Part shown: piece after piece, positions 1-64,000 of the stretch | Layout of the letters: every line of letters begins with the position of its first letter | Position numbering within the stretch: position 1 is the first letter of the stretch | Assembly: GCA_964512835.1 (NCBI GenBank) | Contig: CAZELA010000001.1 | Coordinates: 489,372 to 553,371 of the forward strand | Direction: 5' to 3' | From: an uncultured Candidatus Saccharibacteria bacterium | GTDB lineage: Bacteria; Patescibacteriota; Minisyncoccia; Phycocordibacterales; UBA2100 | Length of the DNA: 64,000 nucleotides | Notes under the pieces: generated by a model | The model's database searches: none | What the model was told of the DNA's origin: nothing | The model's input: only the letters and a program-made list of their open reading frames with translations | Position numbers and translations under genes: made by a program

Positions 1-341
1 GGAACAAAAACGGTGTACTTTGAGGTCGACTTGGGGCTGATAGTAGCGGCCACACCGGTCGAGCGGAAATATGCATTGAACGTTGAGCCGGTCGAGAGAC
101 CGCGAACGATGGTTGCGACGTCCTGATTTTTCTTAGCGGTGTCCTTCTTAACGGTCACTGTTCCCTTTGTGGTCGTGGTAACGGTGGGAGCGGACGTAGT
201 AGCGGTAGCCTCCTCGGTGGTCGTGCTTCCCATTTGCGAGAGGCCGCCGAGCGGTCGGTTGGCGGCAAGCCACCACAACACGAGCGCGGCAACGACGATA
301 AGTGATACGACACCTACCCAAATGCCTTTATTTTGATTCAT
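1..341 (-). CDS. hypothetical membrane-anchored Thr-rich protein, 3' end beyond window start (partial)
   Basis: ATG at 339-341 (minus strand) opens a stop-free frame to the window edge (MNQNKGIWVGVVSLIVVAALVLWW...). It has an N-terminal hydrophobic helix followed by a Thr/Ser-rich linker. It is absent from the ORF track only because no stop lies in the window. Confidence 0.4.
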   Translation of the reverse strand, partial: MNQNKGIWVGVVSLIVVAALVLWWLAANRPLGGLSQMGSTTTEEATATTSAPTVTTTTKGTVTVKKDTAKKNQDVATIVRGLSTGSTFNAYFRSTGVAATISPKSTSKYTVFV

Positions 342-397
342 AATTTCGAGATTAATCGTAAAAGTCCGATCCTACATCGGACTGTCGTGAAGACGAT

Positions 398-1282
398 TTA
401 ATTGTAGCGCTCTTTCATAAACGTCGCTATCAAACCCGCAGCGCGCTTTTCACCACCGTGAAAGCTATGAACAACGTTCGGTATAACCGTTACTTCTCCG
501 GTGTAGATGTGTTCGATGAACCAGTCGTGCAGTTCCGCCGCCGGTCTATCTGCGTATTCGTCATGCTCTGCGAGCACGACAAGTATCGGCACCTGTACCG
601 ACTTCAGCGCCTTGGGGACTTTGGTGTCACTCCAGTACGGAAATAGTTCCTCGCTGCCGTTTTGTGAGTACAGGCTCACGAATCGTTGCGCATCAATCAC
701 CGACGGCCACACGGATTCCGGGAGCAGATTGTGTTTCTTCTTTGCGGCAACAAGCTTCTGCGCCACGGCGAGCGCTTTGTTGATGACCGCATCCCCCACT
801 TCCTTTTTCATACCGGCGTAGTCGCTGATCGGCGCGAGCAAGATGATGCCGTTTATACCTGCGCTTTTTCGTTTATGTGCCCAATACACGGACTTTTGGC
901 AACCCGTCGAATGGCCCGCGAGAAATATCTCCTTCGCCCCGTGTTTTCGCGCGAATTGCACAGCCCCGTCGATATCATCGACGCAGTCCTCGAACACTTC
1001 GTGTACGGAGCCTGCGGTAAATGTGGTGTAGCCCTTTTTGGTCTTCGGAGCGTCTTTATACATCTTGCTGATAAGACCGTGTCCGCGGTTATTGAATGAA
1101 AGCACCGCTGTTTCTTCGTTGGTGAGTACCGCCGCGAATTCACTGGCGACGGCGTTTAGCATGTTGCCGCCGAGGCCGTGAACGAGGATAACGACACGCT
1201 TTGCTTTTTTGGGGCCATACCAGACACCGTTGAGCTTAACGAGTTTTGGAGTAAGGATCTGTGCGAGATGTACGGGTTGCAT
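398..1282 (-). CDS. alpha/beta hydrolase fold protein
   Basis: 294 aa with a GHSTG nucleophile-elbow motif, an HGLGG oxyanion region and a C-terminal His, typical of esterases and lipases. Confidence 0.7.
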   Translation of the reverse strand: MQPVHLAQILTPKLVKLNGVWYGPKKAKRVVILVHGLGGNMLNAVASEFAAVLTNEETAVLSFNNRGHGLISKMYKDAPKTKKGYTTFTAGSVHEVFEDCVDDIDGAVQFARKHGAKEIFLAGHSTGCQKSVYWAHKRKSAGINGIILLAPISDYAGMKKEVGDAVINKALAVAQKLVAAKKKHNLLPESVWPSVIDAQRFVSLYSQNGSEELFPYWSDTKVPKALKSVQVPILVVLAEHDEYADRPAAELHDWFIEHIYTGEVTVIPNVVHSFHGGEKRAAGLIATFMKERYN

Positions 1283-1356
1283 AGCACCACTTTTGCACGG
1301 ACCGCGGGTAATGCAAAACGGCTCCCTGTAGGAGCCGTCGTAGGTATCAGTCGAAT

Positions 1357-1974
1357 TTATTTGTTGATCGCGAGATTGTCGTCGATCGCGATGTTACGAG
1401 TTTCGAGGGCGAGCTTGAGTTCGTCCTGTGTTTTCGGCATGTTTTTCGTATCAATCTTGCCGACGATCTTGATCGTGACGTTTTTGCACATACCGAGCGC
1501 TTTTGCAGGGTTTCGCTTTTTGCCGTTCACGGACACAAGCTCTTTGTGATCCATCAAAATATCGATCGTGTTCGTGATACGCGGGTTCATCGCGTCACCG
1601 ATGACACGCAAACCGATCTGATCGTGTACGAACTGGCGACCGCAATTAACGTCGCGAGGGGTCGAGGTGGAGACAGGCACAACTTCGATAACCGTGCCGT
1701 ACGGCAATTCGTCGGCGAGATCACGTGAACGAGCCGCGATGATATCGGGGTTCGTGTAGGCGCCGATCGAAGTTCGATCCGGCGTCGAGTCCGTCTGACC
1801 GGGGAGCGCGTTGTACGCTGTCATCTTTACGGTCAGGGTCGGATATGTAGGCTCAGACGGCACTCCTTCTGAAGGGTCTATCCCGAGAGCCGAAGCTACC
1901 GGAACAAAACTCGACAAAAGAAAAGCGCCCGTCACGGCCGCTGTAACTGCTGTTGTCATGCGCTGCCAGGTCAC
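1357..1974 (-). CDS. secreted 3D-domain (MltA-like) cell-wall protein
   Basis: 205 aa with an N-terminal signal/TM segment; the segment MTAYNALPGQTDSTPDRTSIGAY...YGTVIEV resembles the 3D domain of YocH/MltA-type proteins. Confidence 0.5.
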   Translation of the reverse strand: MTWQRMTTAVTAAVTGAFLLSSFVPVASALGIDPSEGVPSEPTYPTLTVKMTAYNALPGQTDSTPDRTSIGAYTNPDIIAARSRDLADELPYGTVIEVVPVSTSTPRDVNCGRQFVHDQIGLRVIGDAMNPRITNTIDILMDHKELVSVNGKKRNPAKALGMCKNVTIKIVGKIDTKNMPKTQDELKLALETRNIAIDDNLAINK

Positions 1975-2107
1975 CCCAGCTCCAAAACAGTAGCATTAAT
2001 CAATGGTCGAGTCAATAGCAAAATATGGCTCTGTTGAGCCATATTTATGCCATTTTATTTGACTTCATGCGAAATTTCTTGTGAAATTAACACTTTTTTG
2101 AGCAAAA

Positions 2108-2132
2108 AAAGTTGGCGCCATCCTGGTCGGAT
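2108..2132. terminator. intrinsic terminator hairpin between two minus-strand genes
   Basis: ggcgccatcc-tggtc-ggatggcgcc, a 10-bp stem with an A-run on one side and a T-run on the other. On the minus strand it follows the SPFH gene stop. Confidence 0.55.
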
Positions 2133-2167
2133 GGCGCCTGTTTTGAAGGATCGTTCGGAGTTTCGGC

Positions 2168-3160
2168 CTATTTGCCGTCGACTGATGCCCGAATGGTGCT
2201 TTTCGGCGCGGTCGACTGACCTGCCGAGACCGCAACGGGCGTATTGCCGCCAAACGAGAGGACGCACCCCGACAAATTGACGCCGCAGACGCTACGAATG
2301 GCCTCGATGCGCTTCAGGTCGACGAACTGGTCGCCCGAAAGCCCCATCGCATTCACGTACGCCATGTCGGCGCCCGCGGTTGCGATTTCTGCGGCCTTTC
2401 GCTGGTTGGCCGCCTTTTCGCGCTCAACCTGCGTCTTCTGCTCCTGCGCCTGCTCGGCGGTCCGTTCGATCGATTGCCGGACGCCCGGAGGCGGATTGGC
2501 ACGACCAAGCGCGATGTTGGTCACCTTGACCATGCCGGCACCCCGCTCTTCGAGGAACTTGTTGATGTAGTTCGTCGTCGCTTCCTCGACCTTCTTGGCG
2601 CCGTCGGACGCGAGACCGTTCTCGTCCTGCGCGTTGACGAAGACTGCGCTGTGATGGTGTCGGATCTGATCACGCAGAAACGACATGAATTCGCCGGCCG
2701 CACCGGTCTTCTTCTCGGAATTCTGCAGCACGAGGGTCTTGAACGTCTCGATGTGATTGCCGCCGAATTTGCGGTACATCTCGGGAGCCTTCGCAGTCTC
2801 GCCGAGCTGCAGTGTGATCGACACGTCGAAATCGAGCGGCACGCGATCCTTCGACATGAAGTCGTCGGCATGCACCACGATCGATTCCGGCGAGATCTTG
2901 AGCCGTTCGAGAGCGGTCGTCGGAGCCATGTAGGCGCGCGACGGTCCGATCACGATCTCATCGGGCACACCGCCCTTGCCGAAGATCATCGGTCGGACGG
3001 AATAGACCCCGATCTCACCCTTGTCGACGCTCGCCATGTTGAACAGTGCGAGCGCTCCGACGATCACGCCGAAGCATGCGGTGGCACCGATTGCGAATCC
3101 GGTCCCCCATGCAAACCCGCGGGCGGGCGATGCACGATAGCCTTCGTTTGCGTAGCTCAT
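2168..3160 (-). CDS. SPFH/band-7 (stomatin/prohibitin-like) domain membrane protein
   Basis: 330 aa with an N-terminal TM, a central SPFH-like segment and a coiled-coil EQAQEQKTQVEREKAANQRKAAEIA tail. Confidence 0.7.
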   Translation of the reverse strand: MSYANEGYRASPARGFAWGTGFAIGATACFGVIVGALALFNMASVDKGEIGVYSVRPMIFGKGGVPDEIVIGPSRAYMAPTTALERLKISPESIVVHADDFMSKDRVPLDFDVSITLQLGETAKAPEMYRKFGGNHIETFKTLVLQNSEKKTGAAGEFMSFLRDQIRHHHSAVFVNAQDENGLASDGAKKVEEATTNYINKFLEERGAGMVKVTNIALGRANPPPGVRQSIERTAEQAQEQKTQVEREKAANQRKAAEIATAGADMAYVNAMGLSGDQFVDLKRIEAIRSVCGVNLSGCVLSFGGNTPVAVSAGQSTAPKSTIRASVDGK

Positions 3161-3294
3161 GCGAGCTTCTCTCCTTATGCCGTAGGGCTATCCCCTACAG
3201 AACCGGTCAGACTATGACTCGTTTTTACCATCTCGTCAAACAAAAAACCGACCATTTCCGGTCGGTTTTTTGGGTACCGTGTAGAAGAGACTGT

Positions 3295-4599
<1,305 letters not shown>

Positions 4600-4635
4600 T
4601 TATTGTATTTTATTGAAAGCTTTGGAGGAGAAAAA

Positions 4636-5427
4636 ATGTTGTATGTGACCGCATCGATCCTGTGCATGTTGCTCGCCGTCGCCATCCATGAACTTGGCCA
4701 CTACGGAGCCATGCGCGAAGTCGGCATTCGGGTGAGGGATGTTTCCTTGATCGGATTTCCGATCCCTCGCCTCCCGAACCTACGACTTTCGTGGACCAGG
4801 GGTGAGACCGCGTGGCACATCCATCCGATTCCCATCGGTGGATTTGTCCGCGCGCACGATTTTGATCCCGGTCGCATGCGTGCCCGGGACACGATCTATG
4901 TGATCGCGGCAGGCCCGATTGCAAACCTTGCAGCGGCCGCGATTGCGTGGTTTCTGCGCTCCGCGTATCTCGCTACTGTCGACGGACTATTCGAGCGGAG
5001 CGTCATTACCATGGTGATCACGGGCGGCATCGTTGCTGCTCTCTGGGTTCTGCGAAAGCGGGTCGGGTTTGTCCTGCCTCTCTTGGGCCTCGTCGCATTG
5101 GTCATGATCATGCAGGCATTGTTCGGCACTCCGACACCGGAGAACGTGAACAGTCCGCGCAGCGTGGTGTACATGCCGGACGGCGTGTACGAAGTCATGC
5201 AGGTGTTCAAGCTTTTTCTCATCTGGAACATCGCGGTCGGCCTATTCAACTTGATGCCGCTGGGATTTCTGGACGGCGGAAAGATCATTCAGTACTCGCT
5301 CATATACGGCGGGTGGCAGAAGTCGGCAGCCTGGTTTGAGTGGGCGACGGTCCCGCTTGTCGTACTACTCATTCTCATTTTGATGGGCAACGACATCTAC
5401 AAGGCATTCATCTCGTTCTTCAGCTAG
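4636..5427 (+). CDS. M50 family site-2-protease-like metalloprotease (no PDZ)
   Basis: HELGH zinc motif in TM1 and LMPLGFLDGG near the C-terminus. Start chosen at 4636 because GGAGGAG lies 5 nt upstream; the track ORF begins at 4594. Confidence 0.7.
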   Translation: MLYVTASILCMLLAVAIHELGHYGAMREVGIRVRDVSLIGFPIPRLPNLRLSWTRGETAWHIHPIPIGGFVRAHDFDPGRMRARDTIYVIAAGPIANLAAAAIAWFLRSAYLATVDGLFERSVITMVITGGIVAALWVLRKRVGFVLPLLGLVALVMIMQALFGTPTPENVNSPRSVVYMPDGVYEVMQVFKLFLIWNIAVGLFNLMPLGFLDGGKIIQYSLIYGGWQKSAAWFEWATVPLVVLLILILMGNDIYKAFISFFS

Positions 5428-5478
5428 CACGCGCAAAAGTCGCCGCAGGGTTCCCCTGCGGCGTCTGTTTTTATGGAT

Positions 5479-5895
5479 TTAGCGTTCGCGAATCTTGAAT
5501 TTGGTGATGGTGTATCCCCTGCTGTCTGAACCAGAGTAGGCAAAATCAGCAACGTAGTTCATGTGGCCGTCGTCGTATCGCACGACGCCTTTGCCGCCCG
5601 AGAACTGCACATCGCGCACCTGGAACTTGCCGCCGAGCGTTTCCTGCACCGGCGAGAGTTCTGAAATATGAATATTCATATACGTAGGCAGGTCCATCAC
5701 GCGATTCTTGTAGGCTTCTTCCTGACGCGCTTCATCCTGCGAAATCTCGGGCTGGAGTCCGGGCCCCGCATACGAGCTGTCGTTGTACGTATACGTAAAG
5801 ATCGCGGCACACGACAATAGTACGAGCGCTATAAATACAACAGGTCCTCGTGTCATACGAATATTGTACACCCCGCGTGGCTGTTGGAATGACAA
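5479..5895 (-). CDS. hypothetical exported protein
   Basis: 138 aa with an N-terminal hydrophobic segment (VVFIALVLLSCAAIF). No recognisable domain; start uncertain (alternative Met about 5856). Confidence 0.4.
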   Translation of the reverse strand: MSFQQPRGVYNIRMTRGPVVFIALVLLSCAAIFTYTYNDSSYAGPGLQPEISQDEARQEEAYKNRVMDLPTYMNIHISELSPVQETLGGKFQVRDVQFSGGKGVVRYDDGHMNYVADFAYSGSDSRGYTITKFKIRER

Positions 5896-5949
5896 ATCCC
5901 GGTAAACGCGGCACTATGGCCGGGGTGCGACAACAGAAGGATCTGGGCA

Positions 5950-6435
5950 ATGGCGAAACGGCCGAAGGCAGTGAACGTGTCGAGTAACTCCGAGGACTGG
6001 CGCGAAGCCGCGCTCAGTACATTCGTGCTGTGCATTTTTTCGGTCGATGGCGTGATTGCGCACTCGGCCGAAGGCATGATCCAGGCGATCAAGCTCGAAG
6101 AAACCGATTCCAAGCGCGACATGGCACTGCGTGCGCACGGCTATATCGCGAAGACCTACGGAAAATTCGCAAAGAAAAAATATATCTGGTGGAAAGGCAA
6201 ACAATATCCGTTCAATTCGCCGTTCCACGCTGCGCTACTCGAACGGATCATTCGCGCGCGGTTCATCGCCGACGGCAAGGCACGCGAAGCGCTGCTCGCT
6301 ACCGGCAATGCGACGATCACGCACAATGTGGGCGACACGCCGAAGAAGGTTTCGATGCGGCGTCGTGCATTCTGCAGACTGCTGATGCGTATCCGCACCG
6401 AGCTCCGGCGTACGGGCACCGTGCATCCCGGTTGA
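5950..6435 (+). CDS. hypothetical protein
   Basis: 161-aa ORF on the opposite strand to its neighbours, with normal amino-acid composition and no recognised motif. Confidence 0.35.
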   Translation: MAKRPKAVNVSSNSEDWREAALSTFVLCIFSVDGVIAHSAEGMIQAIKLEETDSKRDMALRAHGYIAKTYGKFAKKKYIWWKGKQYPFNSPFHAALLERIIRARFIADGKAREALLATGNATITHNVGDTPKKVSMRRRAFCRLLMRIRTELRRTGTVHPG

Positions 6436-6510
6436 TGTACAACGCAATAGAAAAGGCCGCGAGCGATCGCGGCCTTTGTTGTTGGGAAGATCATTCGGTA
6501 GGTCGGGCGT

Positions 6511-7404
6511 CTAGCCTTTGCCGCCGATGCCGAGCATGAGGGCCATATCATCGACCTGGAGGCTCGAGATCATGTACGCCGGCACGCCGCTCACGATCGA
6601 GTCGGAGCTGTGACTTGCGTAGTCGGTGGTGTGCTGCTCGACGGAGCCATTGCCCTGCTGCGACCACTCATCGTGGATCGCGACCGAGCTTCCGCGTGAG
6701 ACGCCGTAGCCGCCGAACAGGTCGGCATAGACCGTCTGCGAACCGGTGCGCACATCGGTGTGCAGCGAATCGAACGCGTAGTTGCCGATCTGCACATGCG
6801 AGGAGTCGATGACGGCGTCGCGGAACGCGAAGCTGTCGAGATGTTCGAACACCGTTGCCACATGGACGCCGGCGCCTTCGTGGATCTCGATGTGCGAGTT
6901 GTCGATGCCGAGCGCACCGATCTGCACATGCGAGTTCTGGCTCTCGACATTGCGGAACGCGAACTGATCCGACGAACCCCAGATGGAATCCGTGTGGATG
7001 CCCGCCGACTCGCTCGACCAGTAGTGGCCGGACGAGACGTTGTAACCCGGTGCCGAAAACCACGAGCCGTATCCGGAGTTCGACGAGACATGATACATGC
7101 TCGTGTGTCCGAAGATCGAGTAGTAGTCGACGGTGTCGATCGAGAAGTTCGAGAAGGTGTAGTCGCCCCACGCAAACGGACCGTTCGCAGCGGAGTTGCC
7201 GGTGTAGTAGCTCACATCGTAGTGATGGTGCTGCTCCACGATCGGCCAGAAATACACGAACGACACGGGCGGCGAATTCGGAGCCGGCAGAACACTGCTC
7301 TGCATCGGACCCACATTGCCACCGTCGCTCAGGAACCCCATACCGGGGCCGTAGCCGAACATGTCGTCCACGGTCCACAGGCCGAACTTACTTCCGTAGT
7401 TCAT
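6511..7404 (-). CDS. orphan low-complexity repeat protein (H/S/Y/G/D-rich)
   Basis: Start MNYGSKFGLWTV at 7404 is preceded by AGGGAG 7 nt upstream. There are internal approximately 30-aa repeats FAFR(N/D)..SHVQIG mirrored in the DNA (about 6780-6960). Alternative frames on both strands here are Arg-rich high-GC artefacts. Confidence 0.5.
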   Translation of the reverse strand: MNYGSKFGLWTVDDMFGYGPGMGFLSDGGNVGPMQSSVLPAPNSPPVSFVYFWPIVEQHHHYDVSYYTGNSAANGPFAWGDYTFSNFSIDTVDYYSIFGHTSMYHVSSNSGYGSWFSAPGYNVSSGHYWSSESAGIHTDSIWGSSDQFAFRNVESQNSHVQIGALGIDNSHIEIHEGAGVHVATVFEHLDSFAFRDAVIDSSHVQIGNYAFDSLHTDVRTGSQTVYADLFGGYGVSRGSSVAIHDEWSQQGNGSVEQHTTDYASHSSDSIVSGVPAYMISSLQVDDMALMLGIGGKG

Positions 7405-7454
7405 TCCACACTCCCTGTTTCTGTATGAACGCCCCCAAATAGGCGCTACCGCAC

Positions 7455-7483
7455 ACGATATCACATTTCGACACACTTGTCAA
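7455..7483 (-). promoter_or_regulatory. sigma70-like promoter for the repeat-protein gene
   Basis: Minus strand reads TTGACA-17 nt-TATCGT, with a second TTGACA immediately upstream. This places the transcription start about 45 nt upstream of the 7404 start codon. Confidence 0.45.
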
Positions 7484-7635
7484 ATGTGTCAAGTCTCAAA
7501 TATGGCTCTGCTTGGCGCTCGAATTACGCTTTGCGCGGGCAACGCGACAGCGTTTCCGCCACTCTAAATGGGTGCTCATGCGGCGACTACAGCACCTCGC
7601 GTGTCGAGCGCGATTTTGAGCACAGAAAATGCTCG

Positions 7636-8466
7636 TCAGTCGTGATCAAGGCTGTCATTGTATCGTCGCGGTCGCGGATTCTTACGGTAATTCAATGGCT
7701 GCGCGACACTAAAGTATTCAGCGGATCCGGTAGAGTCCCCTGCGCCGGGCTCCCAGCGACTCGCCGCTTCGGCGCTTGTGCCGTACATTTTTTCGGTTTC
7801 CGCTCGAGCGTTTGCATAGAGCGCTCGCTGCACCGCGGGCATATTGGCCGCACGACGCGCACGCTCGAGCAGCTCTGCATTCACTTGTTTTGTAGCAGTC
7901 ATGATTTCCATGCCGCCTTTGTACAGCGCATATATCGCGTCGTTTTTTTCGGCTTCGTATATATCAGTCAGAACACGCTCGAGCTTCTTTTCTCTGTGGC
8001 GGCGGAGTTCTGCATCCTGCTCTTTTTCGGAGTAATACAACATATTCATCAGCCGTTCACTCAGTGCTTGGAGTTCTGCAATTTCTTTCCGTCGTCCTTC
8101 GCTCACAGGTAATAAGTACTTCGTGATTCCTGCAGCATTAATATCAGCCGACTCGCGCACTTTTTTCATCTCTTGCTGACGACGGACATTTCGTTCGGCA
8201 ATCTCGCGCAACTGAGCGGCTGTCATGCCTGCGCGTGCCGCGACCTCGTCGAGATGCTCGGGCGCAAGCTTGATGATCTGCTCCATCGGGATAGACGGGA
8301 GGAGTTGTTCACCCTTAGGAGATTTGCGGTGCGGGAGTTTTTCCACACTCAAAGTGTAACGCACATCACGAGCGTAGTTTGTGCACCCTGTTGATGCGGC
8401 ACCGCTAACCAAAGATATACAGCGCAATCGCGGCAGCCGAGAACCAGCTAAACACTGATATGGCAC
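7636..8466 (-). CDS. hypothetical alpha-helical protein
   Basis: 276-aa ORF rich in charged residues, suggesting a coiled-coil. Start uncertain (internal MEQIIKLAPEHL at about 8286 is possible). Confidence 0.4.
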   Translation of the reverse strand: MPYQCLAGSRLPRLRCISLVSGAASTGCTNYARDVRYTLSVEKLPHRKSPKGEQLLPSIPMEQIIKLAPEHLDEVAARAGMTAAQLREIAERNVRRQQEMKKVRESADINAAGITKYLLPVSEGRRKEIAELQALSERLMNMLYYSEKEQDAELRRHREKKLERVLTDIYEAEKNDAIYALYKGGMEIMTATKQVNAELLERARRAANMPAVQRALYANARAETEKMYGTSAEAASRWEPGAGDSTGSAEYFSVAQPLNYRKNPRPRRYNDSLDHD

Positions 8467-8818
8467 CGCTCACAAACAACGCCTGCTTTTCGCTCGTACC
8501 AAGTGCCGCATAGGGGCGCTCCATCGCATGATCCATGAGACGCCCGATGAGTAGCGCATTGAGCGCGAGAATCATAACGAACAGCATTTTGATATCGAAC
8601 AAAAGGTTCCCCAGCAAAAACGCGCGCTGCGGGTAAAACAAGATGAACCCGGTGATCACGAGCGACGCGAGGCCTGCCCAGATCATCAGGTGGTAGGTGC
8701 GCAGTGTTGTGTGATCGAGCGTGGTTTTGGTGCCGCGAAGCCACGAGAGCGCGTCTTTGTCGGCAATCGCCGATACGCCAAGCACAAACCCAAATGACAG
8801 TATGTGAAGCGGCACCAT
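8405..8818 (-). CDS. hypothetical integral membrane protein
   Basis: 137 aa with about 4 predicted TM helices. It overlaps the N-terminal extension of the preceding ORF, which argues for the internal start of 7636..8466. Confidence 0.45.
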   Translation of the reverse strand: MVPLHILSFGFVLGVSAIADKDALSWLRGTKTTLDHTTLRTYHLMIWAGLASLVITGFILFYPQRAFLLGNLLFDIKMLFVMILALNALLIGRLMDHAMERPYAALGTSEKQALFVSGAISVFSWFSAAAIALYIFG

Positions 8819-8822
8819 AGCA

Positions 8823-9446
8823 TTAATTACTGAGTACGCCGATCTTCAAACTCGCGAGCTCGTTGGCCGGCCGCCTGCTTGATCCGTGCTGACCCATGTA
8901 TGCGCTCGTACCGTCGACACCACAGAGCGATGTGATTGCTGCAGCCCCTCCGGGGTGACGCGAAACGAACGAGGTTAGATCGTACACATTGCCGTTGATC
9001 GCGGAGTAGCAGCTTGCCGCAGTATTGTGCGAAGCAATTTGAGCCATGGTGAATGTGCCGGCGGCTGGCGTAGGCGCGGTAGGCGTAGTGGGTGCCGGGT
9101 TTGTCGTGGCGGGCTTCGTCGTAACAGCTGCAGGTGCCCCGCGAGCATCATCGTCGTCGTCATCGTCGCCTTCGTCATCGTTGTCGCCATCGCTATCGCC
9201 CGAGTACGCGGCGCGCACCTTTGCGGCAGCCTGCGACACACCGGCTGAAACCGTGTTTTCCTGCGACACAGCGGTATCGAGCGACGTTGCGGGTGCACCG
9301 GAGACGCCTGCCACATCAGAAACCGCCGACTGCTCGCTTGCAGCCGCGTAATCACCCCCATGCGCCTGATATTTCACCTCGGCAAAACCCAAGCCGACGA
9401 TGGCAAGCATGAGTAATCCGATTGTTCCAAAAAGTATGTTGTTCAT
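8823..9446 (-). CDS. membrane-anchored cytochrome b5-like heme-binding domain protein
   Basis: TM anchor, acidic DDEGDDDDDDD stretch and Pro/Thr linker. The C-terminal FTMAQIASHNTAASCYSAINGNVYDLTSFVSRHPGG fits the cyt-b5 fold signature. Confidence 0.55.
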   Translation of the reverse strand: MNNILFGTIGLLMLAIVGLGFAEVKYQAHGGDYAAASEQSAVSDVAGVSGAPATSLDTAVSQENTVSAGVSQAAAKVRAAYSGDSDGDNDDEGDDDDDDDARGAPAAVTTKPATTNPAPTTPTAPTPAAGTFTMAQIASHNTAASCYSAINGNVYDLTSFVSRHPGGAAAITSLCGVDGTSAYMGQHGSSRRPANELASLKIGVLSN

Positions 9447-9543
9447 ATGAAGAGGACGCATCACGATGCCCCGCATTACCGCCCTTCGAGGGGCGAGATG
9501 GGAGTGCGTCGCTGACTACTGTAGTACACGCGCGAATCGCTAT

Positions 9544-10149
9544 TTATTTCATTGACCGGATTCGCTGGGCCCTGTTGATGTGGTAGCGCTTCCACCATCG
9601 AAACGGGTGCGGCAACCCGATCTGCATGCAGCTGCGGTTTATAAACATGATGATCGGAGACAATCGACGTGAAATCGCACCGGAACTGTATGGTGCTTCG
9701 CGGAGCATCTGCACCCACTCGGGCGACAAGTCGTGTTCGATCGCGCCGTCGATGAGCAGGTTCATATAGCGAAGCGACGGGTGCAGCCCGTGCGATACGT
9801 TTTTTGTGGCAAAGGTGTGTGCGAGAATCGGCCCGCTTACATCGGCTTCGACGTTTGAGGTAACGATATCGTACGCACCGTTACCCTCTGAAATATCGAG
9901 TAGTCGCATTTCTTCGCCGGTGATCTCGTAGACGACCCCTTCTATATAGTGACCGGGTGCCTCTTCGATATTGGCAAACGATGGTTCGAGCCACGGTATA
10001 CCGGGCTGATTAAATACCAGCTTGTAGTCCTTGAGCACAGCGCGCTCGATCTTTGTCGGGCGCATCTTGCGACGCCCCTGAAATACGGTCGAGTTCATAT
10101 TGCTCCCGTAGCCGAAATACCAGAGCTTTTCTGTCTTGGAAAATTCTCG
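9544..10149 (-). CDS. gamma-glutamylcyclotransferase (AIG2/GGCT-like) family protein
   Basis: N-terminal YFGYGSNM motif with a catalytic Glu context; about 200 aa. Confidence 0.65.
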   Translation of the reverse strand, partial: REFSKTEKLWYFGYGSNMNSTVFQGRRKMRPTKIERAVLKDYKLVFNQPGIPWLEPSFANIEEAPGHYIEGVVYEITGEEMRLLDISEGNGAYDIVTSNVEADVSGPILAHTFATKNVSHGLHPSLRYMNLLIDGAIEHDLSPEWVQMLREAPYSSGAISRRLSPIIMFINRSCMQIGLPHPFRWWKRYHINRAQRIRSMK

Positions 10150-10194
10150 TCTCATCGGTCTTTTATACCATCTGCACAAACGCAGGATGTGTGA

Positions 10195-10734
10195 CTAAGC
10201 GGTCTTCTTTTTCGGGTAGCCCTTTTTCTCCTTTTTGGGCTTTGCCGCAGCGACCGGCGTTTCTTCGGCAACGGCTGCATGCACCGCTGTAGCGAGTGCC
10301 GCCTTTTGCGCAGTCGCTTCAATAGCATTGATCAGACGATCAAGTTTGGTGTTGAGGATGTCGAGCTGCTTCAAGATCGGTGCGTTGTCACTCTTGGGGA
10401 ATTCGGCACGGGTAACCGGGGCGCTTCCGTATTCGCGCTTTTGGAAGCGATCGCCGGCGCGACCCTGTGAACGAGTGTCGTCGGTCTTTACGAAGCAGTT
10501 GCGGCAAAATACCGGCTTGCCGTTGACCGGACGAAACGGTACCTCGCATGCGTCTCCGCACTTGCTGCAGGTGGCTTTGTAGAACGTGGTGGAGCGTTCG
10601 CTGCTCTCAGATCTGCGATCCGACCAATTACCCTTGCCCTTATTGGCGTAGCCCGGCTTTCCGCCAAACGACGCCTTGTGACCCCCTCCGTTAAATCGCT
10701 TGGGCCCGCCCGAGCTTCGCTTGAAATCTGCCAT
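10195..10734 (-). CDS. zinc-ribbon protein with Gly/Lys-rich disordered N-terminus
   Basis: CSKCGDAC...19 residues...CRNC, a four-Cys ribbon, with a coiled-coil C-terminus. Start taken at MADFKRSSGG. Confidence 0.5.
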   Translation of the reverse strand: MADFKRSSGGPKRFNGGGHKASFGGKPGYANKGKGNWSDRRSESSERSTTFYKATCSKCGDACEVPFRPVNGKPVFCRNCFVKTDDTRSQGRAGDRFQKREYGSAPVTRAEFPKSDNAPILKQLDILNTKLDRLINAIEATAQKAALATAVHAAVAEETPVAAAKPKKEKKGYPKKKTA

Positions 10735-10885
10735 ATGCGGGGAGTCTGCCACACTATTGACAGAATAGCTAGTAAATTGCGAAATTGTCGCGTTTACCCT
10801 TTTGCGGACCGCCTGCGCCACACATTGCACGTCGCACTGCACCGTGTAGAGTTCCAGCGGAAAACCACAGCGAGGAGTCGGCCCG

Positions 10886-11530
10886 ATGGCCAGTCGTATC
10901 GTGCAATTGAACGGAAGCTTTGCCGATCGTCATGCAGCAACTACGGCGATCACGGAAGGATTGTTTCATTTGCAAAGCGGCAGCAACTACGGCTGCTACA
11001 CCAGGCGGCAGTGGTGGCCGAATATCGCCGACTGCGATGTGATCACGGTGCGCGGCAAGACGCGGGTGTTCGAACGAATGCCCGACGAGCCGCGCGACGA
11101 GTTCAGCACCGACGGCTACTGGTCGTCGGACTACGTGGTCGTGCTCGAAAAGCCCGACACGCAGCTGTTCCTGATACCGAATGCCGTACCCACGTATCCG
11201 GCAGAAGCAGCAATGGCCCGCGGATGCACCGTGATCATCGCGCTCATGATCGCATTCTGGGCACCGACGGCGGTGGCGTTCTTGTTTAAGCAGGGACCGT
11301 GGAGTGTCGTGTACGGGTGCGTAGTGCTCGGCGTAGTGATGCTGACATCGATGTACGAATATCGCATTCGCACGTTCTTCGCCGGGATCAAAGGCTGGTG
11401 GTACGTGTACAACGCGATCCGCGCGGGCAGAGGCACCCGCGAGCACTACAAGGAGCTCGTGGCACACCTATCCGAAGCGGACCACTACACGACCGCCTCC
11501 GTGAACAAACAAATTCTTCGATGGCTCTGA
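10886..11530 (+). CDS. hypothetical membrane protein
   Basis: 214 aa with a soluble N-terminal half and two or three TM helices in the C-terminal half. Confidence 0.45.
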   Translation: MASRIVQLNGSFADRHAATTAITEGLFHLQSGSNYGCYTRRQWWPNIADCDVITVRGKTRVFERMPDEPRDEFSTDGYWSSDYVVVLEKPDTQLFLIPNAVPTYPAEAAMARGCTVIIALMIAFWAPTAVAFLFKQGPWSVVYGCVVLGVVMLTSMYEYRIRTFFAGIKGWWYVYNAIRAGRGTREHYKELVAHLSEADHYTTASVNKQILRWL

Positions 11531-11553
11531 GCCTTGCGGCTCACCCATCCCCT

Positions 11554-11580
11554 AACAGCGCGGTTCCCCCGCGCTGTTTT
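11554..11580. terminator. bidirectional intrinsic terminator at the left edge of the low-GC island
   Basis: aacagcgcg-gttcccc-cgcgctgtt, a 9-bp GC stem followed by a T-run, between convergent genes. Confidence 0.55.
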
Positions 11581-11586
11581 CTCACG

Positions 11587-13827
11587 TTACGAGAAGGCAA
11601 CTGTCCCCTGTGCCTTGTTATAGATATCCAAGCGATTTCTAATCTCGACTCTTGAGACGAGCCAACCTCGCAGCTCACACTGTCTTACGAAATCGTCGAT
11701 TCTGTTCACCCCCTTTATTTCTTTTAATGTGATGACTAGACCAAATTTGAGCGCGGCGTCTCGCTTACTTAATCTTTCTTTGGCTTTAACGCTAATCCCC
11801 CACATACCCGCTCCATATACTTCGCGTGCACCAGGACGGTCGGCGAGTCTTTCGCAGATATGTTTTGTGTTATCCCACTTTCTAAATAGCGTTCTTGCGC
11901 GCCCCTCATATACGTAATGAATTTCTCCGTCGTTAGCGTTCTGGACATTTTTGTCTATGGATTTAATTCCATCACCTTTAACTCGCCCAAAATACACATC
12001 TAACTCAGAGTTGGTGTAATCCACGCCCTGATTACGTGAGCAGCTAGGAAAGTAGCAAAGAGTTGCTCTCGCGACGAAAGGATGCTTCTTATTGTGTATC
12101 GGAACCGGCAGCTGATAAGAGTAAGTTTCCCACTTTTCAGACACACCATTAATTACAAATTTAATTTCATCATCTTTTGACTGAATTACGTCCTCTATTC
12201 TTTGCGGAACAATACCGTGGCCCACGTAAGGCGCGCGTAATTCTTTAGGATCAACTCCATTCCACCCAGCGGCAGCGTCTACAATAAGCGCTTTTGCAAC
12301 CTCTCTTGTAAAGCCCATTATTTCGATTAGAAAAGCGACCTTTCTTGTTATCCAAGGTGCTGCGTAAGAAGTTCCAGACCTGTAAGACTCTCCCAACGGT
12401 GTGCAAACGCGCATGTAAGCGCCCTTGTCACCACCAAAAGTCGAGATGTCCGGTTTATTAAAGAATGAAAGAACCAGCCCCCTGCGCGAGTAAGAGGCTG
12501 GTTCTGCCATGGCGTTCACCGAGTTAACAATAATTCCATTGATGGAATCAGCGGGTGCGCCAATCATTTTTTCAACGTGACCGTCGCTCGCTTTCTTATT
12601 TGTGCCTGCGATAATAAAAATAACGTCGAGTTCGCTCTGGATACGGTCGAGGATAGCGGCTTCTGTAGATACAAAATTTGGGTTAATTTCGTTGTCTGAT
12701 CCAAGTGACACATTCCATACCTTAATGTCAGAATTCGACTCAACAATTTCGCGGATTCGTCGCATTATCGTAAACGCACTGTACCGTCCGTAAGTTGCAA
12801 CGCCAAAATGCCTGACACGGAACCGCCCGCAGCCGTCATCCAGCTCCGGATTGATGGAAGGGCCGTCGACAATAAGCGAAGTCACAGATGTCCCATGATC
12901 AAAATCACGGACGTCTTCGGGTATCTCTTTATCTGTCATTTTTTTGTAGTCGACCCACTCAGAGAAGTATGCGCCTTTATCAAAAAGCGTGTCTATCACA
13001 CCAATAATCGGCTCTCCGTTAGGTGAAGGGATTTTCTTCGTCTTCACTGTCTCCGATTTACTCTGCATCACGTCCTCATAACTTAGTTCAGAGAAATCTT
13101 CCGTTGCCATTGCAATTAGATACGGCGCTTTCGCTGCTAGCAGCGCAATTTCATCTGGATAAAGCAGGATCGTCGTATCGCTAATAATGTTGGTTTTGGC
13201 CACCTCAATACCGAGTGACTGCATCACCTTTGCTAAACTCGCTTCTGTACGATAAACAGTGATGATTGACTGCCCCTTCGTATTTGCACTGTTCTGCGGG
13301 ATCTTGAACCCCTCCACATAGTGCGAATCCACAATTACATTTGTGAAGCCAGTTTTTGAAGTTCCGTAATTCGAGAAATCTACATTTTTCTCTGCTATAT
13401 CAGATATCTCGTCATGCGTAATACGACCGCTGAACTCCGCATTCAATATTTTTATAGCGGTTTCAATTTTTGTAATTGTTTGCTGCAAACATACTTCCGT
13501 TACGTAATGTGTAATTACATGCTTAATCTCGCCCTCATTTCTAAATCGCGCCCCCACTATTGAGTTGTTAACCGGACCATTACCAGAAAAGAACCCTTGA
13601 ATTCTATTGCTCTTTGCGATTACGTCACGATAATACACATCTACTAAACACCCTTTTACAAGATCCCGTTTCGCCCAAAAATCCCTCAGTTTCTGAAGGT
13701 CGCCCTTCAGGGTGGAGAGCTTTTCGGCCGTTACTGGCTGCGCCGTCGCGGGAATATTCCGAGGCCCAGGCTTCGAGACACTCTGTCGCTGCTGAAGGAT
13801 GCCACGGAGCTGGAGTAAATCGTTCAT
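11587..13827 (-). CDS. S8 family subtilisin-like serine peptidase (IetS-like) with unknown N- and C-terminal regions
   Basis: 746 aa with an ordered Asp/His/Ser triad: GVIDTLFDK, DFDHGTSVTSLI (HGT motif) and GTSYAAPWITRKVAFL (GTSxAAP). Low GC (about 40-47%) versus about 60% in the flanks. Its ATG lies 4 nt after the upstream AAA gene stop. Confidence 0.8.
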   Translation of the reverse strand: MNDLLQLRGILQQRQSVSKPGPRNIPATAQPVTAEKLSTLKGDLQKLRDFWAKRDLVKGCLVDVYYRDVIAKSNRIQGFFSGNGPVNNSIVGARFRNEGEIKHVITHYVTEVCLQQTITKIETAIKILNAEFSGRITHDEISDIAEKNVDFSNYGTSKTGFTNVIVDSHYVEGFKIPQNSANTKGQSIITVYRTEASLAKVMQSLGIEVAKTNIISDTTILLYPDEIALLAAKAPYLIAMATEDFSELSYEDVMQSKSETVKTKKIPSPNGEPIIGVIDTLFDKGAYFSEWVDYKKMTDKEIPEDVRDFDHGTSVTSLIVDGPSINPELDDGCGRFRVRHFGVATYGRYSAFTIMRRIREIVESNSDIKVWNVSLGSDNEINPNFVSTEAAILDRIQSELDVIFIIAGTNKKASDGHVEKMIGAPADSINGIIVNSVNAMAEPASYSRRGLVLSFFNKPDISTFGGDKGAYMRVCTPLGESYRSGTSYAAPWITRKVAFLIEIMGFTREVAKALIVDAAAGWNGVDPKELRAPYVGHGIVPQRIEDVIQSKDDEIKFVINGVSEKWETYSYQLPVPIHNKKHPFVARATLCYFPSCSRNQGVDYTNSELDVYFGRVKGDGIKSIDKNVQNANDGEIHYVYEGRARTLFRKWDNTKHICERLADRPGAREVYGAGMWGISVKAKERLSKRDAALKFGLVITLKEIKGVNRIDDFVRQCELRGWLVSRVEIRNRLDIYNKAQGTVAFS

Positions 13828-13831
13828 ATAA

Positions 13832-14884
13832 CTATTCGCTCAGTTCTCGCGATACCTGACTTTTTGATACGCCGGTAAGCACCTCAATCTCTCTTACAGT
13901 GAATCCGCGACTTTGTAAGTGTTTCAAATCGTTTACGCTGTTACCCTCCTCCAGGGATTCATAGAACTTTCGCAAATAATCATATTCGCCATGTGGATCG
14001 CTAAATGCTAGAGACGTTTTAATCAAATTATTCATATCACCCGGAAAAGGTATGTGACTCATCGTTAGCAAAATCTTACGAAAGAGACGCATGTTTCGAC
14101 CTGCAAACTTAAACTTGTTTAGAAAGCGATCAAGTATGGACTCCGCTACTTCAACCAAATCATCTCGAGAGTAGCGATTGAAATTTATAACTGAATCAAA
14201 TCGGCGCAGCACTGCGCGATCAAACTGTTCAGCAAGGTTTGTCGTTGCTATGAGTACAATACTGTCACTCAAAGCATCCAGCCCCTTCAGCATCGAAGAA
14301 GTGACGCGTCCCATTTCCCGTAAATCATTCGCGTTAATTCGATCCAGTGCAATTGAATCGAGCTCATCAAAAAGAATTACGACCTTGTCGGGATGTGGAA
14401 GCTTGTTCAGCTCCTCAAAAACATGCGATAAGTTTTTTGATGTTTGCCCCAATTTACTATCAATAACTGCGTCAAAATCAATCGAAAAAAGGTCGCGATC
14501 TAGTATTCGTGCAATCTGCTTTACTGTCTCAGTTTTTCCGGTACCAGGCGCACCTACGAATAGAAATTTATTAACGCCAACCTTGTGGCCGATAGAGTTT
14601 ATAATCCCAACTATGTCGTTTTTTATCTGGGACGGTAGAGGTAACGACCTGTTTTCAGAGAGATCAATCTGCGTAAAAAAAGGCAAATCGTAATCATTGA
14701 CTTGCGGCACAAATGTGTTCGCGCCGGATAGTAGAGCCATAATGTACTGCGCTAGCTCAGAGTCCCCGCCAGCATCAAAATAACGCGCGATTTCATACGC
14801 CTCGCTCTTAAAGCCCGCATCATTTCTTTCCGCGTAGTATTTAATGAGGTTCAAAATATTTCGTTTTCGAATGTGATCCGACAT
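13832..14884 (-). CDS. classical AAA+ ATPase (IetA-like), possible degenerate C-terminal HTH
   Basis: Walker A GAPGTGKT, Walker B ILFDELD, sensor-1/SRH IATTNL..RAVLRRFD. The C-terminal FTVREIEVLTGVSKSQVSRELSE resembles sigma region-4/LuxR helix-turn-helix. Low GC. Confidence 0.8.
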   Translation of the reverse strand: MSDHIRKRNILNLIKYYAERNDAGFKSEAYEIARYFDAGGDSELAQYIMALLSGANTFVPQVNDYDLPFFTQIDLSENRSLPLPSQIKNDIVGIINSIGHKVGVNKFLFVGAPGTGKTETVKQIARILDRDLFSIDFDAVIDSKLGQTSKNLSHVFEELNKLPHPDKVVILFDELDSIALDRINANDLREMGRVTSSMLKGLDALSDSIVLIATTNLAEQFDRAVLRRFDSVINFNRYSRDDLVEVAESILDRFLNKFKFAGRNMRLFRKILLTMSHIPFPGDMNNLIKTSLAFSDPHGEYDYLRKFYESLEEGNSVNDLKHLQSRGFTVREIEVLTGVSKSQVSRELSE

Positions 14885-14985
14885 GCAGTGATTCTAGCAC
14901 ACCTGGGACAGATCACGGCCTATGTGGGACAAATTTTATCAACATGCACCTGCTCGAATATGTGAACAAGACCCCATAATGAGGC

Positions 14986-15213
14986 ATGCCCAAACAAAAA
15001 CTGATGGAGGAGCTGGTTAACAGGTACGAGGATTCGGCCATTGCCGGCAAGAGTGCCAAAGATGCAGGCGTGAGCTACAGCCCCGCCAGCAAATGCTTCA
15101 CCCTTAAATTCGATGTAGACGAGCACGAGCTAATCGCCAAGTTTCTCGCCGATCACCCGCAAGGCGGCGACGAACTCGAGCAAAACATCAAAAACTGGAT
15201 CAAGAACGGATAA
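14986..15213 (+). CDS. small hypothetical protein divergent from the AAA-S8 operon (possible regulator)
   Basis: 75-aa ORF in a 100-bp divergent intergenic region shared with the AAA gene. Intermediate GC; no recognised fold. Confidence 0.4.
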   Translation: MPKQKLMEELVNRYEDSAIAGKSAKDAGVSYSPASKCFTLKFDVDEHELIAKFLADHPQGGDELEQNIKNWIKNG

Positions 15214-15236
15214 GTTCGGATAGGTATAAAAAGCGT

Positions 15237-15270
15237 CTCCCTCGGCGTGATGCGCACACGCCGAGGGAGG
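15237..15270 (-). terminator. intrinsic terminator oriented for the minus strand
   Basis: ctccctcggcgtg-atgcgcac-acgccgagggag perfect palindrome. On the minus strand it is followed by CGCTTTTTATACC; on the plus strand it is followed by GATAGTCGC with no T-run. Confidence 0.55.
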
Positions 15271-15452
15271 ATAGTCGCTAGGAGCGATCTCCTGCGAGAC
15301 AAGAAGCTTCCCGGCCGCGGGAGGCGTGGCGCGGGCCTAAGGAACGGGCAGTACGTGGGTCCAAAAACCACGCGCGAGTTGGCCGCCCGTCGGGCGCGAC
15401 TCCTGAGCTTCGTCCGCCACCACTCTACCCTGTCGCATCCAAAAAATACATA

Positions 15453-15489
15453 TTCTCACATTCTTGCGAATATGAGAATGTTTTATACC
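15453..15489. promoter_or_regulatory. orphan copy of 37-bp quasi-palindromic operator (ArsR-type 13-2-13)
   Basis: acatattctcacattcttgcgaatatgagaatgtttt matches the site upstream of the ArsR gene at 31377..31413 at about 34 of 37 positions. Half-sites are ATTCTCAcATTCt / cGAATaTGAGAAT. Confidence 0.5.
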
Positions 15490-15490
15490 A

Positions 15491-15548
15491 ACAAAACAAA
15501 ACGGCCGCTCGTAATGAGCGGCCGGTCTGCCTAAAGGCGAAAGATCAG
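15491..15548. repeat. 58-bp direct repeat copy 1 (contains an intrinsic terminator for minus-strand genes)
   Basis: acaaaacaaaacggccgctcgtaatgagcggccggtctgcctaaaggcgaaagatcag is identical to 16294..16351. The hairpin cggccgctc-gtaat-gagcggccg is followed on the minus strand by TTTTGTTTTGT. Confidence 0.85.
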
Positions 15549-16210
15549 GTGTGCGCATACACGCCGAAGTAGCGCTTCGAGCACAGAGCCACGATCGTGA
15601 TCTGCAGCACGAAGAACGATCCCGGAATAATGGCCTCGGATGTCGACCAGTTCGGGACTGCCAGAACCCCAAACCCGCCGCCGATGAGGAACAGCATCCA
15701 CGGCCAAAACGGCTCACGATGCGGTTCATGCCACAGCGGGATCACAATCGCGACACCGCCGAGAACAACCGAGATTACCGAGAGGTAGATCGCGTAGTCG
15801 GGATCACTCTTGATCCCCCACGCCGCGACGGCAAGGGCAACGATGCCGATGCACGTCGAGTCGAGTTTGTTCCAGCCGGTAAACACATCCGACCAGTGAG
15901 ACTCTGCGCCGTTGAGACGAGCGATCTTGTAGTTCTTGCGGAATGCAAGCACCACCACAACAACGCCGCCGATCACATACGGGATCATCTGCCAGGCGAT
16001 GTTCTCGGCAGATCGCGTGTTGATGGCGTTTGCCACCATTGCCGCAAGGATCGCCATGTCGGACAAGACCCAACTGCCGATCCCCGAGATTGACGGGCGC
16101 GTGTCGTTTTTGCCGCTCACGCGCCACGCCGATACCCAGTACGGGATAAAGGCGATGGTCGAGAACACGACCGCAAGGGCCGCGTATACCTGCAGGCTAT
16201 TCAATTGCAT
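15545..16210 (-). CDS. hypothetical polytopic membrane protein (small transporter-like, about 6-7 TM)
   Basis: 221 aa, hydrophobic and Trp-rich, with GGAGG 9 nt upstream of the ATG. It has its own strong promoter and terminator module. Confidence 0.55.
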   Translation of the reverse strand: MQLNSLQVYAALAVVFSTIAFIPYWVSAWRVSGKNDTRPSISGIGSWVLSDMAILAAMVANAINTRSAENIAWQMIPYVIGGVVVVVLAFRKNYKIARLNGAESHWSDVFTGWNKLDSTCIGIVALAVAAWGIKSDPDYAIYLSVISVVLGGVAIVIPLWHEPHREPFWPWMLFLIGGGFGVLAVPNWSTSEAIIPGSFFVLQITIVALCSKRYFGVYAHT

Positions 16211-16257
16211 TGCCGAGGCCTCCGGTTACCGAATGGTATGGGAATTTGACTGTCATT

Positions 16258-16286
16258 ATTATACTACAATTTGTGCAATGCGTCAA
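16258..16286 (-). promoter_or_regulatory. sigma70-like promoter of the membrane-protein gene
   Basis: Minus strand reads TTGACG-17 nt-TATAAT. Confidence 0.5.
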
Positions 16287-16293
16287 TCAGCTA

Positions 16294-16351
16294 ACAAAAC
16301 AAAACGGCCGCTCGTAATGAGCGGCCGGTCTGCCTAAAGGCGAAAGATCAG
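16294..16351. repeat. 58-bp direct repeat copy 2 (terminator module after the dapD-like gene)
   Basis: Perfect identity with 15491..15548. Confidence 0.85.
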
Positions 16352-17487
16352 TTCTTGTGGACGGATGTGTTCAGCTCGACAGGTGCAGACGTCGGGCGCA
16401 TGAGCACTTGTCCCGTTTCGCTGTCGCGGATGAACGTCATCCCCGAGTCACCGGAAAGCGATGAGGCTTTTCGCACCGCACCATCGGGGCGCAAGACGCG
16501 CATGCCCGCGGTGATGTAGAGCCCGGCTTCGATACGACAATTGTCGCCGAGCGAAATTCCGGTGCCGCCGTTGGCGCCGATCAGGCAATTGCGTCCGATC
16601 GTGATCACCTCTTTGCCGCCGCCGGAGAGCGTGCCCATGATCGACGCACCGCCGCCGATGTCCGTGCCGCTGCCGACCCACACACCCTGCGAGATTCTGC
16701 CCTCGATCATGTTCGGACCTTCGGCGCCTGCGTTGTAGTTGCAGAATCCTTCGTGCATCACGGTCACGCCTTCGCCGAGATACGCACCGAGTCGCACGCG
16801 ACTCGCATCCGCGATCCGCACACCCGATGGCACCACATAGTCGAGCATCTGCGGTATCTTGTCGCGCGCATGCACCAAAAACGGCCGGCCCATCGTGAGC
16901 GCGTCCATGCGGCGCTCATGCAGATCCGCCTCGCTGATCGGTCCCTCGTTGGTCCACACGTTGTTGGGCAGGACCGCAAAGAGATTGTCGAGGTTGATAC
17001 CGTGCGGCCGCACCTTGCGGTGACTGAGCAAGTGCAGGCGCAGGTACGCATCCGGCACACTCGACGGTCCTTTGTCGCTCTCCTCTTCGGGAATCGCGCA
17101 CGCGACAACGCGCATACGCGTGTTGATCGAGTTTCTGAAAGCGGTATTCCGCAACAGCTTTGCCGCCCTGCGAAGCGCATCCACGTTTCCGTGGTGTTTG
17201 CCGTCGCCTTCTGTCCACTCGAAATATTCGAGCATCTCGCGCACGATATCGAGATTGAGCACGCCCATCGCCTGGTGGTCGCCGGTGTAGTTGAGCACCT
17301 TGGCAAACACGGCGGCGGTGCCATAGTTCTCGCGATGATTCGGCATCGGGTAGAGCGCATCGAGATACGCGCCGTTGCTGTCGACGGTCACGAATCCGAT
17401 ACCGAAAGCGCGCGGCCGCTTGTAGCCGGGCTGCTCCTCGAATTCGGTAACGAACTGTCTGAATGCGATTTGAGTCTGTATCCGCAC
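16348..17487 (-). CDS. dapD: tetrahydrodipicolinate N-succinyltransferase-like (long-form DapD) hexapeptide-repeat acyltransferase
   Basis: 379 aa. The C-terminal left-handed beta-helix (MHEGFCNYNAGAEGPNMIEGRISQGVWVGSGTDIGGGASIMGTLSGGG..IGANGGTGISLGDNCRIEAGLYITAG) and LRLHLLSHRKVRPHG resemble long-form DapD of proteobacteria. Assignment from memory. Confidence 0.55.
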   Translation of the reverse strand: MRIQTQIAFRQFVTEFEEQPGYKRPRAFGIGFVTVDSNGAYLDALYPMPNHRENYGTAAVFAKVLNYTGDHQAMGVLNLDIVREMLEYFEWTEGDGKHHGNVDALRRAAKLLRNTAFRNSINTRMRVVACAIPEEESDKGPSSVPDAYLRLHLLSHRKVRPHGINLDNLFAVLPNNVWTNEGPISEADLHERRMDALTMGRPFLVHARDKIPQMLDYVVPSGVRIADASRVRLGAYLGEGVTVMHEGFCNYNAGAEGPNMIEGRISQGVWVGSGTDIGGGASIMGTLSGGGKEVITIGRNCLIGANGGTGISLGDNCRIEAGLYITAGMRVLRPDGAVRKASSLSGDSGMTFIRDSETGQVLMRPTSAPVELNTSVHKN

Positions 17488-17556
17488 TTCGTTCTCCTCC
17501 TGTTTAACCGTTGTGCACCGTACCCGATTGAACCGAATTGTCGAGCGGTGCGTTGC

Positions 17557-18309
17557 TTAGTTCTCGCGAACCTTGTAGCCATCAAACCGCTCAGTGTGAA
17601 TCTGAGAACTGTGCACCTCGAGCGTGTGCAGCGCATCACGCATGGCTCCCACAAATGCATCGGTACCGACAATATAGAACTGACTGTCCGCCACATGCGG
17701 CGCGGATGTACGGATCAAGTCGGCGGTGATTCGACCGCGCAGGATGCCCGACGCGCCCTCGCGCGTAAGCGTAGGTATAAATGAGTATCCCGCTTGTTCA
17801 AGAGCAACTGATTCAAATTCCGCGCAAAACGGAATACTCGCACGCGACCGATCTGAATGAATATGTGTAACGGCGAGCGGCTCGCCTCCACGGATCAATT
17901 CGCGCAGAATGCTGCGGAACGGTGTGATGCCGATACCGCCCGATAGCCACACCTGCGGAGCGCCTGTACGTTCCCACAGTACACCGCCGGGATCGCGGAC
18001 CATGATCGCATCCCCTGCGGCAAGCGCATATGCAGTGTGTTTGAAATTTGAGTTGCGCACTCGCATCGCGATCATCAGATGTTCGTCGCACGGTGCGCTC
18101 GCGAGTGTAAATTCTTTGAGATGTTCCGCCTGAGCTCCGGGAATCGAGATCATGACGTTTTGCCCGGGAGTAAACGTAAAACCGCTCGGTCGCTCGATGG
18201 TGAGTGCAAGCGTGCTTTCCGCCACCATTGCACGCGATACAACGCGGGTACGATGAAAAGTGGTCGGCACATCACCGAATACAAACGCGAGTTCAGGGGG
18301 CAGTCCCAT
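17557..18309 (-). CDS. ferredoxin-NADP reductase-like FAD/NAD(P)-binding oxidoreductase
   Basis: The FAD-binding barrel includes FTLAS, and LSGGIGITPF is the NAD(P)-binding glycine motif. Start taken at MGLPPELAF. Confidence 0.6.
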   Translation of the reverse strand: MGLPPELAFVFGDVPTTFHRTRVVSRAMVAESTLALTIERPSGFTFTPGQNVMISIPGAQAEHLKEFTLASAPCDEHLMIAMRVRNSNFKHTAYALAAGDAIMVRDPGGVLWERTGAPQVWLSGGIGITPFRSILRELIRGGEPLAVTHIHSDRSRASIPFCAEFESVALEQAGYSFIPTLTREGASGILRGRITADLIRTSAPHVADSQFYIVGTDAFVGAMRDALHTLEVHSSQIHTERFDGYKVREN

Positions 18310-18310
18310 A

Positions 18311-18595
18311 TTACCGGTCCGGATCTCCGAGGTCTTTCCCCCACTGCCATCGCGGCTTTTCGCCGTAGGCATAACAAAAACGAATCAAACTGATTGTAAG
18401 GAGCGTGATCGGGAGAATGAATGTAAACAGCACTTCTGTAACGGTGGAGCGCTCGTCAATCGTGAGTGCGAACGCAACATCTGCGGCAATATACGCGACC
18501 ACGACAAGCCACCCCTGCCAGGTAACGGGCTCCCAGCCCCATCCAAATCTGCGGCGCTTGAACCAAATCTCTTTCATGACTCTACGATACACCAC
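18311..18595 (-). CDS. small hypothetical membrane protein
   Basis: 94 aa with two hydrophobic helices, lying between the VOC-family and FNR-like genes. Confidence 0.35.
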   Translation of the reverse strand: MVYRRVMKEIWFKRRRFGWGWEPVTWQGWLVVVAYIAADVAFALTIDERSTVTEVLFTFILPITLLTISLIRFCYAYGEKPRWQWGKDLGDPDR

Positions 18596-18602
18596 GAGCT
18601 CA

Positions 18603-18980
18603 TCACTGCTGTACTTTCGAGTAGTCGTACCAGACCGCTTCTATATTGTGACCGTCGAAGTCGAGGACAAATGCGGCATAGTACCCCGGCCAGTAATCGG
18701 TCCGATATCCGGGAGCACCATTGTCTTTTGCACCCGCAGCGAGTGCTGCTTTGTAGAATGCTTCGACCTCAGCTGCGCTCTGTGCCTCAAAGGCAATGTG
18801 ACCGGGCGTTACGCTCGCCGCCTTCGTGATCCACATATCGGTATTTTTTCCGTCGTTGAACCCGACAGCTTCGCCGTATTCCATGTTCTGCGTGTACCCC
18901 AGGGTTTGCAGTACATCTGTATAAAATTGTTTTGATTTTTCGTAATCAGAAACAGAAAGTCCAGTGTGAGCTATGACCAT
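18603..18980 (-). CDS. VOC (glyoxalase/bleomycin-resistance) family protein
   Basis: MVIAHTGLSVSDYEKSKQFY...GHIAFEA...HNIEAV matches paired beta-alpha-beta-beta-beta modules. The internal start is preferred. Confidence 0.6.
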   Translation of the reverse strand: MVIAHTGLSVSDYEKSKQFYTDVLQTLGYTQNMEYGEAVGFNDGKNTDMWITKAASVTPGHIAFEAQSAAEVEAFYKAALAAGAKDNGAPGYRTDYWPGYYAAFVLDFDGHNIEAVWYDYSKVQQ

Positions 18981-19094
18981 ACAGAGGCGAGCTATGAATA
19001 TTCGCCTCAGTATACCCGCGCGAATGCGTATGAAATATGAAAACGAAACGTCCGACATTTCTGCCGGACGCTGTACAACGTTGAAAAAGATCAC

Positions 19095-19322
19095 TTACCC
19101 CAAGATACCGCCCAAGATGGCTAGGCCGACCGCGATCCCGACCGCTCCGATTGTGGAGCTACTCGACGACTCGTCGGAGTGACGGCAATCGTAGCCGCTT
19201 TGCGCGGGCGGCGCGTCTGATTGACCGCGGTACACAGTGCGCGGCGCCGCCGGTCTTGTAATGCGCTTACTGGTGCCGTGCATTGTCGGGCGATACGAGC
19301 CTTCGCCTTTTTTCAGGGCCAT
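19095..19322 (-). CDS. small hypothetical protein with C-terminal TM anchor
   Basis: MALKKGEGSYRP...IGAVGIAVGLAILGGILG; the start is uncertain. Confidence 0.3.
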   Translation of the reverse strand: MALKKGEGSYRPTMHGTSKRITRPAAPRTVYRGQSDAPPAQSGYDCRHSDESSSSSTIGAVGIAVGLAILGGILG

Positions 19323-19357
19323 GTTCAGTCCTCCTTTTTGCGTGACCGTATACGATT

Positions 19358-19594
19358 TTAGGCCGCACTCATTTCCGAAAGCGAATACACGCCGATATCC
19401 GGCGAGTTCTTGTGCTGCACGTACCAAACTTCGGCACCGTGACACGGGACGACACCGCAAATTGACCCTTCGATGTTCGGCCGTCGCACCGATACGTGCT
19501 TTTGATGAATCTGCAGCGCCATCTCACTTTCGCTGTGGCGGAGTTGACCCACTTTGACGGGCATCCCGACGTGCACTTCGTTGCAATCCTTCAT
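19358..19594 (-). CDS. small hypothetical protein
   Basis: 78-aa ORF with normal composition. Confidence 0.3.
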   Translation of the reverse strand: MKDCNEVHVGMPVKVGQLRHSESEMALQIHQKHVSVRRPNIEGSICGVVPCHGAEVWYVQHKNSPDIGVYSLSEMSAA

Positions 19595-19690
19595 GTGGTC
19601 GACCTCGACGTTTGTTGAACGGTGGAGTGAATAGACTGATGCATAATATACAACACAATCTACCCTCGGTCAACAAATGCGAGCGTTACA

Positions 19691-19930
19691 TCATTCACTA
19701 TGATCCGTAGGTGTCGGATCATTCAGGTCGTCGTGATTGGAGTTCGCGTTTTCATTGTTGTCGACAGACTTCTGCGCCGCGGCAGATACCGACTCAACGT
19801 ATGCCGGCGTTGAACTACCGTCACTGCCGGTGTTCGGTACACTCGGGAGCCGCATTGCATATACAGCGAATGCAACGATTACCAAGAGCAGTGCAGCGCC
19901 AAGTGTTGTGAGTATGGTTTGCGTCGTCAT
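19691..19930 (-). CDS. small membrane-anchored hypothetical protein
   Basis: 79 aa with an N-terminal TM and an acidic tail. Confidence 0.35.
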   Translation of the reverse strand: MTTQTILTTLGAALLLVIVAFAVYAMRLPSVPNTGSDGSSTPAYVESVSAAAQKSVDNNENANSNHDDLNDPTPTDHSE

Positions 19931-20013
19931 ACCTATACCCTACTCGGCAGACATGTGCTGCGAGTGAAAACAAAACGACCGCGCTCGAGGCGCGGTCGCG
20001 ATCCGTCCACGGA

Positions 20014-20670
20014 TCAATCTATCGTGAGAACACCGAGCTGATAGAGCATGAGCACAAAATCTTTGTCTTGCTCATGATACTGCAGCATCTTCATCTTGAT
20101 CTCGCGGCCGGAGAGTTCCCCGTGACGAGCATTCGGCCGATGCAATGCATCGTACACGTCTGCCATCGCAAGGATGCGACCGTGCTTGTAGATCAGGTGC
20201 TTGGTCTGGTCGGAAAAGTTGTGCAGCGGCCGCGGCATACGCTGCGGATACCCGTTTGCCTGGAACCGATGGTGCCAGAGCATGATCGCGCCCGAAAAAT
20301 CGAATCGGCCGCGGATCATGCGGTAGCCATCGACCACATGCCTGCGCATGAGTCGACTATCCGCATTGGTCCAGTCATCTCGTTTGCCGAGCACTTCGAC
20401 AGGCACCATCACCTTGCCCACGTCATGCAGCGCTCCGGCGAGCAGCAGCGCCCGCCCGTCGAGATCACCGCACGCCGTGCCGATCGCTCGCGCAAGCAAT
20501 GCAACGCGAAGCGAGTGCATGTAGTGCGTGTGGTACACGGGTCCCTTGTCGCGAAGCGGCATCAGGAACATGACGACGTCGTCGATGTCTTCCTGACGAC
20601 ACTGTTCCGCCTTTGCTGCCTGAACCAACTCATACATCAGGCGTTCTTCGGTAGCTGTCTGGAGCTTCAT
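20014..20670 (-). CDS. HD-GYP domain phosphohydrolase
   Basis: HD motif LHDVGKV, second metal site ADVYDALH and a HHRFQANGYPQ (HHx5GYP) signature. Confidence 0.7.
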   Translation of the reverse strand: MKLQTATEERLMYELVQAAKAEQCRQEDIDDVVMFLMPLRDKGPVYHTHYMHSLRVALLARAIGTACGDLDGRALLLAGALHDVGKVMVPVEVLGKRDDWTNADSRLMRRHVVDGYRMIRGRFDFSGAIMLWHHRFQANGYPQRMPRPLHNFSDQTKHLIYKHGRILAMADVYDALHRPNARHGELSGREIKMKMLQYHEQDKDFVLMLYQLGVLTID

Positions 20671-20732
20671 TGCACTGTTCTCCTCTTACCCGCTTGCACA
20701 GTGCTACGAACGGTAGTGCCTGTCAACAAAAC

Positions 20733-20761
20733 AAAAACGCGCGGAGTGACCGCGCGTTTTT
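20733..20761. terminator. bidirectional intrinsic terminator
   Basis: aaaaacgcgcgg-agtga-ccgcgcgttttt. Confidence 0.6.
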
Positions 20762-20778
20762 AGATGCATGCAAAGAAC

Positions 20779-21891
20779 TCAGGCTGCCTGGGCGGCGAGC
20801 TTCGCCATGCCGTAATTGCTCCATTCCGGGCGACCGGTCACCTCTTCGAGGACCCATCCATCAGGCATACGGATCGTCTCGGAAAGGTCGTCCATCTCCA
20901 CCTCGAGCTTCACGATACCCATCAGCTTCCACGGCTGCGACTGATAGATGTCGACCTCGAACGTTCGGTCGGCAAACGGAAATCGGTACCGCGTCTTCAG
21001 AATCGTCCGACACGCGGGATCCGCGTCTTTCAAGAGCTCCTGATATTCGCCCTCGGTGAGCGGCGGATACTTGGGCTCGGTTACACTTCCCACGGTGCCG
21101 GTCGGCGACTTGTGGGTGTAGTGATAGGTCGTCACGCCCTCGAGCGTCTCCGAACGCACACGCCGCGCACCTGTGTGCACCGGATGCGGCTTCAGGTAAT
21201 CCTGCACGATATCGATCTTCGCGGCATCCGCCGGAATCATATCCATCGTGAAGTTCCGAATCAGGAACATGCGTTCATTTTCGAGCGGTGTCGGCATATG
21301 CAGTACCCTTTTCATTGCGCTGACTGCGCGGTGCATTTTCCTCTGAAAATTGGTGCGATTATCGATGACCGATAAGTGACGGTGACCGCGCCACGCGTGG
21401 CGCGATTTATGATCAAGCACTCGTGCCTGCTCGGGCGTTTCGATACGCGCCGCGTTGTTGCTGAGCGTGTAGAACTCCTCGGCTCCGTCAGCAGCGGTTA
21501 CCAGATGTATGACCATCAGATAGTCCTCCATCGCGAGCACGCGATTGAGATCAAGCTCGGATAGCAGTGATCGAAACATCTCTTCGCCGCAATAGGCCTC
21601 GCAGTCGAGCAATCCGCGATCGACAAACAGCACGACGTTTGTCTTGCCGCTGCGTTCGATTACCCGCTTGTATCTGCGAATGCGCCGGAGCGTCGCTCGT
21701 AATACGCGACGCTGAAACGCTTCAATGCCCAGGTCCCACGGTGTGATGCCGGCACTGATGAGTTTCGTGGCAGCCTCGGGTATGACAACTGCCGTGATGC
21801 CGTGTTGTGCAAGCCACGCTCCCGCCTCTTCGAGAAAGGATGACTTGCCGGCACACGGACCGCCGCTAATGGCGATCATGGGTATATACAT
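20779..21891 (-). CDS. P-loop NTPase (AAA_28/kinase-like) fused to CYTH (triphosphate tunnel metalloenzyme) domain
   Basis: N-terminal GGPCAGKSS Walker A. The C-terminal ENERMFLI...R.R...EVDIY...KLEVE pattern matches the CYTH/TTM fold. Start taken at MYIPMIAISGG. Confidence 0.55.
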   Translation of the reverse strand: MYIPMIAISGGPCAGKSSFLEEAGAWLAQHGITAVVIPEAATKLISAGITPWDLGIEAFQRRVLRATLRRIRRYKRVIERSGKTNVVLFVDRGLLDCEAYCGEEMFRSLLSELDLNRVLAMEDYLMVIHLVTAADGAEEFYTLSNNAARIETPEQARVLDHKSRHAWRGHRHLSVIDNRTNFQRKMHRAVSAMKRVLHMPTPLENERMFLIRNFTMDMIPADAAKIDIVQDYLKPHPVHTGARRVRSETLEGVTTYHYTHKSPTGTVGSVTEPKYPPLTEGEYQELLKDADPACRTILKTRYRFPFADRTFEVDIYQSQPWKLMGIVKLEVEMDDLSETIRMPDGWVLEEVTGRPEWSNYGMAKLAAQAA

Positions 21892-21957
21892 ACGCCCTCC
21901 GGGTTCTGTGGATCGTGCCTGCAGCGATACTACCAAACACCGCGGCCGAGGCCACCC

Positions 21958-22356
21958 CTAGCGACCCCAGTTCAAATACGTGATCGTGAGCTGCAATACC
22001 GTGGCAAAACAGACCCACAACAGGTACGGAATGTTCACATACGAAACCCACGGCATATGCGGATATATAGCGATCAGCGCCCACACAAGCGATGCAAGCA
22101 CGAGCAGAATGTCGATCGATGCCAGCATGTTATTTTTCAGCCCGAACTGCAGCGGAGTGAATGCAAGATTACAAATGATATTGATGACAAACGGAAGGAA
22201 CACATACAGCGGCAGCTGTCCCTCGTACGTCTTATAGGCAACGCTGCCGAACGAGACCGCGATGATCACGTACAGCACCGTCCACACCGGCCCGAACAGC
22301 CAACTCGGCGGAGCCCACGACGGTCGAATAAGAGTCTGGTACCACGCAGGTTCATT
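21958..22356 (-). CDS. TspO/MBR (tryptophan-rich sensory protein) family
   Basis: About 133 aa with 5 TM. LIRPSWAPPSWLFGPVWTVLY is the TspO signature. Start taken at MNEPAWYQ. Confidence 0.7.
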   Translation of the reverse strand, partial: NEPAWYQTLIRPSWAPPSWLFGPVWTVLYVIIAVSFGSVAYKTYEGQLPLYVFLPFVINIICNLAFTPLQFGLKNNMLASIDILLVLASLVWALIAIYPHMPWVSYVNIPYLLWVCFATVLQLTITYLNWGR

Positions 22357-22402
22357 CATATATATGTATATGACCAATCGTACCGTGAAGATACCGTGGT
22401 GC

Positions 22403-23185
22403 CTACGGCGAGATCAGTACCGGATGATCCGTTTCCGGATGCACGGAGTGGTCATCCGGGTCGGGCAACGGTCCGATCCATGTGCCGTAATAATAAATGT
22501 TGTCTTTGTCCTTCGCATCGATCGTTACCTGTCCCGAACCGTCCGGATCAGGAACGGTCGTATCATGGAACGTCTGGAATGAACCGGGGTCTGCGCCGGG
22601 AATGACCGTAACAGTACCTGTGCAATTACCCGTCGCGTCGCACGAGGTATTAATTACATAGACATTGTTCCCGTCTTTTGCGTATACGGGACTCAACACC
22701 TGGAACGAATTCGGGTCGGCTCCCTCGAGGACGCGCAAATCCGTCCCGCTAAAAAAGTACACGTGCTGCGAATCTATATAGAACGCGGGCATAGTGCCGC
22801 CGCCGACCGACTTTTGTTTGCCGGCCTCCAGATCGCCGGTCGCGGGGACTTTGTGAAAGGTTTTCTGATCAGCAATTACGTCGGCCTTGATGTAGCGATA
22901 GGTCGCCTTGCCGTCAAGATCATACCCGTCGGCTACACGGAAATAAAAGCTACCCTCCGACTGAAAGAAGTTGTCGTCGAACGAAACAAATGATTGCGCC
23001 TTTGCAGGCTGCGCCTCCTGCTCTGCCGCCGCTTGTTGCGACACCACAGGAGCCGGTTCGGTGAGATCCGGCGCGGCAAGCGAGCCGACAAATGAATAAC
23101 CTACATACAACACAACCACGCCGCCCACGAGCGCTATCACGACGGGAATGCCCACGCCGCCTTTTTGGAGAATGGATCTCCGCAT
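22403..23185 (-). CDS. exported hypothetical protein with DKNYY-like repeats
   Basis: Signal/TM anchor, then repeated D(K/G)NNVYV / DKDNIYYY motifs. Confidence 0.45.
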   Translation of the reverse strand: MRRSILQKGGVGIPVVIALVGGVVVLYVGYSFVGSLAAPDLTEPAPVVSQQAAAEQEAQPAKAQSFVSFDDNFFQSEGSFYFRVADGYDLDGKATYRYIKADVIADQKTFHKVPATGDLEAGKQKSVGGGTMPAFYIDSQHVYFFSGTDLRVLEGADPNSFQVLSPVYAKDGNNVYVINTSCDATGNCTGTVTVIPGADPGSFQTFHDTTVPDPDGSGQVTIDAKDKDNIYYYGTWIGPLPDPDDHSVHPETDHPVLISP

Positions 23186-23201
23186 GAGCAAAGTATAGCG
23201 C

Positions 23202-23834
23202 CTAGGTCGTGGGGCGCGCGTCGCTTTGCGGCAGACGTGTGCGTAACACATACTGCGCGACACCGCCGATTGCGCCCAGCAGGATCAGGACCAACAAACC
23301 TTTGAACAAAAAACCGGAATTGTTTCTCCACGCATCCCCCAGAAAGTACCCCGATAGACCGAACAGCAATACGTACGATGCCTCGCCCAAAAAATCGTAC
23401 AAAAGAAATGTGCGCGCGCGTACGCGCGAAATACCCGCAAGCAGATTCACCGTCGGTCCCGCTTCTGTCATGAGCCTCGTCGTGTAAATGATCGCCTGCG
23501 GGAACGCGGTCAGATACTCATCGAGCCAGATGTATACTCGGGTCCGCAACAGAAATCCGAGTCCGACATTCTCAAAAAACGATCGCCCGTAGGCACGTGC
23601 GATCGAAAAACCCATCAAATCGCCGAGTACGTTTGCCGCAAGGGCGGTACCCAGCACATACCACAGGTTCAGATACCCTTGAGCTGCAAGCGCGCCCGAA
23701 ACTGCAAGCGCTATCGAAGACGGAATGGGTAGCGCAAACGCGGCAATGAAGCTCACGCCGAATAGGCCCGCATAGCCGTATCCTGCAAAATATTCGGCTG
23801 CGGTATCGAGAAATGCGCTCAGAGACTCAAACAT
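23202..23834 (-). CDS. DedA/SNARE-associated family membrane protein
   Basis: About 210 aa; the YAGLFGVSFIAAFALPIPSS...LGDLMGFSIARAYGR pattern is typical of DedA. Confidence 0.65.
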   Translation of the reverse strand: MFESLSAFLDTAAEYFAGYGYAGLFGVSFIAAFALPIPSSIALAVSGALAAQGYLNLWYVLGTALAANVLGDLMGFSIARAYGRSFFENVGLGFLLRTRVYIWLDEYLTAFPQAIIYTTRLMTEAGPTVNLLAGISRVRARTFLLYDFLGEASYVLLFGLSGYFLGDAWRNNSGFLFKGLLVLILLGAIGGVAQYVLRTRLPQSDARPTT

Positions 23835-24173
23835 CGCGCAATAGTACTACAGCACCTTTACTGAGTGCTTGTTGCTTCCTGCGGCGCAGGCGGTACTGCG
23901 CCCTGATCGGGTGCAGGCGGTCGACTTGTCGGGTGCGGCTCCCGTGAGCCAGGTTTCGGCGGTCGACGCAAGACGCCTTCGGAGTGAAGCTGGCGGGCAC
24001 TCGTAACAAAAAAGAAAAGGGACGCGAAAAACATCCCGAGCAAAATAAGCAGCACAGCGTAGAGCGCGAGAAGCTTCTTTTCGCCGTTCATGCGCTCAGT
24101 ATTGCTACAAAACGATCTCGGCGCAACACCGGCAACAGTATGACCCCGGCGCACGAATGCGCCGAGGTCGGTT

Positions 24174-25010
24174 TTATGCCGCGCGATCTTTGCGCGGAAC
24201 GAAGAGCTTGTCGAACTCGCTAAACGGCATATCGGCGAGCGCGCCGGGAGCAAAATCCTGCATCCGAATGCCGCTGAACTTATTGAAGATGTGCGAGTGG
24301 TAGAAATCGATGAATGCGACCATCGATTGCCGACCGGTACGAATCGTCTCCTCGGTGGCGACCACACGATGGCAGAGACCTTTGAGCAGGCACTGCGATC
24401 GATGCTGCATCGTCATGCTCGGGAAGATGATCGTGTGATCATGATCGACGGGCCAGTCGTGCCACGCTCGGTCGGTCCCGTAGTACTGACCGCCCTGCGC
24501 GCTTTCGTACAGGTGCAGCGTGAAGCCGCCCCGGTCCACGTGTTCGGCCGCCATGATGGGCTTACCGGGACGGTAGTTGAGAAAACGAAACGTCCAATCC
24601 CGACTCGACTCGGCAACGTCACGTTCAAAACCACTGATGCCGTACACACGTTCGACATCGCGGCCGAAGCGCACAACGTGCGGCATGACCGCATCGATGA
24701 GCACATCAACCGCATGCACGAACCGCACGGCAGCGCGATCAGCAACCGAATCAGCCTGAGCCAGCAGCGCCGGCATGTTGCGCTTGATCAGGTGGAACAG
24801 CTCCTTGTCGTCACTTTTCGGGCCGTCGTCTTTGCGCAGCATGTAGCCATGATCGAGCACTCGGTCACCGCCCGAGAGCTTTGCCTTTTCTTCGTACGGA
24901 AGCGCGCAGAAGCGAGTCCAAGCGGCCATCGCCTCTTCGACGAGTACGCGCAGCTCTTTGGGATATCGCAGACTCACGTATCCGTCGGTTATCAGACTTG
25001 CGACGTGCAT
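24174..25010 (-). CDS. 2-oxoglutarate/Fe(II)-dependent oxygenase-like protein
   Basis: HVD...H facial-triad-like motif (AEHVDRGGFTLHL ... HRV). AGGAG lies 6 nt upstream of the chosen start MHVASLITDG. Confidence 0.5.
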   Translation of the reverse strand: MHVASLITDGYVSLRYPKELRVLVEEAMAAWTRFCALPYEEKAKLSGGDRVLDHGYMLRKDDGPKSDDKELFHLIKRNMPALLAQADSVADRAAVRFVHAVDVLIDAVMPHVVRFGRDVERVYGISGFERDVAESSRDWTFRFLNYRPGKPIMAAEHVDRGGFTLHLYESAQGGQYYGTDRAWHDWPVDHDHTIIFPSMTMQHRSQCLLKGLCHRVVATEETIRTGRQSMVAFIDFYHSHIFNKFSGIRMQDFAPGALADMPFSEFDKLFVPRKDRAA

Positions 25011-25112
25011 CGCACACTCCTTTGTTGCAACGTTCAGATTCCTGCCGAAATGGTACAGGTGCAAAAAACAGTTATCCCCACGTTGCAGACGGGTAAAATC
25101 GTGTCCTAGTGA

Positions 25113-27161
25113 CTATGGATTGAGGATTGCGAGCACCTCATTGATGCTGACGGGTTTCGTGAGGTGATGATTGAATCCCGAGACGAGTGCTTCCGACTTA
25201 TCTTCTTCTTGTCCGTAGCCGGTCAGTGCAATCAGTATAGGCTGCACCCCGCCGTGCGCCCTAATTTTGCGCGCAACATCATGACCGGACATATCCGGCA
25301 ATCCGATGTCGAGCAATATCACTTCGGGAATCAGATCGTGCAGCGCAGCCAGCGCCGACTTGCCGTCGTGGACCGCAGTTACCATGTGTCCGTGATGTTC
25401 AAGGAGTCGTTGCATGCCGAGCGCAGCCGCTTCGTTATCGTCGACTACTAATATCCGTTTAGCGGCGTGAGAACGAGCCGGAAGAATACTCGAGGTCGGA
25501 GTATCCTCGTCACGCGCATGTATCAAGGGCAACAAAATCGTGAATGTACTGCCGGTTCCCTCTCCCCACGAGTGCGCTGTGATTGTGCCCCCGTGCATCT
25601 CTACGATCTGACGAGCGAGAAACAATCCGATACCGATGCCCGCAGACCGATGCGGCGCCGGCGCCAACTGCTGGAACGGAGAAAATATTTCCTCGAGACG
25701 ATCCGGTGGTATGCCGTCACCGTTATCCTTGATCGCAATCCGCAACTGACGATCCTCGGTTGTACAGAGGATCTCGATTGCACTGCCCGGCCGCGAATAT
25801 TTTGCCGCGTTATTAAGAATGTTCGTTATTACTTGCTCGAGGCGCACCGGATCGAGCATGAGACGAACGGGTCGCTCCGGGAGCCACATGGTGAGCGTAT
25901 GGTTCTTTGCCTTGCGGTGCGGCTCGGTGGTCTCTACCGAGACCCGTATGAGTTCGGCGAGGTCCGTCGGCTCGGGGATGACCTCGATCTTTTTTTCATT
26001 GATACGTGCAACATCCAGCAGGTCATCAAGCAGGCGCCTCATGGCGAATGTTTGCTGCTCGGCGCGCGAGATTATCTGTGCATTCGCGCCGCTTTCGAGC
26101 TTCAAAAGCTCGAGCGTACTCACCACGGTGGAGAGCGGGTTTCGCAATTCGTGCGCAAGCATTGCGATGAACTCATTTTTTGCGGCGTCATTGGCGGCGA
26201 GCTGTGTCGTAATCCGCTCCAGCTCCGAGATCTGCGCAGTGAGTCGATTGGCCGCCTGACGACGCTCTTCGGCGAGCACAAAGAACTGAAAAAAGATCGG
26301 GGCAATGAGGAGCAAGAACAGCTCGTCGGCGAACAACTGTGACGAAAGCGGGACACTACTCGGATGAGCAACGATACTGCCCATGATGCCGAGTGCAGTC
26401 AAAAGCAGGATCGCCGTCGTATTGACCCGTGAGCCGAATCGAAACGATATCCAAAACAACACGACACAAAGCAGAAAGATGAGGAGGAATACGATCGATG
26501 GGAATGACACCCAGAACAGGAGGTATATGGAAAGAATAAGAAGCCCGAATGCGCTTACCGCCTCCGCGCGTTGCTCCCGCGTGATAGGCCAGCTCCACGA
26601 GTAATACCATCCGGTGATAAACGGCGTTACAACGAGAATGCCGAGTACCCCGCCTGCCCATGCGCGACTGAATGTAATGAATACCGTCTCTGCCAGCACG
26701 CCGAGCATGATCTGTCCGACCGTGTTGAATAACGGCCCTATCGCAGCCGTGAATGCAGCTCCCCCGAGCAAAACCAGAACATCGCGACTGCGATGCAGCG
26801 TTCCGTTTGAACCCATTTTTCTGAAAAGCCACGCTCCGATAAGCGGCTGTAACGTAAATCCTGCGGTTGCAATCGCGATATTCCACGGCGGCAAGTAGTT
26901 GGGAAGTGTCACGAGTGCGACAACATACGCCGCACACACCGGAACCCACATTTTGTTTCCTTTCAAAAGGACCGCTGCAAGTGCTATGCCTGTCGGCGCC
27001 CAAATAAGAGCAGGAGACGTCTGCAGAGTAAACAATATGTACTGCGCCAGCTTTGCGGTCGCGAGATAGGACGAGAACACCAAAAGGTCGGGTATGAGCT
27101 CGCGGCCAAAGATCGTGCGGAGCACGCGCGAAATCAAACCCTGTTCGGCCGACCGCACCAT
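25113..27161 (-). CDS. hybrid sensor histidine kinase with C-terminal receiver domain
   Basis: About 10 N-terminal TM helices, the HisKA H-box AHELRNPL, HATPase N/G boxes, and a receiver ILVVDDNEAA...ILLDIGLPDMSG with a conserved Asp. Confidence 0.8.
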   Translation of the reverse strand: MVRSAEQGLISRVLRTIFGRELIPDLLVFSSYLATAKLAQYILFTLQTSPALIWAPTGIALAAVLLKGNKMWVPVCAAYVVALVTLPNYLPPWNIAIATAGFTLQPLIGAWLFRKMGSNGTLHRSRDVLVLLGGAAFTAAIGPLFNTVGQIMLGVLAETVFITFSRAWAGGVLGILVVTPFITGWYYSWSWPITREQRAEAVSAFGLLILSIYLLFWVSFPSIVFLLIFLLCVVLFWISFRFGSRVNTTAILLLTALGIMGSIVAHPSSVPLSSQLFADELFLLLIAPIFFQFFVLAEERRQAANRLTAQISELERITTQLAANDAAKNEFIAMLAHELRNPLSTVVSTLELLKLESGANAQIISRAEQQTFAMRRLLDDLLDVARINEKKIEVIPEPTDLAELIRVSVETTEPHRKAKNHTLTMWLPERPVRLMLDPVRLEQVITNILNNAAKYSRPGSAIEILCTTEDRQLRIAIKDNGDGIPPDRLEEIFSPFQQLAPAPHRSAGIGIGLFLARQIVEMHGGTITAHSWGEGTGSTFTILLPLIHARDEDTPTSSILPARSHAAKRILVVDDNEAAALGMQRLLEHHGHMVTAVHDGKSALAALHDLIPEVILLDIGLPDMSGHDVARKIRAHGGVQPILIALTGYGQEEDKSEALVSGFNHHLTKPVSINEVLAILNP

Positions 27162-27362
27162 ATAAATGAGAGGTATGCATAATACATGTTTGCACCCGAG
27201 TTTCTAGATGAAAGATGAAGAACGGATGCCACTAGAAATACGCAAAAAAATACGTATAATCCTGTTCACAGCATTGCTGGGCCCTAGCATCAAGCAAACC
27301 AAGCGAAGAGAACTGTGGTTCTCTTCCGAGCGAGAGCAGATGCCGGGGTCGTGAGGATACAC

Positions 27363-27434
27363 GGCCCTATCGTCTATCGGCTAGGACACGCCCCTCTCAC
27401 GGGCGAAAGCGGGGTTCGATTCCCCGTAGGGTCA
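27363..27434 (+). tRNA. tRNA-Glu (CTC)
   Basis: Manual cloverleaf: 7-bp acceptor stem (one G-U), 5-bp anticodon stem CGCCC/GGGCG, loop CTCTCAC, T-loop TTCGATT; no encoded CCA. Confidence 0.8.
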
Positions 27435-27447
27435 CAAAAACACCAAG

Positions 27448-27480
27448 AAACCTGCACTGCTGCAGGTTTCTGCGGTTTTT
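27448..27480 (+). terminator. tRNA-Glu intrinsic terminator
   Basis: aaacctgca-ctgc-tgcaggttt then ctgcggttttt. The flanking CAAAAAC/GTTTTTG segments can extend the stem toward the tRNA 3' end. Confidence 0.5.
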
Positions 27481-27689
27481 GGGAAGACGGAGGCATGTTT
27501 TGCCAGCAGGCAAAACGGCCGAGTCCGGGGCTGGAAAATTTTCGAGCGACGGCGAGAAAATTATTGTGGCCCACAAGACGCTTCACGCCGATTCTCGTTC
27601 ATAAATCCGATTCTCCGTAGAAGGGCTGGAAAATTTTCGAGCGACGGCGAGAAAATTATTGTGGCCCACAAGACGCTTCACGCCGATTC
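27481..27689. repeat. tRNA-trailer structured repeat element, 1.6 tandem copies (Glu locus)
   Basis: Unit contains hairpin gttttgcc-agca-ggcaaaac and hairpin aattttc-gagcgacggcga-gaaaatt, then gtggcccacaag. A second partial copy lies at 27623..27689. Confidence 0.7.
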
Positions 27690-27875
27690 CCTTTCAAGCA
27701 TCCGAAGCCGAGGCGGGCCGGATGACTTTTCAGCAGAAAAGTACCGCTGGCCGCTTCCCCATTGGCTTACAAATCAGTCAGTGAGTCACGTCGATTCTCC
27801 TTTTAACGAATCCGCTATCAGCACAAAAGAAAACACGGCCCTAGTAGGGCCGTGCATTGTTCTTTGGAGTCCAAA

Positions 27876-28346
27876 TCAGGGCGGCAAAAGGACGCCACTC
27901 GTTTTCGCGGACTCGACGGATGCAATTGAGGGGATCCAGAGCTCCCTCGCCGGAACTTCCTCGAACTGGATGTCTCCGCATACGTCTGCAAGGGCCTGAC
28001 GCATTTTTGGGATAATGTGCGGCGCCTCGGCCGCCATGTGCGCTTCGCCTTTCGCGACGAAACCCGTAGGCAAAATGTAGAGCCAATAGAGCCCCCTGGT
28101 ATGTTGCAGGGCGTGCGCCAGACGATACACATCATCTCCCTCAGATCTGGCCCTACGTTCCCAGTCGCCGCTCAATTCATACCCATCAGTGCCATACCTG
28201 AAAACCAGGTATGCACTGCTTTTCATGCGCACCAATTCTCCCGGCACGATGCAATTGAAAACGATAAAGTGACGCGTCGCGTCATGATCCACCGGAGAGG
28301 GCTTGAGTCCGTAGACGACCAAGGGACGGTCGCTTAGAATGTCACG
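27876..28346 (-). CDS. hypothetical protein
   Basis: About 156 aa, no recognised motif. Confidence 0.4.
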   Translation of the reverse strand, partial: RDILSDRPLVVYGLKPSPVDHDATRHFIVFNCIVPGELVRMKSSAYLVFRYGTDGYELSGDWERRARSEGDDVYRLAHALQHTRGLYWLYILPTGFVAKGEAHMAAEAPHIIPKMRQALADVCGDIQFEEVPARELWIPSIASVESAKTSGVLLPP

Positions 28347-28481
28347 CATTGCTAGTCCTCCAAGTTCACCCGACGCCACTATGCCGCATATACATTGTTT
28401 TGAACAGAATTCGCGGATGTGTGTCGCTGAAATCGTTCGCCTATCAGTTGTTTCCGGTTCGCTCCCTAAAGAGTCAGCGGT

Positions 28482-28850
28482 ATGAAAATAACGTCCGATT
28501 GGCGTTCAAAGCAAATGGCACGCGTGCGCACTCTCATAAAACAGGCCGCACCGAAAGTGACCGAGGAAATAAAGTACCGCACAAAAACCAATCCCGGCGG
28601 CGTTCCCTGCTGGTACCTCGACGGCATGATCTGCACCGGCGAAACCTACAAAGAGCACCTGCGCTTTACGTTCTCGAAAGGCCGTGCACTTAAGAAAGAC
28701 CACGATCCTAAAAACGTGTTGAATCGATTTACGGCGATCACACTGACCGAGACGGACAAACTGAACGAGACAGCTTTCAAACAGTTGATAAAAGCAGCGG
28801 TCGCACTCAACCGTGTACCGAAGGCAGCAAAGCCCACAAAGCGTTCATAA
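28482..28850 (+). CDS. DUF1801 (YdhG-like) domain protein
   Basis: 122 aa. The segment AAPKVTEEIKYRTKTNPGGVPCWYLDGMICTGETYKEHLRFTF is typical of DUF1801. Confidence 0.45.
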   Translation: MKITSDWRSKQMARVRTLIKQAAPKVTEEIKYRTKTNPGGVPCWYLDGMICTGETYKEHLRFTFSKGRALKKDHDPKNVLNRFTAITLTETDKLNETAFKQLIKAAVALNRVPKAAKPTKRS

Positions 28851-28886
28851 AAAAATCGCTCCGGAATTGCTTCCGGAGCGAGCGGG

Positions 28887-29117
28887 CTAACCCGCGTTAA
28901 AGGAACCGATGATGCGTCCCTCGACGACCGACGAGCAAGCCCGTCCGATCATCTCGCACGACACCATGTTCGCATCCGCCCAAATCTTACCCTCGTCTCC
29001 CGTTTCCTCGTTGGCGAGTTGTCTCGCTCGTTTTGCCGAGGACGCGGCGATGACCATGGCATCGTAGGTATCGTAACCTTGATACCCAGCGAAATTTACA
29101 AGTTTGTAGATTTTCAT
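28887..29117 (-). CDS. small hypothetical protein
   Basis: 76 aa; GGAGA lies 5 nt upstream of MKIYKLV. Confidence 0.4.
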   Translation of the reverse strand: MKIYKLVNFAGYQGYDTYDAMVIAASSAKRARQLANEETGDEGKIWADANMVSCEMIGRACSSVVEGRIIGSFNAG

Positions 29118-29282
29118 TGATCTCTCCGTGACTTGAGTGTGGACTCCCGGTCCTTCAAGCGCGGATGCAAACAACGAAATCTGCGGCGGATACGTACCGG
29201 CGTATTATTCATTGAATAACGTATTTGTCAATATGAAAACGCGGCAGAGCAATTGCCCTACCGCGTGTCAGCTATTGAAGGA

Positions 29283-29789
29283 TCATGAGCTCCCTACGAA
29301 CGGTAGCTTGCTGCGAATCGCTTTGAGGCCTTCGACCGAGTCGAAGAACACGTCGACGACCGTGTCGGCCGAGACCTTGAGGAACGATGTGCTCGTGACC
29401 ACGATCACGCACTCCTCAGCGGCCACTTCGATGTACCAGGCGTCTTCCTTGTACGTGGCACGAGCCATACGGCGCACTTCGGACTGTAGCTCGTTGACGA
29501 GATCCTCGACCTCGTTCGGCACGAACCACCGCGCGATGCGATGCAAGAGCCCCCGTTTCACTTCATCGGTCAGTTCGCCGTGAGACGTTATGCGCAGCCG
29601 GCCACCGACCTCCTGCGTGGCAGCGAGCGCTCGCAGCGACATCGGTATCACGACAGCGAGCGCCTTCGACATCAACGACTCCTTGAACGGCACCAACTTG
29701 AAAGCGGTGCCGACCAAAAACGGAAGCGGGGCCGCAATCGCGGCGAGAACCGCCTTGGTCAGATTTTCACTCGGTTCATAGACTTCCAC
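29283..29789 (-). CDS. hypothetical protein
   Basis: 168 aa, helical, no recognised motif. Confidence 0.4.
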   Translation of the reverse strand: MEVYEPSENLTKAVLAAIAAPLPFLVGTAFKLVPFKESLMSKALAVVIPMSLRALAATQEVGGRLRITSHGELTDEVKRGLLHRIARWFVPNEVEDLVNELQSEVRRMARATYKEDAWYIEVAAEECVIVVTSTSFLKVSADTVVDVFFDSVEGLKAIRSKLPFVGSS

Positions 29790-29822
29790 GGTGATTCTCC
29801 CTGCGGTGAGCTGTATTCGGCC

Positions 29823-30128
29823 TCAGTACGTTTTGTATTCAGGATCGCGGTTCCAGTGGCAGGACTGCGCGGCATATTCGATGACGCCCGCCTGCGAATA
29901 GAACGTCTCTTCCCCGAAATCATGCTCAAAATGCGTGATGATGCTGCGTGCAGCATCAACCACCACTTCGGGTGAAAAGTCCGCAGTCATTTTTCCGACC
30001 ATCAGCCTACCCTTCGGCAGCGAGAGCACCGATGCCGCCATGGACTTCTCGGTGAGCTTTACGGCAGTCGTCGGGTTCAATTGTGCCTCGGCTTTCACGA
30101 ACGCCTCCCTCTTGTGAGCCGGGCGCAT
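29823..30128 (-). CDS. hypothetical protein
   Basis: 101-aa ORF. Confidence 0.35.
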   Translation of the reverse strand: MRPAHKREAFVKAEAQLNPTTAVKLTEKSMAASVLSLPKGRLMVGKMTADFSPEVVVDAARSIITHFEHDFGEETFYSQAGVIEYAAQSCHWNRDPEYKTY

Positions 30129-30202
30129 AGTGCGATATCAACCTAAGAGTGTCAAACAACAGAGTTCCGCGACGCGGAGCTCTTTGATGCACATAGGCAG
30201 GA

Positions 30203-30994
30203 TCAGTACTGCTTCAAAAGATCGATGAGGATGGCAGCTTTGCGCAATTCCACGCCGATCAGTTCGTCCTCTGCGGCGCCGGCATTCGGCTTGTAGATTT
30301 CTTGGCCGAAATTCGGCACGAACATCTCGTGATGCGCATACTCGGCCTCGCGGAGCGCCGTAACAAAGTTCCCGAGACCGAACTCGACGTGCGCGATCAT
30401 TGCCCGGATCACGTGCTGTGGCGAATTCCTGTTCACGTGATCACTGAAGCGCTCTGTAGCCCGAGCGCGCACTTCCTGATCATCGTCCGTCCCGAAGAAT
30501 CCGCGCGGATCCGACAGGATACGCATGGTGTCGCCGGCGTACGGAAGCGCTTCCTCCAAAATCGGGCGTATCTCGATCATGTACGCCTCGACGAGCCTCT
30601 TGAAGATACCGTCGTAACCCATGATTTCGAGATACCGCGCAAGTACTTCGACGCCGGTCGCACCATAGACCGCCTCGGTGCTAAAGACCGTTTCGCGCAC
30701 GATATCCTCCGCAGAGAGATCAGGCTTCGCCGGCAGATCGACCCAGCGTGTACGCTCGACCCCTTCGGCCCATTCGATGTACATACCATCGAGACGCATC
30801 TTGAGCGCGGTCGCGTGCTTGATCTGAAAGTCGTACACGCTACCCAAGTCTTCGAAGTTCCTTTCGAGCAGCGTATTCCACTGCTCGATGCGCTCCTTGT
30901 GCTCGCGGAGTTTGAGCGGCGGCGTGAGCGTTTTGTCGCGACTCATCTCCATGAGGCGGAGCGTTGTTTCTCGGCTTGCGAGCTGTATCGGCAT
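30203..30994 (-). CDS. hypothetical helical protein, probably co-transcribed with the ArsR-family gene
   Basis: 263 aa. Only a 71-bp gap separates it from the regulator gene, with no strong terminator between. Confidence 0.45.
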   Translation of the reverse strand: MPIQLASRETTLRLMEMSRDKTLTPPLKLREHKERIEQWNTLLERNFEDLGSVYDFQIKHATALKMRLDGMYIEWAEGVERTRWVDLPAKPDLSAEDIVRETVFSTEAVYGATGVEVLARYLEIMGYDGIFKRLVEAYMIEIRPILEEALPYAGDTMRILSDPRGFFGTDDDQEVRARATERFSDHVNRNSPQHVIRAMIAHVEFGLGNFVTALREAEYAHHEMFVPNFGQEIYKPNAGAAEDELIGVELRKAAILIDLLKQY

Positions 30995-31065
30995 GGGGGC
31001 CCTCCGGTTTGCTATGAATCCGCAGACACTTTTTCACAGATCCCGCATTCGGGAAAGGGCAGCAC

Positions 31066-31371
31066 CTACTCATCCTTGGCCGGCTTCAGAGCCGAAAATT
31101 CGTCGATGAATTTCATGAATATCTTACCGTAGCGAGACAGTTTGTGGCGTACATCCCTCCCCTCGTGAACCTTTTCTATAAGCCCGGCGATCGCGAGTCG
31201 ACGGGTGTGTTCGGAGACGGTCTTGAGATTCGCGTTCAGGCCATCTGTTATCGCAATAAGCGAAGCGCCCGGGTTCGAGCGGAGGTAGAACAAAATCCTG
31301 ATCCGCGTGTGATTCGCGACACCCTTGAAGTGACGTTCGAGCTTTTTTGGTCCTTTGGTAGACAGTGCCAT
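31066..31371 (-). CDS. ArsR/SmtB family winged-helix transcriptional repressor
   Basis: MALSTKGPKK...HTRIRILFYLRSNPGASLIAITDGLNANLKTVSEHTRRLAIAGLIEK matches the HTH_20/ArsR fold. Start at 31371 (the track ORF extends upstream artifactually). Confidence 0.7.
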   Translation of the reverse strand: MALSTKGPKKLERHFKGVANHTRIRILFYLRSNPGASLIAITDGLNANLKTVSEHTRRLAIAGLIEKVHEGRDVRHKLSRYGKIFMKFIDEFSALKPAKDE

Positions 31372-31376
31372 ACGCA

Positions 31377-31413
31377 CATATTCCCACATTCTTGAGAATA
31401 TGAGAATGTCTTG
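31377..31413. promoter_or_regulatory. 37-bp quasi-palindromic operator immediately upstream of the ArsR-family gene (autoregulatory site)
   Basis: acatattcccacattcttgagaatatgagaatgtctt begins 6 bp from the start codon; 13-2-13 inverted repeat. Confidence 0.55.
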
Positions 31414-31430
31414 CAACGAAAACGACCGCA

Positions 31431-31976
31431 TCACGGGGATGCGGTCGGTTGGTGCCTTGCAAAGAGCGCGTCGCACGCATCACGAGCAATTTTCTCTGAC
31501 AGGGCCGCGGTCGTTGCGATATTCCTCCAGTGATCGGCGTCGAGCACGACGTGTCGCTTCGCCGCCGGATGGCGAGTGCCCCACAAGACGACGCGATCGT
31601 GACTACTTTGAAACGTGACGATCGGTGCGGGCAGATCGCCGCGCGCACCGAGTACCCGCGTATATCCCACATAGTTATGCGGCGAATTTATGGTCACAAT
31701 GCCGACTACCGGCGTATTGCGCAGCCGCTGAGCGATCGCACAGGCGATCACCCCACCTAGACTGTGTCCCACGATGAGCGATTCCATCCCATCGTCATAG
31801 CGCTGCACCAGTGCATCGCGGTAGCGAATCATGCGCGGTATATCGATGGGCAGCATGCCTCGCTCTTCGGTATTTTGAATGTCCGCGATCGGTGCACGGT
31901 ATGCGATCGCGCGCGCAACGACAGGCACAACCGGGTTGTCGAAGCACCATACGCCGTTGACTCCCAATAACCTCAT
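31431..31976 (-). CDS. alpha/beta hydrolase (lipase/esterase-like)
   Basis: 181 aa with a GHSLGG nucleophile elbow. Confidence 0.6.
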   Translation of the reverse strand: MRLLGVNGVWCFDNPVVPVVARAIAYRAPIADIQNTEERGMLPIDIPRMIRYRDALVQRYDDGMESLIVGHSLGGVIACAIAQRLRNTPVVGIVTINSPHNYVGYTRVLGARGDLPAPIVTFQSSHDRVVLWGTRHPAAKRHVVLDADHWRNIATTAALSEKIARDACDALFARHQPTASP

Positions 31977-32056
31977 TCGCTCCTCCCCTCTTAGCTCGCG
32001 CTGTTATCCCATGTTACAGGGTACGCGTCAAAGCGTGCGTGCCGTATCATACGTGC

Positions 32057-32920
32057 ATGCGTGACACGCTCCGCGAGATCGCCCTCCCTTTTGTTTTGGG
32101 TGTGATCGTCGCTGCAGGCGTATCCGTTTACGATCGTGTAGCAACACCGGTCGAGGCGTACGAACGTCGAGTGCCGTCGTTCGACGAAATGGTATCGACC
32201 GAAGTCGCCATGAGCGACCCTCATCAACTACTGCCTGATCTCGTGCCGCTACCGGCCCGCGACCTCACCTTGAGTATCGGTGCAAACGGTCATTTACAGC
32301 TTCTGTTCAGTACGACCTATTACAACCAGGGCGCAGGGCCGCTCGAATTGCGCGCTGATCCTGCAACAACCGGCATCTTCGATGACATCGACCGCGTTGT
32401 ATCGCAGCGCGTTTTTGCGAGAGACGGCTCCTTCGTGGACAGAAAAGTGGGCGTGTTCCGATGGCATCAAACGCATCTGCATTACCATTTCTCAGATTTT
32501 GTTTCTTATATACTCACCTCCGAAACTGCGCACGATGATCCGATCAGACTGGAAAAAGCGACATTTTGTATCCGCGACGTGAGCAGATTGAAACAGGAGG
32601 TGCCCGACAAAAAGAATGCCGCCACCTATACGATCTGCGGCAAAGAGCGCCAGGGTGTATCTGTCGGTTGGGGCGACACCTATTATTACAACTATCCGGA
32701 CCAATCGATCGATCTCAATGACATACCGACAGGCACGTACCGCTTGTCGTTCGTGGTAAACCCCGCGGGCGCACTCCGCGAGCAGGCATATCTCAACAAT
32801 CGAAGTTATGTCGTGTTCGCTTTCAATAAGGAGGACCACACCGTAACGATCCAAAAAGAATTTCCCGATCACCCGCCCGAGGTCGAACACGTACATTTGG
32901 ACGACCCGTTCGGCATGTAG
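32057..32920 (+). CDS. lysyl oxidase (LOX)-like copper amine oxidase homolog
   Basis: FRWHQTHLHYHF (compare LOX WEWHSCHQHYH), KATFC (LTQ lysine), GDTYYY (LTQ tyrosine), QSIDLNDIPTGTYRL...VNP...YLNN (compare [21 protein letters not shown]...YTNN). N-terminal TM anchor. Confidence 0.6.
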   Translation: MRDTLREIALPFVLGVIVAAGVSVYDRVATPVEAYERRVPSFDEMVSTEVAMSDPHQLLPDLVPLPARDLTLSIGANGHLQLLFSTTYYNQGAGPLELRADPATTGIFDDIDRVVSQRVFARDGSFVDRKVGVFRWHQTHLHYHFSDFVSYILTSETAHDDPIRLEKATFCIRDVSRLKQEVPDKKNAATYTICGKERQGVSVGWGDTYYYNYPDQSIDLNDIPTGTYRLSFVVNPAGALREQAYLNNRSYVVFAFNKEDHTVTIQKEFPDHPPEVEHVHLDDPFGM

Positions 32921-32932
32921 CATACTCAGGCC

Positions 32933-34051
32933 ATGACCCGTTTGCTCATCGGCTTACTTGCGATCCCCGTCGTTCTGTATCTGGCACTGGTCGCTATTTC
33001 TCCTCGCGAGGCGTCTCCGCTCGTACCCGTAGAGACCGCAACTTCGACGGATCGCGTGCAATCAGAGCCGGACCGAGTGATTGCCGATACACTCAGTATC
33101 CCGTGGGACATCGCATTTCTACCCGACGGATCCATGCTCGTAACCGAACGGACCGGTGATGTACTTCATATAACCGATAACGGAAGCTCAACCCGCCTCT
33201 CGGTCACGCGTTCAGTGAGCGGCGAGGCCGGCCTTTTGGGAATCGTGTTGCACCCGAACTTTGCGACCAACAACTACGTATACCTCTATCTATCCACTGC
33301 AGAGGGCGACGGCACGAAGAATGCCGTTATTCGGTATACCTATGCAAACGAAACCCTTACGAAAGACAAAGACATCATCGCGAACATTCCGGGCGCTCTG
33401 TATCACGACGGCGGCCGATTGGAGTTCGGTCCGGACGGTAAGCTGTACATAACGACCGGTGATGCGACGCGAGGTACGCTCGCCCAGAACAAAAATTCGC
33501 TCGCCGGAAAAATTCTTCGATTGAACGACGACGGCACCGTGCCGTCTGACAATCCGTTCGGTACCGCCGTGTGGTCATACGGGCACCGCAATCCGCAGGG
33601 ACTCGCATGGGATTCCAGCGGTCAGCTGTGGGAATCAGAGCACGGGCCGACCGGTGAAGACGGTCGCTGCTGCCATGACGAGATCAATAAAATCGAGGCC
33701 GGGGGTAACTACGGATGGCCGGACGTGATCGGAGATGAAACAAAGGCGGGAACAATCGGGCCGGTCCTGCAGTCAGGCGATGATACCTGGGCGCCCGCAA
33801 GTCTCATGTATTGGAACGGGTCACTGTACTTTGGTGCACTGAAAGGCACGGCACTGATGCGCGCACCATTCTCCGGCGGAACCGTCGTTCGTACCGAACG
33901 TACACTCAGTGATACGTACGGCAGAATTCGAACCGTCCGTGTCGGGCCCGACCGCATGTTCTATATAACGACGAGCAATACGGACGGCCGCGGACGAGCA
34001 CTCCCGATCGACGACCGCATCGTGCGCGTCGATCCGTCATCGCTGCGGTAG
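32933..34051 (+). CDS. PQQ-dependent soluble sugar (glucose/sorbosone) dehydrogenase, YliI-like
   Basis: Beta-propeller motifs PWDIAFLPDGSMLVTER, GRLEFGPDGKLYITTGD, GHRNPQGLAWD and NYGWP. Confidence 0.75.
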   Translation: MTRLLIGLLAIPVVLYLALVAISPREASPLVPVETATSTDRVQSEPDRVIADTLSIPWDIAFLPDGSMLVTERTGDVLHITDNGSSTRLSVTRSVSGEAGLLGIVLHPNFATNNYVYLYLSTAEGDGTKNAVIRYTYANETLTKDKDIIANIPGALYHDGGRLEFGPDGKLYITTGDATRGTLAQNKNSLAGKILRLNDDGTVPSDNPFGTAVWSYGHRNPQGLAWDSSGQLWESEHGPTGEDGRCCHDEINKIEAGGNYGWPDVIGDETKAGTIGPVLQSGDDTWAPASLMYWNGSLYFGALKGTALMRAPFSGGTVVRTERTLSDTYGRIRTVRVGPDRMFYITTSNTDGRGRALPIDDRIVRVDPSSLR

Positions 34052-35362
34052 TCAGCGCTCTTTCCACTCCGGATCCATACGGACGAGCAGCTCATCGGCT
34101 CGCAACGGCTCCGCCATAATGGCGAGCACTGTTTTTTCCATACGCATACTTTGCGACCCCTTTACCAGCACTACGTCACCCGCCTTCAAATCTCCGGCGA
34201 GCTCGATGCCCGCGCGCTCAGCCTCGTTCATTTCGTATTGCATGATCGATGACTCCTTCATTCCCGCGTCAAGCGCACTCTCTGCGATTAGGCGTGCGCG
34301 GAATCCGACCGTTTTCAACAGATGCGCCGTTTCCGAAACACGCTGCCCTACATGTTTATGTGCCTCGGCTGAGTACCGACCGAGTTCGAGCATATCGCCC
34401 AACACGGCGATTCGGCGCTTTGCCTTGACCGATTTCAGTGTATCCAGAGCAGCCAAAACCGCTGCAGGCGACGAATTGTACGTGTCGTCGATAATAACCG
34501 AGCCTTTCAACCCCGGCAGTATGCGCACGCGACCCGGCGGCGGGTCCCAGGTGAGCAGGCCCGCGGCAGCGGTTTCGGCCGACACACCAATCGTTTCCGC
34601 TACAGCAAGTGCTGCAGTGGCTGCATATACCCTCGGGCGTCCGAGCGCGTGATACACAGCGATCGGTACCGAGGTTCCCTTTCGCATTACCTTGAACTGC
34701 ATGCCCGCCGGTACGTTGTTCTCGTACAAAATCGAGTCATCAAATGCGGCGTACGAATTATGCTGATCAAACCCGTAGGTCAAAGACGTGCCCTTGAACG
34801 AGTTCTGCAGCATTCGCATGCGCGCCTCATCACCATTGAGTATCAGCGTACCGCCCGGTTTCAAATAATCGGCAAGCGCCCGCTTTTCTTTTAAGACCTC
34901 GCCGGGCGAATTGAAATACTCCACGTGGACGGGAATATCCGGAACACCCGTTATGATCGAGATGTCGGGACGAAGCCAGGCCGCGATTTTGCGTATATCG
35001 CCAGGCCGATCCGCGCCCACCTCGAGCACGAGCCATTTGGGATACGTTGCGGAAAAGATGACCGTGAATCCGTGCAGAATATTGCCCGCCCACTTCCACG
35101 GATCGTTCCACCCGCTCTCGAGCCCCAGGATCGTAAGCGGTACGCCGAGTTCGCTGTTAAAGCTTTTGGCACTTTTTCGCACATGCAAACTACCCGAGAG
35201 TGCCGCATAGATTGCGTCCTTTGTGGTGGTTTTACCGACGGAGCCGGTCACCGCGACGACGTGCGGCTTATGACGCGCAAGCACGGCACGCGCTTCGACG
35301 GTCAGAATAAATACGACAAGAGAACGCAGAAACTTCACCATAGGTATGTATCGTATCATCAC
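34052..35362 (-). CDS. murF: UDP-N-acetylmuramoyl-tripeptide--D-alanyl-D-alanine ligase
   Basis: VVAVTGSVGKTTTKD P-loop (MurF-type TGSxGKT) and IIDDTYNSSPAAVLAAL (MurF DDSYNAN-like); 436 aa. Not MurE: it lacks the TGTNGKTT / DYAHTP signatures. Confidence 0.8.
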   Translation of the reverse strand: MMIRYIPMVKFLRSLVVFILTVEARAVLARHKPHVVAVTGSVGKTTTKDAIYAALSGSLHVRKSAKSFNSELGVPLTILGLESGWNDPWKWAGNILHGFTVIFSATYPKWLVLEVGADRPGDIRKIAAWLRPDISIITGVPDIPVHVEYFNSPGEVLKEKRALADYLKPGGTLILNGDEARMRMLQNSFKGTSLTYGFDQHNSYAAFDDSILYENNVPAGMQFKVMRKGTSVPIAVYHALGRPRVYAATAALAVAETIGVSAETAAAGLLTWDPPPGRVRILPGLKGSVIIDDTYNSSPAAVLAALDTLKSVKAKRRIAVLGDMLELGRYSAEAHKHVGQRVSETAHLLKTVGFRARLIAESALDAGMKESSIMQYEMNEAERAGIELAGDLKAGDVVLVKGSQSMRMEKTVLAIMAEPLRADELLVRMDPEWKER

Positions 35363-37083
35363 CGATCAGGCGGGATGTTGTAATAATTTATCAGGAATTT
35401 TGCCAGATCATCGAAGGGCTGTGCAAGTGTAGCCGATGCAAATTCGGCACCGTGCGGTTCAACAGTGAACAGGAATACGATGAGCTTCGGATCCTGCGCA
35501 GGAAAATATCCGAAAAACGAGTGTAGATAGCGATCTTCGTAGTACCCCTGTCCGGGGACCGCGATCTGAGCGGTACCCGTTTTTGCGGCGATCGAGTAGT
35601 GCTCCATCTTGTACTTGCCTTTTACGAGCGCATCGTCAAAGACTTCGGTAAGCATGACGCTGACTGTGCGCGCGGTCTCGGGCTTGAGCACGGCAACAGA
35701 TGACGATGCTTCGATCTCACGCGTGAGTCCGCTTGCGTAGCGAACGGCCGTTACCACATGAGGATTCGGCAACATACCGCCGTTTGCAAGCGCTGACAGC
35801 GCACGGGTCATTTCTATCGGCGAAACCGACACTCCCTGTCCGAACGACGCCGCTGCATAGTTCACATCCGGACCGTGCCCTTCGCCGAGTGTCGATATAT
35901 CGCCGGTTACTTCATTCGGCAGATCAATGCCGGTTTTATCGCCGAACCCGTACGCGCGCATGTACTGCGTGAACGTCGGATGTGTCATTTTGTCCGCGAT
36001 GAACGTGACTCCCAGGTTGAGTGATTGATTGAGAATCTCCTGCATCGGCACCGTATTACGAGCTTTGTGGTCAAAGTTACAAATCGTTTTCGTGCTTCGC
36101 TCTATACAGCCGGCGTCGTGGTAGGTGGTCGCGGTCGTGATAGCTCCTGAATCTATGCCGGCCGCGACCGTGAGCGGCTTCATGATGGAACCCAGCTCGT
36201 AGCGACCCTCGATGAGCGGATTGCCGAACACGGCCGGGTCCTCGACGGTGTTATACGAATTCGGATTAAACCCGGGGCGCATCCCGATCGCTCGGATTTC
36301 TCCGGTGTGCGGATCCATAACAATCCCGCCCGCGATCTTCGGTGTATAGGTCTTCATGACGCCATCGAGCACTTTTTCGAGCTCTGCTTGAGCCGACGGC
36401 TCGATCGATGTGATGATGTCGCCCTGGCGACCCGAAACATCGTGACTCAATAACGCACCCACGTTTGCAAAGATCTCCGCAAACGGATTCACGTAGAGCC
36501 CTGTCGCTCGCTCGATCAGTGTCGTCTCGTACGCGCGCTCAAGTCCGTAGACGCCCACCTTCTTATCTCCCTTGTAGCCCACGAATCCGATCGCCTGCGC
36601 GGCAAGCTCTCCTCCCGGATAGGTGCGCCACTGATCCTGTACCAGCAGCACACCTTTGAGCTTCAGTGCGCGTATCTTTTTTGCCGCCTCATCAGTCACA
36701 CGGAACGCGACCTCTTCGTACGGATCATCTGTCTTTTTAACACTTGCGTCATACCGCTCCCGGTCAATTTTTGTGATCCCGTTCATCGCGTTGTACGCGG
36801 CAACGGGATGCTCGATGTCGGCCGGCGTAATAGCAATACGGTAGCCCGACTGCATTACGGCAGCTGCAACGTATGCCCCGTCCTTCGTCGTAAAATAAAT
36901 ATTTCCGCGGTTCACCGTGTCGGGACTCTGCTCCACATATTGTGAGGTCGCACTGCGGCGATACGCCTCCCCGCGAGCAATCTGCAACACGTAGAGACGC
37001 GCAATTAAAAAAACCGCAACTACCATGAAAAAAACGCCGATCAGGCGTGTGCGAAATGCGATGTTATTTTTCATAGCGCGCAC
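35359..37083 (-). CDS. ftsI: penicillin-binding protein (FtsI-like transpeptidase)
   Basis: N-terminal TM, a dimerisation domain and a transpeptidase domain with SxxK (GSIMKP), SxN and KTG (AKTGTAQ) motifs. Confidence 0.8.
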   Translation of the reverse strand: MRAMKNNIAFRTRLIGVFFMVVAVFLIARLYVLQIARGEAYRRSATSQYVEQSPDTVNRGNIYFTTKDGAYVAAAVMQSGYRIAITPADIEHPVAAYNAMNGITKIDRERYDASVKKTDDPYEEVAFRVTDEAAKKIRALKLKGVLLVQDQWRTYPGGELAAQAIGFVGYKGDKKVGVYGLERAYETTLIERATGLYVNPFAEIFANVGALLSHDVSGRQGDIITSIEPSAQAELEKVLDGVMKTYTPKIAGGIVMDPHTGEIRAIGMRPGFNPNSYNTVEDPAVFGNPLIEGRYELGSIMKPLTVAAGIDSGAITTATTYHDAGCIERSTKTICNFDHKARNTVPMQEILNQSLNLGVTFIADKMTHPTFTQYMRAYGFGDKTGIDLPNEVTGDISTLGEGHGPDVNYAAASFGQGVSVSPIEMTRALSALANGGMLPNPHVVTAVRYASGLTREIEASSSVAVLKPETARTVSVMLTEVFDDALVKGKYKMEHYSIAAKTGTAQIAVPGQGYYEDRYLHSFFGYFPAQDPKLIVFLFTVEPHGAEFASATLAQPFDDLAKFLINYYNIPPDR

Positions 37084-37085
37084 TG

Positions 37086-37430
37086 CTAAATAGCATTGCG
37101 CTCTATTGTATCAGCCGTTTCAGCCGCCGCAGTCGCGCCCGGTCGATACACATAGTCGGTCCCGCCCACCTGCGAGAGTCCGAGGGACTCGCCGGTCTGA
37201 GGTGTCACGGCTGCAGAGAGGTCGAAATACTGCTTTTCCAACATGGCTATCGAGCTCTGCAAAGCGACACTGGAGCGAGACGCTTCTTTACGGGCAATGA
37301 TGTTCAGGACGGATGCGCCGACAAAGTACAGGTAGCCGCACAAAATTATACCTAGCAGCGCAAACAAAACACGGAATGCGACCCGCTCAAACGAATATTC
37401 AACTGACAATGCTGCTATGTGTTTGTTCAT
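37086..37430 (-). CDS. ftsL: cell-division protein FtsL-like (single-pass membrane, coiled coil)
   Basis: 114 aa with one TM helix, in the conserved position between rsmH and ftsI. Confidence 0.45.
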   Translation of the reverse strand: MNKHIAALSVEYSFERVAFRVLFALLGIILCGYLYFVGASVLNIIARKEASRSSVALQSSIAMLEKQYFDLSAAVTPQTGESLGLSQVGGTDYVYRPGATAAAETADTIERNAI

Positions 37431-38383
37431 ATTTTTTCTATCACGCGCAGCTTAGCGCTGCGTGAACGGGGGTTGTCTGTTACCTCCCGCTCGCTTGGCG
37501 TGACGGGCCGACGAGTGACAAGTGTTCCCTGTCCTTCGCGAGCCCATTCTGCAAAGCGATGCTTTACGATCCTGTCTTCTGAGCTGTGAAATGAAATAAT
37601 CGCAATACGACCTTTCGGGCTGAGCAACGACCACGCGGCGTCCATACCAGCTCGAAGTGCCCCAAATTCATCATTGACCGCAATGCGGAGCGCCTGAAAC
37701 GACTTTGTAGCCGGATGAATCTTCCCGTGCCGATATGCAGCCGGTACCGCCGACTTGATGATGTCGGCGAGCTGCCGCGCCGTCTCGATACGCTTTTCTG
37801 CACGCTCACGAACGATACGCTCTGCGATGCGTCGCGAGTACCGCTCTTCGCCGAATCCGTACAAGACGTCGGCGATCGATTCCTCGGACCAGTCGTTGAC
37901 GATAGTCCCCGCCGTGAGCGACTGCTCTTTGGCATAGCTCATCGTGAGCGGTTCATCGGATTGAAACGAAAAACCGCGTCCTGCGCTCAGCTGGAATTGC
38001 GACCAGCCGAGATCAAGCAGCACCTTATCAACGGACCGCACCTGCACACTTGCAAGCGCATTCTTCAGATTTCGGAAGTTGTCGTTGATAAGAAGCACGG
38101 TCGGCCCGTCGCCGGTAAGGGGGACGGGCGAACCGAACTCTCTGGGAGCGTGAGCATCCGCCAACATATCGCGAGCGCGGCTGACAGCATCTATATCGGC
38201 GTCGACCCCGATTAGGGTGCCGCCCTCGCCTAGCTGCTTCGCGATTGCGAGCGCATGTCCCGCGCCCCCCAGCGTGCCGTCTACGACGACATCGTTTCTT
38301 TTGAGCGACAGATATTCCACTGCCTCATGTAAAAGAACCGTTCGATGCCCATCGGAGGTTCGAGCTCCTGATGATGACGGCAT
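37427..38383 (-). CDS. rsmH: 16S rRNA (cytosine1402-N4)-methyltransferase
   Basis: HRTVLLHEAVEYL..VVDGTLGGAGHA..GVDAD..FHSSEDRIVK motifs. The track ORF (to 38494) over-extends into mraZ; start taken at about 38383. Confidence 0.8.
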   Translation of the reverse strand: MPSSSGARTSDGHRTVLLHEAVEYLSLKRNDVVVDGTLGGAGHALAIAKQLGEGGTLIGVDADIDAVSRARDMLADAHAPREFGSPVPLTGDGPTVLLINDNFRNLKNALASVQVRSVDKVLLDLGWSQFQLSAGRGFSFQSDEPLTMSYAKEQSLTAGTIVNDWSEESIADVLYGFGEERYSRRIAERIVRERAEKRIETARQLADIIKSAVPAAYRHGKIHPATKSFQALRIAVNDEFGALRAGMDAAWSLLSPKGRIAIISFHSSEDRIVKHRFAEWAREGQGTLVTRRPVTPSEREVTDNPRSRSAKLRVIEKI

Positions 38384-38459
38384 CGGGTTGCTGGAGGATT
38401 GTGAGCGTCGCGTGCGCATGACTATCAAAATTCCTCCAGCAGCCCGAAGCCACCGTTGT

Positions 38460-38894
38460 CTAGAGAGCGCCGATCTCACCGAGTTTTTCGGCAAGAGCGT
38501 CGGCCTGCTTCTCTATACGGGCTTTGTAGGTGTTCCAGCGTTCCGCATCCCAGATCTCGACTCGATCTGAAACTCCAGCAAAGACGACGTTCTTTTTCAA
38601 ACCTGCAAACTGTGTCTGATGTGCAGGTATGAGAACGCGTCCGGCAGCGTCGACCTCGACCTCTGCGGCACCGGAAAGAATGAAGCGGTTGAATCCTCGT
38701 GTATCAGCTTGCGCGAACGAGAGGTCCTGCAGTTTTGCCGCCACCTTCTCCCAGTCCTTGCGTGAGTACACGAACAAACAGTTATCGAGTCCGCGCGTCA
38801 TCACGACCTTTTTGCCGAGACCTGTGCGAAAGGACTTCGGAAGCGAAATGCGCTTCTTTTCATCCAGACTGTGTTCGTACTCGCCGATATACAT
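38460..38894 (-). CDS. mraZ: transcriptional regulator MraZ
   Basis: 144 aa with tandem SpoVT/AbrB-like repeats, beginning MYIGEYEHSLDEKKRISLPKSFR. Confidence 0.85.
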   Translation of the reverse strand: MYIGEYEHSLDEKKRISLPKSFRTGLGKKVVMTRGLDNCLFVYSRKDWEKVAAKLQDLSFAQADTRGFNRFILSGAAEVEVDAAGRVLIPAHQTQFAGLKKNVVFAGVSDRVEIWDAERWNTYKARIEKQADALAEKLGEIGAL

Positions 38895-39034
38895 AGGGTT
38901 TCAATCACTCATTCCGTGGATCGGACCGAAATGTCCTTTTCCCACTTTTTCCCACTGAATAAGAGTATATACCACTATACCCCACCCCATCACAGTTATC
39001 CACACGAACAAAAACTGCTCGCGCGTAATCAAAA

Positions 39035-39059
39035 AGCCCCGGAATCCGGGGCTTTTATC
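39035..39059. terminator. bidirectional intrinsic terminator
   Basis: aaaaagccccgg-aat-ccggggcttttt. Confidence 0.55.
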
Positions 39060-39073
39060 AGTGAACAGAAGGA

Positions 39074-39637
39074 TCACGATTCGACGAACAAATCGGTCTT
39101 GAGCATGAACTTTACACCGCTCTCGACGGCCAGTCCCTCGTGCGGAACTGTGTGTCGGAAGAGGTACGCGTCGCCCGGCGCAAGCTGATCACTCAGATGA
39201 ATGCCGCGAAACAATGTTTCGCCGCCGGCGTAACCGCTGTTCAGACATACGAGCACGCTGTACCTCGCGACCGAGCCGTTCGGGCCGTCGAAATCATCGT
39301 CGGTGTGCTCGGGCACGGCGCCTGTTCCGCCGGCAAGACGGTAGACGCGCATCATCTCGTCGATTGCGATCGGACGATCCGGAGCAATGGCTACGGCGTC
39401 GACCTTGCCGAGAATCTTGAGCGCGACAAGCGGCAATCGGACGTCTTTGCGGGCCTTGATTCCGTGCCCTTCATCGTCGTGATGCGTTCGCGCACCACTG
39501 TGTGCACACAGCATCGCGCACTCATTCGGCGACAGCACGGAACGCAGCACATGTACGCTACTCATGACGGATACGGCAGCCTTGCGACGGATCGGCAGAA
39601 TAACAACACCCATTGCAACCTCCCTATGAATCAGCAC
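39074..39637 (-). CDS. 2OG-Fe(II) oxygenase (prolyl-hydroxylase/PKHD-like)
   Basis: HTDDD...H triad (VPEHTDDDFDG ... TVPHEG) in a jelly-roll context. Confidence 0.5.
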   Translation of the reverse strand: MLIHREVAMGVVILPIRRKAAVSVMSSVHVLRSVLSPNECAMLCAHSGARTHHDDEGHGIKARKDVRLPLVALKILGKVDAVAIAPDRPIAIDEMMRVYRLAGGTGAVPEHTDDDFDGPNGSVARYSVLVCLNSGYAGGETLFRGIHLSDQLAPGDAYLFRHTVPHEGLAVESGVKFMLKTDLFVES

Positions 39638-39672
39638 CTACCATGCCACAGCTTGGATATGTGAGCAAAACG

Positions 39673-40296
39673 TTACTTGAGTTCAAACCCGAACAGGCGC
39701 TCGAGCGCATTGAGCGATCCGGGCACCACATTGAAAATGATCGGCAGCGCAAAGAGAACGTACGCTGTGTGAATGGATACGAACGCGACCCCGATTCCGA
39801 TAAGCGTAAAGAGCGGCGTGATCATCTGACGGATCTTTGCCTGCTTGATGAGTCGAGACGATACCTCGGTGGTATCGATTTCGTCGGAGGAGAGCGCGTA
39901 ATTGAAGATAACCACATTCAGGACGCCGATCAGGAACACATTGACCCCGTACACCGCAACCGCAAGCGGAATGTCCCGATAGATGTCGAGCACTCGTGCG
40001 GAAAACGGAATAAGCGAGATGAGCGCGAGATACGTGAGGTTCAGGATCACGAGTACGCGGTTAATATTTTTTGCAAAAACAGAATACAAAAAATTGTGAC
40101 CGATCCAGAACATGGTAAGCACGACGAAACTCAGAAAGAATTCCTCAAGCGTCGGGACGAGCTCTATCAGCGCTCGCGCAAGTGATGCCGATGTCTTGAT
40201 CGCTTCGGTATCCGGGATCTTTACATCAAACACGAGCAGCGTGAGCACGATTGCAAAAAGGCCGTCGGATAGATTTTCGAGCCGGGTTTTGTTCAT
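39673..40296 (-). CDS. DUF1211/TMEM175-family membrane protein (putative K+ channel-like)
   Basis: The N-terminal RLENLSDGLFAIVLTLLVFD signature is duplicated in the second half of the protein. Confidence 0.6.
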   Translation of the reverse strand: MNKTRLENLSDGLFAIVLTLLVFDVKIPDTEAIKTSASLARALIELVPTLEEFFLSFVVLTMFWIGHNFLYSVFAKNINRVLVILNLTYLALISLIPFSARVLDIYRDIPLAVAVYGVNVFLIGVLNVVIFNYALSSDEIDTTEVSSRLIKQAKIRQMITPLFTLIGIGVAFVSIHTAYVLFALPIIFNVVPGSLNALERLFGFELK

Positions 40297-40340
40297 AGCG
40301 GATATACTAGCAAATTTTCATGTATGTGGGTCATATGCAG

Positions 40341-40606
40341 TTTATTTGTGGGTCACCGATAATTTCCTCGCCGCCGCTCGGAAATTTCTCTGACCACGGC
40401 TCGCCCGTTTTGCGTGCTCGCAAAACATGGCTCCGCCCGTCCACAAACCGAAAAAGTCTGCCGCAGGGCAGTTTTTATTTGTGGGTCACAGATAATTTCC
40501 TCGCCGCCGCTCGGAAATTTCTCTGACCACGGCTCGCCCGTTTTGCGTGCTCGCAAAACATGGCTCCGCCCGTCCACAAACCGAAAAAGTCTGCCGCAGG
40601 GCAGAC
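40341..40606. repeat. tRNA-trailer structured repeat element, 2 tandem copies (Ala-GGC locus)
   Basis: Units at 40341..40471 and 40472..40606 are about 97% identical. Each ends with the terminator hairpin gtctgccgcagggcagac plus a T-run. Confidence 0.8.
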
Positions 40607-40619
40607 TTCTTCGTGTTTG

Positions 40620-40692
40620 TGGACCATACCGGAATCGAACCGGTCACCTCTTCCATGCCATGGAAGCGCTCTACCAAATGAGCTAATGGCCC
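40620..40692 (-). tRNA. tRNA-Ala (GGC)
   Basis: Manual fold: G3:U70 identity pair, anticodon loop ATGGCAT, T-loop TTCGATT. Confidence 0.85.
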
Positions 40693-40729
40693 GTAACGCG
40701 GACCATCGTATCAAAAAGTATCGCGAATG

Positions 40730-41230
40730 CTAAATCGCCTGGGGGTCTGTTATCGCCGGCGGATGTGAAAGGCACTGTTTCAGAGCGTCGGATTCGGTCC
40801 AGCCGCACTTTCCGCTCGCCTGAATTTCGCACGTCGCCTCGCGATAGCATGCATACTCCGGTCGAAACTCGCAGGTAGAAACACCGCCGCCGTTCGCGGC
40901 CTCTTCGGCCGAAATACAGAGCTGCATCGAACAGCCGGACACGGCACAGCCGTTCGCCACACTACCCGTTTGCGGCGGCGGCATGTGCGATACCGTTTGT
41001 GCATCATTGGTGAATGTGCGGCCGTCAGGGGTTGCGCACTGTTCCGGAGACGATTCCATGATGGGATAGCCGGCACTCTTACATTCCTCAAACGTGGAGA
41101 TGGCGTACATCTTTTGCTGCTTGGCAATGTTTGAAAGCGAGAGCATAAGCCCCGCGATAAGCGCGAGCACGACCGCGAGACCTAGGAGCATGGGAATACT
41201 TGTCTGCTTGCGCGGAGTATCGTTATCCAT
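40730..41230 (-). CDS. Cys-rich secreted hypothetical protein
   Basis: Signal/TM anchor followed by 14 Cys residues in about 120 aa. Confidence 0.45.
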   Translation of the reverse strand: MDNDTPRKQTSIPMLLGLAVVLALIAGLMLSLSNIAKQQKMYAISTFEECKSAGYPIMESSPEQCATPDGRTFTNDAQTVSHMPPPQTGSVANGCAVSGCSMQLCISAEEAANGGGVSTCEFRPEYACYREATCEIQASGKCGWTESDALKQCLSHPPAITDPQAI

Positions 41231-41352
41231 ATACGTATTGTATCAGACGTAGTTTTTTGGAGCTTCTTTCCGAAGCCGCTATAATCCCGCGTACGCACCA
41301 TGACTTCCCCCGTCGGAGGACACGGCGCGACCCATCTCCGGATGGAGAGTAC

Positions 41353-41426
41353 GCACCTTTAGCTCAGTTGGTTAGAGCGTTCGATTCACATTCGAAAGGC
41401 CTCAGGTTCGAATCCTGAAAGGTGCA
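41353..41426 (+). tRNA. tRNA-Val (CAC)
   Basis: Acceptor GCACCTT/AAGGTGC, anticodon loop TTCACAT. Confidence 0.85.
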
Positions 41427-41570
41427 CAGAAAACCTGCCCTGCGGCATGCTTTCCGGCCGGCGCAGGCAGGAGCGCTGTGAGCCCGGCAGGGCGAACCGC
41501 GTGGCGGGGTCGCGAACATTATTGAGCGGCGGCAAGATAATTATTCGTGACCACTCGATGTTTTCCTGCT
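41427..41570. repeat. degenerate copy of the tRNA-trailer element (Val locus, inverted relative to the tRNA)
   Basis: A degenerate terminator cctgccctgcggcat is followed by attattgagcggcggcaagataattatt-cgtgaccactcg-atgttttcc, matching the hairpin2 / tgaccacgg / gttttgc order of the plus-orientation Ala copies. Confidence 0.4.
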
Positions 41571-41683
41571 AGGATACGTGGCGATGAGATTTTTTGTCGG
41601 GCTCGTCGAGCCGGCAAGCTTCTCTGGAATCTTTTTGCCGGGCTGTCCGGCTTGCACATTGCAGATCAGTAAAGTCTTTTAGC

Positions 41684-41757
41684 CGGGCTGTAGTATACCG
41701 GTAGTACGCACGCTTCGGGTGCGTGTAGACTGGGTTCGATTCCCAGCAGCCCGACCA
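41684..41757 (+). tRNA. tRNA-Pro (CGG)
   Basis: Acceptor CGGGCTG/CAGCCCG, anticodon loop TTCGGGT; CCA is encoded. Confidence 0.85.
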
Positions 41758-41894
41758 AAAGACTGTACTGTAGTGCGTGTAGACGGGTCGTGCGGCGCTA
41801 CGCGCGCTCGCGCCTCACCCTGCAACTCGACACGAAAGATTCCTGAGGCCCGACAAAAGATCTCATCGATAATGCGGGCTGTAGTATACCGGTA

Positions 41895-41968
41895 GTACGC
41901 ATGGCTGGGGGTCATGTAGACCGGGTTCGATCCCCGGCAGCCCGACCATAATCCTCCGAAACGTACGC
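41895..41968 (+). tRNA. tRNA-Pro (GGG)
   Basis: Near-duplicate of the upstream tRNA-Pro with anticodon stem-loop CATGG-CTGGGGG-TCATG; CCA is encoded. Confidence 0.85.
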
Positions 41969-42132
41969 CGGGAATCTCCGGGTTCGAGTCACGCATCATT
42001 CGCTGCTGCGAATGTGCGCGACCCCGACTCGCGCCGCCGCGCTCCGTCTCTTGCGCCCTTCCCGAGCCAGGGCGCAAGCCCGGCAGCCCGACAATTTGAC
42101 TAACCGCCAATAGTGTGGCTATATAGCGCTCT

Positions 42133-42615
42133 ATGGTTATCGTACCCATATGGATGCGCGTGATTCTCGCCGCCGGCATCTGCTTCGCCTCCGGCGCTAT
42201 TGCCGCGCTGTATATGACCAGTCAGTCGCTTGGCTACTTTGGATCGCTTGATCGTCCCCTCCTGTTTGCAATGCCGATACCGGTCATCTTTTTTGCACTG
42301 GTTGTTACCTACGCAATCATTTCGATCGCATCGGCACTCATGTGGATCCACGATCCGCGCCCGTGGGATTTTCGCGGCTGGGTTCCGTTGTTTTTTACAC
42401 ACCTGCTTGTACAGGTGGGATGGCTCATACTCCTATTCGCATACAACGTCGTATTTGTCGCGATGCTGATGGCCTTCGTACTCGCGACCTATGTTTTTAT
42501 ATTGACGGCAGCGGCGTGGGAGCGCAGCAAGATCGCGTTTTGGCTTTTGCTCGTATATCTCGCATGGACGCTCTACGCGCTCGGCATGAACATCGCCGTC
42601 TGGGGAGTTAACTAG
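42133..42615 (+). CDS. TspO/MBR family membrane protein (second paralog)
   Basis: 160 aa with 5 TM helices; Trp-rich motifs (LMWIHDPRPWDFRGWVPLFF, AWTLYA). Confidence 0.55.
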   Translation: MVIVPIWMRVILAAGICFASGAIAALYMTSQSLGYFGSLDRPLLFAMPIPVIFFALVVTYAIISIASALMWIHDPRPWDFRGWVPLFFTHLLVQVGWLILLFAYNVVFVAMLMAFVLATYVFILTAAAWERSKIAFWLLLVYLAWTLYALGMNIAVWGVN

Positions 42616-42616
42616 C

Positions 42617-42846
42617 ATTGTGGGCCACAAATATTTTAGTCGCCGTCGCGACTAAAATTTTCTGACCACGGCGCGCCCGTCCACAAACCGAAACAGTCTG
42701 CCGCAGGGCAGGTTTTTATTTGTGGGTCACCGATAATTTCCTCGCCGCCGCTCGGAAATTTCTCTGACCACGGCTCGCCCGTTTTGCGTGCTCGCAAAAC
42801 ATGGCTCCGCCCGTCCACAAACCGAAAAAGTCTGCCGCAGGGCAGA
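42617..42846. repeat. tRNA-trailer structured repeat element, 1 degenerate + 1 full copy (Ala-CGC locus)
   Basis: The 42712..42846 copy is about 98% identical to 40472..40606. The 42617..42711 copy keeps the outer motifs but replaces the central hairpin with ttttagtcgc-cgtc-gcgactaaaa. Confidence 0.8.
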
Positions 42847-42860
42847 CTTTTTCGTGTTTG

Positions 42861-42931
42861 TGGACCTATCGAGAATCGAACTCGAGACTGTGCAATGCGA
42901 ATGCACCGGTATACCACTTACCTATAGGCCC
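42861..42931 (-). tRNA. tRNA-Ala (CGC)
   Basis: G3:U70 identity pair, anticodon loop TTCGCAT. Confidence 0.85.
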
Positions 42932-43010
42932 ATCGACGTGAAAATATACCACTCTCCGATCGAAACAAAAAGCGTAACAACAAAAACCTCCGCTTTCGCG
43001 GAGGTGTTTG

Positions 43011-43478
43011 TTATTTAATGTTGACAATCTTGTACTTCTGCTGACCTTTCGGGGTCTCGAACGAGAACGTGTCTCCCTTTTTCTTTTCCATCAGTGCGCT
43101 GCCAAGCGGTGAGAGGTGCGAGATCTTTCGCTCCTGCATGTTTGCTTCTGCGGAACCGACGATCTCATAGGTGTGTTCGTCTTTCTCTCCCTGCTTCTGG
43201 ATCGTAACGAACGATCCGAGGGAAACGGTATTGCCCTTCGTGTGCTCGATAATCCGTGCGTGAGAGAGCTGTTCCTCGATAACGCGGATGCGGTCTTCGG
43301 TCGCAGCCTGAAGGTTGCGCGCCTCTTCATACTCCGCATTTTCAGACAGATCCCCGAGTGAACGCGCGTATTCCAACTGCTCCGCAATCTCCCGACGGCG
43401 GATGGTCTTCAAGTGCTCCAACTCTCCGGTCAATTCGTCGAACTTCTCCTTGCTCAAGTAGTTTGTTTCTTCTGCCAT
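43011..43478 (-). CDS. greA: transcription elongation factor GreA
   Basis: 155 aa with an N-terminal coiled coil and a C-terminal FKBP-like domain (GDTFSFETPKG). Confidence 0.85.
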   Translation of the reverse strand: MAEETNYLSKEKFDELTGELEHLKTIRRREIAEQLEYARSLGDLSENAEYEEARNLQAATEDRIRVIEEQLSHARIIEHTKGNTVSLGSFVTIQKQGEKDEHTYEIVGSAEANMQERKISHLSPLGSALMEKKKGDTFSFETPKGQQKYKIVNIK

Positions 43479-43540
43479 ATTTGGGTTGCGCGCATTATAC
43501 AGGAGAACCTCAGGGCGACAATGTGGGAAACTTTTGCCGT

Positions 43541-45316
43541 CTACCGCACGTATTCGGGATGATGCTCCATTAGCCAGTAAAAGAACGGCTGCAGGCCCGG
43601 GGCGGCGCCCGAGGCAGTGTGCGCCGGCGCTTTTTCGAGCACCACTGCGTAGGCATATTTCGGGTCATCAGCAGGCCAGAAACCGACCGACCACGAATTC
43701 ATGTATTCGTTATGCGAGCCAAGTTGTGCGGTACCTGTTTTTGCAGAGATCTGTATGCCGGCAATATTCAGCGCTTTGACGGTGGCGTCGGGCCGGTCAG
43801 ATATAACAGCCATACGCATACCTTCGCGGGCCACTTTGAAATACGACTGCGCAATATCGAGCTCTCGGAACTCGGGCGTTGATGACGCTATGAGCTGCGG
43901 CTTCAGTAACTTTCCGCCGTTGGCTATCGCGGCCGTAAACCGCACAGCCTGCAACGGTGTGATCTGGAATCCGAACTGACCGATGGACGTATGGTACGTG
44001 TTGCCGAGTCGCCACGGATCATTCGCACCGAATACTTTTTCTTTCCATTCGGGCGTCGGAATGATGCCCTCTACCTCCCCCTTCAGATCAATGCCCGTCT
44101 TTTCCGCCATACCGAAGAGCCGTGCATACTGATCGATCTTTGATATCCCGAGACCTTTTTGTCCCCCGAATCCGCCCCCGATCGTGTAAAAGTATTCGTC
44201 CGAGGATACGGCGATCGCCGTGCGCATATCGACCCAGCCGTGCACCGTCCAGTCGCGATAGATCGACGGCTGATCCGGATTGTACGGATTCGGAATCACG
44301 ATCTTGCCGGTCGAGAGGATGCCTTTGTCCGGAGAAATGATCCCTTCCTGCAGCGCGGCGATGGCAAATACAGGCTTCACGATCGAACCGGGAGTATAGA
44401 GGCCGCCGACCGCGCGATTGAGCATGGGGGCACGCGCGCTTTGCGACGCAATGCGCACGGTATCTTTATCTCCGTCAGTGAATGCTTGGTTGTCGTACTC
44501 CGGAAAACTGGTAATCGCCAGCAGCTCTCCCGTTCTGACGTCCATAATGACCGCCGCGCCGCCTTTAAAACCCATCGTCTCTGCATGCTTCGAGAGTATC
44601 TGATTCAGCTGACTCGTTACGTCAGCATCGACGGACAGGTGCATGTCCTCGCCGTGGAGAGCCGGAGAAACAATGTTTTCGCGCTCGATGGTCCCGAGCG
44701 CATCGGCTTCGATCATGCGGCTGCCGTTCACGCCGGCGAGTCGCGAATCGTATGCAAGTTCGATACCGGAAACACCGGAATATTCCTCGCGCCACCACTC
44801 TCCCTTGGCGTCCGCTTTCGGATACTGCACAAATCCCAGCAGGTGCGACATTCCCGGACGCGACGTGTATTTTCGGAACGCGTAGGTCGCACCCTCTTCC
44901 ACATCGGTAATCGGACTCGTCGAGGCATTGGTTGCGGATATGCCGTCGCGGATCGACTCGGTCGTGGTTGAAACGTCGAGCGAGGCTTCATTCCACGCGA
45001 GTTCGCGGCCCGCGCGATCGTATACGATGCCGCGGGTTGCAAAAATGACCGAGCGCGACAGCGTGTTGTTGACTGAAATATTTTCGTAGGTCGCGCCCTG
45101 TGCGATCTGCAATGAGAACGCACGGTATCCGAATACAAGGGACACGAGCATGAATACCGCGCCGACCGCGAAGATTGCCCGGTTTGCCACCGGTCGTTCT
45201 ACCCTGCCCTCAAAGGAGGCTGCATTGAAATCCGGAAGGTTCGTCGAATCCAAAAATATCTCTTCGGGCGCTATCTCATGGATCTCGCGCAGTTTCTTTC
45301 GTCGTCGGCCGAACAT
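43541..45316 (-). CDS. mrdA: penicillin-binding protein 2 (elongasome transpeptidase)
   Basis: Class B PBP with SxxK (GSIVKP) and KTG (AKTGTAQ) motifs, lying upstream of mreDCB. Confidence 0.75.
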   Translation of the reverse strand: MFGRRRKKLREIHEIAPEEIFLDSTNLPDFNAASFEGRVERPVANRAIFAVGAVFMLVSLVFGYRAFSLQIAQGATYENISVNNTLSRSVIFATRGIVYDRAGRELAWNEASLDVSTTTESIRDGISATNASTSPITDVEEGATYAFRKYTSRPGMSHLLGFVQYPKADAKGEWWREEYSGVSGIELAYDSRLAGVNGSRMIEADALGTIERENIVSPALHGEDMHLSVDADVTSQLNQILSKHAETMGFKGGAAVIMDVRTGELLAITSFPEYDNQAFTDGDKDTVRIASQSARAPMLNRAVGGLYTPGSIVKPVFAIAALQEGIISPDKGILSTGKIVIPNPYNPDQPSIYRDWTVHGWVDMRTAIAVSSDEYFYTIGGGFGGQKGLGISKIDQYARLFGMAEKTGIDLKGEVEGIIPTPEWKEKVFGANDPWRLGNTYHTSIGQFGFQITPLQAVRFTAAIANGGKLLKPQLIASSTPEFRELDIAQSYFKVAREGMRMAVISDRPDATVKALNIAGIQISAKTGTAQLGSHNEYMNSWSVGFWPADDPKYAYAVVLEKAPAHTASGAAPGLQPFFYWLMEHHPEYVR

Positions 45317-45351
45317 GTACCTACTATACGCGCAAAATGAGCGGCTTCAAT

Positions 45352-45606
45352 TCATGAAAGAAATTCCATGCGAAGCGGTTCAAAACCCCAGACGATAACA
45401 AGCGATACGATGGTGCAGAGCGGGAACATCGTCCACAACGTGTCGTGCGGTAGCCACAGGAGATCAAGCATTGCTCCCAGCACAACCGCTTCGATCGCGC
45501 GGTATCTGATTGAAAGCACGACGATACACACGGCAGTCACCCAGGGAGACAAAAAAACCGCCCCGATAAGGCCGATGACCGAGACGAGCGAGCGGAACAG
45601 GATCAT
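45352..45606 (-). CDS. mreD: rod shape-determining protein MreD (short)
   Basis: 84-aa polytopic membrane protein in the canonical position after mreC. Confidence 0.5.
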   Translation of the reverse strand: MILFRSLVSVIGLIGAVFLSPWVTAVCIVVLSIRYRAIEAVVLGAMLDLLWLPHDTLWTMFPLCTIVSLVIVWGFEPLRMEFLS

Positions 45607-46400
45607 GGTGACGGTATGATGTATACGAAACGCATCGTTGAAAGATTTACCGGCAGGACGATGTACACCTTTTGCTCCGCGGTCGTCGATATCTCTTCGA
45701 CCCTGCCGACCATACCGACGGGATGCCCGCCGAGTACCGGCGATGTGACCGTGTCACCGACTTTGATATCGATACCGCGGGGCACGGACACGCGCGCATT
45801 GCCCCCTCCTTCGCCTACCGCTGATGCCGCGGCATTTCCGACGACGATATCGACGGTTGCGCCTGCCTGAAATGCGGCCTTTACCAGCGTGCGCGACTGT
45901 CCAACATCGGCAACACGTCCGACAACGTATCCGGTTTCGCTGAGCACCAGATCGCCCGGCGCAATCGCGTCATTGACGCTCGCGGCGACGGCAAAAGTTC
46001 CGTACGGCGACGCATGATAGGAAGAAACGACCGGCGCAGTCACACCCGGAGCTGATTCGGTAAAGTGCACCATTGAACGGAGTGTTTCGTTCTCTTGCCG
46101 GAGCGCATCGTACGCTGCCGCGCGCTCACGAACACTCGTGAGTTCCTGCGTGAGTCGTACATTCTCGGCTGCAAGCGTACTGTTGCGCGCAAATACACCG
46201 CTTCCCGTGACGGAGGCACCCGCACGGTGAACACCAGTCCAGATCTGCGATGCGACGCTTCGCACAAAATTACGGAACGGACCGCCAAGCAATGCATCAA
46301 GTCCGAATATAAGAACGATGAGTATCGAGGCGAACAGCAGTCGGCTGCGCTCGCGCGGTGCACCGTACAATCTGCGATGCGAAAGATCCTGCCGCACCAT
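45603..46400 (-). CDS. mreC: rod shape-determining protein MreC
   Basis: N-terminal TM, coiled coil and two beta-barrel domains (GDLVLSETGYVVGRV...GDTVTSPVLGGHPVGMVGRV). Confidence 0.75.
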   Translation of the reverse strand: MVRQDLSHRRLYGAPRERSRLLFASILIVLIFGLDALLGGPFRNFVRSVASQIWTGVHRAGASVTGSGVFARNSTLAAENVRLTQELTSVRERAAAYDALRQENETLRSMVHFTESAPGVTAPVVSSYHASPYGTFAVAASVNDAIAPGDLVLSETGYVVGRVADVGQSRTLVKAAFQAGATVDIVVGNAAASAVGEGGGNARVSVPRGIDIKVGDTVTSPVLGGHPVGMVGRVEEISTTAEQKVYIVLPVNLSTMRFVYIIPSP

Positions 46401-46403
46401 AGG

Positions 46404-47483
46404 CTAAAAGCTGCTGTCCGTCGGAAGCAGTTCGTCGTCGGAGCGAAGAAGCGCCTCTCCGTAGAGATCCATATCATTGAGAATGATCGAGGTTCCCCGC
46501 ACGACTGCCGTGAGCGGATCAGATGCGACAGTAACGGGAACACCGAGATTGCGCGAGAAATATTCAGGCAGTCCCCTGATCAGGGCGCCGCCGCCCGCCA
46601 GATAAATGCCCCGCTGCATGATGTCTCCGACAATCTCCGGCGGCGTAGATTCGATGACCTCTTTAATCGAATCGACGAGTTCTTCAATTGAGTGTCCGAT
46701 CGCATTTCGGATGTCCTGATCCGAAATCATAATCTCGCGCGGAAGCCCGGTCACAAGGTCGCGGCCGCGAATGATTGCTTCGATACGATCCCGATTCAGC
46801 GCAACGGACGCGATCGCGATCTTGATCTCCTCGGCAGTCTTGTCTCCGATGAGCATTTTAAATTCGTTTCTGATGTGCGAGACGATATCCGCATTAAAGC
46901 GGTCGCCCGCAACGCGGACATTGCGTGCTGTTACGAGACCGCCGAGCGAAACGATACCGATATCTGTCGTGCCGCCGCCGATATCAACGATCATGCTGCC
47001 CGTGGGTTCATGGATCGGCAGCTCAATGCCTATCGCGGCCGCGAGCGGCTCTTCAATAATATGCACTTCACGGGCACCGGCCGCGCGAGCAGCATCACGC
47101 ACCGCGCGCACCTCGACGGAGGTGATGCCGGAGGGTACCCCGACCGCGACGCGCGGACCGAGAATCTTTGTCTTTCCCCCTTGCGCTTTATCAATGAGAT
47201 ACGACAGCATTTCCGACGTGACCTCGAAGTCCGAAATGACTCCGTCCACGACCGGCTGGACTGCCTGGATGTGCGACGGAGTGCGGCCGAGCATGTCCTT
47301 TGCGACCTGTCCGACGGCAACCACCTGCCCCGTCTTGGTGTTCACCGCAACAATGGACGGTTCATTTATGACGATGCCGCGGCCTCGCACATACACGAGC
47401 GTATTTGCAGTACCGAGGTCGATACCGATGTCATGCGAAAAATACCCGAGTACTTTATTTTTGAATTGCCGAAACGGTTCCAT
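46404..47483 (-). CDS. mreB: rod shape-determining protein MreB
   Basis: Actin-fold ATPase with the DIGIDLGTANTLVYV phosphate-1 motif; full-length match. Confidence 0.9.
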   Translation of the reverse strand: MEPFRQFKNKVLGYFSHDIGIDLGTANTLVYVRGRGIVINEPSIVAVNTKTGQVVAVGQVAKDMLGRTPSHIQAVQPVVDGVISDFEVTSEMLSYLIDKAQGGKTKILGPRVAVGVPSGITSVEVRAVRDAARAAGAREVHIIEEPLAAAIGIELPIHEPTGSMIVDIGGGTTDIGIVSLGGLVTARNVRVAGDRFNADIVSHIRNEFKMLIGDKTAEEIKIAIASVALNRDRIEAIIRGRDLVTGLPREIMISDQDIRNAIGHSIEELVDSIKEVIESTPPEIVGDIMQRGIYLAGGGALIRGLPEYFSRNLGVPVTVASDPLTAVVRGTSIILNDMDLYGEALLRSDDELLPTDSSF

Positions 47484-47502
47484 GGTGTCTCATTCGCGTC
47501 TG

Positions 47503-48756
47503 TTATTCGGTAAGATGCTCGATCACTTTGCTGTCTGCGAGGAAGGACGACGTGCCGGTCTTTCGGTCGGTCACTTCGACGCCGCCCTGTGCCATTGTCT
47601 TTTCGGACACGACGAGGCGCGTCGGAATCCCGATCAACTCCGCGTCAGCGAACTTCTCGCCTGCACGCAGGTCACGATCGTCAAATAACACTTCGATGCC
47701 GTGCTCTACCAACTCGTCGTAGAGGCGATTCGCCTCAATAGCAACGTCCTCGTTGCCGCCGGAGATCATCACGAGATGAACAGCAAACGGAGCGACGGCT
47801 TTGGGCCACACGATTCCCTTCTCGTCGGAGAATTTCTCAACGAGCACGCCCATGAGTCTCGTGATACCGATTCCGTACGAACCGATCCAAATCGGCGTGT
47901 CGTTTCCTTCGGCGTCCTTTGCTGAAAGTCCGAGATCGGTCGCTTTCTGCTGTCCGAAGTTAAAGATATTACCGACCTCCGCCGTGTTCACTTTTTCAAG
48001 CTCATCGCGCGACACACCGAGATCCTTGAGCGTCTCATCGTTCAGGACCTCTTCATTGATTGCAATACCCTTGGCACGATTAATGTATGTGATGTCCTCG
48101 CCCGCCTCACAGACGGTCTGGAATTCATGGCTGAACTTCGTGAATGCGCCGCCCGCCGCAAAGGTGATGTACGTATCGTCTCCGATACCCAATCGCTTGA
48201 ACACATTCATATATGCCGGCTTCGTCGCTTCGTAGTACGCGAGGTGCGTTTTCTCGTCGGCATTGAACGAGTACATATCTTTCATGACGAATTCGCGACC
48301 GCGCATGATGCCCGACTTCGCACGTTTTTCGTTGCGAAGCTTTGTCTGGAACTGATAGACCGAAATCGGCATATCCTTGTAGCTCGATATGTAGTTCTTC
48401 ATCATGTCTCCGATCGGCTCTTCGTGAGACCAACCGAACCCGACCTCGCCCCCGTCTTTCAGTTTTGATTTGAACCACACATCAACCGTTTCGTCGTCCC
48501 AGCGATGTGTGCGCTCCCACAAATCCTTACGCTGCAGCGCAGTCATAATTATTTCTTGCGAACCGATTGCATTCATTTCTTCCCGCGCAATCTGTTTTAT
48601 TTTTTCTAGCACACGCAGCCCGAGCGGCAAGTACGCATACACACCGGCCATCTCCTTATGAATATACCCGGCACGAATGAGCAGCTGTGCGTTTTTTGCG
48701 ACCTCGTCCTTGGGCGCCTCTTTGCGGGTTTTGGTGAAGAGCTGAGATTGGCGCAT
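47503..48756 (-). CDS. proS: prolyl-tRNA synthetase, short form lacking the INS editing domain
   Basis: Class II motifs and an anticodon-binding domain; about 417 aa. Confidence 0.85.
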   Translation of the reverse strand: MRQSQLFTKTRKEAPKDEVAKNAQLLIRAGYIHKEMAGVYAYLPLGLRVLEKIKQIAREEMNAIGSQEIIMTALQRKDLWERTHRWDDETVDVWFKSKLKDGGEVGFGWSHEEPIGDMMKNYISSYKDMPISVYQFQTKLRNEKRAKSGIMRGREFVMKDMYSFNADEKTHLAYYEATKPAYMNVFKRLGIGDDTYITFAAGGAFTKFSHEFQTVCEAGEDITYINRAKGIAINEEVLNDETLKDLGVSRDELEKVNTAEVGNIFNFGQQKATDLGLSAKDAEGNDTPIWIGSYGIGITRLMGVLVEKFSDEKGIVWPKAVAPFAVHLVMISGGNEDVAIEANRLYDELVEHGIEVLFDDRDLRAGEKFADAELIGIPTRLVVSEKTMAQGGVEVTDRKTGTSSFLADSKVIEHLTE

Positions 48757-48978
48757 AGAAAAGCAGTAGCGCACATAGTATCAGACACGGGCGCGCGGGC
48801 AAAAATAGCGAGGAATTTCGTGATGATTGCGACATGAAGGCGCATCTTGCCGCAAGCGGTAAATGTTGGTACAGTTTCCCCGACTTGCAGCTCTCGTGTG
48901 CAGATAGGTATCGCCCCGGCGACGAGCACACGGGCTGCAAATACGTTCATTTCGTTTTCCGGAAATCACAGAGATGAT

Positions 48979-49176
48979 CACATGACCAGTTGGAGAGATG
49001 ACGCCCACATGCAAACCATGCAGCAAGGCGGTACACGCAGTGTGTCGAAAGACGAAGCCGGCGTTATCCGTCGCTCGCAGCAGGAACAGCAGGAGCAACT
49101 GCAGCAGCAACAGCAGTCGCAGCATCGCAGCCCCGCTCACGAAGAGCAGCAGCGCAGCCAACAGGTACAAATGTGA
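48979..49176 (+). CDS. small Gln-rich hypothetical protein (CAG-repeat encoded)
   Basis: 66-aa ORF ending in QQEQQEQLQQQQQSQ...EEQQRSQQVQM, followed by a strong intrinsic terminator. The antisense Leu-rich ORF is an artefact. Confidence 0.3.
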   Translation, partial: HMTSWRDDAHMQTMQQGGTRSVSKDEAGVIRRSQQEQQEQLQQQQQSQHRSPAHEEQQRSQQVQM

Positions 49177-49229
49177 CGACGCTACTCGTTCGGGTAGCTG
49201 AATCGTCTCTCTGAGAGGAAGACAGTCAC

Positions 49230-49260
49230 AGCGGTCGGCTTCGGTCGACCGCTTTTTTTT
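49230..49260 (+). terminator. strong rho-independent terminator (plus strand)
   Basis: agcggtcg-gcttcggt-cgaccgct, an 8-bp stem followed by T8. Confidence 0.65.
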
Positions 49261-50332
49261 ATGCAATCAATCGTGCGATGTCGTGATACGTCACGGTGAC
49301 CATAAGCATGATCACGAGTGCGAGCCCGATCGCATTCACCAACTGCACCGCAATCTTCGGCGCGCGCTTTCGCAGGACCGCTTCAATGCCGACAATAAGC
49401 AACCGGCCACCGTCGAGCGCAGGAACCGGAATGAGGTTGATGATCGTGAGATTCACTGAAATGAACGCAGCGAGCGACAGGACGTAGCCCCACCCGTTGC
49501 TTGCAGCTTCACCGACGGCTGAGACAAGGCCGACAGGTCCGACGACGTCGGTGAGATCCGGCTTGCCATGAATCGCCTGAGAAACAATCGTGGTGAGACC
49601 CTGCCACACAACGACGAATGTATCCGCCGTTCGGGAAAGACCCGCCTGCATCGATCGGGAGAATCCCATTGATTCCGTTTCCGCGAGTAACAGACCCATG
49701 CCGACTGCCGGCCGACCTTCGCTACCCGGTATGATCGCGTGCGCGGGCCGCATGATCCCCGTCTTCAACTGCCCCTCATGAATAAATGAGACTTCGATTT
49801 CCTTGCCGGCACGAGAGCTCACGAAATCCGACACCGCCTCCGGAGTGAGGTCAAAGACAACAGCCTCACCTTCTCGAACGTTGGCGATTTCGTCGCCGAT
49901 CTTGAGACCTGCGGCATCGGCCGGGGAGGCCGGCACAACCTGAGAAACGATCAATTGCGTGTTCTCCCCCCGCACATCCACCGGATGCAGCACCCCTACC
50001 ATATATGCACCGCTAAACAGTACCCACGCAGCGAGTGCGTTCATCGTCACTCCGGCCACAAGAATAACCGCTTGTTTCCATCGGGGCGCGTCAGAGAAGC
50101 TGCCGTGACCATGCTCTTCCTCTTCGCCGAAGAGACGGACGAATCCGCCGAACGGTATCCAATTAAGCGTGTATTCGGTACCGCCGAACCGACCGAACAA
50201 AAAAGCGCGCGGCGGGTATCCGACGCCGAATTCCTCTACCTTTACACCGAATAGTTTAGCGGCGATGAAATGCCCGAACTCATGCACCACTATGAGAAAT
50301 ACGAGTATCGCAATGACCAGGAGTGCGGTCAT
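49259..50332 (-). CDS. rseP: RseP-like M50 site-2 protease with PDZ domain
   Basis: HEFGH in TM1, a PDZ segment GLKIGDEI, and NLIPVPALDGG. Confidence 0.8.
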   Translation of the reverse strand: MTALLVIAILVFLIVVHEFGHFIAAKLFGVKVEEFGVGYPPRAFLFGRFGGTEYTLNWIPFGGFVRLFGEEEEHGHGSFSDAPRWKQAVILVAGVTMNALAAWVLFSGAYMVGVLHPVDVRGENTQLIVSQVVPASPADAAGLKIGDEIANVREGEAVVFDLTPEAVSDFVSSRAGKEIEVSFIHEGQLKTGIMRPAHAIIPGSEGRPAVGMGLLLAETESMGFSRSMQAGLSRTADTFVVVWQGLTTIVSQAIHGKPDLTDVVGPVGLVSAVGEAASNGWGYVLSLAAFISVNLTIINLIPVPALDGGRLLIVGIEAVLRKRAPKIAVQLVNAIGLALVIMLMVTVTYHDIARLIA

Positions 50333-50334
50333 AG

Positions 50335-50886
50335 TTAGGACGTCATTTCAGTCTCTTTTGCATCGAATGCTTCCTCAAGCGCCTTATTGGTCTTGTCTAC
50401 TCGCTCCTGCAGATCTTCTTTGAGCGCAAATTTATCGTCTTCGGTGAGCGTTCCCTCCCGTTCCCGCTCTTGGATCACCTTCCACGATTCATCACGTGCG
50501 AGTCGAACCGACGTCCGGGCCTCTTCGAGCTTCTGTTTTGCAAATTTAACGAGTTCTGTGCGTCGCTCGCCGGTCAATTCCGGGAATGTGACACGAACCG
50601 ACGAGCCGTCGGATGCGGTGCCGACACCGAGATTAGCCGCGGTGATCGCTCGCTCTATGTCTTTGATGAGCGACGGATCATACGCACCGATCCTGATAGA
50701 TCGGGCGTCTTCGACGGAAATATTCCCGACCTGTTTCAGGGGTGTCATGGACCCGTATGCCGAGACTTGAACGTTGTCCAAAATCGCCGGCGTCGCGCGA
50801 CCGGTACGCAGCCCGCGATATTCCTTTTGCAACCACTCGATTGCAGCTTTCAATTTTTCGTCAACCGGTTTGAAATCGTAGTCCAT
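50335..50886 (-). CDS. frr: ribosome recycling factor
   Basis: 183 aa; full-length match including VRLARDESWKVIQER.... Confidence 0.9.
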   Translation of the reverse strand: MDYDFKPVDEKLKAAIEWLQKEYRGLRTGRATPAILDNVQVSAYGSMTPLKQVGNISVEDARSIRIGAYDPSLIKDIERAITAANLGVGTASDGSSVRVTFPELTGERRTELVKFAKQKLEEARTSVRLARDESWKVIQEREREGTLTEDDKFALKEDLQERVDKTNKALEEAFDAKETEMTS

Positions 50887-50934
50887 AGAATATTTGATTA
50901 ATTGGGATTATATCATCGGGTCAATAAATAAGTA

Positions 50935-51597
50935 CTAACACAAAAGAGCCACCTGCTCTAAGAGCGGTTTTAACAACGAGCCCTTATCTCCCGCATATGC
51001 GCGCGCACGATACACCGCATCGATGCCCTGTCGCGCATTGTTCATGGGTTTCAGCATGCGCTCCAGCGATGAAAGGAATGTGATGACGGCGGCAATATCG
51101 CGTTTATCGTCTTCGTCTTTCTCGAGCAGGGGCTTCAGCATCTCAATGCGCTCCCGGGGGGACGCTTTGAGGAATGCGGATGCGGATACAACGGACTGCT
51201 CCTGGTTCGGCAGTTCGATCATCTGCGCGCGGGAACGGAGCGTCGGCAAAAGCGCCGTCGGAGCTCCGGTCACCAGAAAGAAAAACGCACCTGCGGGCGG
51301 CTCTTCGAGAGTCTTTAGAAGCGCATTTTGTGCCTCTCCTGTTATGGCCGGAAATACGGCAATGAAAATGCGCTTGCCCTCACCGAGCGCGCGACCGTAT
51401 GCACGAGCAGACAATTCCCGCGCCTCGTCGATACCGAAGTGACGATAGATGCGAACGTACGCGTCGGGATTGCCCTCAACCGATATGCCTTCAGCCAAAA
51501 GAAGGCGGTAGAGTTCCGGGAGACTCGCTTCTCCACCTCGTACCACGTATGTATTGCCAGCGAGCATAATGCGGATAGTATACTCCCCGTATGGCAC
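50935..51597 (-). CDS. holB: DNA polymerase III subunit delta' (clamp-loader, degenerate P-loop)
   Basis: The sensor motif NALLKTLEEPP is characteristic of delta'/gamma-tau; about 210 aa. Confidence 0.6.
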   Translation of the reverse strand: MPYGEYTIRIMLAGNTYVVRGGEASLPELYRLLLAEGISVEGNPDAYVRIYRHFGIDEARELSARAYGRALGEGKRIFIAVFPAITGEAQNALLKTLEEPPAGAFFFLVTGAPTALLPTLRSRAQMIELPNQEQSVVSASAFLKASPRERIEMLKPLLEKDEDDKRDIAAVITFLSSLERMLKPMNNARQGIDAVYRARAYAGDKGSLLKPLLEQVALLC

Positions 51598-52160
51598 AGC
51601 CCAACGACGTTGAAAAATTCGCGCTCAAGGTGACCCGCGGTGTCGGCTCGCCGGTCTCTATCGTTGTTCACTCGATCCTGTTCGTCGTGAGCTTTGTCGT
51701 TTCTGCGGCCGGGTGGATATCTCTGGATCGAATGCTTCTCATATTGACGACCATCGTGTCACTCGAAGCGATCTATCTCGCGATATTCATTCAGATGACG
51801 ATCAACATCCAGAGCAAATCACTCGAGGCGGTTGAAAAAGACATCGACGAGATTCAAAAGGACGTCGAGGAGATCTCCGAAGACGTGGAGGAAATTCAAG
51901 AGGACGTGGAAGAAATTTCCGAGGACGTCGGAGAAATTTCCGAAGATGTTGATGAGATTCAGAAAGATGTCGATGAACTCCAGGAGGATGTGGAAGAAAT
52001 TTCCGAGGACGTGGAAGAACTCTCCGAAGAGGATGCCGCGGCCATTCACGAGGAAGCGCAAGAAGATGCCCGAAAGGCCGAACAGAAGCGCACGCTCGAG
52101 ACAATCCAAACCGACCTACGGAAACTCATGGAAGATATCGCAAAGCTCCAAAACAAATAA
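51591..52160 (+). CDS. DUF1003 membrane protein with acidic heptad-repeat coiled-coil tail
   Basis: Two N-terminal TM helices (SIVVHSILFVVSFVV...TIVSLEAIYLAIFIQM) are followed by nine EDVEEIS-type heptads. Confidence 0.55.
   Translation: MAQPNDVEKFALKVTRGVGSPVSIVVHSILFVVSFVVSAAGWISLDRMLLILTTIVSLEAIYLAIFIQMTINIQSKSLEAVEKDIDEIQKDVEEISEDVEEIQEDVEEISEDVGEISEDVDEIQKDVDELQEDVEEISEDVEELSEEDAAAIHEEAQEDARKAEQKRTLETIQTDLRKLMEDIAKLQNK
51840..52028 (+). repeat. intragenic tandem repeat, 9 x 21 bp
   Basis: Units gacgtggaagaaatttccgag and variants encode DVEEISE heptads. Confidence 0.8.
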
Positions 52161-52163
52161 AAA

Positions 52164-52187
52164 AAGCCGGGCTCGCGCCCGGCTTTT
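52164..52187. terminator. bidirectional intrinsic terminator
   Basis: aaaaagccgggc-tcgc-gcccggctttt, between convergent genes. Confidence 0.6.
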
Positions 52188-52204
52188 GAGTTGCAAAGGA
52201 TCGA

Positions 52205-52942
52205 TCACGACTTCTCGTCGAAGAAGTCGGTGCCCATGCGTTGCCACATCTGGACGAGCGCCATGCCGCCTTCGCGATAGCGCCGATTCAGGAACGACAA
52301 GATCCACGCGGAATCCCCCGTCGGCTCCAGGCCATAGGTCTCCTTGAATCGCTTGGGAAACCACTCGAGCTTCGCACACTTCTCCTTCGAGTCGTCATCG
52401 CTGAATTCAGGGTCGTAGCAGAAATTCTCGTACCACTCCTGTGCGCCGGACGAAACGGGCGTCGCAAACGGTGTCGTGAAGAGGTAGATGTTTGCACTCA
52501 GCGTGTCGCGAACGAAGCCGTAAATCGCGAAGCGCTTGATGCTTTCTCGAATGACAGGTTTCGCGAGCGTGTAGAACGACGAAAGCGTTGCCGGATCGGA
52601 CAGTGCCGATCTGATCAGCGGAAAGCGCTCTTCGTCGTCTTCGTTGCGGTCGACTCCAAGACGCTCAGCGAGCGTCTCGTACAAACGCGTGAACTTCGGA
52701 CCGACGCCGTCCTTTTTGCGGACGACCTCGAGATTGAGCCCGCGAATGACGGAAAGCAGATCGCGGGAAAAATCAACAGCGCCGGCGAACTTCTTCTCCA
52801 GGCGACCGATCAGCGTCTTTTGTGCGTCGATGCAGTCCTGTGCGGAATACGACGACAGTTCACATTGGCGCGGCTCGGCAGCGTACGTTGCTCCCGAAAA
52901 AAGACACGCGCCGAACAGACCGATGATAGCGATGCGAATCAT
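52205..52942 (-). CDS. secreted hypothetical protein
   Basis: Signal peptide MIRIAIIGLFGACLFSGATYAAEP; no recognised domain. Confidence 0.45.
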   Translation of the reverse strand: MIRIAIIGLFGACLFSGATYAAEPRQCELSSYSAQDCIDAQKTLIGRLEKKFAGAVDFSRDLLSVIRGLNLEVVRKKDGVGPKFTRLYETLAERLGVDRNEDDEERFPLIRSALSDPATLSSFYTLAKPVIRESIKRFAIYGFVRDTLSANIYLFTTPFATPVSSGAQEWYENFCYDPEFSDDDSKEKCAKLEWFPKRFKETYGLEPTGDSAWILSFLNRRYREGGMALVQMWQRMGTDFFDEKS

Positions 52943-53116
52943 GACGATTCTCCTTGCTGCACACATCTACGATGTGTTTCCGGGCAATTTATGTCATGAT
53001 TTTGCTCAACCGTCAATGTGTATGAAAAGCGGCTCAGTAGAGCCATTTATTGACTTTTTTAATATATATGGTACTATCCCGAATAGTTCAATCTCAGTCC
53101 ATCAGGGAGACGGACA

Positions 53117-53539
53117 ATGCTCGACTCGTCGTTTGTGGCGTCACAAGATCCGGAATCGCGTCATCAGGAGATCAAGATCGGCTGGATGTTGTTCATCCCG
53201 TCGTTCCTGCTGATCAGCGTTCCGTTCGCCTTCGTATTCGTCTATTCGCTCTACACCGGCCGCGACGAAAGTCAGCTGGTGATGCGGTTTTTGAACGAGT
53301 ACCACGTGGCACTCTTCATTCCGCTCATCGCTGTGCTCGCGACGCTCGCCGCCTCGATCTATCTGGTCATCGTGAAGGACGTCATCCGCATCCTGAAGTA
53401 CCGCCGCGAGCTCACTATCGCACGTCGCTACGACTTTGACGGCGCCCCGCTCTCGGACTCGAACACGACGGCCGCAATCCTCGTCGTCGGCACGCTTCTC
53501 GTCTTGAGCGCGATGATGTTCTTCCGAATCGGCGCCTAG
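53117..53539 (+). CDS. hypothetical membrane protein (4 TM)
   Basis: 140-aa hydrophobic ORF. Confidence 0.4.
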   Translation: MLDSSFVASQDPESRHQEIKIGWMLFIPSFLLISVPFAFVFVYSLYTGRDESQLVMRFLNEYHVALFIPLIAVLATLAASIYLVIVKDVIRILKYRRELTIARRYDFDGAPLSDSNTTAAILVVGTLLVLSAMMFFRIGA

Positions 53540-53594
53540 CCGACCAACAACGGACCTTCCGCATACTCGCGGAAGGTCCGAAACACTTCTACAC

Positions 53595-54611
53595 TTACCG
53601 CTTTGAAATGATCGCCTTCTTGTAGGTTTCCAAATGCTTCAGCGCCTCGCCCGTACCTTTAACCACACAAAACGGCGCATCCTTTGCCAAGCGCGCCTTT
53701 ACACCGGTGCGGCGAAAAATCAACTCCGGCAGATTGCGTAGCTGAGACGAACCGCCGGTCATTGTAATGCCGTTATCGATGATGTCAGCCGCGAGTTCCG
53801 GCGGTGTTTCCTGCAGCACATCCTTGATCGCATTCACCATCGTGCGAAGTTCCTTGCCGATGGCCCGCACAACTTCGTTGGTACCGACTTCGATCGATCG
53901 AGGAAGGCCCGTGAGGTGATCGCGCCCTTTGACGAGCATGGTGAGCTCTTCCTCAACCGGGACAGCCGAGCCGATATGAATTTTCAGCTCCTCGGCCATC
54001 TTGTCGCCGATCGCGAGATTGGATGATTTTTTTATATAGTCGGCGATCGCTCGGTCGATGCGGTTGCCGGCGCACTTTACCGACGTCGAGGCGACGATGC
54101 CGCCGAGCGAAATAACGGCGACGTCGGTCGTCCCGCCTCCGATGTCGACGATCATGTGGCCACGCGCTTCGTAGATCGGAATGCCTGCACCGATCGCTGC
54201 GAGGATCGGCTCTTTCACGACGTATGCTTCACGCGCGCCTGCTTTCGTCGCCGCCTCAACGACGGCGCGGCGCTCTGTGGATGTAACACCCGCAGGCACC
54301 GAGACCATGACTTCGGGTCGGAAAAAGTTGTATTTACCGAGCGCACGGCGGATGAAGTATCGCAGCATTGCTTCGGTCACACGATAATCCGCAATGACAC
54401 CGTCTTTCATCGGTCGATACGCAATGATCTCGTCGGGTGTTCGACCGATCATTTCTTTTGCTTCGTTCCCGATCGCGAGGATCTTATTGTCTCCCTGGGA
54501 GACGGCGACGACCGACGGCTCGTTGAGCACAATCCCCTTTCCCGGCACGAATACAAGCACCGTTGTGGTGCCGAGGTCGATGCCGAGTTTGGGAGCAAAT
54601 GTGAACGCCAT
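53595..54611 (-). CDS. MreB/Mbl-family actin-like protein (second paralog)
   Basis: KLGIDLGTTTVLVFV phosphate-1, DIGGGTTD phosphate-2 and an adenosine motif; about 46% identity to the mreB at 46404..47483 by eye. Start taken at MAFTFAPK. Confidence 0.75.
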   Translation of the reverse strand: MAFTFAPKLGIDLGTTTVLVFVPGKGIVLNEPSVVAVSQGDNKILAIGNEAKEMIGRTPDEIIAYRPMKDGVIADYRVTEAMLRYFIRRALGKYNFFRPEVMVSVPAGVTSTERRAVVEAATKAGAREAYVVKEPILAAIGAGIPIYEARGHMIVDIGGGTTDVAVISLGGIVASTSVKCAGNRIDRAIADYIKKSSNLAIGDKMAEELKIHIGSAVPVEEELTMLVKGRDHLTGLPRSIEVGTNEVVRAIGKELRTMVNAIKDVLQETPPELAADIIDNGITMTGGSSQLRNLPELIFRRTGVKARLAKDAPFCVVKGTGEALKHLETYKKAIISKR

Positions 54612-54650
54612 AGGTGGGGCGCATTGTACCCTACGCCGCTGAGCTTCCAA

Positions 54651-54750
54651 ATTATTCCCCGCGAACACGCTTCTGTCGGTTCATCTCGTCAAACTTCTTC
54701 TTTGACGCAGCCTTTGCTGCAGGCGTATGATTCTCGGGTTTAATTTCCCA
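54651..54750 (-). pseudogene. duplicated 3' fragment of the gene at 54817..55155
   Basis: About 85 bp at 54665..54748 are about 93% identical to 54830..54915. The fragment translates to WEIKPENHTPAAKAASKKKFDEMNRQKRVRGE* but lacks the upstream ORF. Confidence 0.5.
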
Positions 54751-54816
54751 TACCCCTCCGGGGCACGAGCGGAGGTAGACCCGAGCGTATATGCTCGGCA
54801 ATCTCAGTTGCACGCT

Positions 54817-55155
54817 CTATTCACTTCGCAAACGTTTCTGTCTGTTCATCTCGTCAAACTTCTTTTTTGATGCAGCCTTTGCTGCAGGCGTATGATTCTC
54901 GGGTTTAATTTCCCACCAAAACTTCTTCCCGAAGTTTGCAGAGTCGTCGCAGACCTTCTTTAAATAGTAGAGATCTTTGGTCGGAATCTGCTGCAAAAGC
55001 TTTCCCATGCGACCCATCGAGATCGGCGGTAGGCCGTCGGGCACCCGCGTTTTGTTGAGCTCCTGACAGAAATAACGCATCAGTTCACCTCGCTCCGTCT
55101 CATTGGTCTTTCGCTCCTGAAAATTGAGCTGAATGCCGATATGCTTCATGCGCAC
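54817..55155 (-). CDS. hypothetical basic protein
   Basis: 112 aa; the C-terminal FWWEIKPENHTPAAKAASKKKFDEMNRQKRLRSE is Lys-rich. Confidence 0.45.
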   Translation of the reverse strand: MRMKHIGIQLNFQERKTNETERGELMRYFCQELNKTRVPDGLPPISMGRMGKLLQQIPTKDLYYLKKVCDDSANFGKKFWWEIKPENHTPAAKAASKKKFDEMNRQKRLRSE

Positions 55156-55233
55156 ATTGTACGCGAGTTGCGGGTATTTCGTATTGCCAAGTACACCAAA
55201 AAACGTAATAGTGACGCTACATTACGTGCGTCT

Positions 55234-55764
55234 ATGCGAACAATCATCCCCGAGCACGATAACCCGGTCCTTCGATCGGTCGCAAAGGAAATTCCGGTCG
55301 ATGAGATCGGAACGCCTCAGCTACGCGCGCTCATAAACGACATGAAAAAACTCCTTTCAAAGGAGGAGTACGGTGTTGCACTTGCTGCCCCACAAATCGG
55401 AGAGTCGGTACGGCTTTTCATAGTGTCGGGCCGGGCCCTTGCCCGAGCCGCTCAGGACGAGGACGACGAGAGCGAACCGGTTCCGCTCCCCGACCAGGTG
55501 TATATCAATCCCGAAATCGTCTCTGTCTCGCGAAAAAAACTTGATAAACATGAAGGGTGTCTTTCGGTACGCGGGCAGTGGGGAATGGTACCCCGATCAG
55601 AAAAAGCGACCGTGCGCGCGTATGACGAGAACGGCAAACGCATCATGAGGGGTGCCTCCGGATTCCTTGCGCACATATTTCAGCACGAGATGGACCATCT
55701 CGAAGGAATCCTCTACACGGACAAAGCGGTTGAACTGTACGATGATGAACATGAGCGCTCCTAA
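55234..55764 (+). CDS. def: peptide deformylase
   Basis: GVALAAPQIG, EGCLS and QHEMDHLEG motifs. Confidence 0.85.
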   Translation: MRTIIPEHDNPVLRSVAKEIPVDEIGTPQLRALINDMKKLLSKEEYGVALAAPQIGESVRLFIVSGRALARAAQDEDDESEPVPLPDQVYINPEIVSVSRKKLDKHEGCLSVRGQWGMVPRSEKATVRAYDENGKRIMRGASGFLAHIFQHEMDHLEGILYTDKAVELYDDEHERS

Positions 55765-56620
55765 ATTCGTCTTTTTCGGGACCGGACAAATCGCACAGTA
55801 CGTCCTCGAGGAACTCATCAATTCAAAACTGTACCCGTCGCTCATCGTGACCGCGCCGGATAAACCGCAGGGACGCGGGCTATCGCTCGCCCCCTCGCCG
55901 GTCGGCATCCTTGCTGAAAATTTGGCCATTCCCACATTGAAGCCTGCAAAACTTGATGATGGCGCGATCGAATCACTGTCACGCGCGAACGGTGAACTCT
56001 TTGTCGTTGCGGATTACGGAGCACTGCTTCGCAAAGCGGTTCTCGATATACCGCCCAAAGGAACGCTCAATATGCACCCTTCACTGTTGCCGCGACTGCG
56101 AGGGCCTTCGCCTATCCGGTCTGCCATCCTCACCGACGAATCAAACACCGGTGTATCCATCATGCTGCTTGATGAACAGATGGACCACGGACCGGTACTT
56201 GCGCAGCGCAAGATCGCCGTCGAACCGTGGCCGCCGCGCGCCCTCTACTTAGAGGAACGTTTGGCCCGCGAAGGCGGGCGGTTATTGTCGGACATAATAC
56301 CGCTGTGGTTGAGTGACTCGATTGAGGCCCGCGAACAGAATCACGATATTGCCACCTACACAAAAAAATTCGACAAACAGGACGGACACGTCAATTTCAT
56401 GGACGATGCCCGGACAAATTTACTGAAGATCCGCGCCTACGAAGGTTGGCCGACCGCGTACGCATTTTTTGAACGCGGAGGTAAACGACTACGGGTGCAA
56501 CTGCTCGATGCACATATCGATCGCGACATCCTGGTGCTTGATGTTGTTAAGCCCGAGGGAAAACAGGCTATGCCCTATTCTGAGTTTGTGCGCTCCGGCG
56601 CAACGCCGGTAATGGAGTAA
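55742..56620 (+). CDS. fmt: methionyl-tRNA formyltransferase
   Basis: N-terminal formyltransferase fold (FVFFGTGQIA, NMHPSLLPRLRG) and a C-terminal domain; overlaps the def stop. Confidence 0.85.
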   Translation: MMNMSAPKFVFFGTGQIAQYVLEELINSKLYPSLIVTAPDKPQGRGLSLAPSPVGILAENLAIPTLKPAKLDDGAIESLSRANGELFVVADYGALLRKAVLDIPPKGTLNMHPSLLPRLRGPSPIRSAILTDESNTGVSIMLLDEQMDHGPVLAQRKIAVEPWPPRALYLEERLAREGGRLLSDIIPLWLSDSIEAREQNHDIATYTKKFDKQDGHVNFMDDARTNLLKIRAYEGWPTAYAFFERGGKRLRVQLLDAHIDRDILVLDVVKPEGKQAMPYSEFVRSGATPVME

Positions 56621-56989
56621 CTAGCGACCGGCCTTCAGTGCACGCTTTACTAAAGCGCCGTCTTTTTTAGCGCTCGATCGCATGACGGTCTTTTGCTTTC
56701 GGAGCTGTTTTGCAGCCTCGGCTTTCGCGTTATCGATTGCGGCATTGATCGTTGCCTCGTTGTTGACCGCGCGTACCAGTTTTCGGCGCGGCGCACGAAT
56801 CGTAAACTCTGCAAAATAGAGATGATCTCCATGACGAGGGCGTCCGGCCGCGCGCCCGAGCTCCACTTCACACTGAGAGACTGCCGCATCGGAGCCCAGC
56901 AGCTTTTCAAGTGCGGCTATACGCACATTCAGGTACTTTTTGACTGCAGCGGAGAGTTCGAAGTCCTTGGTTTTGATTCGAACGTTCAT
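56621..56989 (-). CDS. hpf: ribosome hibernation promoting factor / RaiA (YfiA) family
   Basis: MNVRIKTKDFELSAAVKKYLNVRIAALEKL is the sigma-54 modulation protein fold signature. Confidence 0.75.
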   Translation of the reverse strand: MNVRIKTKDFELSAAVKKYLNVRIAALEKLLGSDAAVSQCEVELGRAAGRPRHGDHLYFAEFTIRAPRRKLVRAVNNEATINAAIDNAKAEAAKQLRKQKTVMRSSAKKDGALVKRALKAGR

Positions 56990-57075
56990 ATATTGATTGT
57001 ACACCCCACCGGGGTGTACGCCACATGAACGGCCCGTCGGATAACTCCGACGGGCCTCGAATGAACATACGACTG

Positions 57076-57513
57076 CTATGTGAACCAGAGTCCGCTGAGC
57101 CGGTACCGCTCTCCGCGGTACTCATCGCTATAGACCGGCGTCAGAAACCCTTCCGTATCGATAAGCGGAATCGTCCATTTGCTGAACGTCCCGTCATCAA
57201 CAACCTCGATCACCCCTTTCGCTTCCTTGATAGGAATGACCGGTACGACAAAAAGCCGCTCCGGAGACAAGAGCTTTTTGCTCGGGTGCAGAATGGCGCC
57301 GTAGACGGCAAAGTGCTTGTCGGTTTTGCCGAGCTGATAAACACCGGGCGGAACAAACATCGCTATCTCGAGTCGCGCGGCGTGTGCATCGTGCCTTCGC
57401 CGCTCGACCCGAGCTTTGTGGTATGCGCGGACGAGTTCGGTACAATCCTTCAGTCGTTTGACGAGTTCGTCGATCGACTTGTCCGGCTGTTTCCGGATCG
57501 GACGGATTTTCAT
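57076..57513 (-). CDS. hypothetical protein
   Basis: 145-aa ORF. Confidence 0.4.
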   Translation of the reverse strand: MKIRPIRKQPDKSIDELVKRLKDCTELVRAYHKARVERRRHDAHAARLEIAMFVPPGVYQLGKTDKHFAVYGAILHPSKKLLSPERLFVVPVIPIKEAKGVIEVVDDGTFSKWTIPLIDTEGFLTPVYSDEYRGERYRLSGLWFT

Positions 57514-57584
57514 TTCGCTTCGTTTCCTTTCGTTGCAGTCCTCTCTGTATATACGACACGAAGCCGCGACTGTCGAACTGTGGA

Positions 57585-58226
57585 TTACTGTGCACTACGC
57601 TCGTACGTTGCCATGAGCGTCGCATGCGAGAGCTCGTGGCCCTGCATCGCACGCCTGATCTCGGACACCGACGCCCCTTCGGGCAAATCGAGTGTCGCAT
57701 CGAGTGCGTAGACATCGAAGTAGTAGTGGTGCAGCGACGGCTCACGGCCTCGCGGCGGGCATGGTCCGATATATCCCGCTACACCGTTGCCGGTCGATCC
57801 TTGCACACCGATAACCTCTCCGGTCTCAATCGCTTTTGTTGTCGGCGGGATATCAAATACGGTCCAGTGAAGGAACGTGCCGTCTGCTTTCAGATCCGTC
57901 GGAATGTCGCGATCTTCCATAATCAGCACAAGGGAATGTGCGTCGTCCGGCACTCCCGAAAACGTAAGCGGCGGTGAGACCTGCTTTGCATCACAGGTAT
58001 ACATGACCGGGATCATGTCACCGCTCCCAAAGGCACTGCTTGATACGGTGAAGCCGCGCGCGACTGTCGATGTCGCATCATCCGCGGCAGGCTGAGTATC
58101 GAGATACAGCGTGAACCGGTGCGACACATACAAATATCCGACGATACTTATGGCGAGCACCCATAAAACAGCGAGTAAAATATAGATATGTTTCGGTTGC
58201 TGTACTGGTGCTGGTCCTCCGGCCAT
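57585..58226 (-). CDS. YbhB/YbcL (PEBP/Raf-kinase-inhibitor-like) family protein, membrane-anchored
   Basis: HHYYFDVYALD and GPCPP motifs. Confidence 0.65.
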   Translation of the reverse strand: MAGGPAPVQQPKHIYILLAVLWVLAISIVGYLYVSHRFTLYLDTQPAADDATSTVARGFTVSSSAFGSGDMIPVMYTCDAKQVSPPLTFSGVPDDAHSLVLIMEDRDIPTDLKADGTFLHWTVFDIPPTTKAIETGEVIGVQGSTGNGVAGYIGPCPPRGREPSLHHYYFDVYALDATLDLPEGASVSEIRRAMQGHELSHATLMATYERSAQ

Positions 58227-58229
58227 ACG

Positions 58230-59669
58230 TTAGTGCGTTACCGCAGAGCGTTTGGGCGCGTTTGATGATGCCCTAAAGAACAATGCGCACAGTGCGGCAA
58301 GGAGCGACGATCCTGCGCCAATGAGAAATGCGATCTGGTAGCCGCTATTGAGTGCCGCGAGCGGATCAATACCCGCGGCGGTCATGCCCGCCGTACGTGC
58401 GGCGGCAATCGAGGCCAAGATCGCAAGTCCGAGCGCGCCGCCCATCATGAACGACGTATTGAGCACACCGGATGCGAGCCCCGATTCATGTTCAGGAACC
58501 TCGCTCGTCGCGGCAAGCAAGAGCGGATTGAACGCCATCCCCGCACCGACACCGAGGCAGAGCATGCCTGGAAACACATTGATCCAGTACGCGCCGTTTA
58601 CCGGTGCGAATCCGAATGACAATAGTCCGGCGCCGACGAGCAGCATCCCTATGGCAAGCGGTCCGCGATTACCGAATCGCATAACAATCATTGCGGAGAG
58701 CCCGAGCGAGAACGCGGCCATGATTACATTCGCCGGCAGAAATGCGAGTCCCACCTGGAGCGGATCGTATTTGAGAATAAGTTGCAGGTACAAGGCTGAT
58801 ATAAAAAAGGATGCAAACATTGCCGCCGACCACAGAATCCCGACCGCGCTTGCGATCACGATATTTCTGTCGCGGAAGATATGCATCGGTACAAGCGGCG
58901 CACGCACGCGACCTTCTACGACGAGGAATGAGACCAGCAGGGCAACCGCGCCCGCAAAAAGCCCGAGCGTTCGCGGCGAAAGCCATCCTGCCGCATTGCC
59001 GCCCACAATGCCGTAGACTGCGAGCATAAGCGAAGACGTAATAAGTATCGCTCCCGTCACGTCGAGCGCATTGTGCTCCTGTTCGGCATGGTGATGCGGA
59101 AGGTACGCTCGACTGAGCAGAAATACCCCGATGCCGATCGGCAGATTCACGAGAAAGTTCCAGTGCCAATCGAATGAGTTCGTCAGAAATCCGCCGACGA
59201 GGACCCCGATTGCTCCCCCGCCGGCCGCGACGAATCCGAACAGTCCCATCGCGCGGGCTCGCTCAGCGGGCTCCGTAAAAATAGTAATGATGAGAGAAAA
59301 CGCGACAGCGGACACGATCGCACCGCCGAAACCCTGCAGCGCACGCGCAACGACCAATAACCACTGCGTCTGAGCGATGCCGCACAACAGCGAGGCGAGC
59401 GTGAACACGACAATCCCCGCGAGGAATATGCGGCGGTGTCCGAAGAGATCGCCGAGGCGTCCGCCGAGCAAGAGAAATCCGCTGAACGTCAGGAGATATG
59501 CATTCACCACCCATACGAGCGATGTTTCGGTAAAGCCAAGGTCGGTACGGATAGAGGGCAACGCAACATTCACGATCGTCGTATCAAGAACGATCATAAG
59601 ATCTCCCAAACACAGTACTATGAGCGCAATCCAGCGTGCGCGACCTTCCAACGACGTCATAGGATGCAA
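58230..59669 (-). CDS. MFS transporter, 14-TM DHA2 (EmrB/QacA-like)
   Basis: 479 aa with the LGGRLGDLFGHRR motif A and 14 hydrophobic segments. Confidence 0.8.
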   Translation of the reverse strand: MHPMTSLEGRARWIALIVLCLGDLMIVLDTTIVNVALPSIRTDLGFTETSLVWVVNAYLLTFSGFLLLGGRLGDLFGHRRIFLAGIVVFTLASLLCGIAQTQWLLVVARALQGFGGAIVSAVAFSLIITIFTEPAERARAMGLFGFVAAGGGAIGVLVGGFLTNSFDWHWNFLVNLPIGIGVFLLSRAYLPHHHAEQEHNALDVTGAILITSSLMLAVYGIVGGNAAGWLSPRTLGLFAGAVALLVSFLVVEGRVRAPLVPMHIFRDRNIVIASAVGILWSAAMFASFFISALYLQLILKYDPLQVGLAFLPANVIMAAFSLGLSAMIVMRFGNRGPLAIGMLLVGAGLLSFGFAPVNGAYWINVFPGMLCLGVGAGMAFNPLLLAATSEVPEHESGLASGVLNTSFMMGGALGLAILASIAAARTAGMTAAGIDPLAALNSGYQIAFLIGAGSSLLAALCALFFRASSNAPKRSAVTH

Positions 59670-59744
59670 GGATACCGAATGATGGGTACGAAAGATAGAT
59701 GGGTTCTGTATATAGCATGAGACGCATGATGGTAGGATGGGCCG

Positions 59745-60314
59745 ATGTTTACCAGAGGGTTCTTTATCTCAATCGCGATCGAGTTCGGTCCCGTGCTGAT
59801 ATTTTTTGCGATAGCGCGCACCTACGGCATTCTTGCGGGCACCGCATCACTCGTGATCACAACGATCGGAGCGCTTATCTGGTCCTTGAAGCGCGACAAC
59901 AGAATTCCGTTATTCTCGGTTATTTCGAGCACCTTTGTACTGGTGTGCGGCGGTGCCACGCTCATATCGCGTGATCCGTACTGGGTCGTCCTCGAGTACA
60001 CCGTATACAACGGATCATTCGGCGCAGTACTTCTGTTCGGATATATCTATGGTCACGGTTTGTTAAAACAATTGTTCGGCACGATGTTCCATATCAGCGA
60101 CCGCGGCTGGAAGATACTATCGCTGCGGTGGTCATTCTTTTTCCTCGCGGTCGCATTCGGCAATGAGTATGTGTGGCGTGCGTACGGCGAAGACCCGTGG
60201 GTACACTACCGTTTGCTTGCCGCCGCATTCCTGTGTCTGTTCGGTTTTTCCCAGTTCTTCTTGGCGCGTCGACATCGTCTGCCGGATGCTTCGCGCTGGG
60301 GTTTGCGCATATAA
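59745..60314 (+). CDS. YciB/IspZ-like intracellular septation membrane protein (tentative)
   Basis: 189 aa with 5 TM; loose similarity to the YciB family. Confidence 0.4.
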   Translation: MFTRGFFISIAIEFGPVLIFFAIARTYGILAGTASLVITTIGALIWSLKRDNRIPLFSVISSTFVLVCGGATLISRDPYWVVLEYTVYNGSFGAVLLFGYIYGHGLLKQLFGTMFHISDRGWKILSLRWSFFFLAVAFGNEYVWRAYGEDPWVHYRLLAAAFLCLFGFSQFFLARRHRLPDASRWGLRI

Positions 60315-60360
60315 AATAGCAGGGCTGCTCGCCCTGCTCTTTCAAGAATACGGGAAACGT

Positions 60361-60681
60361 TTATTTACCTTCAATGCGACCTTCCATACCCATTCGAGCC
60401 ATCATGTGATTGAGCGGGAGTACTACAAAGAAGTACACCGACGCCGCGATTACCACGAACGAAATCAGTGCATTCAGGAAGCTGCCGTACATGATCTGAC
60501 TACCGTTAATGGTGAATGCGAGCGCGCCGAAATCCGGCTGCTTGAAGAGCGCGGCGATCAGCGGTGTAATGATGTCTTTCACGAGCGATGTGACGACCGT
60601 ACCAAACGCGGCACCGATCACGACGCCGACCGCGAGGTCCACGACATTGCCGCGCATAACAAACGTTTTAAATCCGTTCAT
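60361..60681 (-). CDS. mscL: large-conductance mechanosensitive channel
   Basis: MNGFKTFVMRGNVVDLAVGVVIGAAFG TM1 signature; 106 aa. Confidence 0.85.
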   Translation of the reverse strand: MNGFKTFVMRGNVVDLAVGVVIGAAFGTVVTSLVKDIITPLIAALFKQPDFGALAFTINGSQIMYGSFLNALISFVVIAASVYFFVVLPLNHMMARMGMEGRIEGK

Positions 60682-60730
60682 ACAGAATAAGCGTTACCTT
60701 TTATATGATGAAGTGTACACCCACCCCGAA

Positions 60731-61966
60731 CTATTCGGACATGCTGCGTACTGCAAATCGCGCACTCTCGAGCGCCCCCTCAACAGTTGCCGCCGCATCG
60801 TGTGTGAGTGCCTCCCCCGCAAAATAGAGCCTGCCGTTCTCCGGCGTCATCAGCTCATCAACCGCAGCTTCACTTTCGGGAGTCGGGTAGCTGTAGCCCC
60901 CGCGCGCATACGGGTCGCTCTCCCAGACGAAGGCTTTCCCCGTCACGAGCATTGCTCGCAGTCTCGCTACGTCGACGGCAAAAATATTCGCGAGCGACTC
61001 GATCGCGAGCGATACGAGATCGTCTTCACTCTTGTGCGCGTAGGAATGCGCTTTCGGGCCGGCAAGCCAGCCGGTCAGCACGGGATACTCATCGGGATAC
61101 TGCGTCCACCATGTCGGGATGATTTCTTTTGAGAACATGAAAAACAGACGCTCAAACTGTTTTTCGCGGATGCTCACCCACCACTTATGGTCAAACCGCA
61201 AAAGGATTTTGATCACATTGCCGAAGCCCAACTGTGTCGCAGCTGCAATCTTGCGCGGGACTGCCGGGATGTATTCGATCGTCGAAATGAGAGGGACCGG
61301 AACCGTCACGAGCACCCTATCAGCCTCGTATGTTCCAACGGACGTGCGAACGTGTACTGATTCCCCCGAAAAATTGATCTGATGTACGACTTCGTTTAAT
61401 CGAATGTCCGCGTTCAGCGCCGCAGTGAGATGTCGCAAAAAAGCGCCGTACCCCTCCTTAATGGAGTACTGCGAATATTCTTCGTCGTGGATCATTTCGT
61501 CGCGCATGTATATCGCACTCGCGCGATGCACTTCTCCCGCATCGTACGATTCTGTCCACCGCGTTGCGAACTCCCGAACAGACGCGTTATCGGGAAAATA
61601 CGCATCGAGAAATGCGGCGACTGTCATATCGCTCTCCAATGAACGTAACGCATCAAGCAGCATCGGCGCGGAACCTTCCCAAATATTCCGGCGAGACGGT
61701 TCGCCGTCAAATACATTCCACCACTCGGTACCTTGCTGGAGTGTGAGACCGGCTTCTTCTATAAGAGACTTAGATATCGGCGCAGCGCCGTGCACGAATT
61801 CTGCTCCTCCCATCGCTTCATATCCGAAAACATCCGGCGACTGAGGGTAAATGCGACCGCCGATACGATCACGGGCTTCGAGAACGGTGACCTCGTGCCT
61901 CGCTCGCGAGAGATCTCTCGCCGCCATGAGACCCGCAGCACCCGCCCCTACCACAATGACTTTCAT
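60731..61966 (-). CDS. FAD-dependent amine oxidase family oxidoreductase
   Basis: KVIVVGAGAAGLMAARDL...VLEARDRIGGRI dinucleotide-binding motif, with a C-terminal YFAGEAL flavin-amine-oxidase signature. Confidence 0.7.
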   Translation of the reverse strand: MKVIVVGAGAAGLMAARDLSRARHEVTVLEARDRIGGRIYPQSPDVFGYEAMGGAEFVHGAAPISKSLIEEAGLTLQQGTEWWNVFDGEPSRRNIWEGSAPMLLDALRSLESDMTVAAFLDAYFPDNASVREFATRWTESYDAGEVHRASAIYMRDEMIHDEEYSQYSIKEGYGAFLRHLTAALNADIRLNEVVHQINFSGESVHVRTSVGTYEADRVLVTVPVPLISTIEYIPAVPRKIAAATQLGFGNVIKILLRFDHKWWVSIREKQFERLFFMFSKEIIPTWWTQYPDEYPVLTGWLAGPKAHSYAHKSEDDLVSLAIESLANIFAVDVARLRAMLVTGKAFVWESDPYARGGYSYPTPESEAAVDELMTPENGRLYFAGEALTHDAAATVEGALESARFAVRSMSE

Positions 61967-62031
61967 CGCAGGATTATACCTGTTTATATAGAAACAGCCC
62001 CGTCGAAACGGGGCTGCAAGAGTATGAATGA

Positions 62032-62580
62032 TCACGAAGACGTCTCGGTTTGGACGCGTTTACGGTAGCGCGTCATCATGGCGCTTCGACCGCTGTCGCT
62101 TTTCGGCTTCTCGTCCTCCTGCCGTTTGACCTCGGCTTCGAAGCTCGCGCGCGTGACCACATCTTTGTACCGCTCTTCGAGCAGGCTTGCTTTCGCCGAA
62201 CCCGCCGCGGTAACGAAAAACGCCATGTCGCGAAGCATGCGCTCGCGATTCAGATCGCGTGCGAGATCGCAGCGAAGCACAAAGAGCTTCGGCGAGCTTT
62301 CGAGCAGTGCATCGATGCGGAAGTCGCCCGTACCGACCTTATCGCAATGCATGAGCACAAGACTCTGCGTTCTTCGGTCCTTATAGAGGACCTTGCGTTG
62401 CTTGTCGGTGAGTATGTTGAGTCCGTGCAGGATCCTGACGATCTTATCGACCGTCGTGAATCCGGAGATGATCGGAGACGCGTGGTTCTCCCGCATCTTC
62501 TCGATCGCACGCTGCCACTGCCAGTGGAGAGCGAGCAGCATCAGATCTTCGAACACGTTCGGTGTGATGACGATCGACAT
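62032..62580 (-). CDS. hypothetical protein
   Basis: 182-aa ORF, probably in an operon with the amine oxidase (4-bp overlap). Confidence 0.4.
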   Translation of the reverse strand: MSIVITPNVFEDLMLLALHWQWQRAIEKMRENHASPIISGFTTVDKIVRILHGLNILTDKQRKVLYKDRRTQSLVLMHCDKVGTGDFRIDALLESSPKLFVLRCDLARDLNRERMLRDMAFFVTAAGSAKASLLEERYKDVVTRASFEAEVKRQEDEKPKSDSGRSAMMTRYRKRVQTETSS

Positions 62581-62674
62581 GGTTCCCCCAAAGTTGTCGG
62601 TTGAAGTTCTGCACAGATTATATAATTATTTTGCATTTCGTCAACTATCCGCGGGAACACGCTATAGTTGCATT

Positions 62675-63895
62675 ATGAACACGATTGAGGCGAAGTGTGT
62701 TATCGCAGGAGGAGGTCCTGCAGGCATGATGCTCGGGTACATGCTGGCGCGCGCCGGCATCGAAGTGCATGTGTTGGAAAAATGGCCGGATTTTTTCCGA
62801 GACTTCCGCGGGGACACGATCCATCCCTCGACGATGGAAATTCTGCACGAACTGGGCCTGCTCCAAGATTTTCTCAAGCTCCCCCACAACAAAACGCACA
62901 AGATGACAGGCTATTTCGCTGGATCACCGTATACCATCGCCGATATCACCCGCTTGAACGTGCGAGTGCCATACATCGCCTTTTTGCCGCAGTGGGACTT
63001 TTTGAATTTTCTAGCGAATGCTTCGCGGCATTTTCCGTCATTCCACCTCCATATGGAAACGGACGCAGTCGATCTGGTACGAGAGAACGGCCGCGTCGTC
63101 GGCGTCAAAGTGCAACATAAAGAAAAACAATTCGATATTCGTGCGGAACTCGTAATCGGAGCGGACGGTCGACATTCGATCGTCCGTGAAAAGCTCGGTC
63201 TTGAGATCGAGAACCTTGCCGTGCCGTTCGACGTACTGTGGTTCAAACTTGTGGCGATCGAAAAGGATCCGGAGCAGTCATTCGGCTATCTCAATCGAGG
63301 CAAAGCACTTGTAACCCTCGATCGCGGCGACTATTGGCAGTGCGGATTTCTGATACCGAAGGGTGCGTTCGACACGATACGGCAGGACGGGATCGACAAG
63401 TTCCGCGAGGAGATCGTTTTTTTGGCTCCACGTTTTGCGCAGTCCGTCGCGAAGCTTTCGTCATTCGACGAGGTAAAACTATTGAGCGTAACGCTCGATC
63501 ACGCGAAACAGTGGTACAAAAGCGGCGCACTCTGTATCGGGGATAGCGCGCATGCCATGTCGCCGCTCGGCGGGGTCGGTATAAACGTGGCGATCCATGA
63601 CGCGGTCGCGGCAGGCAATGTGCTGATTCGCGCGTTCCGTCGCGGCGTTCCGAACGATTCAGATCTTGCGGAAGTGCAGCGTCGTCGCGAACCCGCGGTA
63701 CGAAAGATGCAGCGTGTTCAGGCATTTCTACAAAACAACATTATGATCCCCTTCTTCCGCTCGAACAGCACCACGCATGTGCCGCTACCTATGCGAATTC
63801 TGAAGTGGTTTCCGTTTCTCCAGGCAGTACCAGCCCGATTTGTCGCGATCGGATTCGATCCGCAGCACGTGGAGAAGGACCTGTTCACTTCGTAA
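62675..63895 (+). CDS. FAD-dependent aromatic-ring monooxygenase (UbiH/PheA-like)
   Basis: CVIAGGGPAGMMLGYMLARAGIEVHVLEK GxGxxG motif, GADGRHSIVR and GDSAHAMSPLGGVGIN motifs. The true ATG is at 62675; the track ORF starts upstream in a non-coding region. Confidence 0.7.
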   Translation: MNTIEAKCVIAGGGPAGMMLGYMLARAGIEVHVLEKWPDFFRDFRGDTIHPSTMEILHELGLLQDFLKLPHNKTHKMTGYFAGSPYTIADITRLNVRVPYIAFLPQWDFLNFLANASRHFPSFHLHMETDAVDLVRENGRVVGVKVQHKEKQFDIRAELVIGADGRHSIVREKLGLEIENLAVPFDVLWFKLVAIEKDPEQSFGYLNRGKALVTLDRGDYWQCGFLIPKGAFDTIRQDGIDKFREEIVFLAPRFAQSVAKLSSFDEVKLLSVTLDHAKQWYKSGALCIGDSAHAMSPLGGVGINVAIHDAVAAGNVLIRAFRRGVPNDSDLAEVQRRREPAVRKMQRVQAFLQNNIMIPFFRSNSTTHVPLPMRILKWFPFLQAVPARFVAIGFDPQHVEKDLFTS

Positions 63896-64000
63896 GCGCT
63901 TCGCCGTTGGCGACCATCGGACTCACGACCGGCGGTTCGATCTGCGCGAGCCATTGCTCGGCCTGCTCACGGGTCTTAAAGAATGCGAGGTTGTCCCGCC
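63886..64000 (-). CDS. hypothetical protein, C-terminal 37 codons only (5' end beyond window)
   Basis: A stop-free frame from the window edge ends ...NLAFFKTREQAEQWLAQIEPPVVSPMVANGEALTK*, overlapping the monooxygenase stop. Confidence 0.3.

Follow-up and report, generated by a model that had tools for sequence, protein, structure and literature searches.

The window analysed here, a 64,000-nt stretch of a Candidatus Saccharibacteria contig, contains a compact two-gene cargo in which ietA, coding for an AAA+ ATPase, is followed by ietS, coding for a subtilase of the S8 family. The cargo reaches from 101 nt upstream of ietA to 7 nt past ietS. Its features, together with an open reading frame in the adjoining flank, are as follows.

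11580-14985, no strand assigned: ietAS cargo, 3406 bp, consisting of ietA, ietS and the promoter region and nothing else
11587-13827, minus strand: ietS, 746-aa cytoplasmic S8 subtilase, putative toxin/effector
11590-12207, minus strand: C-terminal domain of IetS, beta-rich (about residues 541-746) and a homologue of the corresponding domain in canonical IteS
13093-13827, minus strand: N-terminal domain of IetS (residues 1-245), confidently folded (pLDDT 80-93)
13828-13831, minus strand: ietA-ietS spacer of 4 nt (TAG ttat ATG)
13832-14884, minus strand: ietA, 350-aa classical-clade AAA+ ATPase, putative antitoxin/regulator
13835-13912, minus strand: C-terminal helix-turn-helix (HTH)-like module of IetA (residues 325-350), GFTVREIEVLTGVSKSQVSRELSE, from alignment A2 and the AF2 model
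14357-14380, minus strand: Walker B motif VILFDELD of IetA (residues 169-176), invariant in the alignment
14429-14467, minus strand: motif at the pore-loop position of IetA, VIDSKLGQTSKNL, without an aromatic residue
14531-14554, minus strand: Walker A motif GAPGTGKT of IetA (residues 111-118), invariant in alignment A2
14891-14896, minus strand: -10-like hexamer TAGAAT, 6 nt ahead of the ietA ATG
14904-14931, minus strand: paired direct repeat tGTCCCA-N14-tGTCCCA, 21 nt from start to start, candidate IetA operator
14986-15213: orf75, a real ORF of 75 aa, outside the island in the host flank

IetA matches the Pfam AAA family at 1.6e-25, its AF2 model resembles p97, katanin, Rpt and Trip13, and its homologues share 70-79% identity. 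The Walker A, Walker B and RRFD motifs (the last at residues 227-230) were found where the earlier note had placed them, as was the length of 350 aa, and the catalytic residues K117, D173/E174 and R227/R228 are intact and invariant, conservation in the two proteins being judged on two alignments, one of 42 sequences and one of 41. The motif at the pore-loop position is shared with canonical IteA, where it reads SLLGQTSRN. The C-terminal module is near-invariant in alignment A2 and is modelled as three short helices (pLDDT 82-87); its recognition helix, SKSQVSR, is invariant, and sub-threshold Pfam matches to MarR_2, HTH_31, HTH_23, HTH_3 and Xre-like families fall on this end of the protein. 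Such a module had been thought unusual for IetA. It is not, as the PADLOC IetA model spans the HTH region and a similar motif of HTH type stands at the C-terminus of an annotated canonical IteA.

IetS matches Pfam Peptidase_S8 at 7e-27. The ordered and complete triad read from the sequence at the outset was confirmed, as was the length of 746 aa: D279 (in GVIDT), H311 (in DFDHGTS) and S487 (in GTSYAAP), along with the oxyanion-hole residue N410, are intact and invariant. The possibility of a secreted subtilase had also been raised, and a search of IetS for a signal peptide or transmembrane segment found neither. The N-terminal domain, separated from the core by a disordered linker (residues 247-263), matched no known fold or family and no Pfam entry; an exhaustive search located it solely at the N-terminus of IetS-like proteins of about 735-770 aa. 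The ATPase stop does lie 4 nt ahead of the subtilase ATG, and in homologous loci the two genes are 3-5 nt apart or overlap by 8 nt, an arrangement consistent with translational coupling.

The identification of the pair as an IetAS-like ATPase/S8-protease defence module, put forward in the earlier note, is supported by its best family matches and by its pairing. Searches with the PADLOC IetA/IetS and the Pfam AAA and Peptidase_S8 profiles all gave matches, and the PADLOC IetA and IetS families were the best for the two proteins: IetA matches PDLC02196 at 1.5e-44 (residues 9-349 on model positions 6-369 of 374) and three more IetA models at 1e-21 to 1e-33, while IetS matches PDLC02197 at 1.1e-62 over residues 243-733 and six more IetS models. 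The best NCBIfam matches are likewise IteA and IteS. The scores against the equivalogs IteA_antiphage (125.5 bits, cut-off 510) and IteS_antiphage (155.1 bits, cut-off 900) fall far below the cut-offs; the pair is therefore not an ortholog of the E. coli type, yet it is still a member of the family. Profile alignment by hhalign with the annotated Acidovorax IteA/IteS pair gave E = 9e-23 and 1.7e-22. Searches of PDB sequences returned no solved IetA/IetS relative past generic AAA proteins and subtilases. Two other systems with related parts were considered and rejected: for CBASS-associated Trip13/HORMA, the TRIP13 model scores 5.8e-16, far weaker than IetA, and the cassette has no HORMA or cyclase gene; for type VII secretion EccA and mycosin, the scores are 23 bits (cut-off 467) and 17 (cut-off 279), and IetS has no transmembrane segment or signal peptide.

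The order of the two genes, adjacent and co-directional with ietA first, is that of IetAS in PADLOC and of Gao_Iet in DefenseFinder. It is kept elsewhere: in 77 of 80 metagenomic and 12 of 13 viral loci, ietS is the next gene after ietA, so that the expected co-occurrence of the two genes holds in essentially all homologous loci. The subfamily defined by a 350-aa IetA and an IetS of about 746 aa spans Patescibacteria, Mollicutes, Firmicutes plasmids and prophages. Its members are annotated by NCBI merely as "AAA family ATPase / S8 family peptidase", and a large, coherent IetAS subfamily has now been delimited behind these generic labels. The cassette itself is ordinary, being one further IetAS module.

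It is worth setting the cassette beside its better-known relatives. The canonical pair of Acidovorax sp. T1 plasmid p1-T1 (WP_054257478.1/WP_054257489.1) is likewise a tightly coupled ATPase and protease, in that order and of similar lengths, and hhalign gives a probability of 99.5 for both proteins. Its IteA has a homologous AAA core, including the LGQTS(K/R)N motif, and an HTH-like C-terminus as IetA has here, and its IteS has homologous subtilase and C-terminal beta domains; identity is about 35% for the IetA core and about 25% for IetS. The difference lies at the front of the protease: IetS residues 271-730 align with canonical IteS 263-745, whereas the N-terminal 270 residues remain unaligned in this comparison with a single canonical sequence, and the first 245 or so show no detectable similarity to it. 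That subfamily-specific N-terminal domain is shared with a 755-aa S8 peptidase of Ureaplasma. Closer at hand is a pair on a C. perfringens plasmid (NZ_CP148620.1, WP_338836741.1/WP_338836692.1), 64% (IetA) and 55% (IetS) identical over full length, which also has the 4-nt spacer and an upstream paired GTCCC motif; it is plasmid-borne beside parAB and generically annotated, whereas the window cassette is chromosomal. The TA132/133 pair of Mycoplasma mycoides (PMC8562856), compared by size and description, has proteins of 353 and 757 aa against 350 and 746 aa here, also with the antitoxin gene upstream and in a reduced-genome host, and has been described purely as a toxin-antitoxin (TA) pair. 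The ietHAS system of Liu-DS4 (PMC13069673) has the IetA and IetS core in common but requires an extra SNF2 helicase, IetH; the window cassette has no third gene. In ietHAS, defence needs the protease activity and IetA acts as an antitoxin (PMC13069673).

The surroundings of the cassette tell how it came to be there. The low-GC island described in the earlier note was borne out: GC is 0.446 in 11580-14985 against 0.555 in the remaining window (z = -12.4 against other 3.4-kb windows), no other stretch of that length in the 64 kb has a lower GC, and GC3 is 0.43-0.46 in ietAS against 0.57-0.78 in host genes. Its limits had to be moved, from 11554-15270 to 11580-14985, according to the break in homology with a close Saccharibacteria relative (L012), which ends at 11579 and restarts at 14986. 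The two hairpins that had been taken for the island borders do exist, one at 11554-11580 with its T-run on the plus strand, after a 214-aa ORF, and the other, upstream of the cassette, at 15237-15269, a terminator on the minus strand. They are host features, because they are located in flanking sequence conserved with this relative that has no ietAS, and we rejected them as edges of the island.

In L012, the closest relative genome, the flanks are about 90% identical and the site, with the same junctions, holds a different cargo of 2971 bp: an AAA_21 ATPase with a DUF4276 protein, a pair that matches AbiLi, AriA and HEC-01 in PADLOC. With a different defence-like pair at the exact site, the ietAS cassette is therefore swapped cargo in a variable locus. 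Alternating defence-like pairs at one site are the typical pattern of a defence hotspot. The horizontal acquisition proposed earlier is thus supported both by the foreign GC and GC3 and by the other cargo in L012, and the insert is a horizontally acquired defence cassette, not a new type of system. Little has been described of immunity in Saccharibacteria, epibionts with reduced genomes, and the exchange of a defence/TA cassette in and out of one of their chromosomal loci is now documented. Repeats, an integrase or a tRNA were looked for at both junctions and none was found, the closest tRNA being 12 kb away; nor were phage genes found at the junctions or in the cargo. Further alleles of the site were sought in metagenomes with the 214-aa flank protein as query, which gave no matches, and exact-match look-ups of that protein and of the 75-aa one yielded solely ietAS-bearing contigs of the same population. 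The identity profile of the flanks against L012 is mosaic (0.64-1.0), with nothing special around the island.

The same comparison disposes of orf75 as a regulator of the module, a role suggested for it in the earlier note. Its protein is identical in L012, where it adjoins different cargo, and it also occurs in three other relatives without ietAS (L214-L216), four relatives in all. No homologue was found by tblastn in 81 + 13 other ietAS loci (94 in total), no family match in Pfam, PADLOC, NCBIfam or PHROGs, and its GC3 of 0.68 is host-like. orf75 belongs to the host flank.

How might the cassette act? Studies of other members offer a guide. The protease is the toxin and the ATPase the antitoxin, and attempts to make an ietA mutant did not succeed (PMC13069673). 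The Mycoplasma pair of a 353-aa AAA protein and a 757-aa subtilase is an experimentally validated TA pair, in which IetS is toxic alone and is neutralised by active IetA (PMC8562856). The ietAS of B. cereus works through abortive infection, with a phage protein as the trigger (bioRxiv 10.1101/2022.08.27.505566), and phage defence by other IetAS members needs the active sites of both protease and ATPase (PMC13069673; 10.1101/2022.08.27.505566). From these published systems and the anatomy of the window cassette, we infer that IetS would be a cytoplasmic subtilase toxin held inactive by IetA, an ATP-hydrolysing AAA+ hexamer, whose C-terminal HTH would sit on the TGTCCCA repeats and repress the operon. 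A phage protein, or the phage-induced loss or inhibition of IetA, would set IetS free to cleave cellular or phage targets and so abort the infection; the addiction property of the pair would also stabilise the cassette. We are confident, if short of certain, that the cassette is a functional-looking IetAS (Gao_Iet, IteAS) member of a divergent but very widespread subfamily, in which an ATPase-restrained protease toxin would abort infection.

An unlikely alternative is that the pair is mainly an addiction module that stabilises its DNA segment, with no phage defence in this host. IetAS was originally reported as a plasmid-stability TA system, as the citing passages of PMC13069673 and PMC8562856 have it, close homologues lie beside parAB on C. 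perfringens plasmids, and the Mycoplasma homologue acts as a chromosomal TA pair (PMC8562856). The two roles are compatible, however, with other IetAS members blocking phage by abortive infection (10.1101/2022.08.27.505566), and the pair with AbiLi, AriA and HEC-01 matches at the same site in L012 speaks for defence. It is very improbable that the cassette is a prophage or mobile-element remnant, or a moron that serves the element and not the cell, for instance in superinfection exclusion: the subfamily is indeed carried on 13 IMG/VR contigs and both proteins have PHROGs matches (phrog_3757 at 4.5e-75, phrog_3964 at 6.4e-118), but the cargo is solely ietA and ietS, and at its junctions there is neither an integrase or other phage gene nor a repeat. 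A housekeeping quality-control or secreted subtilase that stands by chance beside an unrelated AAA protein is scarcely credible, even with generic AAA and Peptidase_S8 as the sole Pfam matches, given the strict pairing over more than 90 loci, the lack of the pair in close relatives, the foreign base composition, the missing signal peptide and the IetA/IetS models as best matches.

The mechanism proposed above includes repression by IetA at its own promoter. The paired TGTCCCA motif has a single occurrence in the window, upstream of ietA. Among homologous loci, 70 of 78 from metagenomes and 11 of 13 on viral contigs have the pair (GTCCC, spacing 20-21 nt) ahead of ietA, against 0 matches in 1.26 Mb of background. 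It flanks the -35 element on both sides and touches the -10 element; between the two repeats of the window cassette, the hexamer ATAGGC makes a poor -35. A narrow literature search found no description of this motif upstream of ietA in work on IetAS. The pair, overlapping the promoter, is likely the IetA operator, and the co-conservation of motif and HTH is what points to binding of the one by the other. The 6-nt spacing from the -10-like hexamer to the ietA ATG, identical in L010 and L103, suggests a leaderless ietA mRNA. The distance between the two boxes over the promoter is two helical turns.

We would tentatively go one step further, with rather less than even confidence, and propose that IetA is a DNA-bound AAA+ autorepressor whose C-terminal HTH rests on the two TGTCCCA boxes and ties expression of the operon to the state of the ATPase. 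The release of IetS, too, would then possibly follow the oligomeric or nucleotide state of IetA, phage interference with DNA or transcription could be an alternative trigger, and Patescibacteria-type copies would have a leaderless ietA message. If true, autorepression would provide the first cis-regulatory element to be defined for the IetAS family, together with a sensing route open to test, and IetAS would count as a major defence/TA module in the ultra-small bacteria of the CPR. In any case, the conserved TGTCCCA pair and the invariant HTH are a concrete handle on IetAS regulation. The canonical Acidovorax locus differs in this respect, having a TGATTCA-N14-TGAATCA inverted repeat in place of the TGTCCCA pair.

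The gene pair in the low-GC island of the window is a member of a divergent, widespread subfamily of the IetAS (or IteAS) family. Its genes and upstream elements are the following.

13832-14884, minus strand: ietA, encoding a 350-aa AAA+ ATPase
11587-13827, minus strand: ietS, encoding a 746-aa S8 subtilase
14931-14904, upstream of ietA: tGTCCCA-N14-tGTCCCA pair
14896-14891, after the GTCCCA pair and 6 nt before the ietA ATG: TAGAAT

The two genes are separated by TAG-ttat-ATG. An earlier note had read them as an AAA ATPase and a protease with an ordered subtilase triad, and both readings were borne out: IetA carries Walker A GAPGTGKT (111-118), Walker B VILFDELD (169-176), sensor-1 TTN and RRFD, IetS has D279, H311, N410 and S487, each in canonical subtilase context, and Pfam assigns AAA (1.6e-25) and Peptidase_S8 (7e-27). 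The proposed IetAS-like identity was likewise upheld by PADLOC, which calls the ATPase IetA (PDLC02196, 1.5e-44, residues 9-349 of 350) and the protease IetS (PDLC02197, 1.1e-62, residues 243-733), with additional IetA/IetS models also matching the pair. The alternative of a secreted subtilase was checked, and IetS has no signal peptide. The best NCBIfam matches are the IteA/IteS models, with scores so far under the equivalog cut-offs that the pair is not an E. coli-type ortholog.

As a canonical reference for profile comparison we used the annotated iteA/iteS pair of an Acidovorax plasmid. The AAA core of IetA (23-258) aligns with this IteA at E = 9e-23, and the protease and C-terminal domain of IetS (271-730) align with IteS at E = 1.7e-22, but the N-terminal ~270 residues of IetS remain unaligned. 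PDB sequence searches found no solved structures of IetA or IetS, only generic AAA proteins and subtilases. The AlphaFold model of IetA (pLDDT 78) shows the AAA fold of the classical clade, with three short helices at the end; in that of IetS (pLDDT 75), residues 20-245 form a confidently predicted N-terminal domain, which a disordered linker (247-263) joins to the subtilase domain, and a beta-rich C-terminal domain follows. The N-terminal domain was found in 378 cluster representatives, only at the N-terminus of IetS-like proteins of ~735-770 aa; this subfamily-specific domain may serve as a prodomain-like inhibitor or as a docking site for IetA. One representative is a Ureaplasma protein, which would fit the experimentally validated Mycoplasma AAA/subtilase toxin-antitoxin pair of 353 and 757 aa (PMC8562856). 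The pore-loop position of IetA reads SKLGQTSKN, conserved with SLLGQTSRN in canonical IteA and without an aromatic residue; speculatively, IetA may thus not be a classical threading unfoldase.

Full-length homologs are abundant (>6,000 matches per protein), at 55-68% identity for IetS and 70-79% for IetA. They occur in Patescibacteria MAGs (Shapiro-, Magasanik-, Nomura-, Azam- and Saccharibacteria), in Janthinobacterium and Acidithrix, on plasmids of C. perfringens, Carnobacterium and Macrococcus, and on 13 IMG/VR viral contigs; both proteins are also represented in PHROGs, in families whose function is unknown. The two genes also co-occur elsewhere: among 80 metagenomic loci found with an IetA profile, ietS directly follows ietA in 77, at a spacing of a few nt or with a short overlap, and the other three contigs are truncated. 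One metagenome contig from the same population carries a truncated ietS of 374 aa with smpB directly after it (contig positions 1963-3487); this contig is a deletion/rearrangement variant or else an assembly error.

Published members of the family have been studied experimentally. The IetS protease is the toxin and is required for defence, and a construct with inactive ietA was unobtainable (PMC13069673). In a minimal Mycoplasma, loss of the AAA gene alone is lethal, the protease being toxic unless neutralised (PMC8562856). In B. cereus, an ietAS works through abortive infection, and expression of one phage protein makes it toxic (10.1101/2022.08.27.505566). From these members and the anatomy seen here, a model of restraint, release and cleavage is most likely: IetA hexamers would hold IetS in check in an ATP-dependent manner and repress the promoter, phage interference would set IetS free, and free IetS would cut essential targets. 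The original finding is real and its main interpretation correct, although the pair adds a member to a known family rather than a new type of system, and its interest is modest.

The C-terminal segment of IetA, GFTVREIEVLTGVSKSQVSRELSE, is nearly invariant across the subfamily and gives sub-threshold matches to many helix-turn-helix (HTH) families. It had been taken as unusual for IetA; canonical IteA ends in a similar HTH-like motif, which makes it a family feature instead. Of 78 metagenomic loci, 70 have the GTCCCA pair upstream of ietA, with the two copies spaced 20 or 21 nt start-to-start, and it does not occur in the other 1.26 Mb of sequence from these loci; the C. perfringens plasmid also has it, as do 11 of the 13 viral loci. 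At most loci a TTGACA -35 element lies between its two copies and a TATAAT -10 element adjoins it. The Acidovorax locus lacks the pair and has an inverted repeat instead. We infer that the paired motif is a candidate IetA operator through which the operon would be autorepressed, the common arrangement with type II antitoxins. The -10-to-ATG spacing of 6 nt, in the window and in two homologous loci (L010 and L103), suggests that ietA mRNA may be leaderless in Patescibacteria-type copies. Of the features described, only this operator-like motif and the CPR context are absent from the limited IetAS literature examined.

The low-GC island proposed earlier was also confirmed, with limits at 11580-14985, and its proposed horizontal acquisition was supported. 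GC is 0.446 over this interval vs 0.555 elsewhere, the lowest 3.4-kb stretch in the window (z = -12.4), and GC3 of the cassette genes is 0.43-0.46 vs 0.57-0.78 in neighbouring genes. Besides ietA and ietS the cassette contains only 101 nt before ietA and 7 nt after ietS, and the exact IetS protein was detected in metagenome contigs that have the same neighbours and nowhere else. L012, from a related uncultured Candidatus Saccharibacteria MAG, has a flanking DapD 96% identical to that of the window and is ~90% identical in nucleotides as far as 11579 and from 14986 onwards; in L012 the two junctions enclose 2971 bp of different low-GC DNA.

L012 12503-15473: alternative cargo, GC 0.34-0.46
374-aa ORF: AAA_21 ATPase, PADLOC AbiLi (9e-20), AriA (3e-15) and HEC-01A
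279-aa ORF: weakly DUF4276-like, PADLOC HEC-01B (4.5e-8)
two small membrane ORFs, one a 115-aa TM ORF

The L012 cargo is probably a HEC-01/PARIS-like defence pair; Pfam DUF4276 scores 23.1 bits on the 279-aa protein, under the gathering cut-off of 30.2. Since different cargo lies between the same junctions, the site is a variable, defence-type locus, and the ietAS cassette in this Saccharibacteria chromosome is swapped cargo. Neither an integrase nor a tRNA nor a repeat was found at the cassette junctions, and homologous recombination in the flanks would be the simplest explanation of the exchange. Flank identity to L012 is mosaic, reaching 1.00 over 10510-11109 but only 0.64 over 7913-8312 (in the 7913-8512 region), a pattern that indicates frequent recombination in the population. 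The tRNA genes of the window, a five-tRNA cluster at 40619-42931 (Ala-GGC, Val-CAC, Pro-CGG, Pro-GGG, Ala-CGC) and tRNA-Glu at 27363, are not near the island.

The 75-aa ORF (14986-15213), suggested in the earlier note as a regulator of the module, turned out to be a flank gene. L012 homology restarts exactly at its ATG, so that its whole upstream region comes from the resident cargo. Between the window and L012 it differs at five nucleotides, each at a third codon position, and the encoded protein is unchanged, which marks the ORF as a real gene. As a module component it was rejected: its GC3 is host-like, it is present without ietAS in four relatives (L012, L214, L215 and L216), and no homolog was found in any of 94 other ietAS loci. 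Its homologs form 14 clusters, all within the lineage, and belong to no family. A -10-like hexamer lies 5-7 nt before its ATG (CATAAT in the window, TAAGAT in L012), and its mRNA is possibly leaderless. The hairpins once placed at the island borders do exist, at 11554-11580 and 15237-15269, but both lie within conserved flank and do not bound the island; the latter has the orientation of a terminator on the minus strand and lies upstream of the cassette.

Several repeats were observed nearby. A perfect 59-nt direct repeat (15490-15548 and 16293-16351), each copy beginning at a stop codon and including the same rho-independent terminator, flanks a 221-aa membrane ORF (15545-16210) that closely follows dapD. 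Both copies are also in L012, where they share another loop variant (CATTGCGAG vs CGTAATGAG in the window); in each of the two genomes the copies therefore evolve in concert. A second small gene inserted with the upstream gene's terminator duplicated is found in L012, where a ~83-nt duplication of the 3' end and terminator of the 214-aa gene (L012 14758-14837 and 15474-15556) flanks a 202-aa membrane ORF. Such duplications hint at a recurrent insertion mechanism in the lineage. An AT-rich hairpin, ATTCTCATATTCGCAAGAATGTGAGAAT (15452-15479), adjoins the 59-nt repeat; together with a related sequence at 31376-31423, which matches L012 11992-12042, it may represent a small dispersed repeat or terminator family.

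Follow-up and report, generated by a model that had tools for sequence, protein, structure and literature searches.

A second copy of an ArsR/SmtB-like repressor's operator beside a candidate small RNA in a Saccharibacteria genome

A 64-kb stretch of DNA from an uncultured Candidatus Saccharibacteria bacterium (GenBank assembly GCA_964512835.1, contig CAZELA010000001.1, positions 489,372 to 553,371; this whole stretch is called the window below) carries a 37-bp quasi-palindrome at two places. One copy lies just upstream of a gene for a small ArsR/SmtB-like regulator. The other, which we call the orphan copy, lies where no gene starts and is followed on the minus strand by a G+C-rich stretch that ends in a hairpin. 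The locus raises the question of what a repressor's binding site does away from the repressor gene. An earlier note on this DNA proposed that the orphan copy is an operator placed to drive a repressor-controlled small RNA, and our analysis supports that interpretation in part. Of greatest interest is a finding made along the way, namely that the palindrome and the regulator occur as a pair across Patescibacteria, with further copies of the palindrome in frame within genes.

The orphan copy and the candidate RNA unit

A pattern match with the degenerate 37-mer gave exactly two hits in the window, at the coordinates in Table 1, and none in 100 shuffles. The earlier note had also counted two copies, at coordinates that were 5 nt and 1 nt too high. 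No third copy of the 28-bp core was found in the window, even when up to five mismatches were allowed. The two 37-mers are identical at 34 of 37 positions, non-palindromic flanks included (AAAAC or AAGAC on one side and ATGT on the other). The core belongs to the family ATTC-N4-ATTC-N4-GAAT-N4-GAAT, and in the orphan copy its arms mispair at one T.G and at one further pair adjoining the 2-nt centre. Both window copies fall in a rare arm-mismatched class, with the mismatch in the same orientation. This shared orientation and the shared flanks suggest that one copy of the 37-mer in the window was derived from the other. That the orphan is a second copy of the regulator's operator is well supported by the comparative data below, to which the earlier note had no access.

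Table 1. Coordinates of the features at the orphan locus and at the regulator gene (positions in the window).
Feature	Position	Strand	Remarks
Intrinsic terminator (13-bp stem 15269..15237, U-run 15232..15228)	15228..15269	-	G+C-rich hairpin followed by U-run
Candidate non-coding RNA body	15271..15447	-	177 nt, 64% G+C, no credible ORF
Orphan copy of the 37-mer operator/promoter module	15448..15484	-	exact pattern match
Putative extended -10, TGaGAATAT, overlapping the right arm	15450..15458	-	inferred; the same TGnGAATAT + 6 nt geometry precedes the regulator ATG
28-bp core palindrome, 13-2-13 inverted repeat	15452..15479		ATTCTCATATTCG-CA-AGAATGTGAGAAT on the minus strand
Intrinsic terminator that ends the 221-aa gene before the module	15492..15524	-	insulates the module from upstream transcription; part of a 59-bp direct repeat
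101-aa ArsR/SmtB-like winged-helix regulator gene	31066..31371	-	probably leaderless; no cysteine
Reference copy of the 37-mer	31376..31412	-	ends 4 nt upstream of the regulator ATG
Intrinsic terminator of the upstream hydrolase gene	31423..31447	-	confines the regulator promoter to 51 nt holding the 37-mer

That the regulator belongs to the ArsR/SmtB proteins, as had been proposed, was borne out at the profile level. A profile of 23 orthologs matched the structures of HlyU (1.8e-8), CadC, ArsR, CzrA and SmtB. All 23 family members matched NF033788, below its cut-off (37 bits against a cut-off of 55), and on the window regulator Pfam HTH_5 scored 21.7 against a cut-off of 22, with HTH_24 and MarR above cut-off. 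Family members are 88-101 aa long and form at least 4,386 sequence clusters, mostly from Patescibacteria and with generic names only; no description of the palindrome or of the regulator family was found in the searchable literature. A cysteine that is common in the orthologs (CN.KT) is alanine in the window regulator, and inspection of its sequence for metal-ligand residues revealed no cysteine and no alpha5-type pattern. Metal sensing is unsupported because the window regulator lacks cysteine, and nothing was found in favour of the metal- or stress-responsive control that the earlier note had envisaged. A six-frame scan with the regulator profile gave further weak matches (6-10 bits) at 47840-47960, 17120-17240 and 20360-20480, which may be other winged-helix genes or chance.

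At the regulator gene, the 13-2-13 repeat lies over the gene's own promoter stretch and is of the 12-2-12 type. The position just before the gene start had been described correctly, except that the spacing to the ATG (31371, minus strand) is 4 nt and not 6. The upstream minus-strand terminator confines the regulator promoter to the 51 nt from the terminator stem to the ATG. The sole promoter candidate in those 51 nt, TGgGAATAT, is separated from the ATG by 6 nt and overlaps the right arm of the palindrome. Since TGaGAATAT and the flank ATGT are both present at the orphan copy, a transcript start near 15443 (15443-15440) on the minus strand is predicted there by analogy. The hexamer GAATAT matches TATAAT at three of six positions, the predicted orphan start falls within a T run, and a promoter scanner found no sigma-70 promoter at either copy of the 37-mer. 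An alternative promoter just upstream of the orphan palindrome, TGGTATAAA, was rejected as it is not kept in the sister strain described below.

The two copies also share their setting. In each case, a strong minus-strand intrinsic terminator is followed 10-27 nt later by the 37-mer and then by the downstream unit. At the orphan locus, this results in two consecutive minus-strand terminators ~230 nt apart without a credible ORF between them. The second of these is the hairpin of the earlier note, and it proved real: on the minus strand, 13 pairs (10 of them G-C) are followed by ACGCTTTTTA, with the U-run CGCUUUUU on that strand only, whereas on the plus-strand side GATAGTCG follows, with no T-run. 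The terminator is thus oriented for a minus-strand transcript.

The stretch between the terminators is G+C-rich and devoid of a convincing ORF, as had been claimed. In the direction of the transcript it has only the 33-codon frame already named in the earlier note and one of 8 codons; coding readings of the 33-codon, 72-aa and 95-aa frames were rejected, and Pfam gave no match for two ORFs, one on each strand, that overlap the body. An Rfam search, which the earlier note had suggested as a check, gave no match for the body at gathering or permissive thresholds; its only hits were tRNAs and terminator look-alikes. A covariance model of the body (R1) found only itself in the window and in 1.27 Mb of palindrome-bearing loci. 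Comparison by BLAST of the body and all 598 palindrome flanks among themselves revealed no shared non-coding family; what they had in common was the regulator gene and a small number of orthologous genes. A heuristic screen of other genomes for a site followed by a short non-coding stretch and a terminator gave 19 mixed candidates with no common sequence. The fold z-score of the body was -2.07.

The orphan locus is arranged in the same way in a sister strain (GCA_964633425, locus L255). Between the strains, the 37-mer differs at 1/37 positions (2.7%) and the body at 7/172 (4.1%, or 96% identity in the sister strain). Other non-coding segments diverge by 5.8-13%, dapD by 6.3% at all positions and ~15% at third codon positions, and three upstream genes by 11-31% at third codon positions. 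The region of the second hairpin is far more diverged (17/50, 34%), yet five pairs of its stem have changed on both sides and are kept by these compensatory double changes, and both strains have its U-run on the minus side. The MFE fold of the window sequence alone accommodates all seven substitutions in the body (four lead to G.U pairs and three are unpaired; null probability ~0.05), and the MFE fold of the sister strain's body differs from it. By codon position, the substitutions number 3, 3 and 1, so there is no period of three. Against the yardstick of the adjacent 75-aa gene, in which 5/76 third positions (~6.6%) have changed, the divergence of the body is not significantly low, and constraint on the body is for this reason not secure. 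Outside the window, a homolog of the body was found in the sister strain only, the nearest dapD relatives being just 57-58% identical; by these comparisons, the candidate RNA is confined to one species-level lineage.

The 75-aa ORF (14986-15213, plus strand) has no family match and is divergent from the promoter region of a defence island. It is a real gene, with all five differences between the strains at third codon positions. The island itself, a low-G+C segment at 11579-14986, is an IetA/IetS defence system (IetS 11587-13827, IetA 13832-14884; PADLOC E-values 1e-62 and 1.5e-44), and the same spot in the sister strain (L255 11225-14197) has AbiL/HEC-01-like genes. This defence hot spot is located between the 75-aa gene and a 214-aa gene. 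The candidate unit had been placed at the edge of the defence island; it does adjoin the hot spot, but the variable segment includes neither this unit nor the 75-aa gene, and both are part of the core genome.

On its other side, the orphan locus abuts one end of a perfect 59-bp direct repeat (15490-15548 and 16293-16351) that comprises a stop codon and an intrinsic terminator and brackets an 803-bp unit. This unit has a canonical promoter (TTGACG-17-TATAAT, 16286..16258, minus strand) and a 221-aa membrane ORF, is present in both strains, and looks like a cassette inserted at the terminator of dapD. Elsewhere in the window, a repeat unit of ~133 nt (40338-40610, 42610-42852 and 27520-27710) has four copies adjoining tRNA genes, each ending in a terminator (CTGCCGCAGGGCAG and a T-run), and two partial inverted copies follow another tRNA; it has no Rfam match and may be a multicopy small RNA or MITE family. 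At 51817-52030, a repeat with a 21-nt period and at least seven units encodes an acidic heptad-like repeat.

Our best single reading of the orphan locus, which we adopt tentatively and with somewhat less than even confidence, is that the orphan 37-mer drives a repressor-controlled small RNA of ~215 nt. The orphan would duplicate the stretch that serves the ArsR/SmtB-like repressor gene as both operator and promoter, its 13-2-13 core being the kind of repeat that ArsR-type dimers bind. In this lineage, the right arm and the flank ATGT would supply an extended -10 (TGnGAATAT). At the regulator gene, this element would put the start of a leaderless mRNA on the ATG. At the orphan copy, transcription would begin near 15443 on the minus strand and yield a non-coding RNA ending at the second hairpin and its U-run. 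A repressor dimer on the palindrome would cover the -10, so that its own gene and the RNA would both be off, and repressor and RNA would be under common control. The minus-side U-run terminator, kept by compensation, seems to need a minus-strand transcript with its start beyond the upstream terminator. The two terminators, the compensated hairpin and the near-identity to the regulator's promoter stretch all favour such an independent transcript. The proposal of the earlier note keeps its operator, its terminator and its non-coding stretch; on the other side, there is no Rfam match, no homolog in 1.27 Mb of other palindrome-bearing DNA and no canonical sigma-70 promoter.

The palindrome and its regulator family in Patescibacteria

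The core, with 23 bases specified, was sought in public metagenome contigs and in one genome per species, and each scan gave at least 120 contigs. In all, more than 240 contigs contain the palindrome. Most of them belong to Patescibacteria (Parcubacteria, Paceibacterota, Saccharibacteria, Kaiserbacteria and others), and some palindrome-bearing MAGs, few in number, have other labels, which may be real or binning errors. The orphan in the window is a second copy of its regulator's operator, as had been stated, but the core is not confined to this genome and the orphan is, strictly, not alone. The element is 28-34 bp long and nearly invariant across hundreds of Patescibacteria genomes. Its core consensus is ATTCTCACATTCT-NN-AGAATGTGAGAAT, extended to RAY-ATTCTCACATTCT-NN-AGAATGTGAGAAT-RTY, in which free variation is limited to the two central bases. 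The arms were found to co-vary at core position 8/21 in an unbiased sample (C/G 87, T/A 33), with 16 mismatched copies against ~57 expected under independence. A strand-specific RNA hairpin was rejected as the purpose of the palindrome, since the flanks show as many A.C as T.G mismatches and perfect palindromes dominate the unbiased sample.

Loci that were chosen by the palindrome alone proved to be rich in orthologs of the 101-aa regulator. Approximately 25 distinct orthologs were found among the 120 metagenome loci and 19 more among the 120 genome loci, so that about one fifth of the fetched loci carry one. Most of these genes have a palindrome that begins 20-75 nt ahead of the called start codon, and in most ortholog loci a second palindrome overlaps the stop codon or lies within ~20 nt of it. 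In many loci, ATTCTCACATTCTTAA encodes the C-terminal TFSHS and the stop codon of the regulator. Neighbouring palindrome copies form a cluster of spacings at 314-403 nt, and bracketed regulator genes are seen, for example, at L124 1981-2323, L088 3109-3523 and L092 8907-9268. A paralogous regulator is associated with a variant palindrome, ATTC(G/T)CTTATTCG..CGAATAAG(C/A)GAAT. The regulator gene in the window has lost its 3' palindrome. Since loci fetched by the palindrome alone hold orthologs, most of them bracketed by two copies, the palindrome is well supported as the operator of the regulator. This agrees with the view in the earlier note that the 37-mer is a genuine operator-type inverted repeat. 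That note had also proposed a search for other copies of the 37-mer; the palindrome is indeed multicopy across Patescibacteria, yet it is linked to the ArsR/SmtB-like regulator and occurs only twice in the window.

The positions of promoter motifs relative to the palindrome are consistent with this role. Of 20 regulator genes, 16 have a -10-like hexamer, often preceded by TG, with its end 5-9 nt ahead of the ATG, compared to 5.4 of 20 in shuffles. This spacing makes the regulator genes look leaderless, with the palindrome over the -35 region and the spacer. In 566 flanks, an outward-facing TGnTAnnnT was found within 20 nt of the palindrome end in 79, against a background of ~5-8 per 10-nt bin, and inward-facing extended -10 motifs were not enriched. 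The enrichment of outward motifs suggests that the palindrome behaves as a promoter-proximal operator in many places.

However, a bare copy of the palindrome is not proof of a promoter, since ~18% of unique copies (56/302) are inside coding genes, in the long open frames of housekeeping genes that include those for TsaD, Dus, TruB, DinB, UvrC, Fmt, YchF, Tgt, MnmA, TrmD and GltX. These copies use only two stop-free frames, of which one encodes HSHILxNVRM (42 copies) and the other FSHSxE(C/Y)ENV (14 copies). Examples from other Patescibacteria are L019 400-428 (dus), L102 1717-1745 (truB), L106 1421-1449 (tsaD) and L098 135-163 (tgt). A 28-bp operator is unlikely to arise by point mutation within a coding gene, and for this reason the in-gene copies recall dispersed palindromic elements. 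The overall density in related genomes is ~1 copy per 30 kb, with ~40 extra copies in 687 kb of flanking DNA. A comparison of neighbours revealed no common function among the genes beside palindrome copies, and a coherent regulon was rejected as these genes are unrelated in function. A phage origin was likewise rejected, as none of 2.9 million viral contigs carries the core, and no transposase was found beside palindrome copies.

These properties raise the possibility that the orphan is simply one of the many scattered copies of the palindrome, either an insertion or the scar of a palindrome-regulator-palindrome cassette. It would then perhaps be bound by the regulator but have no promoter, and the 170-nt stretch beside it would be transcribed from elsewhere or act at the DNA level. 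We regard this as rather unlikely, even though the wide spread of the core, the extra copies in flanking DNA, the in-frame copies, the co-varying arms and the unrelated neighbouring genes are all in keeping with it, as is the typical position of the regulator gene between two copies, much as REPs bracket a RAYT gene. This is because the copies are mostly intergenic and abut outward extended -10 motifs, the core is absent from viral contigs and has no adjoining transposase, and the orphan itself has the non-palindromic flanks of the regulator-promoter copy along with the same mismatch. In addition, the compensated terminator with its minus-side U-run requires a minus-strand transcript.

A wider proposal, which we consider doubtful, would combine dispersal with a promoter at the orphan locus. 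The palindrome would be a dispersed element of Patescibacteria with a dedicated ArsR-like binding protein, its unit being palindrome-regulator-palindrome. Solo copies would have been spread or left behind, including in frame in tRNA-modification and DNA-repair genes, and some would have been recruited as repressor-controlled promoters, one of them here driving a new, lineage-specific small RNA.

Other explanations of the orphan locus

A repressor-controlled small RNA, the reading that we prefer, has also to be weighed against explanations in which the body is not an RNA gene. One is that a second regulator gene, on the plus strand, has decayed and left its 3' part as the body and its 3' palindrome as the orphan, in which case there would be no RNA gene or the relic would since have become one. 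Across the wider family, the stop codon is indeed overlapped by the second palindrome, and the loss of the window regulator's own 3' palindrome would fit. A plus-strand frame at 15331-15424 aligns to positions 61-93 of the family profile (AGLrNgqYvG...L...F), that is, to its C-terminal third, and the alignment ends 27 nt before the palindrome in the orientation that a cassette predicts. Its score is reached by 0.05-0.1% of dinucleotide shuffles; that score is, however, only 3-5 bits, and 0.8-1.7% of real 211-nt windows of this genome score as well. Moreover, the N-terminal motif is weakly matched by a different frame of this DNA, and the two matches cannot both hold. At the DNA level the body does not resemble the regulator gene, the supposed gene lacks its 5' two-thirds as well as its 5' palindrome, and a neutral relic would leave the minus-side U-run and the low divergence of the body unexplained. 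We therefore find this origin quite unlikely.

We think it improbable that the region is a spacer without a product, whose hairpin stabilises or terminates the mRNA of the convergent 75-aa gene and whose apparent constraint reflects low local divergence. The hairpin does lie 24 nt past the stop codon of that gene, in which synonymous divergence is low (5/76 third positions), and the fold z-score of the body is modest. Nevertheless, the hairpin has no plus-strand T-run after it in either strain and keeps its minus-side U-run, and its own 34% divergence indicates that local divergence is not uniformly low. That the transcript instead encodes a small protein is very improbable indeed: the 33- and 8-codon frames are open in both strains, and the family's regulator genes look leaderless, but three of the four substitutions in the 33-codon frame change the amino acid, those across the body lack a period of three, and neither a ribosome-binding site nor a family match is present.

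Of the elements of the preferred reading, a small RNA under the control of the repressor, the analysis shows the duplication of the 37-mer, the link of the palindrome to the regulator family, the terminators with their conservation and the lack of coding signal. Promoter activity at the orphan copy, binding of the repressor, and the existence and a role of the RNA are inferred.

Significance and relation to known systems

Patescibacteria have very few transcription factors and, to our knowledge, regulation in them is almost unstudied. It is notable that a repressor family of more than 4,000 clusters bears generic names only, that its 28-bp site is nearly invariant across the group, and that copies of the site are both at promoters and in frame inside essential genes. 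The palindrome and regulator would offer a testable handle on a global control or genome-organising system of Patescibacteria, for which the orphan copy is a simple test case, with one operator, one short RNA and one repressor. If real, the small RNA would be among the first candidate regulated small RNAs in Patescibacteria.

The closest parallels are the autorepressors of the ArsR/SmtB type (SmtB, CzrA, CadC, HlyU), which have 12-2-12 operators over their own promoters. Like them, the window regulator is a small winged-helix protein, taken as dimeric, with profile similarity to the family and an inverted repeat with a 2-nt centre that overlaps its own promoter. It differs in having no cysteine and no evident metal site, and in scoring under the curated cut-offs. 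Its operator differs too, in being nearly invariant across a superphylum with tens of copies per genome, in usually bracketing the gene on both sides, and in occurring inside coding genes. The candidate RNA unit recalls Fur-controlled RyhB and PrrF, in that an operator copy overlaps the putative promoter of a short, terminator-capped non-coding unit and this unit would share its regulator with protein-coding targets; in contrast to RyhB and PrrF, the candidate here is confined to a single species-level lineage.

Two further systems resemble the palindrome rather than the RNA. As with HrcA and CIRCE, a long inverted repeat is conserved across very distant genomes along with a dedicated, here putative, repressor, although CIRCE precedes a coherent chaperone regulon and the genes beside the palindrome are unrelated in function. 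The co-variation of the arms and the bracketing of a gene by two copies recall REP/RAYT and the Rickettsia palindromic elements (RPE), with which the palindrome shares the form of a short dispersed element, a dedicated gene between two copies, and in-frame copies in housekeeping genes. This combination of multiple, gene-flanking and in-frame copies is seen in other genomes, the window having just two copies. The flanked gene here encodes a DNA-binding protein of 90-100 aa without a catalytic domain, in contrast to the Y1 transposase of REP/RAYT, and the element is 28-34 bp long compared to 100-150 bp in RPE. Unlike both REP and RPE, which are species-specific, the palindrome is conserved at phylum-level distances.

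Follow-up and report, generated by a model that had tools for sequence, protein, structure and literature searches.

A covarying three-way junction at gene 3' ends of Patescibacteria, possibly the folded strand of a miniature integrative element

In the window, the whole 64,000-nt stretch of Candidatus Saccharibacteria DNA analyzed here, the trailer of a tRNA-Glu gene contains two hairpins that return behind tRNA-Ala genes with altered bases. This raises the question whether the pairing itself is conserved, on which strand, and what kind of element the hairpins belong to. The initial annotation had proposed that compensatory changes maintain both hairpins between the Glu and Ala copies. All sequences quoted in it are present in the window, and both hairpins and both changes are as described: the inner pair of hairpin 1 is C:G in the Glu copy and G:C in the Ala copies, and one pair of hairpin 2 is U:A in the former and C:G in the latter, as read directly from the DNA. 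The hairpins are located as follows.

27497-27516, plus strand: hairpin 1 of the Glu copy, GTTTTGCC-AGCA-GGCAAAAC
27537-27562, plus strand: hairpin 2 of the Glu copy, AATTTTC-GAGCGACGGCGA-GAAAATT, which recurs at 27632-27657
Within 40339-40597 and 42713-42838, minus strand, read in tRNA sense: hairpin 1 of the Ala copies, GTTTTGCG-AGCA-CGCAAAAC
Within 40339-40597 and 42713-42838, minus strand, read in tRNA sense: hairpin 2 of the Ala copies, AATTTCC-GAGCGGCGGCGA-GGAAATT

A different perfect hairpin had been assigned to a degenerate Ala-CGC copy, and it is found there as TTTTAGTCGC-CGTC-GCGACTAAAA on the plus strand or UUUUAGUCGC-GACG-GCGACUAAAA in tRNA sense. A further copy behind tRNA-Val (41440-41564), absent from the initial annotation, shows a third version of the stems, GCCC-GGCA-GGGC and AUUAU-loop-AUAAU. 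The three Ala copies of the window are 99-100% identical. Within the window alone, covariation rests on two to three variants only, a weakness that the annotation itself had flagged.

The complete element is a three-way junction of about 125 nt on the tRNA-sense strand, with the arms P1, P2 (containing hairpin 1), and P3 (containing hairpin 2). P1 reads TTTGTGG/CCACAAA in the Ala copies, and the junction sequence is GAAAG in most family members. P2 starts with a G-N-C/G-N'-C base, continues through an internal loop GGA/GA and ends in hairpin 1 with its AGCA loop, whereas P3 is formed by GGGGUCGCGG/CCGUGACC and encloses hairpin 2 with its 12-nt loop. Single sequences form this same junction when folded on their own, the Glu copy with -42.0 kcal/mol in the sense direction (z = -4.7) and -32.3 kcal/mol on the opposite strand, the Ala copy with -51.4 kcal/mol (z = -6.0) and -39.7 kcal/mol, respectively. 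A mapping of the junction onto the hammerhead was rejected, as CUGANGA is absent.

A covariance model built from the family located eight copies in the window, adjoining five of the six tRNA genes, with model E-values of 1e-24 to 1e-34 for window copies. A short hairpin, hp0, precedes the model start, and the 5' strand of P1 is referred to below as the guide.

27363-27435, plus strand: tRNA-Glu(CUC), the gene preceding the Glu element (ARAGORN, Rfam tRNA)
27446-27471, plus strand: hp0 of the Glu unit, AGAAACCTGCA-CTGC-TGCAGGTTTCT, with a variable stem and the family CUGC loop, terminator-like
27459-27583, plus strand: Glu unit 1, full, in the tRNA-Glu trailer (covariance model 98.4 bits, E 7e-30)
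27476-27483, plus strand: P1 5' strand (guide) of Glu unit 1, TTTTTGGG
27497-27516, 27537-27562 and 27544-27555, plus strand: P2/hairpin 1, P3/hairpin 2 and the loop of Glu unit 1
27566-27571 and 27571-27577, plus strand: end of Glu unit 1, GTGGCC, and P1 3' strand, CCACAAG
27623-27667, plus strand: Glu unit 2, partial, P3 and hairpin 2 only (model positions 69-113, 42.7 bits; 83-nt direct repeat)
27715-27752, plus strand: Glu unit 3, a weak reduced-type remnant with an AGCA-loop hairpin (11.9 bits, E 9e-4, filters off)
40472-40597, minus strand: Ala-GGC unit 1, full, adjoining tRNA-Ala(GGC) at 40619-40692 (110.9 bits, E 6e-34)
40339-40464, minus strand: Ala-GGC unit 2, full, in tandem at 133-nt spacing (106.2 bits)
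41440-41564, plus strand: Val unit, full, after tRNA-Val(CAC) at 41353-41427 (80.5 bits, E 5e-24)
41987-42051, minus strand: reduced-type copy with short P2 and AGCA-capped hairpin 2, in the tRNA-Pro(GGG) trailer, opposite orientation (36.7 bits, E 1e-9)
42713-42838, minus strand: Ala-CGC unit 1, full, adjoining tRNA-Ala(CGC) at 42860-42931 (106.3 bits)
42611-42704, minus strand: Ala-CGC unit 2, degenerate, 32 model positions replaced by 1 nt (52.3 bits)

The last of these is the degenerate copy mentioned above. Its whole P2 arm is deleted, and the loop of hairpin 2 has turned into the perfect stem, with the GC-GACG-GC center of the usual 12-nt loop retained.

Members outside the window were gathered with a pattern of the hairpin 2 loop and the 3' tail, taking one genome per species. 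At least 118 genome stretches match it, nearly all of them from Patescibacteria, in a sample biased toward members with the 12-nt loop, so that family breadth and class shares are uncertain accordingly. The source labels, nearly all of metagenome-assembled genomes, comprise Paceibacterota, Kaiser-, Nomura-, Lloyd-, Yonath-, Vogel- and Zambryskiibacteria, Minisyncoccia, "Patescibacteria group" and "uncultured Candidatus Saccharibacteria". Three loci (L002, L040 and L084) are chance pattern matches within a Bacillota coding sequence. The covariance model yielded 149 matches in the first 100 loci, with up to six per 8 kb and E-values reaching 1e-37. It also recovered reduced members, in which AGCA takes the place of the 12-nt loop and P2 is capped by GGCG or UGGC. 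A search of the window and 28 loci against Rfam 15, at gathering and permissive thresholds, returned only tRNAs and no match on the element even at E <= 10. Scanning IMG/VR with the motif gave zero matches; thus, the element is not a phage attP in that collection. A full-text literature search found nothing on this element, the nearest work being on group I introns in the anticodon loop of tRNAs from Patescibacteria, an unrelated phenomenon.

Covariation was assessed in an alignment of 83 copies from about 80 genomes with 42 modeled pairs. Standard pairs occupy 87.3% of the cells, compared with 70.3 +/- 0.5% after shuffling (0/500) and 36-46% when the structure was slid by one to three columns. 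Cells in which both partners had changed numbered 663, against 240 +/- 16 in the shuffled alignments (0/500) and 127-207 with the slid structure. Such double changes occur at 30 of the 42 pairs, and all helices covary. The N:N' pair at the base of P2 is G:C in 32 copies, C:G in 26, A:U in 19 and U:A in two, and every position of hairpins 1 and 2 shows three to six pair types. The 12-nt loop and the 3' tail are set by the collecting pattern, so that the constancy of those columns is partly built in; variation was unrestricted in P1, in P2, and at the N positions of hairpin 2. The proposal that secondary structure is under selection, with pairing kept as the sequence drifts, thus holds well past the variants of the window. 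Chance similarity, or a local duplication of two variants without any structural constraint, would agree with the two to three variants and the near-identical Ala copies of the window, but the covariation persists in 83-137 independent copies from more than 100 genomes, model E-values go down to 1e-37, and the shuffle and slide controls lack the signal. We regard this explanation as hardly credible. A kissing interaction between the CUGC loop and the AGCA(G) loop was also considered and dropped, as the loop variants do not covary convincingly.

The initial annotation had left open whether selection acts on RNA or on DNA hairpins. G:U and A:C cells distinguish the two strands of a stem, and their ratio was 109:0 in P3, 21:0 in hairpin 2, 36:20 in P2, and 91:47 in P1; one G.U pair of P3 is kept in 78 of the 83 copies. 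The excess of G:U over A:C on the gene sense indicates that the folded form is the gene-sense single strand. This strand is either RNA or folded single-stranded DNA. The present data fit both equally, and they do not fit a symmetric duplex site.

The position of the element relative to genes was then compared among loci. It always lies 3' of a gene and in the same orientation, usually a tRNA and sometimes topA or an xerC/D-like gene. A same-strand tRNA was found less than 400 nt upstream in 87 of 125 motif matches, mostly at 95-145 nt and covering 33 isoacceptors among the matches listed, and in 111 of 137 model matches. Directly after the conserved end of the element, GTGAC|C, a second copy of the 3' part of the upstream gene follows. 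In the following, the gene end upstream of the core is called copy A and the one downstream copy B. In class A (for example L005, L006, L007, L015, L030, L055 and L097) the repeat runs from C56/G57 of the tRNA T-loop to the acceptor end, sometimes including CCA and up to 24 nt of trailer. In class B, to which the Ala, Glu, and Val copies of the window belong, only the last few tRNA bases and the trailer are repeated, for example CCACAAA. Class C consists of 12 loci in which the C terminus of topA, ...KTIPERCS..HNPHK..*, is repeated after an in-frame TGA supplied by GTGACC. At one locus the last eight codons of an xerC/D-like gene are repeated, and at L108 the last three codons of an unidentified gene. 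The repeats are 7 to >70 nt long and often non-identical. The left flank of the target (G-N-N before C at position 0) weakly resembles the element end GTGAC.

Over 6-11 nt, the guide is reverse complementary to the beginning of the repeated segment, and in class B the complementarity widens to a palindrome of 20-25 bp that runs from the tRNA 3' end through hp0 and back. The hp0 has a CUGC tetraloop in at least 39 of 137 members and usually a 9-bp stem, 11-14 nt before the model start. With G:U counted, 330 of 450 guide positions (~73%) can pair with copy A and equally many with copy B; Watson-Crick pairs are commoner with copy A and wobble pairs with copy B. This is the pattern expected if the guide and copy A travel together and copy B is merely recognized. 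The initial annotation had overlooked that both hairpins belong, as arms, to a larger fold, which is closed by a helix derived from the target. A reading of class A as a tRNA-like minihelix was rejected, since it is the CCA end itself with which the upstream complement pairs, and since neither class B nor class C is tRNA-shaped. Mimicry of RNase P or RNase Z guide sequences was likewise set aside as speculation: the geometry can be drawn, yet none of the defining features fits.

An exact complement of the T-loop/T-stem or 3' end of the cognate tRNA, next to hp0 and followed by a conserved scaffold, would also suit the gene of a trans-acting guide RNA that brings a host enzyme, be it a nuclease, a recombinase, or a modification enzyme, to that tRNA (at its T-arm or 3' end) or to matching DNA. 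However, P1 or the long palindrome with copy A normally keeps the guide sequestered, guides of 6 nt provide low specificity, those of topA and xerC/D follow no obvious RNA-targeting logic, and no partner gene recurs among the open reading frames of the 118 loci. Such a function therefore seems unlikely.

The direction of the duplication was read from close relatives of the L077 TopA, which share the gene order dprA-topA-NUDIX-relA/spoT. In L132, L129, L077, and L032 the gap between topA and the NUDIX gene is ~300 nt and contains the element. In L131, with a TopA 96% identical to that of L077, the gap is 71 nt and the site is empty. From the K-T-I codons onward, L131 is colinear with copy B of L132 and its downstream flank, with 124 of 150 positions identical including the terminator and the NUDIX start, whereas copy A matches L131 only up to its stop codon and is then followed by hp0 and core. 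The colinearity shows that the insert consists of copy A, hp0, guide, and core, and that copy B is the displaced native end. In L132 the insert is 204 nt long and has no open reading frame; its core ends in ...TTCGTGACC and copy A, which differs from copy B, starts with AAAACCATACC. Insertion direction is thereby shown at topA, from one empty site, and is predicted to be the same at tRNA loci. Alternatively, the empty site of L131 could reflect precise secondary loss.

Copies A and B of topA differ at 72 codons synonymously and at 26 non-synonymously among 180 codons from eight genomes. The predominance of synonymous differences suggests that the copies diverged while both were coding, in different genomes. 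The encoding of CCA also differs between copies A and B (L083, L111, L006), and the TopA tails of near-identical proteins swap as cassettes between a long "native" and a short "element-borne" type. A diversity-generating retroelement with variable and template repeats does not account for these differences, which are of all kinds, not adenine-specific and mostly synonymous, and no reverse transcriptase recurs. Copy B decays in tRNA loci through 1-nt deletions and acceptor mismatches (L020, L042, L093, L087, L012), and in topA through a frameshift in L129 and truncations in L069, L100, and L021.

In 8 of 12 genomes, copy B of topA is nevertheless in frame and its differences are mainly synonymous, as would be expected of an intron-like element that is removed at the RNA level between direct repeats, joining the gene to copy B and leaving copy A as a spare exon. 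Both copies offer the guide a pairing partner at their start, and the joint is placed at a helix junction, like the splice sites of ribozymes. Against this stand the decay of copy B in tRNA loci and topA, the completeness of the upstream gene, which is thus independent of splicing, and the lack of any Rfam intron or ribozyme match; an intact copy B is explained by recent displacement of the native end. We consider removal as an intron quite unlikely.

Further signs of turnover are tandem arrays (Ala-GGC in the window, L097, L027, L019), in which full and reduced types are mixed, nested elements (L047, L049, L090), and partial and degenerate copies, second and third units being in decay. The idea that the newest copy lies nearest the gene was abandoned, as proximal copies are often of the reduced type. 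Copies diverge as much within a genome as between genomes (0.69 in both comparisons), which argues against a recent burst; copies at the same isoacceptor are slightly closer (0.71 vs 0.68, p = 0.001).

Old and divergent copies within a genome are unlike recent proliferation and would also fit long-lived, individually selected RNA modules. A possible, though rather improbable, alternative is hence a host-beneficial cis-acting module in tRNA and mRNA 3' trailers, with a role in processing, termination, stability, or protein binding and with the duplications as historical by-products. The element is co-oriented with the upstream gene and, at the Glu locus, lies inside a probable transcription unit between a promoter-like site at 27233-27260 and the only strong terminator at 27834-27855. 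In the window copies, hp0 has a terminator-like score on either strand; in topA and class A loci it has no T-run. Invariant loops, compensatory changes that keep the stems in every copy, G:U pairs on the sense strand, and copies within one genome that are old and divergent yet intact are all in line with a cis-acting role. Such a role does not account, however, for the replacement gene end, the guide complementary to the target, and the displaced native end that come with every copy, nor for the empty site in the relative with 96% identity. Second and third copies decay, elements insert into one another, and the targets (tRNA T-loop, acceptor end, topA, xerC/D) are unrelated.

The explanation that we prefer, with belief and doubt about evenly balanced, is that the element is a miniature, protein-less, non-autonomous integrative mobile element of Patescibacteria, and we infer that its folded strand is the recombination or recognition module. 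The mobile unit of ~200 nt comprises, in this order, copy A as a replacement 3' end, hp0, the 6-11 nt guide, and the conserved core. It is located within the 3' part of a conserved gene, at the T-loop or the last acceptor-end bases of a tRNA or at the last codons of topA or an xerC/D-like gene, and the gene stays intact, with copy A as its new end. Copy B, the native end, is displaced downstream of the core and decays. On the gene-sense strand, the guide pairs with the first bases past the joint to form P1, which abuts P3, so that the joint GTGAC|C lies on the continuous strand across the three-way junction at the P3/P1 boundary.

Within this integrative reading, folded single-stranded DNA used by a host recombinase is slightly favored over an RNA form, as it would require no reverse transcriptase and the target flank weakly resembles GTGAC. 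P3 and P1 would then make up a duplex that spans the joint and has an unbroken top strand, as in attC and the CTX phage. An RNA form would instead guide or catalyze the joining, and its fixation in DNA would require a reverse transcriptase. The invariant loops and the conserved G.U pair fit an RNA well; three loops and a G.U pair that do not vary are more reminiscent of a functional RNA or ribonucleoprotein than of a recombination site. More tentatively, and with rather low probability, the fold could be an RNA that directs or even catalyzes a putative insertion at the guide-paired site, that is, a guide-programmed mobile RNA, protein-less or dependent on host enzymes, which carries a spare gene end and whose excised circle of ~200 nt would have the guide paired to its own target copy. 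Counted against mobility in general is that no mover enzyme was identified and no free or circular form was seen. Among 2,783 open reading frames from the 118 loci listed there is no recurrent partner enzyme, only housekeeping genes such as LepA and TopA.

Several known systems share parts of this arrangement. P4-type islands in tRNA genes, and e14 and phage 21 in icd, integrate at gene 3' ends and carry a replacement end. Like them, the element targets the 3' part of a conserved gene, including T-loop and acceptor-end sublocations, restores the gene with an element-borne synonymous copy, displaces the native end as a direct repeat, and forms tandem arrays. Unlike them, it measures ~200 nt rather than kilobases, has no integrase or other gene, carries the complement of its own target, and its joint adjoins a strand-specific, covarying three-way junction instead of arm-type protein sites. 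The only recombinase seen near the element is the xerC/D-like gene, itself a target.

Folded single-strand sites of tyrosine recombinases are found in integron attC and in the attP of CTX phage, an integrative element that exploits host XerCD (IMEX). They resemble the element in the conservation of structure over sequence, a single active strand, location at gene 3' ends, arrays, and independence from an enzyme of their own, and in both cases folding builds a duplex across the joint, in the element from P3 plus P1. However, attC is a single imperfect hairpin with R and L boxes that resides in integrons, and CTX targets dif, whereas the element has three arms and invariant loops and targets tRNA, topA, and xerC/D. 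No R''/L''-L'/R' boxes with GTTRRRY were found in the element consensus, and neither an integron integrase nor a relation to dif was seen.

The second option of the initial annotation, mobilization of the REP type, survives in its first half: mobility is supported by target duplications, the empty site, and tandem and decayed copies, but a REP/RAYT type is not. IS200/IS605 elements use 4-nt guides and a fixed tetranucleotide, make no target duplication, and have TnpA/RAYT genes in the genome neighborhood. One-strand hairpins, internal guide pairing near the cleavage site, and non-autonomous derivatives are common to IS200/IS605, REP/RAYT, and the element, whose guide of 6-11 nt and duplicated target nevertheless set it apart. 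No RAYT (TnpA-like Y1), transposase, or reverse transcriptase recurs among the 2,783 open reading frames of the 118 loci. A REP or BIME is an imperfect palindrome of 20-40 nt, and the unit found here is a 125-nt three-way junction with 42 modeled pairs. Repeats of the REP/BIME type, or classical MITEs, mobilized by a RAYT or IS transposase would likewise be multi-copy, intergenic, hairpin-rich, and arranged in tandem, and the ends of the window copies (TTTGTGG...CCACAAA) resemble short inverted repeats. These "inverted repeats" are, however, target-derived and different at every target, and the duplication of 7 to >70 nt is heterologous rather than a fixed short target-site duplication. With the invariant loops of the core and no recurring transposase or RAYT gene at the 118 loci, an origin as such a repeat is highly improbable.

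Guide-bearing mobile RNAs are known from group I and II introns and the IS110 bridge RNA. As in these, an element-encoded sequence pairs with the target at the insertion point, the folded core is conserved, and retargeting would accompany a change of the guide. The present element differs in that its guide pairs downstream of the joint, its core of ~100 nt matches no intron in Rfam, a reverse transcriptase, maturase, or DEDD recombinase is absent, and the gene is not dependent on the element being removed. Integrative elements that target and replace gene 3' ends are known, whereas no counterpart was found for the small size, the lack of genes, the guide complementary to the target, and the covarying three-way junction whose loops are invariant.

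If the integrative reading is true, the family would be an undescribed and very widespread group of structured elements in a large, poorly understood bacterial radiation, in which the 3' ends of essential genes (tRNAs, topA, xerC/D) are swapped by a gene-less passenger of 200 nt. It would offer a system for studying how a folded strand and a short complementary guide specify an integration site, and if the guide sets the target, a natural programmable inserter. The repeats also break metagenome contigs at tRNA loci: in exact-protein look-ups for the window loci, contigs end within repeats, and L121 represents a deletion or an assembly chimera. Annotation pipelines may misread the tRNA 3' pseudo-fragments and mosaic protein C termini that the element creates. 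The reduced-type copy at 41987-42051 is flanked by T-arm and 3'-end fragments of tRNA-Pro, and in a sister genome (L010) the core of one unit has been lost between two TTTGTG repeats.

In the window, at 41758-42110, the own 3' end of each of the two tRNA-Pro genes is duplicated 100-150 nt downstream of the gene, giving the following copies.

Near 41846, tRNA-Pro 3'-end copy, CCCGACAAAAG
Near 42077, tRNA-Pro 3'-end copy, GGCAGCCCGACAA

The trailer of the second tRNA-Pro gene carries an element of the reduced type in inverted orientation, fused to a 5' fragment of the T-arm. By this arrangement, the T-loop can be entered by the element in either orientation.

Additional hairpins were observed at several loci outside the window. 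At four of the tRNA loci where the repeat runs from T-loop C56/G57 to the acceptor end (L046, L052, L094, and L016), a second long palindrome is found in addition to hp0, the hairpin between the replacement 3' end and the guide; in it, the 3' end of the tRNA, together with its CCA and trailer, pairs with a complement located 3' of a terminator-like hairpin. At L018, L073, L099, L066, and L081, an optional additional hairpin, GAAAGCGGUAAUCCGCG, lies between the GTGACC core end and copy B, the displaced native end, by which the three-way junction becomes four-way. Around the motif at L047, L049, L090, L031, and L106, elements are also nested within other elements: a full copy is interrupted between its P2 and P3 arms by a reduced-type copy, which lies 3' of ...CGAGGCGGG. 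In the tandem arrays L001, L107, L076, L086, and L019, full and reduced types frequently alternate, and the two types have two tetraloops (AGCA and G-R-C-G) in common, with the arms swapped.

Among metagenome contigs of the window's species (L119-L128), contig ends fall exactly within trailer repeats. On one of these, L121, the tRNA-Ala(CGC) unit directly abuts the TMEM175 gene, and the 2.7 kb between them, with four tRNAs and two genes, is missing; the junction reflects a deletion mediated by the repeats or, alternatively, a chimeric assembly.

The TopA proteins of Paceibacteria (P0001-P0060) exchange their final ~20 residues among a few cassette types, the rest of the proteins being 85-96% identical. 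The residue immediately before GTKTIPERCS is hypervariable (E/T/L/V/I/D/H/N/A/Q).

The window contains further repeats. A 37-nt palindromic repeat, ACATATTCTCACATTCTTGCGAATATGAGAATGT, is present at 15448-15484 and 31376-31412 and looks like an operator. A 59-nt exact repeat, which includes a GC-rich hairpin, occupies 15490-15548 and 16293-16351; the exact repeat and the palindromic one are families D8 and D11. A 98-nt direct repeat of 91% identity is found at 54653-54750 and 54818-54915 with a spacing of 165 nt (family D5). Within a coding region, at 51817-52030, a 21-nt unit of seven codons is repeated in tandem at least seven times (family D1), and its product consists of acidic heptads rich in E/D.
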